A DNA stretch of 64,000 nt from assembly GCA_004022145.1 (NCBI GenBank), contig RCNU01000007.1; one strand, given 5' to 3'. The translations under genes and the position numbers were made by a program. Under the pieces are notes generated by a model that was not told the origin of the DNA, did no database searches, and was given only the letters and a program-made list of their open reading frames with translations. This DNA is from Paecilomyces variotii. Lineage: Eukaryota. This document shows, piece by piece, positions 1 through 64,000 of the stretch (positions are counted from its first letter, which is position 1; the number at the start of each line of letters is the position of its first letter).

Positions 1-1
1 C

Positions 2-442
2 AAGCAGCTCAGTCCGGACGAGATTACCCGCATGCTCCGGAGCCTCTCCTACGATGACGAGACAAACAAAGAGCTGGTGGAGACCTTTAGGGGTGTGGAC
101 GGCCGCACCGTTACGGACGAGAATGCGCTCTTGCATCCTGACGAAGACGCTATGCCAGTATGGGCTCCGAATTCGAAGCACGGCGACCAGCGAGAAGTGG
201 ACAATTCACAGTCTACATCCACGAACACTAAGGCGTTAAGTAGCAGAGGAGAGGGAAGACATAAACATAAACCTCCTCCTCTACCGTTCCCCGGCTCGCC
301 CAAGCTCCCCAACCCGCTGAACTGCATGACATACAGGTGTAGGAGGCCGGATGATTGTCTGCTGTACAATCACATGTACCATGCCGAATGTTACTCTTGC
401 ATCATACCGGCTCATCAGAACCAGGGACGTTGCAGTAGCTAG
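2..442 (+). CDS. Possible 3' part of an unidentified coding region running in from the window edge
   Basis: Frame is open from position 2 (KQLSPDEITRMLRSLSYDDETNKELVETFRG...) and looks coding-like over the first ~250 nt. No recognisable domain. Confidence 0.3.
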   Translation, partial: KQLSPDEITRMLRSLSYDDETNKELVETFRGVDGRTVTDENALLHPDEDAMPVWAPNSKHGDQREVDNSQSTSTNTKALSSRGEGRHKHKPPPLPFPGSPKLPNPLNCMTYRCRRPDDCLLYNHMYHAECYSCIIPAHQNQGRCSS

Positions 443-1478
443 TACTAGGACGACCTATTCTAAGATCTCTCTTTCAATAACACAAGGGGCTGTCTCGATG
501 ATGTTCTACCTCTATCTAGCACTTCATTTGCTTGCACTTCTATTTCGGTATCGTTTGTCGCCTGATTTTCGGAATCTCCTCCATCTGCTCCTGTGTGAAG
601 TACATCCTGGAAAAGAAGTAACTGTCAGAGATATATCAGACCCAAATGAAGTGCCAAGCGACGATATGATATTCGTTTTCTGCTAATAGATTGTGGCCCC
701 GATTGCAAGCTTGACTCGACAAGATTAAAACACTTACTTTCTCCGAGGATAATGCGATTATGTAGCTAATATCGTACTAGAAAAAGGAGCGAATATGATC
801 GTGTGCACGTAAGCATGAACCGAACAGAAACCAGCACCGTCCTTTGGGTGTTTTTTAATATTCCATATTCATTTCAACGATATTTTTTAATGTCTTTTTA
901 ACAATAATCACGCATATGAAACATAAGAAGAGGCAATCAGTGACCATGTTCCCTGACCTTATCTTGCAGTCCTGTCCTATTACAGGAAATTGCCAACCCA
1001 TTTTCGACATCTGGAATGTTACATCGATGCATAAAGATTGAAGAATAGGGGCCCCCAGTTGCGTCTGTTTGTTCGATACGGCAAATCTGAATGCCTTTAT
1101 ACTAGGAATTGGAGTACACCTAGCCGATACCTGCAGGTATAGAGTTTCATGCACTGGCTCCCCTAATGTCTAGTTGAGAGATCTATTCTCCAATACAATT
1201 TCTAGTTAGCGGTGAAAGGTTTCGAGATATTTTTTCTACTTGACTTTTTCTACTTGATTCAATAAGCCACTTCTGACGGACAACACACTCTCAATCAGTG
1301 CAAACCTTAGTGGAAGCGAGGGGACGAAAATGAATGTTTAGCAGAGGATCGTCAATGCTGCCTTGGACCACCAGTGACAGGGCTATCTAGCCTCTAGTTT
1401 GATAGCTTGAGTCTTGATCAGATATGTGAAGTTTACTCCTATGTAGTTGTTTACCTAGTTACCCTAAAGTAGTAAATA

Positions 1479-2088
1479 GAGGGATTTCGCAGCGTAATTT
1501 TGGAGCAGTAGGATCCCTTATATGGGAAGGTTCGTGCCTTGGCATGAAAATACGCCAACCCCTTATGGATAGTTCGCCGTTCTCCACTTCCTCTAGCGTC
1601 TGGTTTTACGCCGTATCTTGAAGCATCCGAACGGCAGTCGTTGGAGCATTGCATCTAAAGAGGGATACTTTATTTGGTATAGACTGCTAGCCTAAGGCCA
1701 ACATTAAGTCAGTTTATAATGTTAGATCGCCGCACCTCTAATATTCAGCGATATTCAAGGAATTTGGTATAATAACCCCCCTTTTAAGCTTATTTTACCT
1801 TCCTAAAGTATTCTAAATAATAAATATTAGTATATCCTTTTAAAAAATCATTATAATTATCCCTTTTTATAGGAATATTTAAGGTAATTAGCCTTTAGCG
1901 ATAAAATCCTACTTAACGTTAGTGACAGCTCAGTTATTGATGATTAATCTATTATTAATCAGTAATTGTTTTTCAAAAGCTTCAAAAATTGCTTACTAGT
2001 TCAGCGCCATCAATGGGTCAAGCTTTACTTATTAAAGGAACCTACCCCCCACTATCCTCCTACGCCTGGACGAGCTGCGAAATCCCTC
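1479..2088. mobile_element. Non-autonomous TIR DNA transposon relic (MITE-like; TA flanks suggest Tc1/mariner-type), probably RIP-mutated
   Basis: Perfect 15-bp inverted repeats GAGGGATTTCGCAGC (1479-1493) and GCTGCGAAATCCCTC (2074-2088), each flanked by TA (1477-78, 2089-90). Interior (~1740-1990) is very AT/TpA-rich and has no long ORF. Confidence 0.7.
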
Positions 2089-3003
2089 TAATAATAACTA
2101 CGGCAGGTCGTTATGACAACTATGCAACCAGTCTCCTCAGGAGTTCCAGTTATCCGCTCGAGTCCGACACGCGCTAAGCAAGCTAAGCAACCGTCTCCGA
2201 GATATCCGCGTTGGCATCAGCTCAGCTTGGTATGAACATCTGATGGACTCTAGAACCAGAGAATAAGCCTCTAGAATGCCTCTCAACTCCTATTCTACTC
2301 TTGATTGCTTGACTGCTCTCATAGGGAGTTTATGTTAGCAACTTGATAGTAACTTGAACCCCTTACCGGGTATACATCGACGGTCGTATACCATAAGTTA
2401 TCGACACTCTCCACTTGCTGTGTCATTTGACGTCAAAGCAGCCGACCTTATGATTCATATCGCAGAGGACTCAGTATGGTATATTCGATGAACATTATTA
2501 CGTATTGTTCCAGACGCGATCAGCATCTGCGCTGGAATCTGCCCTCCTGGAGAAGCTAGGTTGGCATCTTATGGTCGTCTGGATATCGAAACATTAGTGG
2601 TTCCTGCCCCTTGGTCGCGGGGAGACATATGGTACTTAGCCTGTCCCGTCTTGAAATCGTTCTTCTTCACTACCATACGCTCTCGTCAACTGTATCTACT
2701 TGTTTGTCTTGTCTGGCTGGACTAAATCGACCCCGGTGGGTCGCTGTTTCTGCATCGCCATGCTCAACCTGCGGTGATCGAGCATACATCATCAACATCA
2801 GTCTAAGAATCTTACTCGAGTAGTCGCCAGGCGCCAGCACAGGCACAGCCCCGCACAGTCCCACATCGAAGTACCAAGTTTGTGGCGAGGCTTCTTATCT
2901 TAGAAGTGCCATTTAGATCACATCACTACTTCCCATCCTCATCCTTTCTACTGATACTTGATTTCGCATATATCTATCTAAACAATCGTTCTCAACGGCC
3001 ACG

Positions 3004-4356
3004 ATGGAGGCACATACTCCGCTGCTGGAAAATATGTCGTCCTCTCTTGGATTGGATTCAACAGAACCTGTCTCGCCGGAGACCCCACTGCTAAGGGAAC
3101 GCAAGCATCTGGCGCTCTGTATGCTTTCATCATCCTCCCCTATCTTTTGCAGCGCCCGAGTTGACCTCATCTACCAGCCAATTATGAAACAAAGACAAGC
3201 AACAAGCGTGGGCGGAAACTCCCACATATCATCGCACATCGCGGATTCAAAAACAAGTTCCCAGAAAATACCATGGGAGCATTCCGAGGTGCCATAGACG
3301 CAGGCAGTCACGCGATTGAGACAGATTTGCACTTGTCGAAAGATGGAGTTGTAGTAATCTCACATGTACATACGACGTATCCCCGTTGAACTACACCTTC
3401 ACAAGTCCTCTAACCTTGATGGCCCCAGGATGCTACTTTGAAGCGTTGTTTTGGGGTGGACAAACGCGTGATCGATTGCGACTGGGAGTATCTCAGTACG
3501 CTGAGAACGCTCGAGAAGCCATACGACAGCATGCCAAGATTATCAGATCTGCTTGAGTATCTTGCCTCTCCGGGGCTGGAGGATATCTGGCTATTGCTGG
3601 ATATCAAAGTGAGTCCCTTTATTTTCCATGACTCTTCTTGTTTGTATGTGCCTGCTTACTCGTGATTTAGATCGACAATGACCCGGAGACGATTATGCGA
3701 CGAATCGCCGAAACTGCAGCGGCAGTTGCACCAGGCCGGAAACCGTGGAGTGAACGAATCGTGCTTGGATGCTGGTCGGTAAGTACAGAATACCACCATC
3801 TTATGCCATTGACGAATGGAACCCCAGAAAGTAGTCAGACTCCATGGGACCCTGAACACATTCTGACAGCAGCATCGTATAGGCAAAGTACCTACCACTT
3901 GCGAGAGAATATCTTCCAGATTATCCGATAGCGTTGATTTGCATAGATCTTTCCTACGCTCGCCAGTTTCTCTCCATCCCCAACGTCTCTTTCAATGTCA
4001 ACCAAAAGATCCTTATGGGTCCACTAGGTCGCAATTTCCTTGAAGAAGCCCGAGCCGCGAACCGCCTAGTATTCGTGTGGACGGTCAACAAGACGAGTCT
4101 AATGCGCTGGAGCATCCGCAAGGGCGTAGACGGTGTCATCACGGATGACCCTGCTGTGTTCAAGGCTATCTGCGATAACTGGGATGGCGGAGGTACCGAT
4201 AAGGACCCAATCACGATGTCAGATCGACTAGAGTCGCTCCTTGTGTCGGCTGTGGTTCTTCTATTCGGGTGGCTTTTCAAATTGAAATATTTCCCTCCTG
4301 TGGAGAAGTTTGTGCCGCGCGAAACGAATGGGAAAGACAAAAAGTTATATTTATGA
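3004..4356 (+). CDS. Glycerophosphodiester phosphodiesterase-family protein, Pgc1-like, 5 exons
   Basis: Removing introns ~3119-3177, 3366-3428, 3609-3670 and 3779-3882 gives IIAHRGF..PENTMGAF..AIETDLHLSKDGVVVISHD, LLLDIK, VWTVN and GVDGVITDDP, plus a C-terminal hydrophobic anchor. Confidence 0.9.
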
Positions 4357-5169
4357 AAGCTTGACGATCCGCAATACCTTGCAATTAATGTTTGCTTCGA
4401 GTTAACGTTGCTCTTTGATCCACTCTTGGATCTGGTGAAGATAGAACTCGATGATACGTTTCTTTGACTTGCTTATGAGAAACAATATGATACTCTTTAC
4501 CTCCATTGCGATCCCATTCATGTGGTTCTCTTTTTGAGGTTCTCAGGCAGCTTCTTAAACCCTTGAGCTCAACTACCTGCACATGACCATCGCTCCTCCC
4601 TTCCTACCAATGAAGATACTTGCCCAAAGTTCCTTTTTAAAGAAACCTAGAACATCCTCCAGCGTATATTGCATCTTGCAGAGCATGCCACCTGCATATT
4701 TTGCATAACCATCATCGCCACAAGACCGCATCTTACATGGCCATTACTAGAGTAAACTTCCTCGAACTACCGTGTGAAGTGGATTTGACAATGACGAGGT
4801 CTTTCCGAATAACAAAGCATGTTCATCATATTATGAAGGAACGGGCTAATGTAGTATCTATACAACTATTGATCACATAAGTCCCGGGTGTATACTTCGA
4901 GATGTTCGGGTCATAGGTTTAGTAGCTGAACCCCTAAGCAAGATAATAAATTGCGATAACGTGGCACCGTATCGGGATACGAATTCTGACAATTTTCATC
5001 TCAAAAGCTAATTTTCTCGATAAAGATAGGTAGTGCATGAACATGAACTCTATAAAAAAACAGCCTTGATTATAATGGCCACAGTCGTTTAAAAATGCAA
5101 AACAAAAGAATATTTGCGATAGTATGTAGAGAGGAATGGCGGTGATGAAAAAAAAGAAATTTCCGATGA

Positions 5170-5241
5170 CTCCGATGCGGGGAATCGAACCCCGAGCTGC
5201 TGTGTGAGAGACAGCGATGTTAGCCATTACACCACATCGGA
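5170..5241 (-). tRNA. tRNA-Glu (anticodon CTC), no intron
   Basis: Reverse complement TCCGATGTGGTGTAATGGCTAACATCGCTGTCTCTCACACAGCAGCTCGGGGTTCGATTCCCCGCATCGGAG folds as a cloverleaf: anticodon arm GCTGT-CT-CTC-AC-ACAGC, T-loop GGTTCGATTCC, downstream oligo-T Pol III terminator. Confidence 0.97.
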
Positions 5242-7326
5242 TGTTTTTGTTGAAGGACTTGGACACTTTGCGAATACTAATGCTATTAAGTGAAGCCCAC
5301 CGGCCGTGCTCCGATAGGCTTAAGAGACCGCAACGTGATCGGCATGCCGTAGCTCTATGGAGAAATATTATAACTATGATCTACGCTATAAACTGCAACA
5401 TATCTACATGTGACAGTCACTATCTATTCCGATTTGAGGTGCCCTTGTCTTGTTCTGCGCGGCATCTTTCTCTACTGTCTGTACCTAACAGGGCAGTCGA
5501 AATACCGTACAACGATGGCGCAATATAAAACGCTCACAGAGCGTTAGCCTCTCAATAATTGCCCTCTTCTATAGGCATTAAAGGCTCAAGGGTCCTCGGC
5601 ATATAGTGTCCCAGATCCGCTAAGAAGAAAGAGCGGATAAATGCAAGAACAATGGGATCGTCTGAAACATACACGACAATTACTCTCGAGGTCAGTGCAC
5701 TCACTTATGCAGTCAACCCATGGTTAACACGACCCATCAGTATGTGCAACGGTTTCATTATGTGTTCTTCCTGCATTACTGCTTTGTCGTGGCTCGCAGC
5801 AGCGGTGTCCAAGATCTTCATCCGTTATCAAAATAGCGAGGATAGGAGTCTATGGCCCGCACTGCACCTCCCTTCTTATACCCGGTTCTATAATAGCTCT
5901 GGCGCAGCTGCAACTGCAGACTATCTAATCTACATGAGGCTTCTGTAGGCCGTTTTACCTGGTTCAGGTTGTGGATTGCGCGATTATCCACGAAGACCGT
6001 AGATCATGCACCATGCATCGCTTCCTTCAAGTTTGACAACTTGGAATTATACCGCCATGTTGATGTCTGCGGTGTGGTTCATGCGAAAGACCCAAGAGAG
6101 ACAGGCAACTAAAGTTTCTACCAGTATGCATGGTCATGCTAGTTCTTTCCGACTCGGATGAGGGGATGGAAGCAGTTGAAGATGTCTTATCTGTTGATAG
6201 ACAGAAAGGGTGGCGATCCTCGCCACCAAACATGTCAGTGATAGCAGTGAAAATGATAGAGCACCGCTGGAATCTAGATACTGCTAACTCATTCATTTCT
6301 GTCAGTTGCTGCTTCTTTATCCCATTTCGAAACGGCCGTCAACGACGACCGGTAAGATGGAGGCCGTTCTTAAATCCGAGGGCATATGCCCACTTTGGAG
6401 GTTAGACTAGTACGTCTTTTCGCTCCTGACCGGCCCCTCCATGACGGCAACGTCTATCAGATACCAGTCTAAGTCGGCCCATGAGGCTACCAGCCGTGGC
6501 GGCAAAAGAGAATTATAGCTCGGCCCGTGAGCCCAGTCGGGATAACAGCGGAATGCGCGGTAAAAAGGACGCTCGGACATTTCATCTGGTTTGTGTTATC
6601 TAGAAAGAGCTATCCTTCCACCATCCCATATGTATATTAGATGGGGACCCCTCCTCGCATCGGCGCACGCGATAGTGCCAAACGATTCTACTGGTTGAGT
6701 TTCTACGCTCGATCATCGATTGCATTGCGCAGCGACGCTAGCATGGAGTTTGCCCACGTCGCGTCAAAAAGCTCCAACGCACTTTCGGGAGAGGAGATGC
6801 AGCAGCATCCAGCATCGATAATGGGTTAATCTTACTTACCCGACAGGCACGCTTAGCAGAGAAGCCCTACGAAAGGATAAATATAGATATCATGATCGAC
6901 AAGCATCATGCATAGTTTGTAGGCGACAGTATCCCAGCTCGGTCCGAACAGCAATGCCTACTCAAAACACCAGACCATACAGCGGGTCAAACCCTGGAAA
7001 AAGAAAACGCCCGTCACCGATGGTATATACAGAGGTCATTATTGAACGCGTGAAATAGCGCAATACCGAATCCGAGCAGCCTCCAATTCCAAGAGGAGGG
7101 AAGTGGGAAAAAAGACATTGAAAGCAAAAGATAAGAGACCACCGGACGCCATAGATGATCACGTATATAGATGATTCAGACTCCCACCCCAACGCCTTTG
7201 ATAGAAGGGAATTTTAGAAATTGAAAAATGTATGTCTGTAATAAACAAACGGGACCTTCCTGCCCCGCTCAAGAATCCATTGACCGCTAGCGCGAAAGGG
7301 TATATCTTGGGAGAGATGATCCATGT

Positions 7327-10300
7327 TCACTTTCGAAAGCTTTCCACACCGAGGATTGGTGTCTCCACGAGGCGGTCGCATGGGACGCCTTCGTCGCGTC
7401 TCCTCTCAAAGAAACTGTCACACTCAGACACGACCTGTGCCCACTCCGCAAGTGCACGTCCTGCATACTTGCTAGCGACGAGAGTTTCGTTCCGCGGCCG
7501 GAGGAGTTCTTCTTTGGTTGGCCGTTCCGGTCCCTTAACTTGCTGCCTTCCGAGATGCTGGTGGTCTTGTCTCGCCGATCGGTCGTCGGAACCTGTCTCG
7601 GAACCAGATGCTCGAGCAGACCTGGACTCCGAATCCGAGTCAAGATCAGAGACCGAATCGGTGGAGGGATGACGAGACATAGACCGGCAACCTTGGAGAT
7701 GTAACTGAGTGGCAACAGGCAAGCGGGGGGGAAAGAGACGTTTGTTCTTGCTAGGCCATTGCGGGCGGTCTAGCCACTCAAGAGAAAATCGAAAGCAAAA
7801 TTGCTGATGCGGCGTGCGCGGACGGCGAATGGCAGGGGCAGCTTGTGGCTGGCTTTTGTCTTCGGAGTCGCGTTTGCTACCGGGGCCACTCGACCCTTCG
7901 TCGGCTGTATGTGATTCTAGCTCGTCGCAAGCGCTCCCAGGAGGCGTAACTTCACCCGGCTTCGGATTTGCAGGCGAACCGAACATCGTCCGCAGTATAC
8001 TCCATCTTTTCTTGGGGGCGGGTGCTGGTTCCGCTGGGGGCTCGTTCGTATGTAGTTTGAGACTGCTATGGTTTCGGTAAGCTGTAGGCTGCACCGATGA
8101 AGGTGGGGGAACGACACGGTCAAAGGAAACAAAGAGGCTAGGGGGAGAAGGCAGATTGTCGCTTCGTATTATGATTATTCTCCGGCCAGGGGCCGGACTG
8201 CAAGGAGCAGACGATAAAGGAGCACTGAGCTCCTTCTCAGCTCGTGACTGGAAAGTAAGATAGTACGCCCAGATCTGCTCCAGTCTATCTGCAAGCGCCT
8301 CATATATGCTTCTGTGATCAAGTGTTAGAAGTGGATACACGGTCTGATCTGGCAAGTAAGAGAAACTCACGAATCCATTGGAGAGCGATCTCCATTATAA
8401 CGAGCCACCCTCCAGCATATAAGGCGATGGAAATAAGAGCGGACCATCGGGCTCCAGTGATTAAAGTAATGGTAGAAGTAATTTTCGTTCAGAAGTATGC
8501 CGTGACAGAGATCGCCTTTCCGCTCTTCGCAGCTCGTCAAAGTATTCCAAATACAAAAGAAGAATGAAAAGACTCGGACCTCGGTGAGGGAATTATGACT
8601 CTTCATCATCTGTCTACACACATCCAACCAGAAGTCCCAGTCAAATAGTTCAGTCTGTATAAACTGAGAGAAGCGAACGAAGATAGAACCGACTTCTTCC
8701 AGGAAATCACACAGGACGAAACAGGCGTTGTGGTCAAAGCGCGAGACTTTGCGGGCTGCTGCTTTCATGATACTGCAGAAAGACTCTGCATACAGTTGCC
8801 GAGCAGCACAGGGTTCTGCTGAAGACTCGGACAACAAGTCCCGGAGGAGAATTATCAATCGGTTTTCGGCCATCGAGCGATGACAGTTGGCTACTCCCAA
8901 GGGCATTGCAGAGGCAGATGCATCAGGGCCCTCCATAAAGTCGTCGAAAGTAACAGAGGCGACGGCGTGCGGGTTCTCGGGCATCTGTGGAATAGACTGC
9001 TTATACAGGGTATCCTCCAGGACGACCAGCAGCTGTCCGTGGACTGACAATAACCCTGGAGCCAGAATCCTTTTGTCTTTTTCCAGATTCCCGGGAACGA
9101 ATTCTGAGAAAAGTACATGGAAATACTTGACGAAGACAAAAAAAAGATCTGTATCCCGGCCAGACCAGCGAGACATCCAAGGCCCATTCCATGGGATGCG
9201 AGAGGCACTCAAGGGAACGTTTGGCTTTTGACGTAGATACCGAATCATAGCTGCATGTCCCGAAAACGATAACGCTCTGATGGCTGGTGGGAAGCACAAG
9301 GCTAGGTCACCCGCGACAGTACGGGTGTCCAACCCTCTGTACACCGCGGACTCGGCCAGCACGCGCCGGAGCACATCCGGCGGTGTGTTCCAGAGTCGGA
9401 CTAGAATATCTGCGATACCAGGACAGAAGAAAAAAGCGTACGCGCAGGCTTTACCGCAAAACGACACCAAACTGGCAGGTGCGTGTCTCATGGACATCCG
9501 CTCGACGACAAATGCCATCTGGGACAATAGGTTCTGGGTGAAGATGTTTCGAATATTGTGGTGGATCGATTCGACCAGGAAATCAGACCCGGTAGACCCC
9601 CTTGAGCAGTCAGAGCTCGCCGTAGAGGACCTCTGCGAGACAGGAGGCCAGGACTGAGATACAGCAAAGGCAATTCTCCACTCGGGCCGTGTCATGATAC
9701 CCGCAACAGCTTCGAGGTAAACCGGTCGATCCGTCCCCGATATGGATTGATTATTCCTCCCATTGAGCATCTCCAGTAGTCCGGTCCACCACTTGTTCAG
9801 AATATTTACTCGACGGTCGAGATCTTCTGGCCGCAATGTCTTACATGACGCATGATTGCTGTAACGGTGGAGGAAGGGTAGCAGCGACGACCGCAGCACG
9901 TTCGCTTTAAGAGAACTAGACTTCGACTGAAACCTGTATATCTCTTTTTGTCAGCCACTTGACACTATAATTGGATCCCCGCCCATACGTACTTCTGGTA
10001 ATCGCCCTCCAGGCCTCTGAAGACACCCCACAGTTCGTCCTTCTTGCGCGGCGGATCCATGCCAGCTGTGGGAGCTAGTGCCGGAGCCTTTGGCACTGGA
10101 GGCAATACGGGCGTTGAAATATTCACAGATGAGGCGAGCCGATCAAAGGACGTCTTGCTGCGTAGCGAGGTTGAAGATGGGATTGGGCGGATAGTGAGGG
10201 TGTCATTCTTGCTTCTTGACACTAGCGCGCTCAATGGTCGTCGACCCCTCCTCAGTACTGATCTCCTCCGTCCAGGCTCCGCTGGAGCTGGCTTGCTGAT

Positions 10301-10945
10301 GATATCTTCTCGGATCTCGGGGACCGGAGGAGCTTTCAATGATGACGGATCCTGCTGTCTAACCGGCGACGGTTCATTCAGCGGCATCCCCTTGAGTTTG
10401 GTGTCCTTCGTCGGAGACGGAGAGCGGGAGGAAGAGGATGTCGAGATCCATGATTTTCGAGCCAATGTTGCCAGTCTGCCCGACATAGAACGAACCCGAG
10501 AAGGCCGTACTACCGGTTCAGGCGGCTTCGTCTCCGGAACGGGGTCCGTGGCTGCGTCTTCAATATTGACCCCGGTGGCACCTTTCAATTCCTCCGCGGA
10601 CAGTGTAAACTGGGATACTGCGATCTTGGGCCGTCCATTTGCGGTCCGCTGAGAAGCCCGCCGCAGGATCGCCTTCTCCGTCTCGACGCTCTCCTTGGAG
10701 GGTGAATCCTTGAGAGCAGCCAGATTGACGTCTGAGAAGGTCCGTTTCATGTCCGTCGATTCTTGGTCGACCTGGACATCGGGTAGGTGATTGTAGCTGG
10801 CTGAACGGTGTAGGAAGGACGAAGTGTCCTCCGGGGTCGTCTCCGGAGGCGGTTGGGACATGATGACCGACGACTCTCGCGCCAATGGGTCGGAGGAAGG
10901 CAATGAGGGGAGGGGAACGTGGACGTCCCCCGAACAGTGAGCCAT
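7327..10945 (-). CDS. Large conserved fungal protein, DUF1765-like, 3 exons
   Basis: ORFs 9965-10954, 8367-9899 and 7327-8370 join in frame through GT-AG introns at ~9934-9992 and ~8310-8390. Low-complexity N-terminus, then conserved KDELW..F..L..D..KFQSK, NKWWTGLL, HWSPMVRSYF and KYAGRALAEW motifs. Confidence 0.8.
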
Positions 10946-11534
10946 TTGTGTCAATCGTCTGGAGAGGCCAGCCCCCCACGAGCGCGTGTTCAGCTGAGCG
11001 CCGCAAGGGTCAACGCATCTAGCAACTATGATGACCTCCGGGGAACATTGAACTCGAACCGGGTGACGTGAAGAGCACGTCGCGCTGGTGACGGGATACC
11101 AGACAGTCGCGGCAGCTAGATCTTCAAATGGACCAGCCCTTGAATCCTGATACAGCGTGGCCGGGCAAGCGTCCCCTGGAACAGATGCAGAATGGTTCTG
11201 CCCAGACGCACAGGCACAATGGAACCGTGTAATGAAGCCTCAACCAGGAGCCAACAATGGATGATGACGGTCGACCAAGGTTGCCTTCGTCTAGTCTGGT
11301 GGTTGGGGAGGGGAGGAAGAGTGTTTGTTGGCAGGAGACGCGCTGAAGGAGCGAGTGCACGGGGGGTCGCAATGCAAAGGGCAGCCGCTGATCTGAACGA
11401 AGGACGATAGATGATCGCAGGACGGGGATGATACCCTTGGCGGTGCGGGAAGCTGAGAAGGGGAAGGGGGAGGGGAAAGGGGGGTGAGAAATTGTTTGAC
11501 GACAACAGAGGCAAGGGAGCTGAGCGATTGTTGA

Positions 11535-11597
11535 TAGTTAGTTAGTTAGTTAGTTAGTTAACCAGCAGCTTGGAGCACTGCGAGAGAGAGAGAGAGA
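11535..11597. repeat. (TAGT)6 and (GA)n microsatellites upstream of the DUF1765-like gene
   Basis: tagttagttagttagttagttagtta at 11535-11560; GA run at ~11582-11597. Confidence 0.9.
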
Positions 11598-14269
11598 GTT
11601 ACATATATCGAATGACGCCGAGTAAGTATCACGGGTGGATGCCGATGGAGACCGGCACTTTGACTAAACCGCTCGATCTCTCTGACGGGAGCCGCTCTTC
11701 TCCCTTTCCACCTCTCTGAGCTTCGAACTCTCTTCTGCCCCGTCGTCACTAGCGACAGTCCAGTAGATAGGGCATTTCGAGCTCGTTTCCCTCTCGCTAG
11801 TTCCAGAACACATACTTAGCAGTCTGAACTAACTGATACACCGTAGCCTGCGTCCCTCCAGCAGGTCCACGACCGCGCCCCCCTTCGCTCGACCGGCCCT
11901 CCGTGCTGCTGTTCCGTTCGCTGAGTGGGACATCTACAAGCCGCATGGACAAACTACTGTTGCTATCTGGAGAAACTAACGTCCTGACGGCGAGGATAGC
12001 TGAGAACCAGTGTTGTCCACCGGTGGATCCGGGTACAGAACTACGGACGGCTCTGGCACATTCTTGCAGAGGCAAAATCGAGAGGGAGAAAACAACCAAA
12101 ACTAACGGATCTCCTAGTGCTGAGTGCTTATCAACACTGTCGTCATCCCTAATACTTGAAGCCTCTTCTCGTCTTCATCAAAGGGGGCGAAAACATGACT
12201 TGACCGCAACAGTTCCCTGGGTCAGTCATGCGGCTTGTTTCAGATAACGCCCAAGGTTGGTCGGCGCGGAATTTCCACACGACGTCCACAGCCTCCAGCT
12301 CAGGGCAATGCAAAACGAGCAGAGCCAAATAAGGAAAGAAGAAAAGAGAAAAAAGCTCAGAAGCACAGAGGCTAATCGAAGCACTACTTCCTGCACACTT
12401 ATCTGGCCATCATGATCGACACGATTCGCCGGCCTTCAGATACAGCATCGCCTTAGCGCTATACCATACTCGCTAGAATTGTGCATGAAGCCAAAGAATC
12501 CCTGCGTGCAGCTTGCAGCTACTGTATCGTGACACCCGTCGCTAAACTTCGTGAGTAGCTTGCTTTAGGTTTGTATAGCTACAGCGCAATACGTTGGATG
12601 AACTCAAAATTTCCGATCTTGGAACAGACACGGTAAATAGGTATCGTTGTTTTTCTCGTTCGTTATTACTTGTTATTGTTCCATATCTACCCGTTTCTCC
12701 GAATCAGACTTGCTATCATTATATGGTTCAGATCTGGCTGCGCCACACTCAAATTCTCGTGGCTGTGAATGACGCAGTGTCCCGGCAACTCCCAAGGTTT
12801 GGTGGTTGGAGTTTACAGCAATGATGCCGATGAATTAAATGAAAATAAAAAGAAAGTGTCAAAGGTGCCCGCTTCCAGAGAAACAGATCTGACACTCATC
12901 AGCAACTTGAAGTGGGCGCAAAGGTTGGGAACTTGGGAAGAGCATCGCCCTGCGGTTCGACACCATCCCACGTTGTGTCTGTCACATTAGCATTATTCCC
13001 CTTGTTCAAACTTTCTTCTAGAGACTTCCCCGTGGGTTCATCAATCTCGGTCCGTCACTTCGACCCTACTCCGGCCTCCGTCCGATCCGAGTGAGCCTCA
13101 TCGGTATCGTGGATGTGATATTATTGACCCTCCTCGGATGCAGGATTTATGTACTATAGTCACTGTGCACGTAGGGCAGAATCAATCAACTTTTGTCACC
13201 GTCGTATTACGGGCGTCTCTTGATGACGACATCAAAATGCCCGCTGTTGTGCCAGATGGCATTCGCACATTCCAACCCTCCCTTGGGACTCCGGAGGCAC
13301 TGTATCCGGTCGCTATCCGTCTATTTATATATATGGATATACATATCCCGCACGCCATACAACGCATGCTCACCTAGCCTGTCACAGCCTCGCACCCTTG
13401 AAGCTCCGATCTCTCGCATGCGAAGTATCCAGAACTTCACACAGATTATTATTATATTGTCTCTTACCTTTCCTATTCCTCTCCCAACCCGGGCAGGTAC
13501 CGGGTACGGAACTGGACGGAGAGAAGACTTGCCGACTGCCAACTGCCAACTGCCAACCCATGCTCTTCCCCACAGTTTCTCGTGTCCCCAGGTCTCACTC
13601 CAGCCGGATAGCGGCTGTGCAACATCCGCATGGCCCCAAAACCGTCATTGGCAGGTTCGTCTATCCCACTCTTCTGACCGATTTCAGGAATCATAGAAGT
13701 TCTATGAGTAAAATGTAACCTGTGGATTATTACTTCGTTACTCGAACCACTTCTGTGCCTGGATCTAAGTGTGTACGGAGGAATAGGAAAATGTGCAGTT
13801 TTCGGGAACGTGATACCATTTCTCCAGTGTATCGGATGGAGGTTGCCACAGCTATGATAAGAAAAGGCAGTGGATAAAGCACCAGTGCTAGAACTACAGA
13901 GTGACCAAAAGTCACATGTCCTATACACACTATCCTGAGGAGATATGGCTATACTCTACAGGACCTGATACCTGATAACGGTGATTCAATACCAGAGTCT
14001 CAGAGTCCGCGCAATAGCGACAGCTTGCGAGGCACGATATATTACGAGCCTATCATGACCATCTGGGACGTAGAGTCTTGAGGTCTCACGGGTTGAAACA
14101 CAGGATTTGAAAGATGTCACAATGATATTGGTATTGTAAAGGCAGCCGCAAAATGTTCGAAGCAGGTCTATTTTACAAGCTCCCCATGGACACACGACTC
14201 GGGGACCACGTCAGTTCACGTAAAGCCCATCAAGCCCATTTCATGCGTCCAAACATTTTCTCTCATAGC

Positions 14270-14771
14270 TTAGTGAGCGGCGGCAGCCGGCTCCTCGTCC
14301 TCCTCGAACCAGCTCTCCTCAACGGGGGCGGCCTCACCAGCGGCAGCCTGGCCCTCAACCTCAACCTGCTGGGCCTCGTAGTCCTTCAGCTCGTTGGCGA
14401 TGTTGGCCTCCTCAGGCGATGGGGGCGGCTTGGGAGCGGAGAACTTCTGAACGTGGGCTTCCGCATCACCGGGCTTGATGGGAGCGGGCTTGTAGGCGCG
14501 GAGCTCACGCAGGTACAGGTCCTGGACGGGGTCGGCTGCAAATAGATCGGTTTAGTGGACGATAAACAACAGATATGCTAGGAAGGGAGCGATTGTGACC
14601 ACGTACCCTGACGAGCGGCGGATGTAAGGAAGGTCCGGCGGGCGACAGAGACCTGCTGCCGGCTGACGCGGGTGAGGAGAGAGCGCTGGTAGAGGGTCAA
14701 TGACGGGGTCAATGGCACGGCAGCGTCAGGGAAAGCAGTCTTACCGAAGCTCTGAGGGACTGGGACATCAT
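14270..14771 (-). CDS. ATP14: Mitochondrial ATP synthase subunit h, 3 exons (missed by the ORF track)
   Basis: Spliced product MMSQSLRAS-RSLLTRVSRQQVSVARRTFLTSAARQ-ADPVQDLYLRELRAYKPAPIKPGDAEAHVQKFSAPKPPPSPEE...EESWFEEDEEPAAAH. Arg/Ser-rich presequence and the D-x-VQDLYLREL signature. Confidence 0.9.
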
Positions 14772-15262
14772 CGCGGCGGTGGTGTGGACGTCGTGAAGTG
14801 GCAGAGGATGCTTCTTCCGTGAAGTTGGACGGGTTTCTTGCACTGTCGACTTTGGCCGGGCAGGAGGGCTTGGCGCTGGCTGACTCAGCTGCGGCTCTGC
14901 CAGCCAACTCTTACTCTTTCGACTGCCTTCGCCGCTCTTCAACTCTTGTCAGCCTCGTCAGAACCCCCAGCCTTCGACCTTCTTACAACCCACAAGCCTC
15001 TTGTCATCGAACCCCGTCACCCACGTTGCTGTGCTCGACTCGACTCCGCTCGATCTCGCTGGCAGCTGTGTCCTGACACGGTTCTGCGACCCCTTTCGTG
15101 AGACTAATCCGCTTGCGCATCTCGTCTTACGGAGACCTTGACTGGTTCATCGCGGTCGGACAAGTCAGGCTCGGGGCTTTCTCCGCTCGTTTAGAATCTC
15201 GAGGCTTTGTGGTTTCGACACGCTGGTGAAGGCATCCTCATCGGCGAACTCGTCTTGGAAAG

Positions 15263-15439
15263 GTAAAGCACCGTCCGGCTTCGGCCCTCTGTGGGTTTGA
15301 TGGGTAGTCCTCAAGCTGCTGGACAGTTATGAGGCGATAGCACGGTCATCTCCGCCTTTCCAAGACCTCATATCCACCGATCTCTCAGATTTGCTCAATC
15401 AATATATGTGGACTACAGTGCTAACATCGTTGCTGACAG
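15263..15439 (+). other. Probable 5'UTR intron of the TFIIB gene
   Basis: AG|GTAAAG donor, GCTAAC branch site (15420-15425) and CAGCAG acceptor upstream of the TFIIB ATG. Confidence 0.55.
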
Positions 15440-15675
15440 CAGTGGCATAAGAGGCCAGGCTCGAGACGCGCTACAGCCAGCTTACTATCTCTTTACTCTG
15501 GCTCTTAGACTCCACTCCCTAGAGCCCCCCCTTTCCCCGTTCGAATACAGCCGCCAAGCTGTATTCGCCGCTGTTTATTCGTGTTTGCGCTTCGAAACAT
15601 AATCTCAGAGTTTCTCACAAGAAGATCAGAAGGCGTCAGCAAGAGCGATTTTTGACAAAAAAGAAACCGAGCAAA

Positions 15676-16795
15676 ATGGCGACTGTGGCACCAGGAGCGA
15701 GGGCGGATCAAACGCCATGGAGGAAAAACCTCTCCAATCACCTCATCTGTCCTGAATGTAAAGAAGTGCCACCCAATCTGGAGTTCCCCGACTCGCATGA
15801 GACAGTCTGCGGCTCCTGTGGGTTGGTCCTTGCGGACCGTGAGATAGATATGCACTCTGAGTGGCGTACCTTCTCCAATGATGACCAGAACAATGACGAT
15901 CCTTCTCGTGTTGGAGATGCAGCAAACCCGCTTTTGAACGGAAACCAACTTGAGACTCAGATCGCCGGTGGAGCTTCCGGTCAGTCTCGGCAGCTGTACC
16001 GTGCCCAGAACAAGCAGTCCAGTGAGAAGACCAACAAGTCACTCTTGGCAGCTTACAAGGAGATTGGTGCCCTCTGCGACGGTTTCAATATCCAGAAGAA
16101 CGTGGCCGATACGGCGAAGTACCTGTTTAAAATTGTGGATGATGCGAAAGCCTTCAAGGGAAAATCGCAGGACGTGATCATCGCTGGTTGCATCTTCATT
16201 GCCTGCCGTCAGTGCAAGGTGCCTCGGACGTTTACCGAGATCTTTGCTGTGACCAAGGTCACCAGGAAGGAGATTGGCAGAATCTACAAGGCACTGGAGA
16301 AATTCTTTACGGCACAGAACTTGGAGAGGATCAACTCTGTTGTTTCTAATGGAGGTGAGTTGGCCATGTCACTGTCGTTGATAATTTCAGGCATACTAAA
16401 CATTTATTTTCAACGGTGAAGGTGTTCCTGATCCGAATGAGACCTACACTGCAACCACCTCGACGAAGCCGAGTGATCTGTGCAACCGTTTCTGCAACTT
16501 GTTGGATCTTCCGTTCCAAGTCACCAACGTCTCGTCCGCGTTGTCTGACCGCGTCACCACGATGGGAGACCTCGCCGGACGCTCTCCTCTGTCGATTGTT
16601 GCTGCTTGCATATACATGGCATCATATCTTATGGGCCAGGGCAAGACAGCAAAGGAGATCTCTCAGGTGGCACACGTTAGCGATGGCACTATCCGTGGTG
16701 CCTACAAGCAACTCTATGCCGAGAGGGAACGCCTGATTGACCCTAACTGGATCAAAGACGGTAAGGGAGACATGAAGAACCTTCCTCCCAGCTGA
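15676..16795 (+). CDS. SUA7: Transcription initiation factor TFIIB, 2 exons
   Basis: Zinc ribbon CPECK...CGSCG, B-reader SEWRTFSND, two cyclin folds (ACRQCKVPRTF; GRSPLSIVAACIY). Intron ~16354-16421. Confidence 0.97.
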
Positions 16796-18077
16796 GATGT
16801 TTCCGTCATCGCAAAACAGTCTTGTGGTGTAAGGATATCCGTGTGAAAATGCGGAGACTTGTCCTGATGTTAAGTCCTCAAAGCGACGGTGAAAACCTGG
16901 CGCCCCCCCCAAAAAAGAAGAAGATTTGTGCATGACGGGAAATTGTCCCATCTCTGTCTTCAGTTTTTGTCTTGTCTTAAAACAGAATCAGCTTTGCGTG
17001 GAGTGAAATCTGCACCTGCATTGGGCCAATCCTGGGTAGAGATCTTGCCCTTGCGAGTCTCGAAAGCGGAATCATATCCCCTGCTACCGCAGGGCCAGCC
17101 TCGTGCTAGTCTGGACATGCCCTCCATGGGTTAGCTAAATCTGAAGATAGCATACGTGATCTGTATTTCATTGTATAATACACTAAGGCGATAGAAGAAT
17201 CCAATGCATTCAGTGCCCAATGTCCACTAGATATAGACGAAGAGAACGTAGGCAGGCCCATAGATGCTAATCCGTCTCTTATTACTACTGAGGCCACGTG
17301 ATAGATGTCGCCACTTTAATACTCCAAGTGCCGCTTTGTCCCTTATATGTTATAATTATAGTTAGCAGAAGAAGAATTGGGCATAAAGAGAATAATCTCA
17401 CCAGGACTTGCTGGATTGGAAAGAAACTGCTATAGTATATCTCAAGCTGGGTGCTGCATAACTATCCTACCAATCTGTAACTATATTCCGTGAAATTCTA
17501 GACTGCGCATGTTCTAATATATAGTCCTCAATGCCATATACTTGAGGGTTTCAAAGAGTCCAAGACCCGCCATTTCAAATTATGGAATAAGCGGCCAGAA
17601 CATCCCAGAGCATGACGTTTAAATTGACGTTTCAATCGCCATTAGAGTAAATCTTTAGTAGAAGCCTTCGCCGCTAATATCCGATGCGCTAAGAAGCTTA
17701 GTCGTCCCGATATAGAAAAGTGCCGGCCAATTTGCCCAGAGCTTTAGTTTGACGATGTCGCCATATGCCCTATATCTTGCAACAGTAGTAGCATTCACAC
17801 TTAATGGCAGACAACGACAGCGAGAAACGTTTCCATGTCTTCTATTTCGCCGCTCTGGCCTTTGCACGTGGATCCTTCGGTGTAGGGCCATATTACACCT
17901 ACCTCATTGGGAAATTATTTGTCGGATATATCAGAAAGGACTGCGAAAATGTTACTTCGAAAATGTTGTATATAATCAAGGAGCTGTGCAATGTAGTAAA
18001 GACCTATAGACTATTCCCCGTCTTACCCAGACAACCCTCCTCTCAATCGCCAAAACTGTCCGCCCAACTTGGCGAAA

Positions 18078-19592
18078 ATGGCTGAAATCGAAGGTAGTGC
18101 TGGAGGAAGAGCGCCGGTCAAACGAGTCTGGTACCGGACGTCTCTCTTCAATGCCTCTGTCATTGGAGCAGTTGGCTTCCTCGCCCCAGGTCTATGGAAT
18201 GCAATGAACTCGCTTGGTGCAGGTGGTGAGGAAAAGCCTTTCCTGGTCAACGCTGCCAATGCGCTCGTCTTTGCCCTCATGGGATTTTTCTGCATCCTTG
18301 GCGCACCTATTGCAAATCGCATTGGTTTGAAATGGACTCTTCTACTGGGTGCGGTCGGATACCCCGTTTATGCCGCTGGACTTTACACGAATAATCGATT
18401 CGGAAACGTATGGTTTGTGCTGGTAGGCTCAGTGGCATGCGGTATATCCGCCGGACTCTTCTGGGCTAGCGAGGGTGCTATTGCGATTGGATACCCGGAG
18501 CCTTCAAAGAGGGCCAGATATCTCAATATTTGGGTGTGGTGGCGGACCATGGGTCCTATTATCGGAAATGCCATTGTGCTGGGCCTCAACATCAAGGCCA
18601 AAGGCGAAGGCAGCGTGGGATACTCAACCTATATCGTCTTCATCGTGCTTCAATGCTTGGCTGTCCCGGTTGCCTTACTCCTGACGCCTCCAGATAAAGT
18701 GCAGCGGACAGATGGATCTGCCGTGATTATCCAAGTCGAGGAGTCATGGAAGGAAGAGTTCAAGGCTCTCTGGCGTACCTGCAAAAACCGCAACGTCGTG
18801 CTGTTGCTTCCGATCTTCTGGGCCGCATACTTCAACGAATATTCCAGCAATTTCGAAACATACTATTTCGGTGTACGAGCACGGGCTTTGATCGCTTTCG
18901 TCGGTGATTTTGTGACGCTACTTGCCTCACAGATTATCTCTCACTGGCTCGATTGGAAGCGAGTTAGTCCAAAGAAGCGTATCACATATGGCTGGTATTA
19001 TGTTATCTTGGTACATGTCGCGACTTGGATTTATGCCTGGATCATTCAGGAGCAATACACGGCCAATCCGCCAATGCTTGATTACACCAGTCGAGGCTTT
19101 GTGAAAGGCGCATTCGCGCTGTTCCTGTGGAGTTTCGCGCAACAGACTGCGCAGAACTGGCTCTACTATGTTATTGGCTCGACAACACAAGATATCGCTG
19201 AGCTCACTAGATTGACCGGCATCCTTCGAGGCCAGGAGAGCTTTGGTGAAGCTGTTTCCTACGGGCTCAACTCGAGGAACTGGTATGGTGGCCGTGTGCC
19301 AATGGCTGTAAACACAATCTTACTAGGTAAGTCCTTTTACTTTCTTTTTCTTCTTCTGCGAAAGACAAAGACATCCAGTATATTTCGAAAAAACTGACGC
19401 CTTCTAGGTTTGTGTGTAATTCCTACGTGGATAGTCGTTCACGAACACGTCCCAGATGAGGAGGTAAAAGATAAGGAAACTCTGAGGACCGATATTGACC
19501 CTGCTCTTGAAAGTGAAGTCGTTGTGAGCACCGATGTGGTAGGGAAATATGCACTCGACCGCGCTACGGCCTCTTATCCAGCTAAGCAATAG
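18078..19592 (+). CDS. MFS transporter, UNC-93-like/DUF895 type, 2 exons
   Basis: About 12 hydrophobic segments; PGLWNAMNSLGAGG and GISAGLFWASEG motifs. Intron ~19327-19408 joins the C-terminal exon in frame. Confidence 0.85.
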
Positions 19593-19808
19593 TCCTACGG
19601 CTCTGTTGCTTGACGACATGTCACAAGAGCAGATTATAATGAATACAGTGATGTGAATTCCACATCTCAGGATCAAAATAGCATACTCTGTTTGTGACGT
19701 ATGATATAAAAGATAAATAATACACGAAAGCTTGTTTTCCCCAAGTACAGTACAGTTTCAGCAGAAGCATGTACAGAGCCTGTGTTAGTTACCTTCTAAA
19801 TCACGCCC

Positions 19809-21174
19809 TTAATAAGCGCGATGTGCCGAGCCACCGAAGAGCTTTTTAAGATTGTAATCCCTGACACTCAACACAGAGCTGGATGAGGGTAGCGGGGACC
19901 CAGATGGAGAAGAGCCTCCTACGTCTGGACCGACATTGTTGCCAGTGCTGTGGCCTCCATCAGCAGCCCAGTAGGCAGCAGCAGTAGCATTAGAATTGCG
20001 ATTCGCACTAGGATCAATACCGATGCTGATCCAGGCAAGAAGACCATCTATGACAACGTCAGATTCTATTTAATAATTTCACTGGAGGACGCCAGAGTAT
20101 CTTACCGGTTATGTCATTCCCGAGGTAAACATACTCAGGAAAGGGATCATAGTTGTTATCCGCCTGAGACGGAGCCCACATATCATCGTCGTTGGAAAGA
20201 GCCTCGATCGTGTTTGTGTTGTACGGATATGTCTCTTCCACAGCTGAGCGTAGGGACTCGTCAAAGAAGATCTGCCCGATGTGCGATACCGTACCACCCG
20301 TGTATGAGCCATTAGGAAGTAGGCTGGCATTCGTATGGACCACAGTGTGCTCGTGTGTAGCACGACCGCTGTAGTGACCCGGGAAGATGGTGTCGAACTG
20401 GACGACGCCGTCATTGTCGGACATCTGCAAACCGCGCAGGAAAGTTGAATTTAAACCTCCCTCTCCGGTGCTGTCGACACCGCTGTAAACACCTGTGGCA
20501 TTGCACTTTGATAGAGTCAGACATGTAAGCAAGGAAAATGTTGTTCGTGGGAAATCAACGTACGGCCCAAATGTCAATGAGAAGGTCAGGAACAGGCTCG
20601 CATGTATTGACATCGACGAACTGCATTTCCAGATGCAAAGGGACACCTTGCTGCCCCTCTGTGACGTCCTGGCGCAGGAGCTCGCCGCTAACGTAGTACG
20701 GACCGATCGTGTTTTCGGGAGTAAGGATACAGCTGGTATTGGAGCTGAAGAGGACAGACGGATCGGCCATATTGACTGATCCTGTCATGTTGTGATTGAC
20801 CTTCTCGTACTTTTCCAGCGTAGCAAGATCCCGACGGTGAAGGTATGCTATAAAATTCCAATTAGTCAAATGGAACATCAAATAGACATAAATGTTGCTC
20901 TCTTACCATCGTCCGCTGCAAGACCCCTTTCATTACGTAGTCTCGTAGCAGTGGCGGAACGACGAGAAACGGCCCGCTTCTTCAGTTCTTGGAACTTGGG
21001 GGAGTTTGCGCATTTACTCAGGGAGCTACTGGCCCTAGTAGCGAGAATCTCACGTGTCTGGAGTTCACGTTTGACATGCTCGACATCGTGATGCTCTCCG
21101 GGATGAGCTGTTGCGGCACTGAAGAGAGAGGCTGCCAGCACGGCGGCGGCGTTTAACTTGCTGATATTTACCAT
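19809..21174 (-). CDS. Secreted intradiol ring-cleavage dioxygenase-like protein, 4 exons
   Basis: Signal peptide (MVNISKLNAAAVLAASLFSAATAHPGEHH); TPENTIGPYY, IDIW-CNATGVYSG, TFLRGLQ, FPGHYSGRATHEH and HIGQIFFD motifs. Three GT-AG introns restore one frame. Confidence 0.88.
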
Positions 21175-23134
21175 TGTGCCTGAACGGAATAGTGTAACTG
21201 TTAAAGCAAGGAAATTTGGATGTGAAGAGGAATCGCCCTGGAATGAAGAATTGCTATACACTGCTGGTACTGGACGTGCCTTTTATAACCCCCTTCCCCC
21301 GTTCCCCCCAGCTAAAAACAGTAAGTATATATCACTTATGTGCCAAGGTTAATAATGTCAAAACTTACGTATACTTAACTCCATTGACATATTGAGCAAA
21401 CATAACTGGTATAACGAGGTTGCCACAACGTTGCGAATATTGAGTGTGACTTGAACTAGCGTTCCACAGACAGGCCGCAGATCCCAGACAGGCTGCAATC
21501 CGCCGCATGGACATATCAAATTGATAGAAGAAGCACCCACTGGCATGGTTAGATTCGAGGAACATGGAAACACGTACGTCAGCGTATAGAATAAAGGGGA
21601 CCAATTGAATGTCCTATAATTGTCACTCAATGAATAAGACTTGGGATTAAGAGGGTTGCTTACGATTAGATCGAGTCTACTGGAGAGCTAGACAAATAAC
21701 CTCACGCCAGGGTATATCCGCGGGGCAAGGCTTAGGGAGTGTCTTGCTCGTATTCCATTCGAACCAACCCCTCAATCAATGGGAGCTGTTTCTACATGCT
21801 TGTTTCCTCTCACTGGTCCCATGTTTCTATGACAGCCCTAGATCTTGTTTCAGGACTTTGTATTCCTTGTTGGTTCAACATGCAGGGCGTGTTTATGAAG
21901 AAGATTCCAGCAGAGCGAAAACACAAGTGGTGGATCTGTTGTGGCTTTAGTTTGGTTTAAGTAAGTGGGCTTTGGAGAATTGAACTTCTAGATCTGCCAC
22001 TGAGCAGCTTTGCCTGAGGAGTATTGGGTGCATATGCCAAGAGAACTGTCGTCTCCAGAATCCCGCTGTCTTGGCAATATATACAGTAAGTATCTTGAAA
22101 CACTGCTAATCTATTACTGGAAGGTTGCTACGAGCTCTGAGCCCAACACTTCAGATTGCGGCCGCGCAACACCGGTCTTGGCAACTGTGATGGGACCAAA
22201 AAACGATTAACACAAGGCTATTTATTATTCCGAGAATTATTGCCTGATATGAACGCGGAGAGCGCTAAGAATGAAGAGACACTTGGATTGTGAAAGACCT
22301 AATTTCGGAAATGAAATGCTTGGCTACCGTGGACACAGCGGATACTCTCATGGAGCCTGTCCGAATAGACATTAGATGTAATATGAATTATATTTGGTAT
22401 GATATGCGGAGGACAATCAAGCTGCACTGAAGGAGGTTGGTTGTCAGCTGTCTTGATATTGCGCAAGTTCAATAGTGCAGTGTTGGTAGTAGTAGGTATT
22501 TCATGGTCTACCATCGATTCAATATCTATGAGATCCTATATGCCATGATCAAGGTTTGTCAATCCAAGAGGTTTGCTTGAAGTTCAATGGCATGTCCTAG
22601 AAATAAGACGGACAGGCAAAACGAAGTTGTCCAAGTTCGAAATAAGGTCAAGGCTTGGTCGCTAGAAGGCTATTAAGTAGCCAGAGCACACTACCGTGAT
22701 CTAGAGCCAAGTACTACCTATATCTATGTGCCAGCATTTGACCATTTGACATCCATCGAACTGGGTTTTCTCCCCTGAGACGGTTTGCATTGCTTGAGGG
22801 GGGTTTGCGGGCTCAGATAGCGGATCTATTTGACAACACTTTGCGTGAATATCGTCAAAACAGAGTCGGTTATTGAGATGGATGAACAATGGATACGCTA
22901 GTTTTGATGCCAATGCCCACGATCCAAAGATCCGAGAGCATCTGAATTCATGGGCGGTGAAATTCTTCCATCGGACTTTCACCCGCTGCCCCACCAAAAA
23001 GAACGGCACATTTCTGTGTCATCATCCTCACTCATTGTTCCGGTGGATTTTTCTTTTTGTTGACTACAGACCGGCCAGGCCTCTCTTGTGAGATTGCAAA
23101 GGAGAGATAATTCGACTGAGAAGCATTCATCAAA

Positions 23135-23989
23135 ATGGCACCCGAACCGTCACCTTACGCGCCTCCTGCTCTGCCCGCACCTTTCACGAACACGACCCCG
23201 CCGCCTGCCCTCTTGACCCAAGGCGCCGAAGCCCATCTGTACAAGACAACCTTCCTCACGCCGTCAACTCCAGCTGCGCTTAAGATTCGTCCCTCGAAGC
23301 CATATAGGCATCCGATCCTTGATAAACGACTGACGCGCCAGCGCGTCTTGCAGGAAGCTAGATGTTTGGCGAAGCTCGTTCGCGAAGGAGTCAATGTCCC
23401 TGGAGTGCTGGCGGTGGACTGGGAAGCCCAGGGAGGAGAGGACGGGCGTGTTGCGGCTTGGTTGTTAATGGAATGGATCGATGGATTAGCGCTGCGGGTT
23501 GTCTTCGAGCGATGGGAAGCTTGGATCAGGCAACAGCACCGTGAGTTGTCGCAGGATGCGTTTTCGCAGTTACACAAGAAGGAAGCAGAACGTGTGCGGG
23601 GTCTGATGAGGAAGATCGGACGAACAATTGGTGGCATGCATAAGGCTGGTGTCATTCATGGTGACCTGACGACGAGTAACCTCATCCTGAGACCAGTCCA
23701 AAGCGCAGACACCCCATCCGCAGAAACTCCCGTCACAGGCCCTCCAAGTATGGATGGGGAAGTTGTCCTAATTGACTTTGGGCTTGCTGGCCAGAGTGTT
23801 CAAGATGAAGATAGGGCTGTCGATCTCTACGTGTTGGAGCGGGCATTTGGCAGCACACATCCCAAGACCGAGGGTTTCTTCGAGGAGGTTGTGAAAGCCT
23901 ACGGGGAGAGCTATCGGGGAGCGAACGTCGTGCTGAAGAGGCTGGAGGACGTAAGAATGAGAGGCCGCAAGAGGAGCATGATTGGATGA
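23135..23989 (+). CDS. BUD32: EKC/KEOPS complex atypical kinase Bud32/PRPK
   Basis: QGAEA, KPYRHPILD, IHGDLTTSNL, LIDFGL, EDRAVDLYVLE and the C-terminal RGRKRSMIG. Confidence 0.96.
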   Translation: MAPEPSPYAPPALPAPFTNTTPPPALLTQGAEAHLYKTTFLTPSTPAALKIRPSKPYRHPILDKRLTRQRVLQEARCLAKLVREGVNVPGVLAVDWEAQGGEDGRVAAWLLMEWIDGLALRVVFERWEAWIRQQHRELSQDAFSQLHKKEAERVRGLMRKIGRTIGGMHKAGVIHGDLTTSNLILRPVQSADTPSAETPVTGPPSMDGEVVLIDFGLAGQSVQDEDRAVDLYVLERAFGSTHPKTEGFFEEVVKAYGESYRGANVVLKRLEDVRMRGRKRSMIG

Positions 23990-24149
23990 GTGGCATATGG
24001 ATGTATATCTATGAGACGAATGGTGTGCTCGGAGAGTAGGGTGATGCCCTGACGACCGTCTGAAACAACATGGATGCATATTTCCGCTGAAAGAAATCAC
24101 AAAGAACTCCTCGCTACAAAGAGGGACAAAAAAGGACAAGGAATCGTCT

Positions 24150-25190
24150 TCATGGTCTTGGTTCAATACAGCTGCCGACTTCAGCGAGTGCAAAATATCC
24201 CTTATTCTCAATGACTCCGCGGTCCTTCACGACGGCTGTATATTTGACAACCCACTGAGGCTCGATGTCACCTTTGATACCGTCACCGGAATCAGGAGAG
24301 GAAGCCAGAATATGGGCACCGCTTTCACCCGCCCCGAGAAGTTCTCTCGTGGTCCCTCTCGGAAGGATGTCCGTGCAGTCATTATGGGTCAGTAGCTGGA
24401 TGTTCTGTTGCTTTGCGTACAGGATCAAGGACTTGGGCACAACGCAGCAGTCCTTGACATTGATCTGATCGACCGAGGGCTTGACTTTCGTTTGCGGAAG
24501 GAATTTGGCTAGTCTGTCACTGCCAAACTCTGCCAGTCCGATCTGGGAGATCATACCCTTCTCATGCAGGTCTTCCAACGATCGCCATGTTTGAACTAAG
24601 CTGTCGAAGTCATCCGGCTGACCTTCAGCCTGTGGGGTTATTTCCTCTTCTCCCTCGTCATCAGCATCGAACGATACACCCGGGAAGGAGGCAATCAAGA
24701 GATCGATAGAGTTAACATGTAGTTCCTTCAATACCAAGTCAATTGCTTGCCGCGTATGCGCACATCTCCGCGAAGCCGGGATACCTGGCAGGTAGAATAG
24801 CTTCACTGTAATGTCATATTGATCACGTTCCTCCGAAAGTCCCGATTGTGAGAAATCTATCGCGGGGATGTAGAGCGTATCATCTTCCTGAGACGTCCAC
24901 GATGAGTAGTCATCGGTATAAGATATCTTCTGCGGTATCCCGTGCTTCTGCGGATCAGATGCGCCATTCGCATGCCCTGGCTCGACGTGCTGTGCTGCGA
25001 CGAAGTTCGATCGCAGAGAGTTGATCAATTCGACGTTGGATTTCTCTGTCGTAAATCGCCGTATGATCGACGGTCCGCCATTCATTATATTTCTATTTCC
25101 CTCCGCGGTGTCCTGTGATCAGCAAAGCACGATGGTGGGGTGACATGGCGGGGTTGCGAAAACGTACCCCGTGGAGAGAATGAGCTTCAT
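24150..25190 (-). CDS. Glutamate-cysteine ligase regulatory (modifier) subunit, AKR-like fold, 2 exons
   Basis: Exon 1 MKLILSTG splices to NIMNGGPSIIRR. YDITVKLF, CCVVP..LI.YAK...IQLLTHND and WVVKYTAVVKDRGVIENKGY are typical of the GCLM family. Confidence 0.88.
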
Positions 25191-26401
25191 GGTGACGGAT
25201 AGTGAGGAGAGCCTGGATCGGGCCCTCGCGTCTCTAGAGGCTTTGATTTTCTTTGTCTGAGGAAGATGTGATCAATAATAGTAAATATGGTAGTACATAT
25301 AAACCTGGAGTCTGTCGCGGGGCGTGTGGCGAAGGATTGTGACTTTGTCCTTTGGCGGAATTGCGAATTGCTAAGCAAGACCCGCCAGCCGTCTCTTTGC
25401 GGGCAGCTTCGGAGTTAAAGTGTAACTTGACAATCTGAATATTGTCAGCGCAGAGTCATAACATTTAATATTCTGACGCAACTGATGCTTACGATCGGAC
25501 CAACTAATAAGATTGCACTTAGACTGAGTCCATGCAGCTGACCCTGTGCAGCGTAAGTACTTAGCCATAAATGCAGGCCACTCGGCCAAGCCCATTCGAG
25601 ACACTTGCGTATCTCTGCTTCCTCAGTTGATTCCATCTAGGTTCTGCTGTCAACCTAGCCAAATTAACTCAATATAAGATATATACTGCACTTTCATGCA
25701 GAGTTATATTTACTATAGCTCTCAAGTGTAACGATACTCTCTCTAGTGCAGGCGTTTAACTGCCGTAATGAGAACCATAGTGACTGTTAGAAGTCAATAG
25801 AGTATTCGTCTACAGCTACAAGAGAATAGTGTCACTCCCCAAAGAAGTTCAAATAATAGTCTCTAGGATCTAATCAGATAAGCCCTGGATGGGGTATAGA
25901 GTGAGCAGTATATAGTTATCCACCAGCTTATATCATCCTTAACCAAGTTGACAGAAACAAGCATCTAGCAAAGTAGTTGGCTAGCGCACACCATTGTCAG
26001 CTATTGACGGGCATGAATCGAATTTCGTGCAGAATATGTCTTGCAATAGCAGATTTTATCACCTCCTAAATCTTATAATTAACTTACTCTTCGCTGATTT
26101 TAAGAACAGCTTTGAAACATCAACAACCGAATTGATAAGCCTAGCATGAAAAAGGGCTTAATTGTTTATAGCCTAATTAATCATTATTCGTAACTGGTGG
26201 CCTGATAAGGTCAAGACTCCCGACAACTTGGCCACGCAAGAGAGCGCGGGAATTCCTAATCATAGCCAACGGTAACCCCACCTCTAGACGTATGGGTATA
26301 AAAGTTCGTGTGAGACGTGTAGCAATCCTACAATGTAGCTTTTAAGCCACTATTACATCTGTCGTGTTCTTTTTTTTCAATCAATTGTACTTCTCAAAAC
26401 A

Positions 26402-27106
26402 ATGAGCAACAATATCTTAACCGACGAAGAGGTCTCGCGAGCGGCTCATCTTCTAGATGCACAAAATAAAGCCGTCCAACTCTTTGAGGAGATCGAGAGG
26501 GATCTCATCCGCCCAGGTATCAGTGAAAAGGCATTGAGTGACGAAATCCACCAACTTGGAGCCAAACGTTACAATATTCGAACTCATTGGCATAAGCGAG
26601 TGATCCGAAGCGGACCAAACACATTGAAACCATTCGCCGACAACCCTCCAGACCGTATCATTGAGCCGGACGATATCTTGTATGTCGATTTAGGACCTGT
26701 CTTCGAAGCCTGGGAAGCCGACTTTGGACGTACCTTTGTTCTCGGAGATGACCCCAAGAAGAAACAACTACGCGATGCATTAGAGCCCGTGTTCAATACG
26801 GTCAAGGCGCATTTCCATGAGAACCCAGATCTGACGGGCGAGGAGCTATACGATGTCGCATCTCAGGTCGCCAACCAGTATGGGTTTCGGTTCGGTGCCC
26901 AACTGGCTGGTCATCTGATTGGGTCATTCCCACATGAACGTATCCCAAATGACAAAATTACGCTTTACATCTCAAAGGGTAATAAGACCAAAATAAACAG
27001 CCCCGGTCCTGATGGACATAAGCGGCATTGGATTCTGGAGATCCATCTTCGTGACCCTGAGGAGACTATGGGCGCTTTCTACGAGCAACTTCTGACGGTC
27101 GATTGA
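26402..27106 (+). CDS. Peptidase M24-family (pita-bread fold) metallo-hydrolase, single domain, intronless
   Basis: Candidate D,D,H,E,E metal ligands in DLGP, EADFGRT, GHLIG, LEIH and FYEQ. 234 aa, with no N-terminal creatinase domain. Confidence 0.85.
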   Translation: MSNNILTDEEVSRAAHLLDAQNKAVQLFEEIERDLIRPGISEKALSDEIHQLGAKRYNIRTHWHKRVIRSGPNTLKPFADNPPDRIIEPDDILYVDLGPVFEAWEADFGRTFVLGDDPKKKQLRDALEPVFNTVKAHFHENPDLTGEELYDVASQVANQYGFRFGAQLAGHLIGSFPHERIPNDKITLYISKGNKTKINSPGPDGHKRHWILEIHLRDPEETMGAFYEQLLTVD

Positions 27107-27846
27107 TGTTGATATCTGTCGGATATATGGAGAGTTCCTGTTGGAGTTCTTGCCTACATGTCATAGAGCTGGCCTCAGAGAAAGAAGGTCACCATGATCC
27201 CTGAACGAGGTACACCACTGAAGTCAACATCCTTGAGCAGCCGGGTTTCCAATCGATGTATCCATATTCATTAATGAGGTTCTACGGACTCTTCTGCATC
27301 TGTAGAACTTAACTGAATGTGTAGAGATCGCGTCAGCTCATGATAGGATGGCATCCGCCATAAGAAATGGTTTAACCTCGATCTAGTCGTCTGAGGATAC
27401 TTGATCAATTAATTATGTTATGTCGAATATCGAATGGCACGCAAGCAAGGTTCTGACCTGAACAACTTGAATAATTGCTTGCTTGCTTTCTTGCTTGATT
27501 GCTTCTAGGTTTAGGGATATTTTTCTTTAGCATACAAAAATTCTAGATCCTAGTGATCTAGTAGGTTCCATGCAGTTCCATCCTATATTTAGGAGCTGCT
27601 GGATACGGACAATTGACAGATCATCTAGCGTTTGATTTGTTATATTATAGATAACTGAGGTCAACCACAGCAATTGAACATAACAAGTAAAAAAGCGGTC
27701 CAGTACGGAGCACTATTTTTGGAATTGCTGTCGCGTGCATATTGGAAAACTAACCACTAGCAAGATGGATTAAGAAAGTGATTTATGACAATTTTCAATA
27801 TGAACAAATATTGTTTCCGGTAATAAGTAATCGGGTCAGATCAAGA

Positions 27847-27849
<3 letters not shown>

Positions 27850-27887
<38 letters not shown>
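27850..27887. repeat. Poly(T) tract, 38 nt
   Basis: Uninterrupted T run about 480 bp upstream of the ATRR start codon. Confidence 0.95.
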
Positions 27888-28364
27888 CTCCCAGCTGCTT
27901 GCTGCCACAGCATGCAGTAAGAAGAGATGATGTCCTAACATCGGAGTCACGCTAAGAAGAACAAAAAATCGGGGTTATTATTTAATATTACGCCACTGCG
28001 GTACCTTGGCAGCAGACAACAAGATCCCGTCTGTACCAATGATAACTTCGACTTTTTCTTTTTTCCCTTGTCCCGGTTGACTTTCTCCACAAGGAATTGA
28101 GGTAATTGCTTTTTATCTTTTATCAGTCCCCTCCGCCCACCGATCGCCATCGCTGCGTTTTTATCCACCCCGCGTTGGCAGTAGTCATTGGGCCCAATTC
28201 ATATTCCCACCAAGCGAGCATGGACTGCCATCTTCAGTCATTCATCCTCTCTCTTTGATATACCGCGTTCGCTAGAGACTAATTGCGTCCTTCTCTCTTT
28301 CGGACCTGGGATCGTCGATAGCTCCTGACTCGATCGTGGCCCGTTGTCCATTCCTAACCCCACA

Positions 28365-31300
28365 ATGCCTGCCATTGATATCAACAAAGACCTCTCCGCC
28401 CTCTTCATACAACAGGTCCAGGCTACCCCCGATGCCGTTGCACTGGAAGATGAGACAACCACTTATACATACGCTGAGCTAGACAAGGAGGTTAGTGAGC
28501 TAGCCGCTCGTCTCCGTCGTTACGGCGTCAGTCGAGACAGTCTAGTCGGTGTGCTTCTGCCGCGGAGTGCTCACTATGTGATTACCTGCCTCGCCGCACT
28601 CCGTGCTGGAGGCGCTTTTCTTGTACTGGAGCTTGCCTACCCTCCTGATCTCTTGGCCGATGTGGTCGAAGATGCAAACCCGGCTGTAGTGGTCACCTAT
28701 AGGGCTGAGGTCGGTAAGATCAAAGCCGGGGTGCCGGTCATCGTTCTCGATGAGCCGCCGGTAGAAGCCAATGGATATGCGAAGGAGCCGGCTCCCTTGC
28801 CTGCTGACGATGACTTGGACCGACTTGCCTTTGTGTCGTACTCGTCCGGTACGACTGGCAAGCCCAAAGGAATTGCAAACCCCCACCGGGCCCCAGTGCT
28901 CTCGTACAACCTCAGATTCGGAGTTCAAGACGTTCAACCCGGAGATCGCGTGGCCTGCAATGTGTTCTTCATCTGGGAAATCTTACGTCCACTTTTGCGA
29001 GGAGCTACGGTCGTCGCAGTGCCGGATGAAGTGAGCTATGATCCTGCCGCACTCGTCGAGCTTCTTGCTTCCAAGCATATCACCGAGACGCTTATGACAC
29101 CCACACTCCTGGCTACCGTCCTGTCTCGCCATCCAAATCTAGGAGATGAGCTTCCAGACTTACGCGTCTTGTGGTTCAACGGCGAGGTGGTCACAGCCGA
29201 TCTAGCCCGTCGATCTATCAAGGCCCTTCCAAAGACACGCCTGCTCAACTGTTACAGTGCTTGTGAGACCCATGAGATAGCTTGTGGAGATATTCGGGAT
29301 ATGCTCGACAATGAAGCCTCGTATTGTCCTGTTGGTCCGCCTTTGGACCCCAAGCATACTTATATTCTCGACGAGAGCGGCAACAGAGTGGAAGATGGCG
29401 TGAGTGGGGAGCTCTTCATCGGTGGTCCTTTACTAGCCCGGGGATACCTCAACCTTCCTGAAACTACTGCCAAGGCCTTTACACCCGATCCATTTGATAC
29501 CACACCAGGGGCCCGTATGTACAGAACTGGAGATGGAGCGAGACTGCTGCCCTCGGGCCTCCTTGAGATCACTGGTCGCGTTGGGGCTATGATCAAACTC
29601 CGTGGTTACTCTGTGGTGCCAGGAAAGGTCGAAAATGAGATTGTCAAGCATTTAGCTGTCAGCCGATGTGCAGTAGTTGCCCATGGTGAAGGTCTGGAAA
29701 AGCAATTGGTTGCGTATATTGTCCGCGAGAAGGATGGTGCTGGGGGCCGTCCCGCGGTAGAGATTGACGAGTCAGGACACAGTCCAGCTGCGCGTCGCGT
29801 TCTGTCACCATATCTTGCACATTACATGATCCCAGCTCTATGGGTTGAACTGGATGAGTTGCCTACTCATGATGTCTCTGGAAAGGTGGATCTCAAACGC
29901 CTTCCTCCACCACGCATCACTACCCCGGTCAATGGTAATGGCCAGAAGCACGATCCGATTGGCATTGATGACATTGCTGCAGCTTGGGCAGCGGTTCTCA
30001 AGACATCAAAAACTCTGCTGAAACCGACCGATAACTTCTTCGACGTGGGTGGACACTCTTTGTTGCTTGCGGATCTGTCTTCTAGGCTATCGAGAGATTT
30101 TGGCTTCCGCATTCCTATCCCTCGTCTCGCAGAGAATTCAACCATTGCTGGCCATCTGGAAACGGTGCGTGCTGTGAGGGATGGACACGCTGCAGCGGTG
30201 CAAGCAGACCTCCCTGCGGTACTACGTGCGGATTCTACTCTTGATGACGATATCAGACCATCCTCTGGTGTCACGATACGCTCAGTTAACAAAGCAAACA
30301 CGGTGCTTCTCACCGGTGTCACTGGATATTTGGGCGCTTTCCTACTCAACGACCTGCTGCAAAACACCTCTGCTCATATTGTATGCCTTGTGCGTTTTAA
30401 TGAACCTACAAATGACGACCAGCCTGGAGGAATTGCCAGGCTACGAAGAAACCTGCTTGACCTAGGGCTCTGGAGCGATGCGATCATGGAACGCGTCGAG
30501 ATCCTCCCAGGAAACTTGTCTCGACCCCGTTTCGGTCTCTCAACGGAAGCGTTCGAAGAGCTCGCTTCTCGCGTTGATGTCATCATCCACGCAGCTGCCA
30601 CAGTCAACCTTGTGTATCCATATGCTGCATTGCGTGGTGCGAACGTTGGTGGAACAAAAGAGATTCTCCGCTTGGCTTGCAAAGGCGACGCAACGGTGCA
30701 ATACGTGTCCACAAACGGTGTTCTGCCGCCGTCTGGGGAGAAAGGCTGGCCCGAAGATACCATATTGGACATTGAGGACGTCCCAACAAAGTTGCTCGAT
30801 GGCTATGGCCAGACCAAGTGGGTGGCGGAGCAGCTCGTCCTCGAGGCCGGCCGTCGCGGACTGCCGGTGAAGATACACCGAGCAGGAACCATTAGCGGCC
30901 ACAGTCTCACTGGTGCTGCCAATGCGTGGGATCTGCTCACGGCATTGATCGTAGAATCGATCCAAATTGGTCATGCTCCCGATGTGAAAGGCTGGCGTGC
31001 TGAGATGACACCGGTGGACTTTGTCAGCAAAGCCATCGTCCACCTTGCCGGCCAAACTCATGCAGAACAAACTATCTTTCACCTCGGTGATCCAGACCCT
31101 GTAGACACCCGATCGGTCTTCGAGGACCTTGCAGAGCTTGGCTACCCGACACAGAGGATCGGATGGGATGAATGGGTTGCACTCTGGACCGAGAAAAGAG
31201 GCTCTGTGAAGGGCGGCGACGGCGCATTTACCGTCGACATCCTTCGCAGCGGTATGCCGAGCGTTGAGTTTCTCCGGGGAATTGTTGTCCTCGACAATGC

Positions 31301-32195
31301 AGCGACCAGGCCTTTCCGTACGGTCGTTGAACGGCCCAAGGTGGACAAGGTCTTGCTCGAGACTTACACGCGCCACTGGTTTGCCAGAGGTTGGCTACCG
31401 CACCCTCCTTCACGTCAGCATGCCCTCGGAGGATCTGCAAAGCCCATCACCAGAGGTCCCTTAAGCGGACGTGTGGCAGTTATAACGGGCGCGTCTTCTG
31501 GCATTGGCGAGGCAGTTGCTGTGGCTTTGGCGAAAGAAGGATGCCACATAGCGCTCGCAGCTCGGCGATTGGACGCTCTCGAAGCTGTCAAGCGCCGGCT
31601 AGTGGTCCGCGAAGGTAAGGTCATCATCCGGAAAACAGACGTTACGGACAAGGCGCAGGTAGACGCCCTCATCCGTGCTGCGAACGACGAGCTTGGCCCT
31701 GTCGATATTCTCGTCTCCTGTGCTGGAGTCATGTACTTCACCATGATGGCCAACACGCAGACAGAGGAGTGGGAGCGTACTGTGGATGTCAACTGCAAGG
31801 GTCTCCTTCACTGTCTGGCTGCCACAGTGCCAGACATGATCTCGCGTAAGAGCGGCCACATCGTCGCCATCTCGTCCGACGCAGGACGTAAGGTCTTCCC
31901 CGGATTGGGCGTTTACTCGGCGAGCAAGTTCTTTGTTGAGGCAACGCTTCAATCACTGCGTCTCGAGACAGCGGGAACAGGCTTGCGTGTGACCAGTGTC
32001 CAGCCAGGCAACACGGCTACGGACCTGCTGGGAATGTCCACTGACGCTGAGGCTATCAAGAAATATGGCGAGCCGTCGGGTGCGAAGATCCTCGACCCAG
32101 AAGATGTTGCGAACTCGATCGTTTACGCGCTACGCCAACCCCCGCATGTTGCAGTCAACGAAGTCCTGATCGAACCCCGGGACGAGCCGATATAG
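28365..32195 (+). CDS. ATRR: NRPS-like A-T-R-R enzyme, glycine betaine reductase (ATRR) orthologue
   Basis: A domain (YSSGTTGKPKG, YRTGD, GKVD; atypical NVFFIWE pocket), T domain (NFFDVGGHSLL), thioester reductase (TGVTGYLG, YGQTK), C-terminal classical SDR (TGASSGIG, YSASK). The architecture matches the characterised fungal ATRR. Confidence 0.92.
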   Translation: MPAIDINKDLSALFIQQVQATPDAVALEDETTTYTYAELDKEVSELAARLRRYGVSRDSLVGVLLPRSAHYVITCLAALRAGGAFLVLELAYPPDLLADVVEDANPAVVVTYRAEVGKIKAGVPVIVLDEPPVEANGYAKEPAPLPADDDLDRLAFVSYSSGTTGKPKGIANPHRAPVLSYNLRFGVQDVQPGDRVACNVFFIWEILRPLLRGATVVAVPDEVSYDPAALVELLASKHITETLMTPTLLATVLSRHPNLGDELPDLRVLWFNGEVVTADLARRSIKALPKTRLLNCYSACETHEIACGDIRDMLDNEASYCPVGPPLDPKHTYILDESGNRVEDGVSGELFIGGPLLARGYLNLPETTAKAFTPDPFDTTPGARMYRTGDGARLLPSGLLEITGRVGAMIKLRGYSVVPGKVENEIVKHLAVSRCAVVAHGEGLEKQLVAYIVREKDGAGGRPAVEIDESGHSPAARRVLSPYLAHYMIPALWVELDELPTHDVSGKVDLKRLPPPRITTPVNGNGQKHDPIGIDDIAAAWAAVLKTSKTLLKPTDNFFDVGGHSLLLADLSSRLSRDFGFRIPIPRLAENSTIAGHLETVRAVRDGHAAAVQADLPAVLRADSTLDDDIRPSSGVTIRSVNKANTVLLTGVTGYLGAFLLNDLLQNTSAHIVCLVRFNEPTNDDQPGGIARLRRNLLDLGLWSDAIMERVEILPGNLSRPRFGLSTEAFEELASRVDVIIHAAATVNLVYPYAALRGANVGGTKEILRLACKGDATVQYVSTNGVLPPSGEKGWPEDTILDIEDVPTKLLDGYGQTKWVAEQLVLEAGRRGLPVKIHRAGTISGHSLTGAANAWDLLTALIVESIQIGHAPDVKGWRAEMTPVDFVSKAIVHLAGQTHAEQTIFHLGDPDPVDTRSVFEDLAELGYPTQRIGWDEWVALWTEKRGSVKGGDGAFTVDILRSGMPSVEFLRGIVVLDNAATRPFRTVVERPKVDKVLLETYTRHWFARGWLPHPPSRQHALGGSAKPITRGPLSGRVAVITGASSGIGEAVAVALAKEGCHIALAARRLDALEAVKRRLVVREGKVIIRKTDVTDKAQVDALIRAANDELGPVDILVSCAGVMYFTMMANTQTEEWERTVDVNCKGLLHCLAATVPDMISRKSGHIVAISSDAGRKVFPGLGVYSASKFFVEATLQSLRLETAGTGLRVTSVQPGNTATDLLGMSTDAEAIKKYGEPSGAKILDPEDVANSIVYALRQPPHVAVNEVLIEPRDEPI

Positions 32196-32506
32196 TTTCA
32201 TGGCGACCTTACCGTAATATTTATAGAGTAGATCTTCTATAGGGAGCGTCGTTTTAAGCTCGTTGATTATTGATTTTTTGATTCTTTTTCTTGGTTGTAG
32301 TCTATTCTAGAAAGCATAATAACATGAACGAGAACCGTATATGTGAAATCCTGTTTGTTGAGCATCGCTTAAGTATGAAACACTAACTATCAATGGAGGT
32401 GGTGCTTCTTCGTGATCAAAGTGTACCGACTTGAGCTATAGTTGTATGTACGTTAGACGTATCAAAAACAACATTGATTGCAGCTGCTCTTCAGATCGAG
32501 TCTCAA

Positions 32507-33398
32507 ATGTCAGCGATGTTGTACGGTTGGCGAGCCAGATCGACGTTCTGTGGTTTCAAGGGTCTATTACGACCACAACCCACATCTCGGGTTTGTGATC
32601 GCGTCGTTTCTTTTCCAACTCCGTGGTCCACAGGCGTCTGCACAAAGGCGGACTGACTGTACGAAAACAGGTCTACACCGTACCTTGGGCTTGCAGAAGG
32701 CAGAGCAGCATGCCGTTAACGCGTTCTTCCAGTCCACTCGTGTGGATCGACTGCGAGGTGAGGCCTTCACAACACGGTTTCGCGTCGTTCATAGCCAACC
32801 GCGCTTCCACTAGCGAATTGCGTGTCGCTCTTTTATTGCTAGTGACCGCAAAAGCTGACTGTGTGATCCTCTTCAGATGACAGGTCTCGACCCCTCCACT
32901 GACCAGATCCTCCAAATCTGTTGCTTCATCACCGACGCGCAACTTCAGCTCCTTGAACCCAATGGCTTCGAAGCCGTCATTCACCACCCCAAGTCTACTC
33001 TGGATTCCATGAACGAGTGGTGTATCGACACTCACGGTCGTACTGGGCTTACAGCTGCTGTTCTCTCCTCCTCCACGACCCCTTCTGCCGCCGCAACCGA
33101 TCTACTCAGTTACATCAAGAGATACGTCCCGCAGCCGCGGACCGCATTGCTGGCAGGAAACAGCGTTCACGCAGACCGAGCGTTTCTCTCCCGGGGTCCT
33201 TACGCGCAAGTTCTCGAATGGCTCCATTATCGTATCCTGGACGTGAGCGCGATCAAGGAAGCGGCGCGACGCTGGGGAAGCGATGAGTTGCTGAGCGACG
33301 TCCCGCCCAAAAAGGAAGTGCACCTGGCAAAAGATGATATACTAGAGAGTATCGAGGAGATGAAATTCTACAAGGAGAGGCTTTTTGGGCACAACTGA
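32507..33398 (+). CDS. REX2: Oligoribonuclease (DEDDh, Rex2/Orn), 3 exons, with probable mitochondrial presequence
   Basis: Exons 32507-32590, 32671-32757 and 32877-33398 join in phase 0. PLVWIDCEMTGLD, LAGNSVHADRAFL, LHYRILDVS and HLAKDDILESIEE motifs. Confidence 0.9.
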
Positions 33399-34309
33399 TG
33401 AGGTCGTGGCGTTGATCAATCAACTTGCTACCACCCCACCACCGTCCTTGAAGTTATCATTAGTGACCAGAAAAGGCTTTAAGCTCGACATGTCTCTGTG
33501 ATACAGCTCGGGGTATTTCAGTCCACGGGGAAATTGGCTTCCTCGCCTTGTTTAAGATTCCGCACCAGGTCTTGGAAGACCCACGACTAACTTATGATGA
33601 TGCGAGCAGTTGTTGACTGCTTCCAAGAAGGGAGTCCCGTCTGGAGTAAAAGCTGGGTTGGGATTATGTACTCTATATCAATATCGTCTGATTCGGGAAC
33701 TTGATACCAGAGGTCCTCGCTCGGCGCAACCACGATGAAACCTCGGGGCTGGACGGTACTGTGGCACAGGACGAGTATGGCTCTTCTGATTTGTAGCAAA
33801 GGACCTAGAAGCAAGCCGCTTTTTTTCGAGGGCGGCTTGGAGTGACCCCGCACTAGCTCACCGCTGCGGTTGTTGGATGATTGTAGCGAGATGCTAGAAA
33901 GAACAGGTGGTCAGTCAAGAGGTTGGATCAAAATTGATCGATTGCTCGAAGAGAGAGTATCGTACTAATAATAAGTTAGTTACTATGGTATTTGCACCTG
34001 TAGGAAGGGCAGCAGAATAATAAGAAGAATAAACATCCAGTGGCCAGACTTGAAGCGGGAAACACGATAACATGACGCCAGTTGCCCCTCCTTCCTGTTC
34101 GCCCCTCCCATGGCCCACTTGGGCCAGCTCGACAGCAGAACAAAACAACGTGAAGATCAGGGACAAGAACGTCGTTCTCTTTCTTTCCCCTTCCACTTCA
34201 GCGTTGCTCGTTTCTATTTCTTCTGCCACTTCCATTGTCTCTGCACCGTCCAGTCCTCCCGGACTGCGATCCACTGGGTGATAACTTTCTGAATCCTACG
34301 ATAGCAACC

Positions 34310-36140
<1,831 letters not shown>

Positions 36141-36537
36141 ACGTGATGGCTATGATTTGCCGCGAGTAGCTTAATGTGCTTACTCTTTTGCGTCGGTCAC
36201 TTCCCTGTGATAGGAGCAGGATTCTGATGACTGAGGGAATGACATGATATGGATATAGAGAGCATTAGTAATACGCACCGAGAACATCAAAGCGGAGCAT
36301 GGGAGACGCCCATTAATCTGATTTAATTACTACGAATACGAGGCTATTCCGAACCAAGCACATGTGCTTTCCAAATAATAACCAGTCAACTATATGAAGT
36401 TCTATCATCGTAGTCGAACGGCTATTGTAGCGCCACATAACAGTGTTGATTAATATAAGTTCTTGCTAAAGAAGTATTATAATAATAATGTCCAGATCGT
36501 CAAATCGTAACGTGGTCATGAAGAACCTTGGTGAACA

Positions 36538-38130
36538 TCAAATAGTGCCCACAGTTGCCAATTTCTGCTCCCACCAGTCTTTCCACTTTACAACCTTCTC
36601 TTCCCGCCTGGCCTCTTCAGCAGCGAATACTACTGCGTGACTGCGGACGGCTTCTTCTAAGCTACAGCCGACAAATTTCATCTGGGCTTCAGAAACTTCC
36701 ATTCCGCCATTTTCAACAGCATCCACAGCTGCCACGAACGCCCGCGTCAGACCGTAGTCTCCGCCTCCATGTGCCTTCTCCTCCTCAGGCGGTTGGCGCG
36801 GGACTTCGATCACCGTGGTCGAGCGCGTGGCGAAGCTGTATATGGTGATTGTGCGGCTGTCGTAAGATACTTCACCGTGAGTGCCGTAGACACGGCCACG
36901 ACGCTCACATTGCTTCTCCGTCGGAGCGATCATATGGAAGCTTGCAGTCTTTGATGGGCGCTTATGTACTGTGTCGTCGTCCCAGGAGATGGTAACTACC
37001 TGGTCATCGCAAACATTATTGTCCGCTTCATATACACAGCGGCCATACCAGGTCCGGGAGGCTATGCTTTCGTCAGACATTTTGGCTCGGTCATAATCCT
37101 GGCGGAGATGGCTGAGGAGCAGATCCTCCGCTGCCGCAGCGCCGGACGTGGTCAGCGTGTCTTCAATGTCTGGACACACAATGCTGACCGGCCAATCGGT
37201 ATGCCCTTTGGCCAGGTGCATATCGCGGTAGATCTTGAGAGCACTGTAGTTGCAAACCCGCTCAGCAGGACACGAGAGACAGTTCGTCGCCGTCCCTGCA
37301 GCAGCGGGCTTCCGCTGGGGACGGAACTGCGTCAAAGCGCCCATAGAAGAGATGGATCGAGGTTCATGAGGAGGATGGTTCACCGCTGAGCCCGGTGGGG
37401 GCGAACACAGAAGCCATAGAATGAAGTCAATATCGTGACATGACTTTGTAAGAAGGGAACCATCCCCGTTGGGTGTTCCGCGGCGCCAATTACCACGCAC
37501 GTAACTATGAGAGAAATGCCACCAGCCGACAGGTTCGCAGTGCTCGAGAGAGACAACATCTCCGATGACTTTATCCGTCAGGATGATATCTCTAAGAAGT
37601 ATGTTGTGCGGGCTATACCGCAAAACATGTCCAATGGAGAAGATCTTCGACGGCGAACCAGTGCGAAGGGCATTGTAGATGGACAGACAATCATCAAGCG
37701 ATGTTGCCAGAGGCTTCTCAGAGAGGATATGTAGATTCAGAGGCGCAATAGCCTCTAATATCTCAACATGCATCTCATCGAGCGTGCATACGAAAACCCC
37801 ATCGATGCCTTCTGGGACATCTTGCCCAGCAGCTTTTTTCTGTCTTCTTTCGGTCTCCCATCTCAGCCAGTCCTTCCAATCAGCGAATTCTTGGCCCTCT
37901 GAGGCCTCGCCTCCAGATCCCCAGATATAGTTCTTCCCGAACTCCCGCCGCTTGAATGCATGTGGTTCAGCAACGGCGTGGATGACGCCCCGCGTCGCGA
38001 CGGTCACAGCTCGACCGTATGCATTTCCACGAGATCCAGCACCGATGACAAGAAATCGAAGCTTCTTCATCCCTGAGGAAGCTGGAACGGCATCGTTGGA
38101 TCCGGAGGCGCCGTCGGTTGGAACAGCCAT
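36538..38130 (-). CDS. Gfo/Idh/MocA-family NAD(P)-dependent oxidoreductase (StrI-like), intronless
   Basis: Rossmann VIGAGSRG, EKPLA, GHVLRYSP, HFSHSYVRGNWR, KSCHDID, HGGGDYGL; CLSCPAERVC cysteine motif. Confidence 0.9.
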   Translation of the reverse strand: MAVPTDGASGSNDAVPASSGMKKLRFLVIGAGSRGNAYGRAVTVATRGVIHAVAEPHAFKRREFGKNYIWGSGGEASEGQEFADWKDWLRWETERRQKKAAGQDVPEGIDGVFVCTLDEMHVEILEAIAPLNLHILSEKPLATSLDDCLSIYNALRTGSPSKIFSIGHVLRYSPHNILLRDIILTDKVIGDVVSLEHCEPVGWWHFSHSYVRGNWRRGTPNGDGSLLTKSCHDIDFILWLLCSPPPGSAVNHPPHEPRSISSMGALTQFRPQRKPAAAGTATNCLSCPAERVCNYSALKIYRDMHLAKGHTDWPVSIVCPDIEDTLTTSGAAAAEDLLLSHLRQDYDRAKMSDESIASRTWYGRCVYEADNNVCDDQVVTISWDDDTVHKRPSKTASFHMIAPTEKQCERRGRVYGTHGEVSYDSRTITIYSFATRSTTVIEVPRQPPEEEKAHGGGDYGLTRAFVAAVDAVENGGMEVSEAQMKFVGCSLEEAVRSHAVVFAAEEARREEKVVKWKDWWEQKLATVGTI

Positions 38131-38360
38131 GGCTTCTTACAATCTGTCCACTTCTGTCGTATCCAGTTAGGCCTAGAATGTTAGCAGGAGGAAGAAGAAG
38201 AGGGAAGAAAGCATGGATTTGAATGATCTTGGGTTTGATACTCGCTGCGATGCGATCAGTATTCCCCACGTTGTAATGTCGGCTCAGTGATTGGGTTGTT
38301 AAGTATCTCCGCTGCGGAACCACCTTGGTCCTTACTTATCTTCCCCGCCTTCTCTCGTCC

Positions 38361-38375
38361 AAGTACCTTGACAGA
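38361..38375 (-). promoter_or_regulatory. Candidate ZafA zinc-response motif upstream of the Gfo/Idh/MocA gene
   Basis: TCTGTCAAGGTACTT on the minus strand is a 15/15 match to the DYYVYCARGGTVYYY consensus (recalled from A. fumigatus literature), 231-245 bp upstream of the ATG. Confidence 0.55.
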
Positions 38376-38527
38376 TGCGAAGTCGTGGAGTATGAGCTCT
38401 TAACTACTTCTCTAACAGACGCTATCACAAGCATCCATAGCTCTCGATAAGACTACTTTGATTTCAAAAATATATTTCACATTCAGTTCACTGGTTCTAT
38501 CGTCCTTGATGTTACTCAACTCAAGGT

Positions 38528-40356
38528 CTACAACTCTCGCGTGAGATGATCCCTCGCCACAGGTTCTCTGGTATCAAACAGGCCTGCATATCTGTTTCCC
38601 AAGCCTGGAAAGGACATCAATGACGGTTCTTTTTCCTTGGACTCATCCTTATCTCCCAGGATCTCTTCCAACATCCATGCTATCCTCTCCGCGCCAAGTC
38701 TAGCTCCTTCGAGATTCGCCGCCCCAGGTCCGAGCTGGAGTGCTGCTAGACGACCGGTAACGAAAAGAGGAACGCCATGTTTCCACATAAGATCATCAGT
38801 AATGCAAGGCAGACCCTGTCGGATGTCTATTGGATAATCTCGGTTCATGTTCTGCAGACATGGAAGCGAGCTGACATCGGATTTTGCGCCTGTGGCGAAA
38901 TAGATATAGTCTATGCGGGGGAGGTCAGGAATCGGAGGATCCGTGGTGAGTGTCCATGTCTTTGACGATGGGTCGAATTCCTTGGAGACGATAACCGTGT
39001 GCGTGTGGATGGAGAGTCTTCCGCGAGCGACATGCTGTTTTAATATTTTGTAATATCGGGGCGTGATGCTGCCACCATTGCGTGCCTTCTGGATCATTTG
39101 GAGTCTTTCTTCTTCATCGTCGGCGGTCCAGAAAACTGCCTTTTCAAAGTTTCTGAACTTTCCCATCCACGGCAGGTCAATGTCGAAGTGTTTGACTGCT
39201 CCAAGAGTCAAAATTGTTTTCAGACCATATCCTCAACCGGGTATGAGCCTTACCTTTCAGTTCTCCTCGCAGGAAAAACCATACTTTGGTGATCCCTTTT
39301 CTTATAGCCATGTCCACTACCTGCGCAGACGAGAGTCCACCTCCCACAACTACCACGTTCGTTTCCTGGTGATTCTTGATCCGAGCTTTCACATTAGGAC
39401 TCGGGAAAGTCTTGATATCGAGACTATGACAGGCTCCCATCTCCTCCGTACTTGAGAGCTGCCAGGGGAATATTTTAGGACCTCCAGGTCCAATAGCCAG
39501 CACCACAGTGCGGCTATAAAATCTCCTGTCATCCTTTGTCGTGACGGTGAAGATCTTGTCGATTGACGAGTATTCGGGCACGATATCAAACTTGATATCC
39601 GCCACTTCTTGCTGTAATACCTGACCAGGGTTATCTAATCCATAGCGCGAAGCAACAGAAGAGCAATAGTCTTGGAAGAGTTTCGTGGATGGTGAGAAGT
39701 AATCTTTGCGATCACGCTCGTTGATCTCCACTTCACCGGTCGTTATTCTTCACGGTGTCAGACTTGCAGTATACTCGGCGCAAGGAAGGAGTTAACACAT
39801 ACCTTGCCTTGGTCCTCTTCTTCTTTTTATGCTTGCTCATCTCCTGTCCAACACATCCAGGAATCTCCCAGAGTTCCTTCTCCCTGCCATTTTCCATGGT
39901 GAAGGCGAGCATGCCGTCTCGGTCTCCCGGATCGACATGGAAGAACATAGGACTTCGAAGCTGCTCTATCTCCAGCGTTCGGAAAGACCTGTTCCAACGT
40001 TCCATCCAGCGATCTCCAGACCCATCCAGCACGAGTGTCGAATACTTCGATGACGGTGGTTCCGGCTGCGATTGACAACCTTTTCGACCACAGCAACTGC
40101 TCCCTCTGGAACCGGTATACTTCTCTGCCTTGACGCCGTTCATCTTCTTGTTATGCGCCCGAACGAGTGCCATATGGCCGCTGTGCCGCTTGATCCAATG
40201 ATATCGTTGATGTTCCTCGTCCGTAAATATCGCAGAGGGCGTCTCCTCCTGCAGACGCGCCGCAACAGCCAGACCGCATGGTCCGGCACCGACAATCAAC
40301 ACATCAAGGACGTCAGGAAGATCAGGACTAAAGGACCCGTTCTGTGCCGTCGTCAT
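38528..40356 (-). CDS. FAD/NAD(P)-binding oxidoreductase (Lys/Orn N-monooxygenase-like fold), 3 exons
   Basis: FAD motif LIVGAGPCG, LRSPMFFHVDP, NAD(P) motif VVVGGGLSSAQ, YFATG, LGPGAANLEGAR. The three ORFs join in frame via GT-AG introns with donors near 39802 and 39253. Confidence 0.85.
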
Positions 40357-40582
40357 TTTAACTGTATCGTGCAGTCCTTTCGAATCTATATCGGATCGGT
40401 CCGGGACCCTCGCGTGATGGCTCTTTCGAAGAAAAACCGCAAATAAAAAGAGAATCACAACCAATCTCCTCTGAAACAGATTCAATTCAACGAAACCATA
40501 ATCGATTAATATATCATATTACGTATTAAAGGGGTCTCTTAACCTGCCTGGCCCTAACTCCCCGGGTACTCGTACTCTCATA

Positions 40583-40634
40583 GTTCCCAAGGTCCCCATT
40601 AGTTAAGATCCCCAATCGGTCCATCAAGGTCCCA
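40583..40634 (+). promoter_or_regulatory. Two candidate ZafA zinc-response motifs upstream of the FAD oxidoreductase
   Basis: GTTCCCAAGGTCCCC (40583-40597, 15/15) and TCCATCAAGGTCCCA (40620-40634, 14/15) against DYYVYCARGGTVYYY. Confidence 0.6.
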
Positions 40635-41494
40635 GCTATGATATCTAATCGATCGATCTGGGAAATCGGAAGCTTACTTAGCGCAGGTCATATAACTAAC
40701 TATGGTAATATTCGATTGCTCAGAAATCACGATCTGATTCCAGTTAGCTCTGTGGATCTACTAGAGGGCGTTGTGAAGTGGTAGGAACTACCAAGTTACT
40801 TATCTGCCTACTAACTACCATTGCATGCTCTAGGGTTAACTCGAGTCCTGGAGCGATGACCAACTAAGTCCAGGTCAATCGTGTCCACTTCCAGTGTAGT
40901 AAGACTCGGGTATCACGTCCTGGGTTTTCGTAACATCCTGTCCTCATTCGCGGCAGTAGAGAGAGTGTATACGATGGTAGATGATGTGAGGTTTTTGCAT
41001 ATCGAAGAATAGATTACCTGAATACTTCGTGTGGGCGTAATTCAAAATGGAGTTTTGCTCTCTTTGGGTAATTTGAGGTATACACATTACGTGATAATGA
41101 CTGGCGTTAGCAGAAGCCGGCTTAATTCCGGCCAAGTCGTTCAGCTTTTCCGTAGCTCTTGGTGCACTGATTGGAAAAAAGACAACCAGTGTCATGGAGA
41201 AGAAATACATGCAAGAAAGCCCCCATATACATCTACATTACATATCAGACGTGATGAGTATATTGTTGAGAACAATATATCGAGAGGGCTTGCGGTGGAA
41301 CAGTGACCATGTTTATGAGATGTTAGACAGAGAAATTAAATATGTCCAAAACAGAGATGGTATATTGGGCATACTGTATTATTCTATGCATAATATTATG
41401 GACCTGAACTAACGGAAGACGAATACTATCTGGACAGAACTAGAAACCAGAAACATAAAACCTCTTCTGCATGATAGTCAAATATGTTCACAAT

Positions 41495-43501
41495 TCACTT
41501 GTGCCATTTCTTCGTCTTCCCTTCTGCCGTACTAGCTTTGGCACGAGCTGAACCTCCTTCACGACGATGCCAAGCATCTTGGGGCCAAACCCAGCCTCGA
41601 GAACGTTTTGCGTCGCGACGCTCTGAGAGCTGTGGCTCCGGAATCCATTTGTCTCTTCCTTCTGGCAGAACACGTTGACGGGTAAGTGCGCCGGGCCCGC
41701 CGACATTCAGATGGCCGGACGGTTGATCCGGCAATGGGACCGATTTCGAAAGCATGAGAAGAAAATATAGAGCCATGCTTGCGGTCATGGGGACGTTCAG
41801 GTTGTCTGGCTGCCCGTCGGGGTCGTTGCAATCCGGTGGAGACACGCTGCGTGAGGAGTCTGTGGTAGCGGGGGAGTGAAAAGGAGGATAATTGTCCACT
41901 GTGTTGCCAGAGACATTGTCGAAGCTGGCTGACGATGTCTTTGTCGCTATTGGAGTCGCCAGCTCTAGAAAACCGAAATAAGGCACGTCATCGCCCTCGT
42001 CGCAACCAGCACGGACACAGACAAGCTCAATTTCCGTCATGATGAAGCCATACCGGCAGGAATGTTCACGCATACAACGTTGAAGATGGGACAGTCCATT
42101 GAGGTACTCAACTCGCCGATGAGGCGCTTCGTTGCGCATTCCAGTGTTCCAGCGATCGAAGCTCTTGACGACTCCAACGACTCGACCGCGCGGAGAGCCA
42201 GAAGTCGTACGTTCGGTGTCCGAGGCGTAATTTGCGAGGAAATGGGGGCCGCCAGCTCTGTTTCCCGCACTGTTTGCATCTGGAGAGACATAAAGAGACA
42301 AATGGTCTGGACCTTGAGACACTGCCAATGCAGCATTAACACGCAGGGCATAGACATCCCGTAAGAGTTCCACGAGAGCTGTTTCAGACTCAGGAGACAG
42401 ACGTGAAGATGGAACGATAGCTGGAGGGGCAAGGTGTTCTGGGATTTCCGTCGTCAATAGCTTGGTGAGTCCGCTGATGCAGTTGATCGTCTCCAGTGAG
42501 AAAGACGACCAGCTACGGAGGTTCCGGATGTCCCACCAGAAGTAGCTCTGCAGACCGCGACTGGGGACAACACTCAAATTATGCACTAAATTAATGGCCT
42601 GTGTTGGGCCGGTAAGATAATCAAGAAGCGTGGTGGACGGTGCACGCTCCGCTGTAGGAATTACCCGGGCCAGCGATGTAATGGGTACGTTCAGAGCAGA
42701 ACCCATATAGTTCGCTTGCGCAGTAAGGGCAGTAGTAGTATTATACATGGGCTGCAGCTGAGCCAGGCCGTCCAGCGGCGGAGCTAAGCTGCTGGCAAGG
42801 GGTTGAGAATAGATTGGGTTGACAAGAAGGCCAGGAGTGGCCGGGGTAGTAGGCGTGACTTGTGACTGGGAGACATACTTCGGGAGCTGTCTATAGGTGG
42901 GATAACCGTAACGGCTTAGAGTTGCTTCATCGATACTCGAAGCAGAGCCGGAACGAGAATGTCCACCAGAGACCTTGCGTCTATGAGAAGGCGTCAAGGT
43001 TACTGGTGACCCAGCAAGAGAGGCACGACCAGCAGTGATTGTCGGAGTGGTCGATGCGGGTGACACGACCGCACAGTCCGCGGTAGAGGAGTCGATAAAG
43101 CTCACCCTTTGAATGGCAGGGCGGTTGGACGGATAAGGAACGAATCCAGGCGGGTTGCGCGTATTAGACAGAACTCGACGATGACGTTGAGGTCCACCAG
43201 CGGATGCAGGCTCAACGACGATGTCCTGTGGTCTGATCTTGGGCAGTAAAGCTGGGACATGTTGTCTAGCTGGTGATCTGCTTGGGGTAGTTGTGCCAGT
43301 GACCACAGACGCAGGAGAAGAGTCGTTGGAGTAGGCCGAGGAGCCAGAAGTGGCATGGCCAGTTTCACTCCAAGTAGGAATGGCTGCCGAAACTGGAGGT
43401 GTCATGGGTCTGGTATAGTAATAATCCGAATGCATGTAACCGTTAATGGTACCATCAGCGGGTGACGACGGCTCAAACGATCCAGCGTAAAAGCTCGACA
43501 T
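41495..43501 (-). CDS. Conserved hypothetical fungal protein: Ser/Pro/Thr-rich N-terminus and globular C-terminal domain
   Basis: 668-aa uninterrupted ORF. C-terminal block YFWWDIRNL...VVGVVKSFDRW...CMREHSCRYGFIMTEIELVCVR looks conserved and folded. Confidence 0.8.
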   Translation of the reverse strand: MSSFYAGSFEPSSPADGTINGYMHSDYYYTRPMTPPVSAAIPTWSETGHATSGSSAYSNDSSPASVVTGTTTPSRSPARQHVPALLPKIRPQDIVVEPASAGGPQRHRRVLSNTRNPPGFVPYPSNRPAIQRVSFIDSSTADCAVVSPASTTPTITAGRASLAGSPVTLTPSHRRKVSGGHSRSGSASSIDEATLSRYGYPTYRQLPKYVSQSQVTPTTPATPGLLVNPIYSQPLASSLAPPLDGLAQLQPMYNTTTALTAQANYMGSALNVPITSLARVIPTAERAPSTTLLDYLTGPTQAINLVHNLSVVPSRGLQSYFWWDIRNLRSWSSFSLETINCISGLTKLLTTEIPEHLAPPAIVPSSRLSPESETALVELLRDVYALRVNAALAVSQGPDHLSLYVSPDANSAGNRAGGPHFLANYASDTERTTSGSPRGRVVGVVKSFDRWNTGMRNEAPHRRVEYLNGLSHLQRCMREHSCRYGFIMTEIELVCVRAGCDEGDDVPYFGFLELATPIATKTSSASFDNVSGNTVDNYPPFHSPATTDSSRSVSPPDCNDPDGQPDNLNVPMTASMALYFLLMLSKSVPLPDQPSGHLNVGGPGALTRQRVLPEGRDKWIPEPQLSERRDAKRSRGWVWPQDAWHRREGGSARAKASTAEGKTKKWHK

Positions 43502-45408
43502 GTCAGTTTTTTCGATGAGAGAAGTAGAAGAAAAGGTACAAAGTCAAAGCGGGAATATAGGAAGGGCCTGCTTCCTCGGTGTATGTCGACGGTAACGCCT
43601 AATGATTGGAGACAATGAGACACAGGAAAAGAACTGGGTTGGAGACAAGGCTGAACAACGAGGCCATCAGAACATTATTGGTGGAATGCGTACAATAGAC
43701 TGACTGATATGGAAAAGGAAATAGGGAACGTTTGAATGGACTGAAAAGATAATGAAGGACCAACGGAGAATGCTTGGATATTAAATGCTCCCAAGAGAGG
43801 AGTCCACCATGTAGAGAAAAGACAGAGTTATCCATCCAGTAAGTGGAACCAGAATAACATGAAACATGAAAGCAACTCCATAGCAGCCAGGTTCTCCATA
43901 GAGGCGCAACAGAGCTAAGCTTGAAGATCCATATTGGAACCTCAAGGGCCCGCTATAGTTCATGAGAAACGACGCGAGGCTCGTCCGGAGAGGCGCGCTG
44001 GCCGGGGCGGAATGATCACCAGCAGTCGCGCGCCAAAAGTCCTATATTTTGCATACCTGATCATGAGTTCATCCCCGTGTCGATCTTATGCTACGTAATT
44101 CCGGCGGTTAGCATGTCCAGAATTGCTTGAGGGAGTATAATTAGCAACATCAGCATAATCTATCAGGTCCTGACGTGGTCCATGCCATCTGGAGGACGGC
44201 GTCTGGCCGGCCCGGCTGCTCCTGGGCGGCAAGAATGATATATCATTATGGTAATGGAGCAGATAAGTTTAGTCCCAGGTTATTCTTGTCCAGAGCGCCG
44301 CCCATGGTGGGGAGAATAATCTCCCGAAGCGCCCAGGGCTCCAAGTGGACAGCAGCAAAATGACACTGGTACATTTTTTTGCTAGTAGGAGCGGTTGCAA
44401 TAGTCTCAAGCTGATACTATTTTGATAATGCCCAATCCGATGAGGTCAACAGTTCCAGTACGCGCTGGCCGTGAAGGCCGGCGTCACGCTCGCTCAATGG
44501 CTGCCACCATGATGAGCCCCCGGCGCGCGAAGGAACTGGCGAACGCTGATCGAAGGTAGGCGCAACGCCCGCTGGCAGAATTGCAGAAAACACAACCTCA
44601 TAAATGAAACGATTGGAGATGGACGTCAAGTAAAGAAGCACACTACTACGCGTGAGTCAGTGCGGAGGGATGATGGAGACGGTTCATGCAGGGAGAGATG
44701 GAGGAAGTTCGCAGGGAACGGAAGAGATTCTGCTCCAGACAAGCTGCGTCCCGTGCTCAGCAACGATCGCGATTGGCTTCATCGTTGTTTCATGTTTCTT
44801 TCCACCATCGCGTGAGTCAGAGAGACGGTGAAGAAGCAATAGTATCTTCCAATCTAGATCTGGTTGTTTTCTGCAGATATCTCGTTTTTTGTCTGTCGTG
44901 TTCGTGCCGTGTTTCACTTCTGTACGCTTCTTCCCCACGACGTGAAACAATCGAGAACTTCGAGCGTACGATAAATATGATAATCATGGAAGGTCGGACA
45001 GGGGTTTACATGCACAAGGATAGAGGTTACTCAAGAGACAAATGGCGGTTTCTCTATCTAAACTATTATAAATTCATATCTGACCGGGGAAAATGAAAGT
45101 CCTATGTGCATCGACACCCACTCTATTCAAGTGTCTACTCGATTAGATTATTCGACTGGCAGCCCTCTTCCACCGAGGATCCGCCTGTTCTTGCAAGCAA
45201 CGTCTATGGCTGCACATCTCGGTGCAGCTCTCGCTCGCACGTCCAACCCCGGGCCATCGCAGAGATGATCGTAAAAAGGAACGATATCCATGTCGCGACA
45301 AGGGGGAATATGGAAAAGACCAACGAAGAAAAAGAGAAGTGAGAAGAGCGGGTTATTTTCCCTTTTTCGTAAAAACCGCAACCTTGTCTCGCGGGACGTT
45401 TATCTCGT

Positions 45409-46974
45409 TCACGCCTTGATCTCATACTTCCGTCGGAACATGTCGTCCACTTCGGTCAGGTAGTAGGTGCCTGAGGGGATGGTCTCGATGTTGCCAGCCG
45501 GCTTGAAGTTCTTCTTCAGGTGAGCATGCTCACGGAGAAGGCACATCTGTCGCACAAAGTTAGTTGTCTATCCACCTACGAAAGAGACTAGAAGGCTCTT
45601 ACATCGTCGTAAGTCTGAGGAGGCACCGTTCTCCGGCTGTTCAGGCGGTTGTGCAGATCCAGCTTCTGGGCGATCGTCGAGATGTCGCCGACGATCTTCG
45701 CGCTGAACATAGAACTAGCCAGACCACTGCCGTAACTGAAGAATGCAATGCGCTTCGGCTGGCTGGGGTCGAACTTCACGTTGCTCAGAAGGCTGACCAG
45801 ACCGCCGTAGACACTGGCGGTGTACATATTACCGCACATGGTCGCCACCTCGGTGGTGGGCTGGACACGCTCGTTGAAGCGCTTCTTAGCCAAACCGACG
45901 AAGGTCTTCTCGACATTCTTATCGGAGAGCGACTTCTCGTAGTCGATGTCGCGCAGCTCGGGCGCAACGTCCGCAAAGGCCGGGTGGGAGGGGTTGGCCA
46001 GGTAGTCGTTGTAGAGCATCCGCGCGTAGGACTTGGAGACCAGCTTGCAGGTGGGGGAGTGGAAGACAACATGGTCAAAACGGTCCAGAGGAGTCTTGCT
46101 GTCGTCGTGCTCGACACCGTTGGTGCCGTTCTTGGCCTTCAGGGTCTGCTCGCGGGCGTTGTAGGCCTTGTAGCAGGCATCCACAGCCTGGGTGTAGCAC
46201 TTGATGGAGAAGTGGCCGTCGACGACGGGGTACTCGCTCGTCAGGTCGGGCTTGTAGAAGTCGTACGCGTGGCTGATGTAGGATCCACGCAGACCAGGCT
46301 CGAAAACGATGGGAGCATCGGGGCCGATGAGCATGGCCACGCAGCCCGCACCACCGGTGGGACGAGCAGCGCCCTTGGCGTACAGGGCAATATCACCGCA
46401 GACCACAATGGCGTCACGACCATCCCACGCAGAGGACTCAACCCAGTTGATGCTGTTGAAGACGGCGTTGGTGCCACCGTAGCAAGCGTTCACGGTGTCG
46501 ACTCCCTCAATATTGGTGTTACCGGAAGGCTCGAACAGCTGCATCAAGACCGACTTGACGGACTTGGACTTGTCGAGCAGAGTCTCGGTACCAACCTCCA
46601 GGCGGCCAATGGACTTGGGGTCGATGTTGTACTTGCGGAGGAGGGAGGAGAGGGTGGTGAGGGACATGGAGTAGATGTCTGCGGGGGTTCGGCCTGTCAG
46701 TTTGGAAATCGTCTAGTTCTCCCAAGGTGAAGATACTCACCTTCCCGGTCATCGCAGAAGCTCATCTTGGTCTGTCCCAGACCAATGGTGTACTTCCCCT
46801 CGCTGACGCCATCGAATTTCTCCAATTCTTTCTGGTCGACGCACTATCCAGAGAGTTAGAGCTCAGTCCCACTCTGTCTGCGCGAAGTACCGCCAGAGAA
46901 TTCAGGTGACATACCTGGCCAGGGAAGTAGATCTCAATGGCCTTAATGCCAACGTTCTGAGGACGAGCAGACAT
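45409..46974 (-). CDS. ERG13: Hydroxymethylglutaryl-CoA synthase, 4 coding exons
   Basis: [27 protein letters not shown], catalytic [29 protein letters not shown]; last exon ends ...[12 protein letters not shown]. Confidence 0.97.
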
Positions 46975-47082
46975 GGTGGCGGCGAAAAAGGAGGTCTGCT
47001 GGATACGGAAACTTTCTGTGTAGGCAAAGTGCGCAAGGAAATAGAACGCTGCAAAGACACAGAACGAAGGGACTCTGAGCAC

Positions 47083-47264
47083 CTAATAAGGACGGAGAAT
47101 ATGGTCAGCAGGCGTTTCCAATTTCGTCTGCACCACGTTGCAACAGCTTGGAGGATGAGGGTCGAGATTGTGGGACCACGAGGATCGTCGTCCTAATCCC
47201 CCAACATTGCACACAGGCGATAAGGAGAGCAAACGGGGAGGCACAAGAGCGCAAAATGACCTAC
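47083..47264 (-). other. Probable 5'UTR intron of ERG13
   Basis: GTAGGT donor, CTGAC branch site (~47104) and TAG acceptor on the minus strand upstream of the ATG. Confidence 0.5.
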
Positions 47265-49649
47265 CTCCTGGGACTTTGCACGGCGTGGATAGAGACGACA
47301 GCGAGGCTGGACTGGAGAAGACACAGGAGAGAAGTGTTATTTATGAGCAGCAACCCCCAAGCGTTGATGGCCACGACAGACCGCCAACGATCCTTTTTTG
47401 GTGGCCACACGGTGTGCTTACCGCCCCGCCATCAAACAGCCCCTGGCGTTGCTTCTCCCCTGGATGGCTTTCGCTCGACTAACTCGACCAAGTTGAACTA
47501 ATTATTCTTTTTGTGTCTTAGTGGACAGACTAGGCGTCCCGAACCCGATATCGCTGATGGCCGATACTGGCACCGGGAGGAGCACAGGGCAACTCAACAG
47601 TTCAGCAACCGCAGGCAGCGAGATTCTGCTGACTCTCTACGTTCCTGACTAGCAGGGGCGGAGGATTGGAATGCCTACAAGTCAGAATGATCCTTCCTCT
47701 CAGCTACAATCCCATCTTCGTCTGCCTAATATTTTTTTCATTTCCTTCATTCCGCCTCAATACGGAGCGTTCCTGCGGCCAAACGTGCAGCCGGTTTAGC
47801 CTCACGTGCCATCGCCGGCCAAGTGGAGCTCTCCCGTTATCTCATCTCGACCCATCATCGCATCGCATCTCATCTCGACGGTGGACCAGCCAGTCCAGAG
47901 ACTTGAAGAACCCTTTCAGATCAGATCGCATGAATAATGCCAAGCTAACACTGACAGGCCCCATCATCGGAAACTTATATAGTATGTCCTGCTTTTCCGG
48001 CTGCTACCGCACACGCCGCGTGTGAGAGGGGCTTACATGCAGCTGCCTCCACGAGGAAGGACGTGTGTACTAGGTATGTACAATTGGCAGGGATTCGAGA
48101 AAAAAGAAAAAACGATTCTAGTGCAGACTGGAACGGGCTATGATCTCACTAGGATCACGTTGCAGATGCTAAAGCGAAGCAGCTGCTGCAATCTCGCCAT
48201 GCGTCTCGTACTACGCATGTATGTACTTCGTTTCGTTGCTTCTGCTACGCAGACCCATCCGTGCCATGCCCAGACGAGCGGCGTCTTCCAAGTTCCAATA
48301 CGTGTACAGCCAGCAGCCATCTAATCTAATCTCATCGGAGTGGGGTGATGAAATACGACCTGTGTACTTGGTTTCTCGTGGCTATTCCTACGATTGGCCG
48401 TTTCCAAAGCCGTCAACCGGGGTCACATCCGTTCCTCGGCGGATACCACAGATTCCTTCGGTGATAATGCGGTTTGGAGCATCTGGATCTCTGAAGCTTT
48501 GTAAGCGCAGAATGGCCTGCAGAGTCGCTCGTAGCTAGTAGTCCCTTCTCTTACTCTGGCTTTTAGTAAGACGACAGAATAACTAGTTAAGACGTAGATA
48601 TCTTGTTTGGAGACAATTCGTATCCTGCTGCAGACTAATCACCATTCTCCAAATTTGGATTACGGCTGAGCTCAGAAATGATCGTGCTCACTTCGTCTGA
48701 CTCGCGTATTGGTTAGTCGTCGTATCTGCTTATGTGAGACAGCCTTGCAGTCTTTTTGTAATGTGATTATTATCTTCCCTGTATCTTGTCAATTCGTCCT
48801 TTCAGAGTTCAATTCGTCGTGCCTGTAAGCGCCTTGGTAGCCTTTGGGGGCTACAAAGAATAGGGTATGGGGGTACTTCATTCGATGTTCCTATCAAGAG
48901 ATGCAAAGATAAATACCAGATAACCAAACAGCCTTTCTGCAATGTTAGCACCGTGCCATATTGTATCTGAAAACATACAAATGTTTGCATGCTACGGCAC
49001 TAATCTCAAAATATATAAATGGCTGACGGGACAACCACAATAACCACCAGATACCCTCAGCGAGAAAGATCATGAGAACAATCCGTCTATCCCACAAGCC
49101 ATATTGTATGATTTAATTACTGGACAACATAATTGTCTGCCACTCGATAGGATAGTGGCTTATCGTCGTTATTATTGAGCTATTAGTTAATCTCCGGGCG
49201 AGTGGATGGAATCCCATACCGCTCTGTAGCACCAAGTAAAATATGCCAGTACCTGCATTTTTCAGACAGTCAAACTTTTGGCTATTAACAGGTCTATATT
49301 ATCTCAAATGAACTTCCCCGCGGAGAAGAAAGGTGAGTCTGGAGTAATAGTCGAGGGCACGAACCGTCGAGAGGCCAAGACTCGGCGCAGCAACTCGAGA
49401 CGTGGAGACCGACTGCGCCACGCGGTCTGGACGGTCCGGAGAGAGAAGTCCATATCCGTCAGGAGAAGAAACTCTCCACAAGATTCAATCTGACTACCGT
49501 CAACGCCTGTGGTGTCCTTCTTGATCCGGGGAGCAATGAGTCTGCCTCCGTCCGTCGCTCTTTTTGCCTTCAGAACATGACCCTGCGTATCTCTGCCTGT
49601 GTGACGTTCGATCCTCAGGGGCTCTGCGGAGCTCGGTACGACCGCCGCC

Positions 49650-52393
49650 ATGGGCAGCGACGACAAGTTCAACTATGAATCCCTTCCTATCCCGACATAT
49701 GAAGAAGCCACCTCTTCCCGACCGATCTCCTCCCAGTCGCATCGCGGTTCGACCGAGATAAGCAACGATGCAGAGAGACAGGGCCTCCTTCGCCGTGGCG
49801 ACTCCGCCGGCGATAGCTCGCGCTCCCATCCTGCTGGCTATCACCCGCCAACCGTCGAGTCCGCACGATCGAGTCTGGACTTTCTGGCCTCTGATGATGG
49901 GGAATCAACACGGGGTTCAATGGAGGAGCTGCAGAGGGAGATGCAAGAGATGGATGTCGAAGACCCGGCGCATCCAGGATCGTCCCGTTCACACCTAGGG
50001 CAGCGATTCTCGAAACGCTTCAATACTCTAACACGTACACTCTCTTCGATTCATCTTCCGCTACGAAAATACTTTCCAAAATTCAATTTTAGTTTTATTT
50101 CCAACCTCACTGATCGCTGGCGATCGCGCGGGGAATATCAAGTGTGCTTGATCATCTTGCGCCTGGTGGGTCTGATTATCGTCGTCACTATTGTATACCT
50201 TGTCGTTGCGACGGATCTCTTTTCGATAGGAGGAACTCGTCTCAGTATAGGCCAGTCTTATACACCGTCCTCGGTACAGAATTATGTCCAGGGTCATATC
50301 AACGAGACAAGCATCGCGGAGAAGTTCGAGCGGTTAACTAGGTTTCCCCATATGGCTGGTACGGAAGGAAGCTACGTGCTTGCAGAATGGATCGAGCAGG
50401 AATTCCGCAAGGCAGGCTTGGATGAAGTTGGAATGGAGGAGTTCCAGGTATACCTCAACTATCCGAAACCCACCGGACGAAGGGTAGCTATCGTTGACCC
50501 GCCTGAGTTGGCCTGGGAGGCCATTTTGGATGAGGAACAAGCCTATAAGGATCCCCCTCAACAGCAGACCTTAGTCTTCCATGGCCATTCGAAATCCGGT
50601 AACGTGACGGGACCGCTCGTCTACGCGAATTATGGATCCCGTGAAGACTTTAAACTCCTCGCAGACAAGGGCATCTCTCTTCAAGGTGCCATCGTATTAG
50701 TGCGCTATTACGGCACTCAGGGAGATCGAGCGCTTAAGATCAAAGCTGCAGAGATGGCGGGTGCAGCCGGATGTATCATATATTCGGATCCCGCTGAAGA
50801 TGGGTTCGTGTTGGGACCAACGTATCCCGACGGACGGTTTATGCCTGCAGATGGAGTTCAGAGAGGTGGCGTGAGCCTGATGTCCTGGGTTGTTGGAGAT
50901 GTTCTCACCCCCGGATTTGCTTCAACACCTGATGAGAAAAAGAGACTGTCTCCGGAAGAGAGCCCCGGTCTTAACCAGATTCCCAGCATTCCTATCGCCT
51001 GGCGCGATGCACAACGACTTCTCCAGGTGCTAAGGGGTCACGGCGAAAAGGTACCTAAGAAATGGGTGGGAGGGGTTCCCGATATCAGTGAATGGTGGAC
51101 GGGAGATTCTTCGTCGCCTAAGGTCAACCTTATGAATTTACAGGACGACATCGAGAGGCAGCCAATATACAACGTAATTGGTCGCATTATCGGCTTAGAG
51201 CAACCGGAGAAGAAGATTGTCGTCGGAAACCATCGCGATGCTTGGTGTTTCGGAGGCGTTGACCCGGGAAGTGGCACAGCCGTCTTCTTGGAGGTGGTGC
51301 GAGTGTTTGGTGAGCTTCTTGCTCTTGGGTGGCGTCCACTCCGCACAATCGAATTCGCAAGCTGGGACGGCGAAGAATACAACCTCATAGGCTCCACGGA
51401 GCATGTGGAAAACGAACTTGATGCACTTCGTAACAATGGGTATGCCTATCTCAATGTTGACGTTGCTGTGAGCGGCGGCGAATTTCGAGCGGCAGGCTCC
51501 CCTCTCTATGAACGCATTCTTCTGCAGATCCTGAATAGGTGCTCCGACCCCGTAGCAAACCAGACTTTGAAAGAAATCTGGCAGTCGAAGAATCAGAGAC
51601 TTAGCGGGCTGGGAGCAGGCAGTGACTACGTCGCCTTTCAAGACATTGCTGGGACTTCCAGCATCGATTTTGGCTTTGTTGGAGAACCGTATCCATACCA
51701 CAGTTGTTACGACAACTATGAATGGATGACACAGTTTGGTGATCCGGGTTTCCGTTATCACAAGTCCTTGGGTGAAATTTGGGGTTTACTCCTTCTGGAA
51801 CTGTCTGAAAATCCGATTCTACCATTTGACATGGAAGCGTATGCTGCCTATCTTTCCAGTTATGTTTCCGAACTGGACGAGTACGCCAAGTCTAAAATAG
51901 AATCGATGCAGTCGAGGGACGGGAGTTTGGGTGGCTCTAAACCAGCCTTGAACATGACGCCACTTTATGATGCTGCAACCAACTTCAAAGAGAACGCTGC
52001 ACGATTTCACGAATGGGATCAGCTCTGGCATGATACGGTATGGGGTGCTGGTGGGTTTGAAACCAATATTATGGCGATCAAGCGTATGAGCCATAACACT
52101 CGCATGGCGAATTTTGAGACCCATATTCTGGACTTGGACGAAGGCGGTGGTGTGAGTACTCTTGCGATATTTCTTGCTTAAAGAAGCCGACTCTAACAGT
52201 CATCTACTAGGTTCCCAATCGCACGCAATTCAAACATGTCATCTTCGGGCCTCAGGCCTGGTCTGGTTACGACGAGGCCTTCTTCCCAGCTATCCGGGAT
52301 GCAATTGATGCCGGCGACTGGGAAGAAACGCAAAAGTGGATCGATAAAATTGGTGATATTATTTCAAAGGCGAGTAGGAAACTGCTATATTAG
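49650..52393 (+). CDS. Glutamate carboxypeptidase II / transferrin-receptor-like M28 protein (Tre1/Tre2/Vps70 family), 2 exons
   Basis: N-terminal PY-like LPIPTYEEA, one TM helix, PA domain (LVYANYG), GNHRDAW, DPGSGTA, WDGEEY, GAGSDY, YHSCYD. Intron ~52152-52211, then a TfR dimerisation tail (QFKHVIFGP..WSGY). Confidence 0.92.
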
Positions 52394-52912
52394 TCCGGTA
52401 TTTATTTAATATCCCCTCCTCACCCATCCTCCCCATGGACAGTTTCATGCAGGTGTTTTTGACCTGTCATGGTCTAAAATCTAGCGTCCCCTACATCCTC
52501 TCCGTCTGTCCTCATTCTAGCATTGTTATTAGCTATTAGCAGTGATGCGCAGAAAGGCTCTGCCTCCTGCGGCGTACTGATGTACTTGTTATCCTGTTGC
52601 CTGTCCATAGAGGTCTCCTTGGCATTGCCAACGCGCGACGGCTTATATTTATTGCGCTGCAGTCTCTTTAGTCCCGTGTTCCACGGTATATATGCCTTTT
52701 CACTTGTTAGATTAGGTATATTGCCAAAGCATTATCGGCTTGTTATCTATGTGACTATTATCAGTTAATCTCTTGCTATGTCATCATCGACCGACTTTGT
52801 ACGGATGATCGTGAGGTCTGGTCACCGTAAACTTGTCTACTTTGGGTAGTCTATCAAGGAACATGTATAATATCTATACAGTTATCGATAACAATATACA
52901 AGAGATGCTATC

Positions 52913-54070
52913 CTACTCATCTTTCGGTTCGCCTTTAATCTCGAGAATTTCATGGTCTTCAAACTTCAACGCCTCGACACTACCTGAATAGCTGACCATC
53001 GAATGCAACTGCTCAAACGCACTTGGGAACACAGGCACTACAGGATCGAACGCTTTCGATGATTTCCCACCCGAACCCTTCGCTTGACCGGACACTGGAG
53101 CGATAGAAGACGAGGCTGACACCAAATCCGACAGTCTCACCGTGCGCTGAATGGGCATCTTCCGCAACGGCAGCGCGACAAAATGCCACTTCACAGAACA
53201 GTACCAGCGGAAGGGAGACATCTCCATGCGACACGGCGACGATGTCCTCACATGAATCAGCATGACGGGATCAACGCCCCATTCATCACAGATATACGGA
53301 CTGACGTCGCAATCGACAAAGGTAAGACCCGTATTAGCACTCTGGTACTGCCTCTGCGTATGATAGAGTTCCAGCAATCGATCAAAGCCATTATTGAACG
53401 AGTGGCAGATCTCCGGTGAATCGACACAACTCGGTCCCGGAAGAGAAATTATAAACCCAAATACTCTGCGGAGAGTCTCGGTGTTTAGAATGAGGTTCCT
53501 CACTCCTTCGAGAATCCAGTTCCACGAGAACAATTTCACTCTGCCATAGTCGTAGCCATCATCCCCATCGTCGTCATCATCATCATAAATTGATTTCTGC
53601 CGCTGAGGCGCGGCATTTTCCTTGCTTTTCGCAACCACAGTTCGAGTCTCACCCTTCGGTGACCCGCCGACATAGATCCAGAACTCCTGCGCTGGATACT
53701 CCGCCGTCCAGTCATCATGAAACTCCATCTGCCGCAACCAATTCATGCTGGATAGCTGTGTGATATCCTTAATCAAGGGAACGACAGACCGCTCATTCCA
53801 CGAATCCGATTGGCGAAAAAGCGGATCATCCCGCAACTCTGGAGGGAGATGTTTCCATTCTCTGTAACTTTCAAGCGTACGAAAGTATTCCGCATCGTGG
53901 TGTAGGGAAATATGCGCGGGGAGAAGTACGAATAGAACTAATACCAGGAATAGAGGGATAATGGCGACGACGAGGCAGATCGAGATCCTCTTGCAAGATG
54001 GGATGGGAAGCCATCTGCGCCGTCGTCGAAGGGCTTGTTGAGGTAATGGTCCTGGGGCCATTGCTGGCAT
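52913..54070 (-). CDS. Hypothetical single-pass membrane protein, possible degenerate thioredoxin-like luminal domain
   Basis: 385-aa ORF: RRRRR, then a hydrophobic segment, then Cys pairs CVDSPEIC and VDCDVSPYICDEW. Confidence 0.65.
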   Translation of the reverse strand: MPAMAPGPLPQQALRRRRRWLPIPSCKRISICLVVAIIPLFLVLVLFVLLPAHISLHHDAEYFRTLESYREWKHLPPELRDDPLFRQSDSWNERSVVPLIKDITQLSSMNWLRQMEFHDDWTAEYPAQEFWIYVGGSPKGETRTVVAKSKENAAPQRQKSIYDDDDDDGDDGYDYGRVKLFSWNWILEGVRNLILNTETLRRVFGFIISLPGPSCVDSPEICHSFNNGFDRLLELYHTQRQYQSANTGLTFVDCDVSPYICDEWGVDPVMLIHVRTSSPCRMEMSPFRWYCSVKWHFVALPLRKMPIQRTVRLSDLVSASSSIAPVSGQAKGSGGKSSKAFDPVVPVFPSAFEQLHSMVSYSGSVEALKFEDHEILEIKGEPKDE

Positions 54071-54700
54071 TGGGTGATCTTGATCCTTTGGAACAAAAGG
54101 AGAGAAGACGAAAAAGTTCGAAGGTGATACCGCTCCTACGATATCATATTTCCCCCAATGTTAATGCCCCGTACAGATCCGGTATTATGAATAGATCGCG
54201 AATAATCTCAAAATAATCCTTATGACGGGGATAAGACAAGGCCCACCTTTAGTAGATAAAAAAACAGTTGGGGCAAAAACTCGACCTCGGGGAAGACCGA
54301 TTGGAAGTTCGAGTCTAGATGCACTACTTAGTTAGCCGACTCGCTAAGTATCTAGTCTAGCCGGCATTAATCTTGTAGCCTCCGTCTTTGTGATTAAATA
54401 TAGATTTGGTGGCTTCCGAGTTGTCGGATAGAATGAGCTTTGCTAGCAAATTTCTGGAAACTAGCTTTTGCCAACGTAGAATTTGCTACAATTATATTTG
54501 TATCACTTGTAGCGAAGACTCGACAGAGAGAGACGTTTTGAGGCGATGTATTTTATCTTAGCATCTAGTATAAGCGTTATGCAGTGGCAAGTTCATTTGC
54601 TGATACGACAATGTTTGCTGCTGACAAAAGTAGGAACACGGAACATCGCCAGCTCAATCCACTATACATGTTCATGTAAAGTTTGCTCACCACTGTACGT

Positions 54701-55895
54701 CTAGCTCCTGTCCACAGTCGGATCCCAGGTAGTTGGCGAGTACTCATTCGTGTGAAGGGCCTTCATGTCGTCCACTGTGAGCTGGAAGTCGAAAATGTTG
54801 GCGTTCTCCTCGATTCTGGAAGGGGTGACAGATTTCGGAAGGGGAACAAAACCCTATTGGCAGGACTTAGCATATAGTAAACCATAATGCACCATGACGA
54901 GGGTAGCATACCTTCTGCAGACTCCAGCGGAGGAGGATTTGACCGGGCGTCTTGTTGTATTTCTTGCTTAGCTCCAGTAGAACTGGTTCCTCCAGACGCT
55001 GTGCTCGGGTTAAAGGACTGTACGCTTCCACGACAACGTTCCGTTTCTGGAGCCAGCTGACAATGTCGGGTCTAGGAAGCCAGGGATGAAGTTCATATTG
55101 TCCGACATCGATCTTGCCTCCTGCGCCACTGTTGATGTACTCCTCAAGTTCATCTAGATGGTGAACGCCATAGTTGGACACTCCGATCGAGCGCGTTTTG
55201 CCTTCTTTCTGGGCCTCGACAAGGGCTCGCCAAGTACCCTGGCGGGCTTCCTTCCCACCGTATGGTGCATGGATGAGAATTCTTTCACCTTATAAGTGAT
55301 CATGTCGTCACGTTGAAATACACGAAAGCAAGCTTACAGGTCAAAGTAATCAACATCAGCCTCCTTGAGACTGGCATCGATCGACGCTTTTGCCTTTTCA
55401 TATCCCATCTGTTGCCTTGATATCTTCGTAGTAAAGAAAATCTCCGAGCGATGAAGTCCTGAATCCTTGATCGCTTGACCGCATGGCTTCTCGTTACGGT
55501 ACGCTTGGGCAGAGTCCACCTATCAAGGCTCAGGGAGTCAGACCAAGTTAAGAGTAGAACTATATATTCAATTGAAAAGTGGGGGGACTTAAACATACGT
55601 GACGATAACCAATTTTGAAGGCCTTCTTGGTCACTTCCTCCGTTATGTCGGCAGGGCTTGTTTCATGTTAGATTTCTGTTCTATCAGCATCCACGGAGGA
55701 TACGTACGTTTGGTAAACCTAGAAAATCGCTGTCGTATCAGCATTGTCCTGATGCATTCCGGAGGATTCATCGTATAAAACATGCATGATCAACGCGAAG
55801 GGAGAAGAAGAAGGACTTACACCATATCCTAGTACCGGGATCTCATATCCCGAATTGAGCTTGTACTTAGTTTGAATATCGAGAGAAGACGCCAT
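54701..55895 (-). CDS. Aldo-keto reductase, 6 exons including an 11-nt micro-exon
   Basis: LNSGYEIPVLGYG-VYQT-P..GYRH-VDSAQAYRNE, FFTTK, DLILIH, SIGVSNYG, QYELHPW, AYSPL, QILLRWSLQK-GFVPLPKS. Confidence 0.92.
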
Positions 55896-56859
55896 GACTG
55901 CTTTGAAGTTATGATTCCGGGTGTATGGAAAGGCTGGAACACGGTAGATGGCGGATGGTAGATGGGCGGATGATGGACGAACTCCTGATGATATCATAAA
56001 AAACGACAGTGGAGAACACTTGGCCGTGAACGAACCACAATCGTCACAATTCGTCGAAACAAGCAATTCAAATAATTTTAGAGATGGCCTGATATATTTC
56101 ATACGTTTCCACAGCTTTATGGAGAAATAAAGGAGACAACCTCTTCATATATTCACAAAAGCGATGCTGTTATGTTCGGCTCCTTCGGACCCGCGATTGC
56201 GGGGCACGTACAGTTGCAAGCCCCGCAGCAGCTGTACTACAGATGGAGAAATAATAAAATAATAATATCGGGGGAACGTGATTTCATTCTTCGTCTCGAG
56301 CTGAGTCTTTCTACGGAGTGACTAGGTAGTATGAAAAGTAGAATTAATAACTAGGAAATCCTCGCAGGAGTCGATATGTTCAAGGATCATCCATGACAGT
56401 GAGATCTAACCGTGGCTGGTGCCTGGATATGGCCCAGCAAACTCTCTCATGGCCATTAGCTTCTAACTATTCTATATATTAATTATCCCCCTCGAAGTAA
56501 ATCCAGTCCGCAGAAAATCGGCACAGATAGGCTACTCAATTCGATATGATCGAGTAGACTCCCCAAACAGATGCCTTGTTCTATCCTAATCCCATGTGGG
56601 ATCTCAGTTGGGATTTTAATTAAGTGGGAGCTTTCAGTAGGCGCAGGTGATCTATCATATCATCCATTGGCAGCAGATTCTTTGATTACTTGATTATGCT
56701 AATCATAGGATAGTTAGATCATACCGGATCTGGATTCTTTGTATGCTCAAGAGATAAATACGGGATTAACCTCCCCACGGACTTAGAGGAGATCCAAGGA
56801 CACCTCCAGGCCTTTCAAAATTCAATACTGTTTTCACACTTAGTCTCGTTATACTTGAT

Positions 56860-57074
56860 ATTGTTCTATTTGGACTACAATGTGACCCAGTCCGCAGAGA
56901 ATAGACAATCCGAATTCCACTAAATCCTCCCTTAGGATTGTTCTCCTTCACTCACACATTGTTCTCCCCACGACCCCACTGCCTAAAGCGGAAAGTGTAT
57001 AGGCTACATGAGATATACTCTTCTTCTGGACAAGTATTATGCTTCCATGAATACGAAGCATTTTATATTGTTCT
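56860..57074 (+). promoter_or_regulatory. Four ATTGTTCT repeats (HMG-box-like sites) upstream of the pheromone receptor
   Basis: Copies at 56860, 56937, 56958 and 57067, all in the same orientation. Confidence 0.55.
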
Positions 57075-57269
57075 TGTATATCTACCACACCTCGTGTAAC
57101 CTTCTTCTCGTACTTATAGATATGTCTGTCCTACATCACTTTCCTAGACCTCTTCTCTGACCGTTATCATCTCTACCAAGTAGCTACTCAATATTTGCTT
57201 CAAAGCTTCAACTGAAGACTCTAAACGCATCATCTCATCGTTCTCGATATCCATCGTTTGAATCAACTC

Positions 57270-58433
57270 ATGGCGTGCATCAACGGAACCATGCAGAAAC
57301 CTTTCGACCCCTTCACGCAGAGCCTGACTTTCCATCTGGCGGACGGATCTCCTCTCAATGTTTCCGTCGGAGAAATGGACGACTTCGTTCAGTATGGCAT
57401 CAAGATCTGCATCGTGTACAGCTCTCAGCTTGGTGCATCTTTGGCCCTGCTTGTCCTCTTACTTCTCCTGACCAAGAGCGACAAGCGACTATCTCCGGTC
57501 TTCTTGCTCAACAGCTCTGCTCTGATCTTGAATGCATGCCGCTTGATCTGCGATTGCGTCTATTTCACGACAGAGTTCTCCAAGGTCTATCCTTACTTCT
57601 CTGGCGACTACTCCCGAGTCCCAGCCAGCGCTTATGCCAACTCCATTCTGGCCGTTGTCTTCGAAGTGATGCTGCTGGTTGCCATTGAGTGTTCTCTCAT
57701 CCTGCAGACCCAAGTTATCTGCGTCACGCTTCGTCAGATTCACAAGAACATACTGCTGGGTATCTCGGTGATTGTCGCTCTGCTTGCGATAGGGTTCCGC
57801 CTGGGTCTGGCTGTTGAGAACTCGATTGCTATTGTGCAAGCGGCCAACTTCGATGCTGTCTGGTTAGAAAGCGCCACCAATATCACCACAATTATTAGCA
57901 TCTGCTTCTTCAGCTTTGTTTTCATCTTCAAGCTGGGGCATGCCATTCAGAAACGCAAGAAGATGGGAATCAAACGCTTCGGCGCGATGCAGGTGATCTT
58001 TATCATGAGCTGCCAGACATTGATTGTTCCATGTATGTCATTTGTACCTATGCGATGATAAAGCGTACTAACTCACGATGCAGCCATCTTTGCAATCCTG
58101 CAGTACTGCGTCAACGTCCCTGAAATGGACTCCTTCGTTCTCACTCTCGTTGCGATTTCACTTCCTCTGACCTCTCTGTGGGCGACGTCTTTGATTGGAG
58201 GTGGTAGCCAGCCATCCAGCGGGTCGACTGGACGCCACAGACTTTGGAAGCCGATTTCTTTCGGAAGCTCAGAGAAGAGCAGACAGTCGTCGACGTCGGG
58301 TCCCGCCAATTCGACCTCCGGGGCTAGCTCGAGCCCGACGGCGGCGCATATGCATGCTCTTCACTCTGATCTGGAGGCGGGTAATGCGCTTGGTGTGAAA
58401 CACGATGTGACTGTTGCTTCTGGAACGGTGTAG
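57270..58433 (+). CDS. STE2: Alpha-factor-type pheromone receptor (class D GPCR, Ste2/PreB), 2 exons
   Basis: FDPFTQ N-terminus, SQLGAS, seven hydrophobic segments, FGAMQVIFIMSCQTLIVP-SIFAILQY and LVAISLPLTSLWA. Intron ~58032-58083. Confidence 0.95.
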
Positions 58434-58803
58434 AGAAGCTAATGAGGACGAAGGGCGAGCTCGGAGGTGGTGAAGAGGCGTGTTTTTATTTCTTTTATCG
58501 GGTCTGCCACTCAACCACGTAATGTTCATGAATTAGGATCTATTTGAAAGAGCATCAAGAGAGGTAAAATTCAATAACAAATATCGTTAAGAAGTCGCAT
58601 TGCGACCGAGGCATCGAATAATCCTCCAAATACTTATAGCATGTTGATGCTCCTAAGTAGGTAGTAAGTAGAGTAGGTATCCAGCTGTGGCCAGCCAAGA
58701 ACCCACTGCGGGGAGTCTAGGCATGCGGAGTTCCAACAACGACAAGCACGCGAGCTCCGACTCCAACCACCATGAGTCGATACCTCGCAACGGCACTCTC
58801 ACC

Positions 58804-60782
58804 ATGGCTACTGTGCCACAGAGCACGCTGAGCTGGCTCTACGGCGTGTTGACCAAGGTAAGGCCCCCGATGCTGCAGTGTAGCCTACAACTACCTTGCG
58901 CTAACAACGTCCTCGCAGGATCACTACGATCCCAACCAGACCTACCGCGATGCGAACCGGACATACTACGATGTCGCCGCAGCTCTTGCACAGTATCCTT
59001 CGCTGGGCCCGCGGACGGATGTTTACAGTCAGTTCTTCCCTCTACTCGAGTTACAAGACATCGTAGTCTTGCCCCGCTCTACTGCTGATCGGATCCTGAC
59101 GACTTGATAGCATTCGAGAATGGCATCTCCGCCCTTCTCCTCCACCTCGTGGGAACATTGCCAGTGAACTTTCGCGGTGCTATATACAAGTTTCCCATTG
59201 AGCTATGGATTCCTACGGCCTATCCTATGGAACCACCGATGGTCTACGTGACGCCTACGCAGGACATGGTCATCCGCGTCGGACAGCATGTCACACTCGA
59301 GGGGAGAGTATATCATCATTATCTGGCGCATTGGGCTGAGGCATGGGATGTGAGTATTCCTGACGCGGAAACAATTAGAGAACATATGAGCAATTACCCA
59401 CTTCGTGGCATTGCGATGGCCCATCAGAACAAGACACTGACTATCGGTTTGAGCAGAGATCCTCCATTGTCGACTTTCTGACCATTCTCCGAGAGGTGTT
59501 CGCAAAAGAACCACCGGTAAAATATAAACAGCAGCAGGCTCCCGCTCCACCTCCGCTGCCTCCCCTTCCGCGGGAACTCAACCCATCGCCAAGCCCAGTT
59601 GCGCCAGCACCGTCGAACCCCCAAGCTCCTCCTCAGCTCCCTCCTAAGCCGGGTCGAACACAGACACCGGAGCAAAGGCAGCCTGGACCAGACAGATATA
59701 AGTCGCCGCCTCCGCTTCCACCGCTTCCTCCCAAAGAGACGGCCGATTCGAGGAGGTTATCCTTCCAATATCAGAATGGACCGAACAATACAGCGCCGAA
59801 CAGACCACTCCACTACTCGCCGCAGCGTTCGAGCAGCTTACGCAACGCAGCCGTACCTCCCCAGCGGTTTGCAGACGAGAGGGCTACTCCTGGTAGTCCC
59901 CTACCTCCTACTACGGCATACGCGCACCAGCAACCTCCTGTAGGTCCACTGCCTCAGGGGTATTCGCAGCCCTCACAGCCTACCTACCAACAATACCAGC
60001 CGGCTTATCGACCTCCGCAAGTACCCCCCCACCAAGTTCAGCAACAATACTATCCTCCGCCACAAGCCCCTCTAAATCAACCGGCACCAGCTCCGGCACC
60101 AGCTCCGGCACCAGCTCCGGCACCAGCTCCCAAACCTCAGACCCCGGATCTCCTTACATCGCCTTTCGAATTAGAACTACCGTCGATGGCACCCTCGGGT
60201 CCTGCGCCACCGATCCCACCGAATCCAGAGAAGGACGCACTGTTGCACGCGGTCTCCAAGACACTCACCGAGACTCTTCAATCCAACGTGGGCCAGTCGA
60301 AGTCTGCAGTGCAGCCTCTCCTATCCCAATCCAAAGCATTGCAAGGGGCTATCGCCACCCTGCAAGGCGAGATCGCTGCGTTGAATAACTTTAATGCGAC
60401 GCTTCAGTCCAACACCTCTATCCTCCAGCAGTCCCTTCACCGTGCAGACGCCGTGATCGCAGATGCGCAGGCCCGTATCTCCTCACCGGCACCACCAGGG
60501 ACGGAAGGACCGTCCAATGCGAGCGGTGATAGCAGAAGAGGGCTCCCGCCTATCGATGATGTCCTCGTCGCACCTACGGTTGTTGGCAAGCAACTGTACG
60601 ACCTCGTGGCAGATGAGAGCGGCATTCAGCAGGCCATCTACGCTTTGCAGTCTGCTCTTGTTAAAGGCATCATTGGTGTAGATACATGGTCGCGACACAC
60701 GAGAGGTCTAGCAAGAGAAGCGTTCCTTAAACGGGCTCTGATTCGAAAGATTGGAAAAGGCATGGGCCTTGAGGGAGGCTGA
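58804..60782 (+). CDS. VPS23: ESCRT-I subunit Vps23/TSG101, 4 exons
   Basis: UEV domain (GTLPVNFRGAIYKFPIELWIPTAYPMEPPMVYV), Pro-rich linker, coiled coil, steadiness box (QLYDLVADE..I..A...L...TRGLAREAFL). Confidence 0.95.
60081..60128 (+). repeat. Coding minisatellite (CCGGCACCAGCT)x4 encoding a PAPA repeat in Vps23
   Basis: Four perfect 12-bp units. Confidence 0.9.
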
Positions 60783-62238
60783 TGCGTTTCAGGTATACAA
60801 TGATCATCCGTGCAGAAGGATATACTGAAGAATGATGAGCGACGACTAAGCAGTATAGAGACGCATCTCCTGCTCATAGATACCCACGAATCTGTCAGTG
60901 ATTCAACTTTTCTTAGGCCCGCTTTGCAAGATATCAATATCAGGTCATATATCGTGGGCATCTATGAATGCGCCCATGCTCACTAGTAAGATGTTGTCAT
61001 CCGTCGGCCAATTGGTGGCGTCTATCATGTGGTACCGTTAGGCGTCTTCCAGCCTCACAAACACCAAAGCGGCTAGAGATTGGAACGAACGAAGGAACCT
61101 GAAACCAAGTTAGCCGAGACTGTTATCAGAGCCTCTCGCACCGAGGTTCATCAGGCGAGACGATCTATGTGGTCATGTTGTATTTGATCTGCCAATCACA
61201 TGCACGTCGGTATGCTGTATATTCATGGTTGTCATGATAGATATCTCGATAAGTTTGGGATTATAGTGGCAGAAGTAAAATAAAAAGTCTCATGGACTGA
61301 GCCTAGCTGTTGTAATAAAGTGTATACTGTATGCTGAAGAGATGTTGTGGTGTTTAGACACAAGTTGATCCGGTGTAATAATTGGCGACCGATAAAAGAT
61401 AACGGCATTTTTATCTTACATCGGCCATCAGCCTTATCAGGCATCCATACTCTCCACCGAAAAAAAAAAGATGATCGACAAGTTCTCCATATCACGAGTA
61501 CACAAGAAAGGAAAAACAATAATAAATCGGGGATATTCGGAAGCCCAATGTCCCAAATGTTCCTTTTTCTTTGCTGGTCATACTCCTATCGGCGACTAGA
61601 CACCGACAGTTTCCCGTTGAGTTCCGAGCCGGCACCGACGGCGGACAGTGGCGAGCAAGTTTAGTGAAATCAGTCGGACATCATCCAGTCTAGACATTCC
61701 ATAGGGCTTCGTGAAGCAGAAAAAAATGGCGTTTGCTAGCTTGATTTTGCGAGGCATGTCCGATGGTGGATCGGGCATTGCAGGTATCTATGACAGTCCT
61801 GCAGGAGGCCATACGGGCTGTCCGTCTCCACCAGCTCTATCGCGTGCCCCATACGGTACCTAGAAACAAAAGAAATGCTTTATATAGACTGTGGTCTCCC
61901 AGGGCACATATTGTAGATTCTACGTTCTCCACCTGTTGCGACCGGTTGTGCTGCTGTCTTTCTCGTTCCCTTTTCCCTGTCCTCAAGCAGCCTGTGGGCG
62001 CGCTGAGTTGACGTCGGTCAACATTCTGCGTTGTGTTCCCGACTGGTTTCAGGTCATCTGCTGTTGTGATACCCTCCTAAAAATACAACGCGCTGCATTC
62101 TTGGGGTAGATTTATTTTTATCCATGATAAAGTGGCGCTACCACTGGGGATTAAAAAAAAGGCAGAGCGCACACTTCCCCCCAGACGAAATTAAGTCCGC
62201 GAACATAAACGATTTGAAGAGCGGAAAAACTCGCTGAA

Positions 62239-63659
62239 ATGACGGTCAAAGTTGATATCATCTTCCGTGATGGGGCGCTCAAGTATCACCACTCAAAAGA
62301 TAAGAGTCCGATCTTCCTCTCCGATGATGGTGTCAGCGGGACAGTTGTGGTCACCGGTCTCGACGAGAACATTACGGAGGAGTTTGACTCGGTGAAAATC
62401 ACGTTGTTTGGTGGGTGAAAGCAAATATACGGAAATTGCTTGACATATTGCTGATCTTTACAGGGAATGTGTTGAACGTTCTGAGTGTGATGGATATTGA
62501 CTGACCTATGACGGAGCTCTATCGGATGCGGATGGGACAAGACGTAAGTATTAAGATCCCTTTGCGATTCCTGCCAGCTTACTGATGGAATATCCAGCTT
62601 GTCCGCTTAACAGACTGCCGAGGAGTACAAGAAGCATACGGAACAGAGGGGACCCGGTTATTTCCATTCTGCTTCAAGGTTCCTCGTCAGGTCTTGACTC
62701 CAAACGGCCTGAAAGAGGGCACGGATCTCGTGCAATGCTTACCATCTTCGATGAACGTCGCCTTTGAAAATCGGAGTCCGAATTCGCACGTTCATGGTTG
62801 CCGCGGAAAATCTAAGATCAGTTATGGCATTCGCGCCCAGCTGGTTCGCAATGGGACTGTGACCGTTGAGATGGAGCGGCCGATATCGTTGTTTCCAACT
62901 CTGGACCAGGAGCCACCAGTCTGCACGAGCGATTTTCCAGGAGAGTACATTCTGTCAGAAAAGAAAACATTACGGGCCTTGTGGCCATTCCGTCGCGTGG
63001 GAGAATTGCACGTCGAGACAAGCGAAGCGACACCTTTCGAGTTCTCCAGTGAGAAGCAGAGCGCCTCTGCGTCTGTCAAGATCAAGTTGCGATATAGTCG
63101 CGCGTGTCATAGTTGTGGGCCCCCGGAACCGTTCTATGGAACAGTTATTTCCAGACTACGCTCGACAACGTTCGTATCGATCATGCCACAACAGCGTATG
63201 CCTACTCGAAAAGAAGCGCAGAGATCACCGTGGATGACGAAACATTCAACCTACCACATGAACCATAAGCGGAAACTAAGATTTTCGCCGTGGAAGCCAG
63301 CAAAGCCGAATGGGAACACTCTAATGAGTCAGGGCAGTGAATGGGAATCAGAGGCGACGCTCGTGGTTGAATATTCCGGAGACACCTTCCCAGAACCCAC
63401 ATTTGCGTCCTCCCTGGCATCGCGGCGATATGCACTCTGTATGTCAATGGAGATTGAAGGCTGTGGCCGGACCACTGTCGACCTATCAGTCCCCGTTAGT
63501 ATTCGATATACAGCAAAGCCTTGGGATCGACGACCTTCCCTCCTAGAGAGCCTGTCAGCAGTACTCGCTGAGAGACTAAGTCTGGGGGCGGAAGCGCTGT
63601 CCAACCAGGCTGACTTTTTACTACGAACACGCGATGAGCCTCCGATATATGTGGCATAG
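62239..63659 (+). pseudogene. Alpha-arrestin-like gene (3 exons) with one in-frame TGA in exon 2: recent pseudogene, N-truncated allele or readthrough
   Basis: Exon 1 62239-62410 (PIFLSDDGVSGTVVV..FDSVKITLFG), exon 2 62464-62543 and exon 3 62598-63659 (GTRLFPFCFKVP..LPSS, ISYGIRA, PTFASSLASRRYAL, terminal PPIY) are phase-compatible. TGA at 62502-62504. Confidence 0.65.
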
Positions 63660-64000
63660 CGAGATATCTGGTGACTTGTCTGCATACAGTAGTGTTTCTA
63701 CTCAGTACCTACTGCTTTATGAGAAATGTCCGGTTGGCTTTATGGCGTTATTCGTTTTGGCAGACATTATCTTTCTGTTTATGATATCCTGTGTCCTGGT
63801 GACAGCATTGTATTATTCAGAACATCAATGTGTAGATAGAACATAGAGATAATTCTATTAACGATCTTCTCTGAACCTACATCTTGACTGTGTCTGTTGT
63901 ATAGAGCGCAGCTAGCTTCAGTTATTCTTTGAGCCTATTGGTGAAGGGATTCTTTCCAATTAGGAGTATTTATGCCAGTTATTAACATGATCCTCATATG

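Follow-up and report, generated by a model that had tools for sequence, protein, structure and literature searches.

The FAD-dependent oxidoreductase gene at this locus is probably a real target of ZafA, and the Gfo/Idh/MocA oxidoreductase gene next to it a bystander. Judged by its sequence, the FAD gene is of an already known ZafA target kind: few genes of Aspergillus fumigatus are induced by ZafA as strongly as its orthologue. The initial annotation had read the two genes as a two-enzyme pathway for zinc limitation. This is not borne out, in view of the orthologous Gfo promoters (see below) and of the separation of the two genes in A. fumigatus, and what had looked like a module comes apart into a bystander and a ZafA target that was already known.

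Organisation of the locus

The window analysed is a 64 kb stretch of the Paecilomyces variotii genome, in which the two genes are adjacent and co-oriented, as originally described. The FAD gene (38528..40356, minus strand) encodes a FAD/NADPH class B flavoprotein of 571 aa, orthologous to AN4921 / AFUA_3G10680. It is single-copy in this genome and has three exons (40356-39803, 39747-39254 and 39195-38528), and both of its introns are found as joints in an RNA-type contig. Its 3' UTR occupies 38444..38527 (minus strand); the end, marked by a poly(A)-like stretch close to 38444, is known from a contig and is to be taken as a hint only. The Gfo gene (36538..38130, minus strand) is a single exon encoding an NAD(P)-dependent oxidoreductase of 530 aa with a conserved four-Cys motif. 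The neighbours are a phosphoglucomutase gene (PGM; last coding stretch 35037..36140, plus strand) and gene X (41495..43501, minus strand; 668 aa), which has no Pfam or NCBIfam matches; both are members of an ancestral PGM-Gfo-X block. No synthetase, acyltransferase or exporter was found among the flanking genes scanned.

ZR motifs in the window

The consensus DYYVYCARGGTVYYY is indeed the published ZafA ZR element, and within the 64 kb it is matched perfectly just twice, once in front of each gene. The match in the FAD promoter (40583..40597, plus strand) lies at -241 to -227 from the ATG, in reverse orientation to the gene, and is predicted to be a strong ZafA site: it is the best of the 63 CARGGT cores in the window, stands at the 97.7th percentile of ZR0 words and is one of 23 strong-type sites genome-wide. 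It is accompanied by a ZR-like site matching at 14/15 positions (40620..40634, plus strand; -278 from the FAD ATG). The match in the Gfo promoter (38361..38375, minus strand; -245 to -231 from the ATG) is of middling strength, at the 65th percentile of ZR words, and is not of the strong type. All three sites are as originally reported. The near-equal distances from the two ATGs (227-241 vs 231-245 bp) are also correct, but the sites are oppositely oriented relative to their genes. Another 14/15 site (36521..36535, minus strand) lies just past the Gfo stop, not in a promoter, and scores like the Gfo promoter site. The four top-scoring sites among the 63 all fall within 36521-40634.

The expectation of 0.003 perfect matches per 500-bp promoter holds if base frequencies are equal (0.0032). 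Genome-wide, 261 sites were counted in 30.1 Mb, a rate of 0.0043 per 500 bp, and the reversed control pattern occurs 225 times against these 261, which implies that the perfect matches of this genome are for the most part background. Two extra CAAGGT cores to which meaning had been attached do not deserve it, both scoring among the lowest 0.5% of ZR words. In a strain of 95-99% identity a 6-nt deletion affects the core at 38322-38327, and that at 38522-38527 is at the FAD stop codon, inside a transcript contig terminated by a poly(A)-like run at 38444.

The FAD gene as a ZafA target

In A. fumigatus, the orthologue AFUA_3G10680 is a listed ZafA target, being 16.6-fold up in low zinc and 53.6-fold down in ΔzafA by microarray; it is sixth in the ZafA-induced list and has two ZR sites (PMC6070888). 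The same paper names AN4921 as its orthologue, and its main text mentions the gene once, in a table, with no function given (PMC6070888). AN4921 is present in our set of FAD homologues (57% identity). The criterion for the regulon is a ZR motif at most 1.2 kb from the start codon, and both the FAD and the Gfo gene have one.

Conservation of the FAD promoter motif, which had been suggested as a check, was found in all three comparisons on which it rests: A. fumigatus has two sites, the relative L001 has two perfect ZR sites before the FAD gene and none before Gfo, and in the diverged relative X21 the sites are inside an alignable island at 40564-40650. The X21 contigs cover the FAD sites and end before the Gfo site.

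The genome also contains a gene for a ZafA-like Cys/His-rich zinc-finger protein, picked out by its anatomy rather than by comparison with A. fumigatus ZafA, which has two perfect ZR sites in its own promoter. Perfect ZR sites are likewise found before 3/7 ZIP matches and before an HRXXH (Aspf2-type) gene. The single CobW_C match in the genome has no ZR site in the stretch scanned, which probably stops short of its promoter. Of other fungal data, the main text of a T. marneffei ChIP paper (PMC13733205) does not name the FAD gene, and the supplements of PMC6940964 hold no usable independent expression data on it. By analogy with the A. fumigatus orthologue, we suggest that ZafA would bind both ZR sites (40583-40634) when zinc is low, switching on a stand-alone FAD transcript.

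The Gfo gene and its promoter match

The picture for the Gfo gene is different. A ZR site with at most one mismatch is found in 0/26 orthologous Gfo promoters, of which three look Eurotialean and none is known to come from the family to which Paecilomyces belongs; with at most two mismatches the count is 4/26, vs a background of 24%. The A. fumigatus counterpart AFUA_3G11840, matched by gene order and description rather than by sequence, is 3.1-fold up in low zinc, in Table S3 only, and figures neither in the ΔzafA table nor in the ZafA target lists (S4, S5, Table 3) (PMC6070888). Co-regulation of the Gfo gene by ZafA, as originally proposed, is not supported by promoters or target lists. Of the findings named beforehand as contrary to it, non-conservation of the motif was observed, independence of ZafA is suggested by the missing entry of AFUA_3G11840 in those lists, and lack of induction was not observed, given its 3.1-fold rise. 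On sequence grounds, the match at 38361-38375 is probably due to chance or specific to the lineage.

The Gfo protein is itself probably an ordinary NAD(P)-dependent (amino)sugar dehydrogenase. Its bacterial relatives have hexosaminidase-type neighbours in 5/37 loci and other sugar genes in nine more, with sugar transporters among the neighbours, and at none of 40 loci is there a COG0523, ZnuA, ZnuB, HemB, FolE or RpsN gene beside them.

Both proteins carry Cys clusters, to which the initial annotation had drawn attention. The Gfo cluster is conserved, CxxCxxExxC being present in 118/120 fungal homologues and a similar motif in 38/40 bacterial loci. The SCCGRKGC cluster of the FAD protein is not: a CC-x-C at this position occurs in 2/120 homologues, both from Paecilomyces, and as a metal site the cluster was rejected, since it is in a variable insert where the pLDDT is below 50. 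A link between the two proteins through these clusters is not supported.

Linkage of the pair

The Gfo gene belongs to the older PGM-Gfo-X block. PGM or X is found around fungal Gfo in 15/28 loci and the FAD gene in 1/28; of the 12 loci with at least 4 kb on both sides, 11 have no FAD gene. A FAD-family gene is beside bacterial Gfo in 0/40 loci. The genes are close in several Penicillium species, side by side in a merged P. taxi model and two loci apart in two others; in L001 they are also two loci apart. With the split in A. fumigatus added, the suggestion that the pair stays linked beyond background synteny does not hold. The FAD gene was probably inserted into the PGM-Gfo-X block in an ancestor of the Eurotiales. 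An apparent fusion of 1100 aa in P. taxi was rejected as evidence for one pathway: it consists of two whole proteins end to end, with no linker, and resembles an annotation merge. A second Penicillium gene model runs the FAD gene together with a gene for a sugar transporter.

Structure and predicted chemistry of the FAD protein

Motifs and predicted fold mark the FAD protein as a soluble flavoprotein of class B with FAD and NADPH sites. It has GxGxxG at residues 23-28, GGGL at 320-323 and ATG at 450-452, and a His of the FMO/NMO type is conserved, as is DxxxxATG. The predicted structure has the FMO/NMO two-dinucleotide fold, with top matches at Z 25.7-26.4. A PDB search by sequence gave matches only at E ≥ 0.0015, and the family lacks a close relative of solved structure. 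N-hydroxylases rank first in Foldseek, and the bacillithiol disulfide reductase YpdA (Z 26.1, rmsd 3.1, 313 aligned, 23% identity) ties with FMO and the N-hydroxylases. The label 'L-ornithine N5-monooxygenase', widespread on the family in databases, is probably wrong, an automatic over-call. The gene was rejected as the siderophore-pathway SidA orthologue, as the genome has a separate SidA scoring 267.7 bits, vs 26.2 for FAD exon 2. When this SidA is compared with the FAD protein, only a segment of the NADP domain aligns (83% probability, 90 columns), and the C-terminal part does not do so reliably.

An oxygenase acting through C4a-hydroperoxyflavin appears the likelier chemistry for this model, ahead of a pure reductase. 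Our best guess is that the product carries out an NADPH/O2-dependent oxidation of a small thiol or amine that would mobilise or spare zinc. As to its role, we lean tentatively towards the freeing of zinc held by thiolate ligands or by buffers, for use by a COG0523 chaperone; a zinc-free back-up isozyme is a weaker candidate, and chelator synthesis is weaker again, being about on a par with some role outside these three.

Alternative explanations

Among the observations that count against a true target beside a bystander are the clustering of the four best sites at 36521-40634, the 3.1-fold rise of AFUA_3G11840, and the proximity of FAD and Gfo in Penicillium. In one alternative, the Paecilomyces Gfo gene would have gained a working ZR site of its own, and be induced by ZafA together with its neighbour but with no common pathway. 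Such lineage-specific co-option would explain a perfect match at a typical distance (probability 0.4% in a given 500-bp promoter), the local clustering of high-scoring sites and the modest rise of the A. fumigatus counterpart in low zinc. However, the Gfo site is single and of middling strength, whereas the sites at strong local targets are stronger and frequently more than one, and its companion core at 38322-38327 is deleted in a close strain. Moreover, some 49 targets with two neighbours each, at 0.0043, would give about 0.4 such coincidences per genome. We regard co-option as improbable. It is very improbable indeed that a FAD monooxygenase and a Gfo dehydrogenase perform two steps of one ZafA-controlled pathway, for chelator synthesis or zinc-free back-up. 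Adjacency is kept in parts of the Eurotiales, the P. taxi model joins the two, and the FAD fold resembles that of siderophore N-hydroxylases; but in A. fumigatus the genes lie at a distance from each other and are under different regulation, 27/28 fungal Gfo loci have no FAD gene and 0/40 bacterial ones have a family member, the P. taxi model looks like a merge, and the scanned flanks lack the synthetase, acyltransferase and exporter.

A separate question concerns the enzyme rather than the regulation. With ZafA control unchanged, the FAD protein could be an NADPH-dependent reductase, YpdA/Bdr-like and acting on a low-molecular-weight disulfide or flavin-linked, that counters the thiol and oxidative stress of zinc starvation. 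The tie with YpdA is in its favour, as is the co-induction by ZafA of cysteine synthase and cysteine transporter genes; but Foldseek places N-hydroxylases first, the FMO/NMO-type His and DxxxxATG are conserved, and CxxC is present in only 9/120 homologues, with no Cys invariant across kingdoms. We consider a reductase unlikely, though less so than co-option. The reading we prefer remains a ZafA-controlled FAD gene next to an unrelated Gfo gene.

The wider FAD family and zinc control

By sequence similarity the FAD family spans fungi, fish, bacteria and archaea. We found no paper linking its fungal and bacterial members, and no described function. The originally noted association of bacterial homologues with Zur and COG0523 is supported. 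A Zur-type box is found at 56/77 cyanobacterial homologue loci, vs 0/70 downstream and 39/462 other ORFs; this box is close to the Fur box. Zinc marker genes are present in 41/80 loci, which are the best 80 of 405 and related to each other, and many of the homologues adjoin COG0523 or zinc-uptake genes; zinc-sparing genes are neighbours too. A Bacillus-type Zur box (consensus from PMC2706843) is found at 3/4 Bacillales loci, with S. aureus among those bearing it, and archaeal members are beside COG0523 and S14 genes. To these can be added the published derepression of G0132, described below. For All4724, a candidate member, there was no literature match, and it is absent from the supplements of PMC10957091; literature matches for a low-zinc gene of C. 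elegans and for one zebrafish gene were irrelevant, and both were dropped.

It is conceivable, and we put it forward with considerable reserve, that this is an ancient low-zinc family, kept under three zinc controls unrelated to one another (Zur of cyanobacteria, Zur of Bacillales and ZafA of fungi), whose members are redox partners of COG0523 proteins, oxidising thiolates and freeing zinc. If so, they would fill a gap in the recycling of zinc, a catalytic step still missing, in every domain of life. That zinc starvation controls the family convergently in fungi and bacteria points to a biochemical need that is conserved and unexplained, and through this family the function of COG0523-associated oxidoreductases becomes open to testing in organisms as convenient as Synechococcus 7002 and A. 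nidulans.

Comparison with known systems

In sequence and in fold, the Gfo protein best matches YjhC/NanOx, glucuronide 3-dehydrogenase, levoglucosan dehydrogenase and SqgA, with identities of 12-16%, and its four-Cys motif marks a separate subfamily. For the FAD protein, the SidA/PvdA/DesB hydroxylases (PF13434) are similar in fold (SidA, Z 25.7, rmsd 3.7, 400 aligned; DesB, Z 26.3) and share the NADPH-site Arg and the His fingerprint. They differ in that identity is 14-16%, the substrate-binding parts do not align, and the FAD gene is zinc-regulated, as judged from its orthologue, with no siderophore genes nearby. AFUA_3G10680 and AN4921 are much closer, with 57-60% identity and the same position two genes from HMG-CoA synthase. 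AFUA_3G10680 also has two ZR sites about 170-280 bp upstream, where ZafA binding is predicted, although it is 116 gene numbers away from the A. fumigatus Gfo gene.

In Corynebacterium glutamicum, Cg0795 is a Zur-repressed putative oxidoreductase divergent from the COG0523 gene cg0794, and a functional link to the chaperone has been suggested (PMC2823685); it resembles the FAD family in regulatory and neighbourhood pattern, the comparison being by pattern and not by sequence. SYNPCC7002_G0132 is a Zur-regulated FAD oxidoreductase in the hemB-II/folE-II cluster of pAQ7, derepressed in a zur mutant and induced by TPEN (PMC4628125). We equated it by gene count with one of our homologue matches (L082; 28.5% identity, E 1e-28). 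It differs in that Zur represses it, where the fungal gene is under activation by ZafA, and in that it has about 420 aa, lacks the fungal inserts and is clustered with zinc genes; it shares with the FAD protein the motifs LRSP-x-x-x-H-x-x-P, GGGL, ARxGGS, ATG and GPxAxNxxG, and is induced by zinc limitation, as is the FAD orthologue AFUA_3G10680.

Zinc-response elements and the FAD gene

The FAD gene (38528-40356, minus strand) has three exons and encodes a class B flavoprotein of 571 aa, and the neighbouring Gfo gene (36538-38130, minus strand) encodes a Gfo/Idh/MocA oxidoreductase. Each protein has database entries from Paecilomyces variotii at 99% identity. An RNA-type contig spans 38444-40529, showing both FAD introns and a poly(A)-like end. 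The consensus DYYVYCARGGTVYYY is described as the ZafA zinc-response (ZR) element in PMC6070888. It has only two perfect matches in the whole window, the ones pointed out in the initial annotation, at 40583-40597 (plus strand) and 38361-38375 (minus strand), these being 227-241 bp upstream of the ATG of the FAD gene and 231-245 bp upstream of that of the Gfo gene. They are oriented oppositely relative to their own genes, and there is a 14/15 match at 40620-40634. A perfect match on its own is weak evidence, because the 30.1 Mb genome contains 261 such sites, against 225 for the reversed pattern, a rate of 0.0043 per 500 bp.

Sites were also scored using a matrix tallied from 32 published ZR sites. 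The perfect site in the FAD promoter ranks first among the 63 cores scored in the window. The whole genome has 23 sites of this strong type, and the others include sites at three ZIP promoters, an Aspf2-type gene and a ZafA-like gene, as well as at unrelated genes. An NRAMP transporter, a GFA-domain gene and a uroporphyrinogen decarboxylase (loci L188 (G000:C2:870576), L185 and L194) also have strong-type sites nearby, and could be further ZafA targets or chance occurrences.

Homologues of the FAD protein include A. nidulans AN4921 (57%) and A. fumigatus XP_754551 (60%), and AN4921 is given as the orthologue of AFUA_3G10680 in the supplement of PMC6070888. In that study, AFUA_3G10680 ranks sixth among the genes induced by ZafA, with changes of +16.6 in low zinc and -53.6 in the ΔzafA strain, and its promoter has two ZR sites, where ZafA binding is predicted. 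This agrees with the proposal that the FAD gene is a ZafA target. Its own site is strong and recurs in relatives: two perfect sites precede the FAD gene on a Penicillium-like contig, and in a diverged relative (<90% identical) the segment 40564-40650, covering the FAD promoter sites, is alignable while its flanks are not.

Upstream of these sites lies a second RNA-type contig of low depth (40705-41215, minus strand), with a spliced 58-nt GT..AG intron at 40734-40791, in a stretch where no ORF reaches 100 aa. This transcript could represent a non-coding RNA from upstream of the gene, an isoform with a long leader, or a 3' extension of gene X (41495-43501, minus strand), which encodes 668 aa with no Pfam or NCBIfam match. 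Elsewhere in the window, an NRPS-like protein (28365-32195, plus strand) has adenylation, carrier, thioester reductase and short-chain reductase domains, an A-T-R-R layout which we take to be that of glycine betaine reductase ATRR.

The Gfo gene and its neighbourhood

The gene order oligoribonuclease, phosphoglucomutase (PGM), Gfo is that of AFUA_3G11820, 3G11830 and 3G11840, and Gfo was equated with AFUA_3G11840 by this order and by description. In PMC6070888, AFUA_3G11840 is 3.1x up in low zinc and is missing from the ΔzafA, ZafA-regulated and target tables. A ZR site with at most one mismatch was found in none of 26 orthologous Gfo promoters, so that the motif is not conserved in this set, of which only three look Eurotialean and two (L042 and L046) are near duplicates; two other loci had no upstream DNA, and the contigs of the closest relative do not include the Gfo site. 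With two mismatches it was found in 4 of the 26, compared to a background of 24%.

The initial annotation proposed that the two genes form a co-regulated module, which the gene neighbourhoods do not support. Among the best 80 of 541 metagenome matches to Gfo, 28 are fungal by identity; PGM or gene X is nearby in 15 of these, and the FAD gene in one, with a sugar transporter in between. Where each flank is 4 kb or longer, the figures are 9/12 and 1/12. Homologues of gene X occur near Gfo in 10 of the 28, often with PGM. PGM-Gfo-X is a long-kept block. At locus L002, X, Gfo and PGM are arranged as in P. variotii but the FAD gene is missing, so that the FAD gene was probably inserted into this older block. 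The A. fumigatus counterparts of FAD and Gfo are 116 gene numbers apart (PMC6070888).

The behaviour of the Gfo gene does not fit that of a partner of the FAD gene. Three observations speak against this reading: the window's four best-scoring sites are all within 36521-40634, although one is just beyond the Gfo stop codon; the A. fumigatus counterpart of Gfo shows a mild zinc response; and the FAD and Gfo genes are close together in several Penicillium species (from locus tags and a merged P. taxi model). About 49 targets (PMC6070888) with two neighbours each give an expectation of ~0.4 chance motif-bearing neighbours per genome, and therefore one such pair needs no special explanation. We regard a Paecilomyces-specific gain of ZafA control by the Gfo gene as improbable.

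Dehydrogenases of sugars and glycosides are the structures closest to the Gfo model (pLDDT 66). Bacterial and fungal members share a conserved four-Cys motif (CxxCxxExxC plus YGRCV; 37252-37281, minus strand), which probably holds a metal in a structural role; were this metal zinc, the enzyme would use up zinc, not spare it. Bacterial members (loci L019-L079) often adjoin hexosaminidases. In the neighbour scan, covering 68 of 105 extracted neighbours, hexosaminidase-type genes were found at 5/37 loci and other sugar genes at 9 more, with no zinc marker or FAD-family gene at any of 40 loci. The subfamily is possibly an uncharacterised metal-containing amino-sugar dehydrogenase.

The FAD family across kingdoms

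A profile search found 2435 representatives of the FAD family at E<=0.001, including yeasts, basidiomycetes, Basidiobolus and a fish. The teleost protein (P0461) is 27.5% identical (E 1e-45), and a chordate cluster is seen in the ESM Atlas. Plasmid records gave 15 prokaryotic matches. Of seven plasmid regions, four have GTP-binding (COG0523-type) genes and one more has hemB and folE, no zinc genes being seen in the other two. On a haloarchaeal plasmid (L087:7863-12739), two family copies adjoin a GTP-binding protein and a ribosomal S14 gene.

In a genome set, the best 80 of 405 matches are nearly all labelled cyanobacterial, and 41 of these 80 loci have COG0523, ZnuA, ZnuB, HemB, FolE or RpsN within 6 kb. 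A Zur-type palindrome is present within 300 bp upstream at 56 of the 77 with enough upstream DNA, the loci being related and thus not countable as independent events; controls gave 0/70 downstream, 0.1 in shuffles and 39/462 for other ORFs. The consensus is reportedly as in Napolitano et al. 2012, and the palindrome resembles a Fur box. The homologue in Synechococcus 7002, equated by gene count with SYNPCC7002_G0132, is derepressed in a zur mutant and induced by TPEN (PMC4628125). The neighbour genes and these data argue for zinc control of the boxed cyanobacterial loci, in agreement with the initial suggestion that bacterial homologues are linked to Zur and COG0523. The Bacillus Zur box (PMC2706843) was found, with 1-2 mismatches, at 3/4 Bacillales loci.

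Structure and possible function of the FAD protein

The model (pLDDT 73.5) matches class B flavoproteins, with tied fold scores for Stenotrophomonas FMO (Z 26.4), DesB (26.3), YpdA (26.1) and SidA (25.7). SidA is first by Foldseek, at 15% identity; identity with SidA was rejected, a separate SidA being present in the P. variotii genome. The FAD and NADP motifs and the FMO-type His are conserved, as is an Arg that aligns with the NADP-domain Arg of SidA; there is no conserved CxxC among the homologues. The fold, the motifs for the cofactors and the conservation of sites are shown, and zinc regulation has been published for two of the homologues.

The enzyme would probably perform oxygenase chemistry, on a small thiol or amine. 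As to its purpose, we tentatively favour the release of thiolate-bound zinc, which would be passed to a COG0523 chaperone, because family members are repeatedly found next to COG0523 genes, because the regions seen hold no biosynthetic partners, and because in A. fumigatus cysteine genes and mchC are induced together with AFUA_3G10680 (PMC6070888). That it is a zinc-free back-up enzyme seems rather unlikely, and a role in chelator synthesis somewhat more so.

Comparison with the published ZafA regulon

A search mostly of journals outside subscription gave no description of the enzyme and no paper linking its fungal and bacterial members, and gene identifiers for the fungal FAD gene were found in only one paper (PMC6070888). 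The regulation of the FAD gene has already been published for its orthologue, and the P. variotii gene is probably a further member of the ZafA regulon. Its position is also shared: AFUA_3G10680 is two genes from erg13 in A. fumigatus, and the FAD gene is placed likewise in the window.
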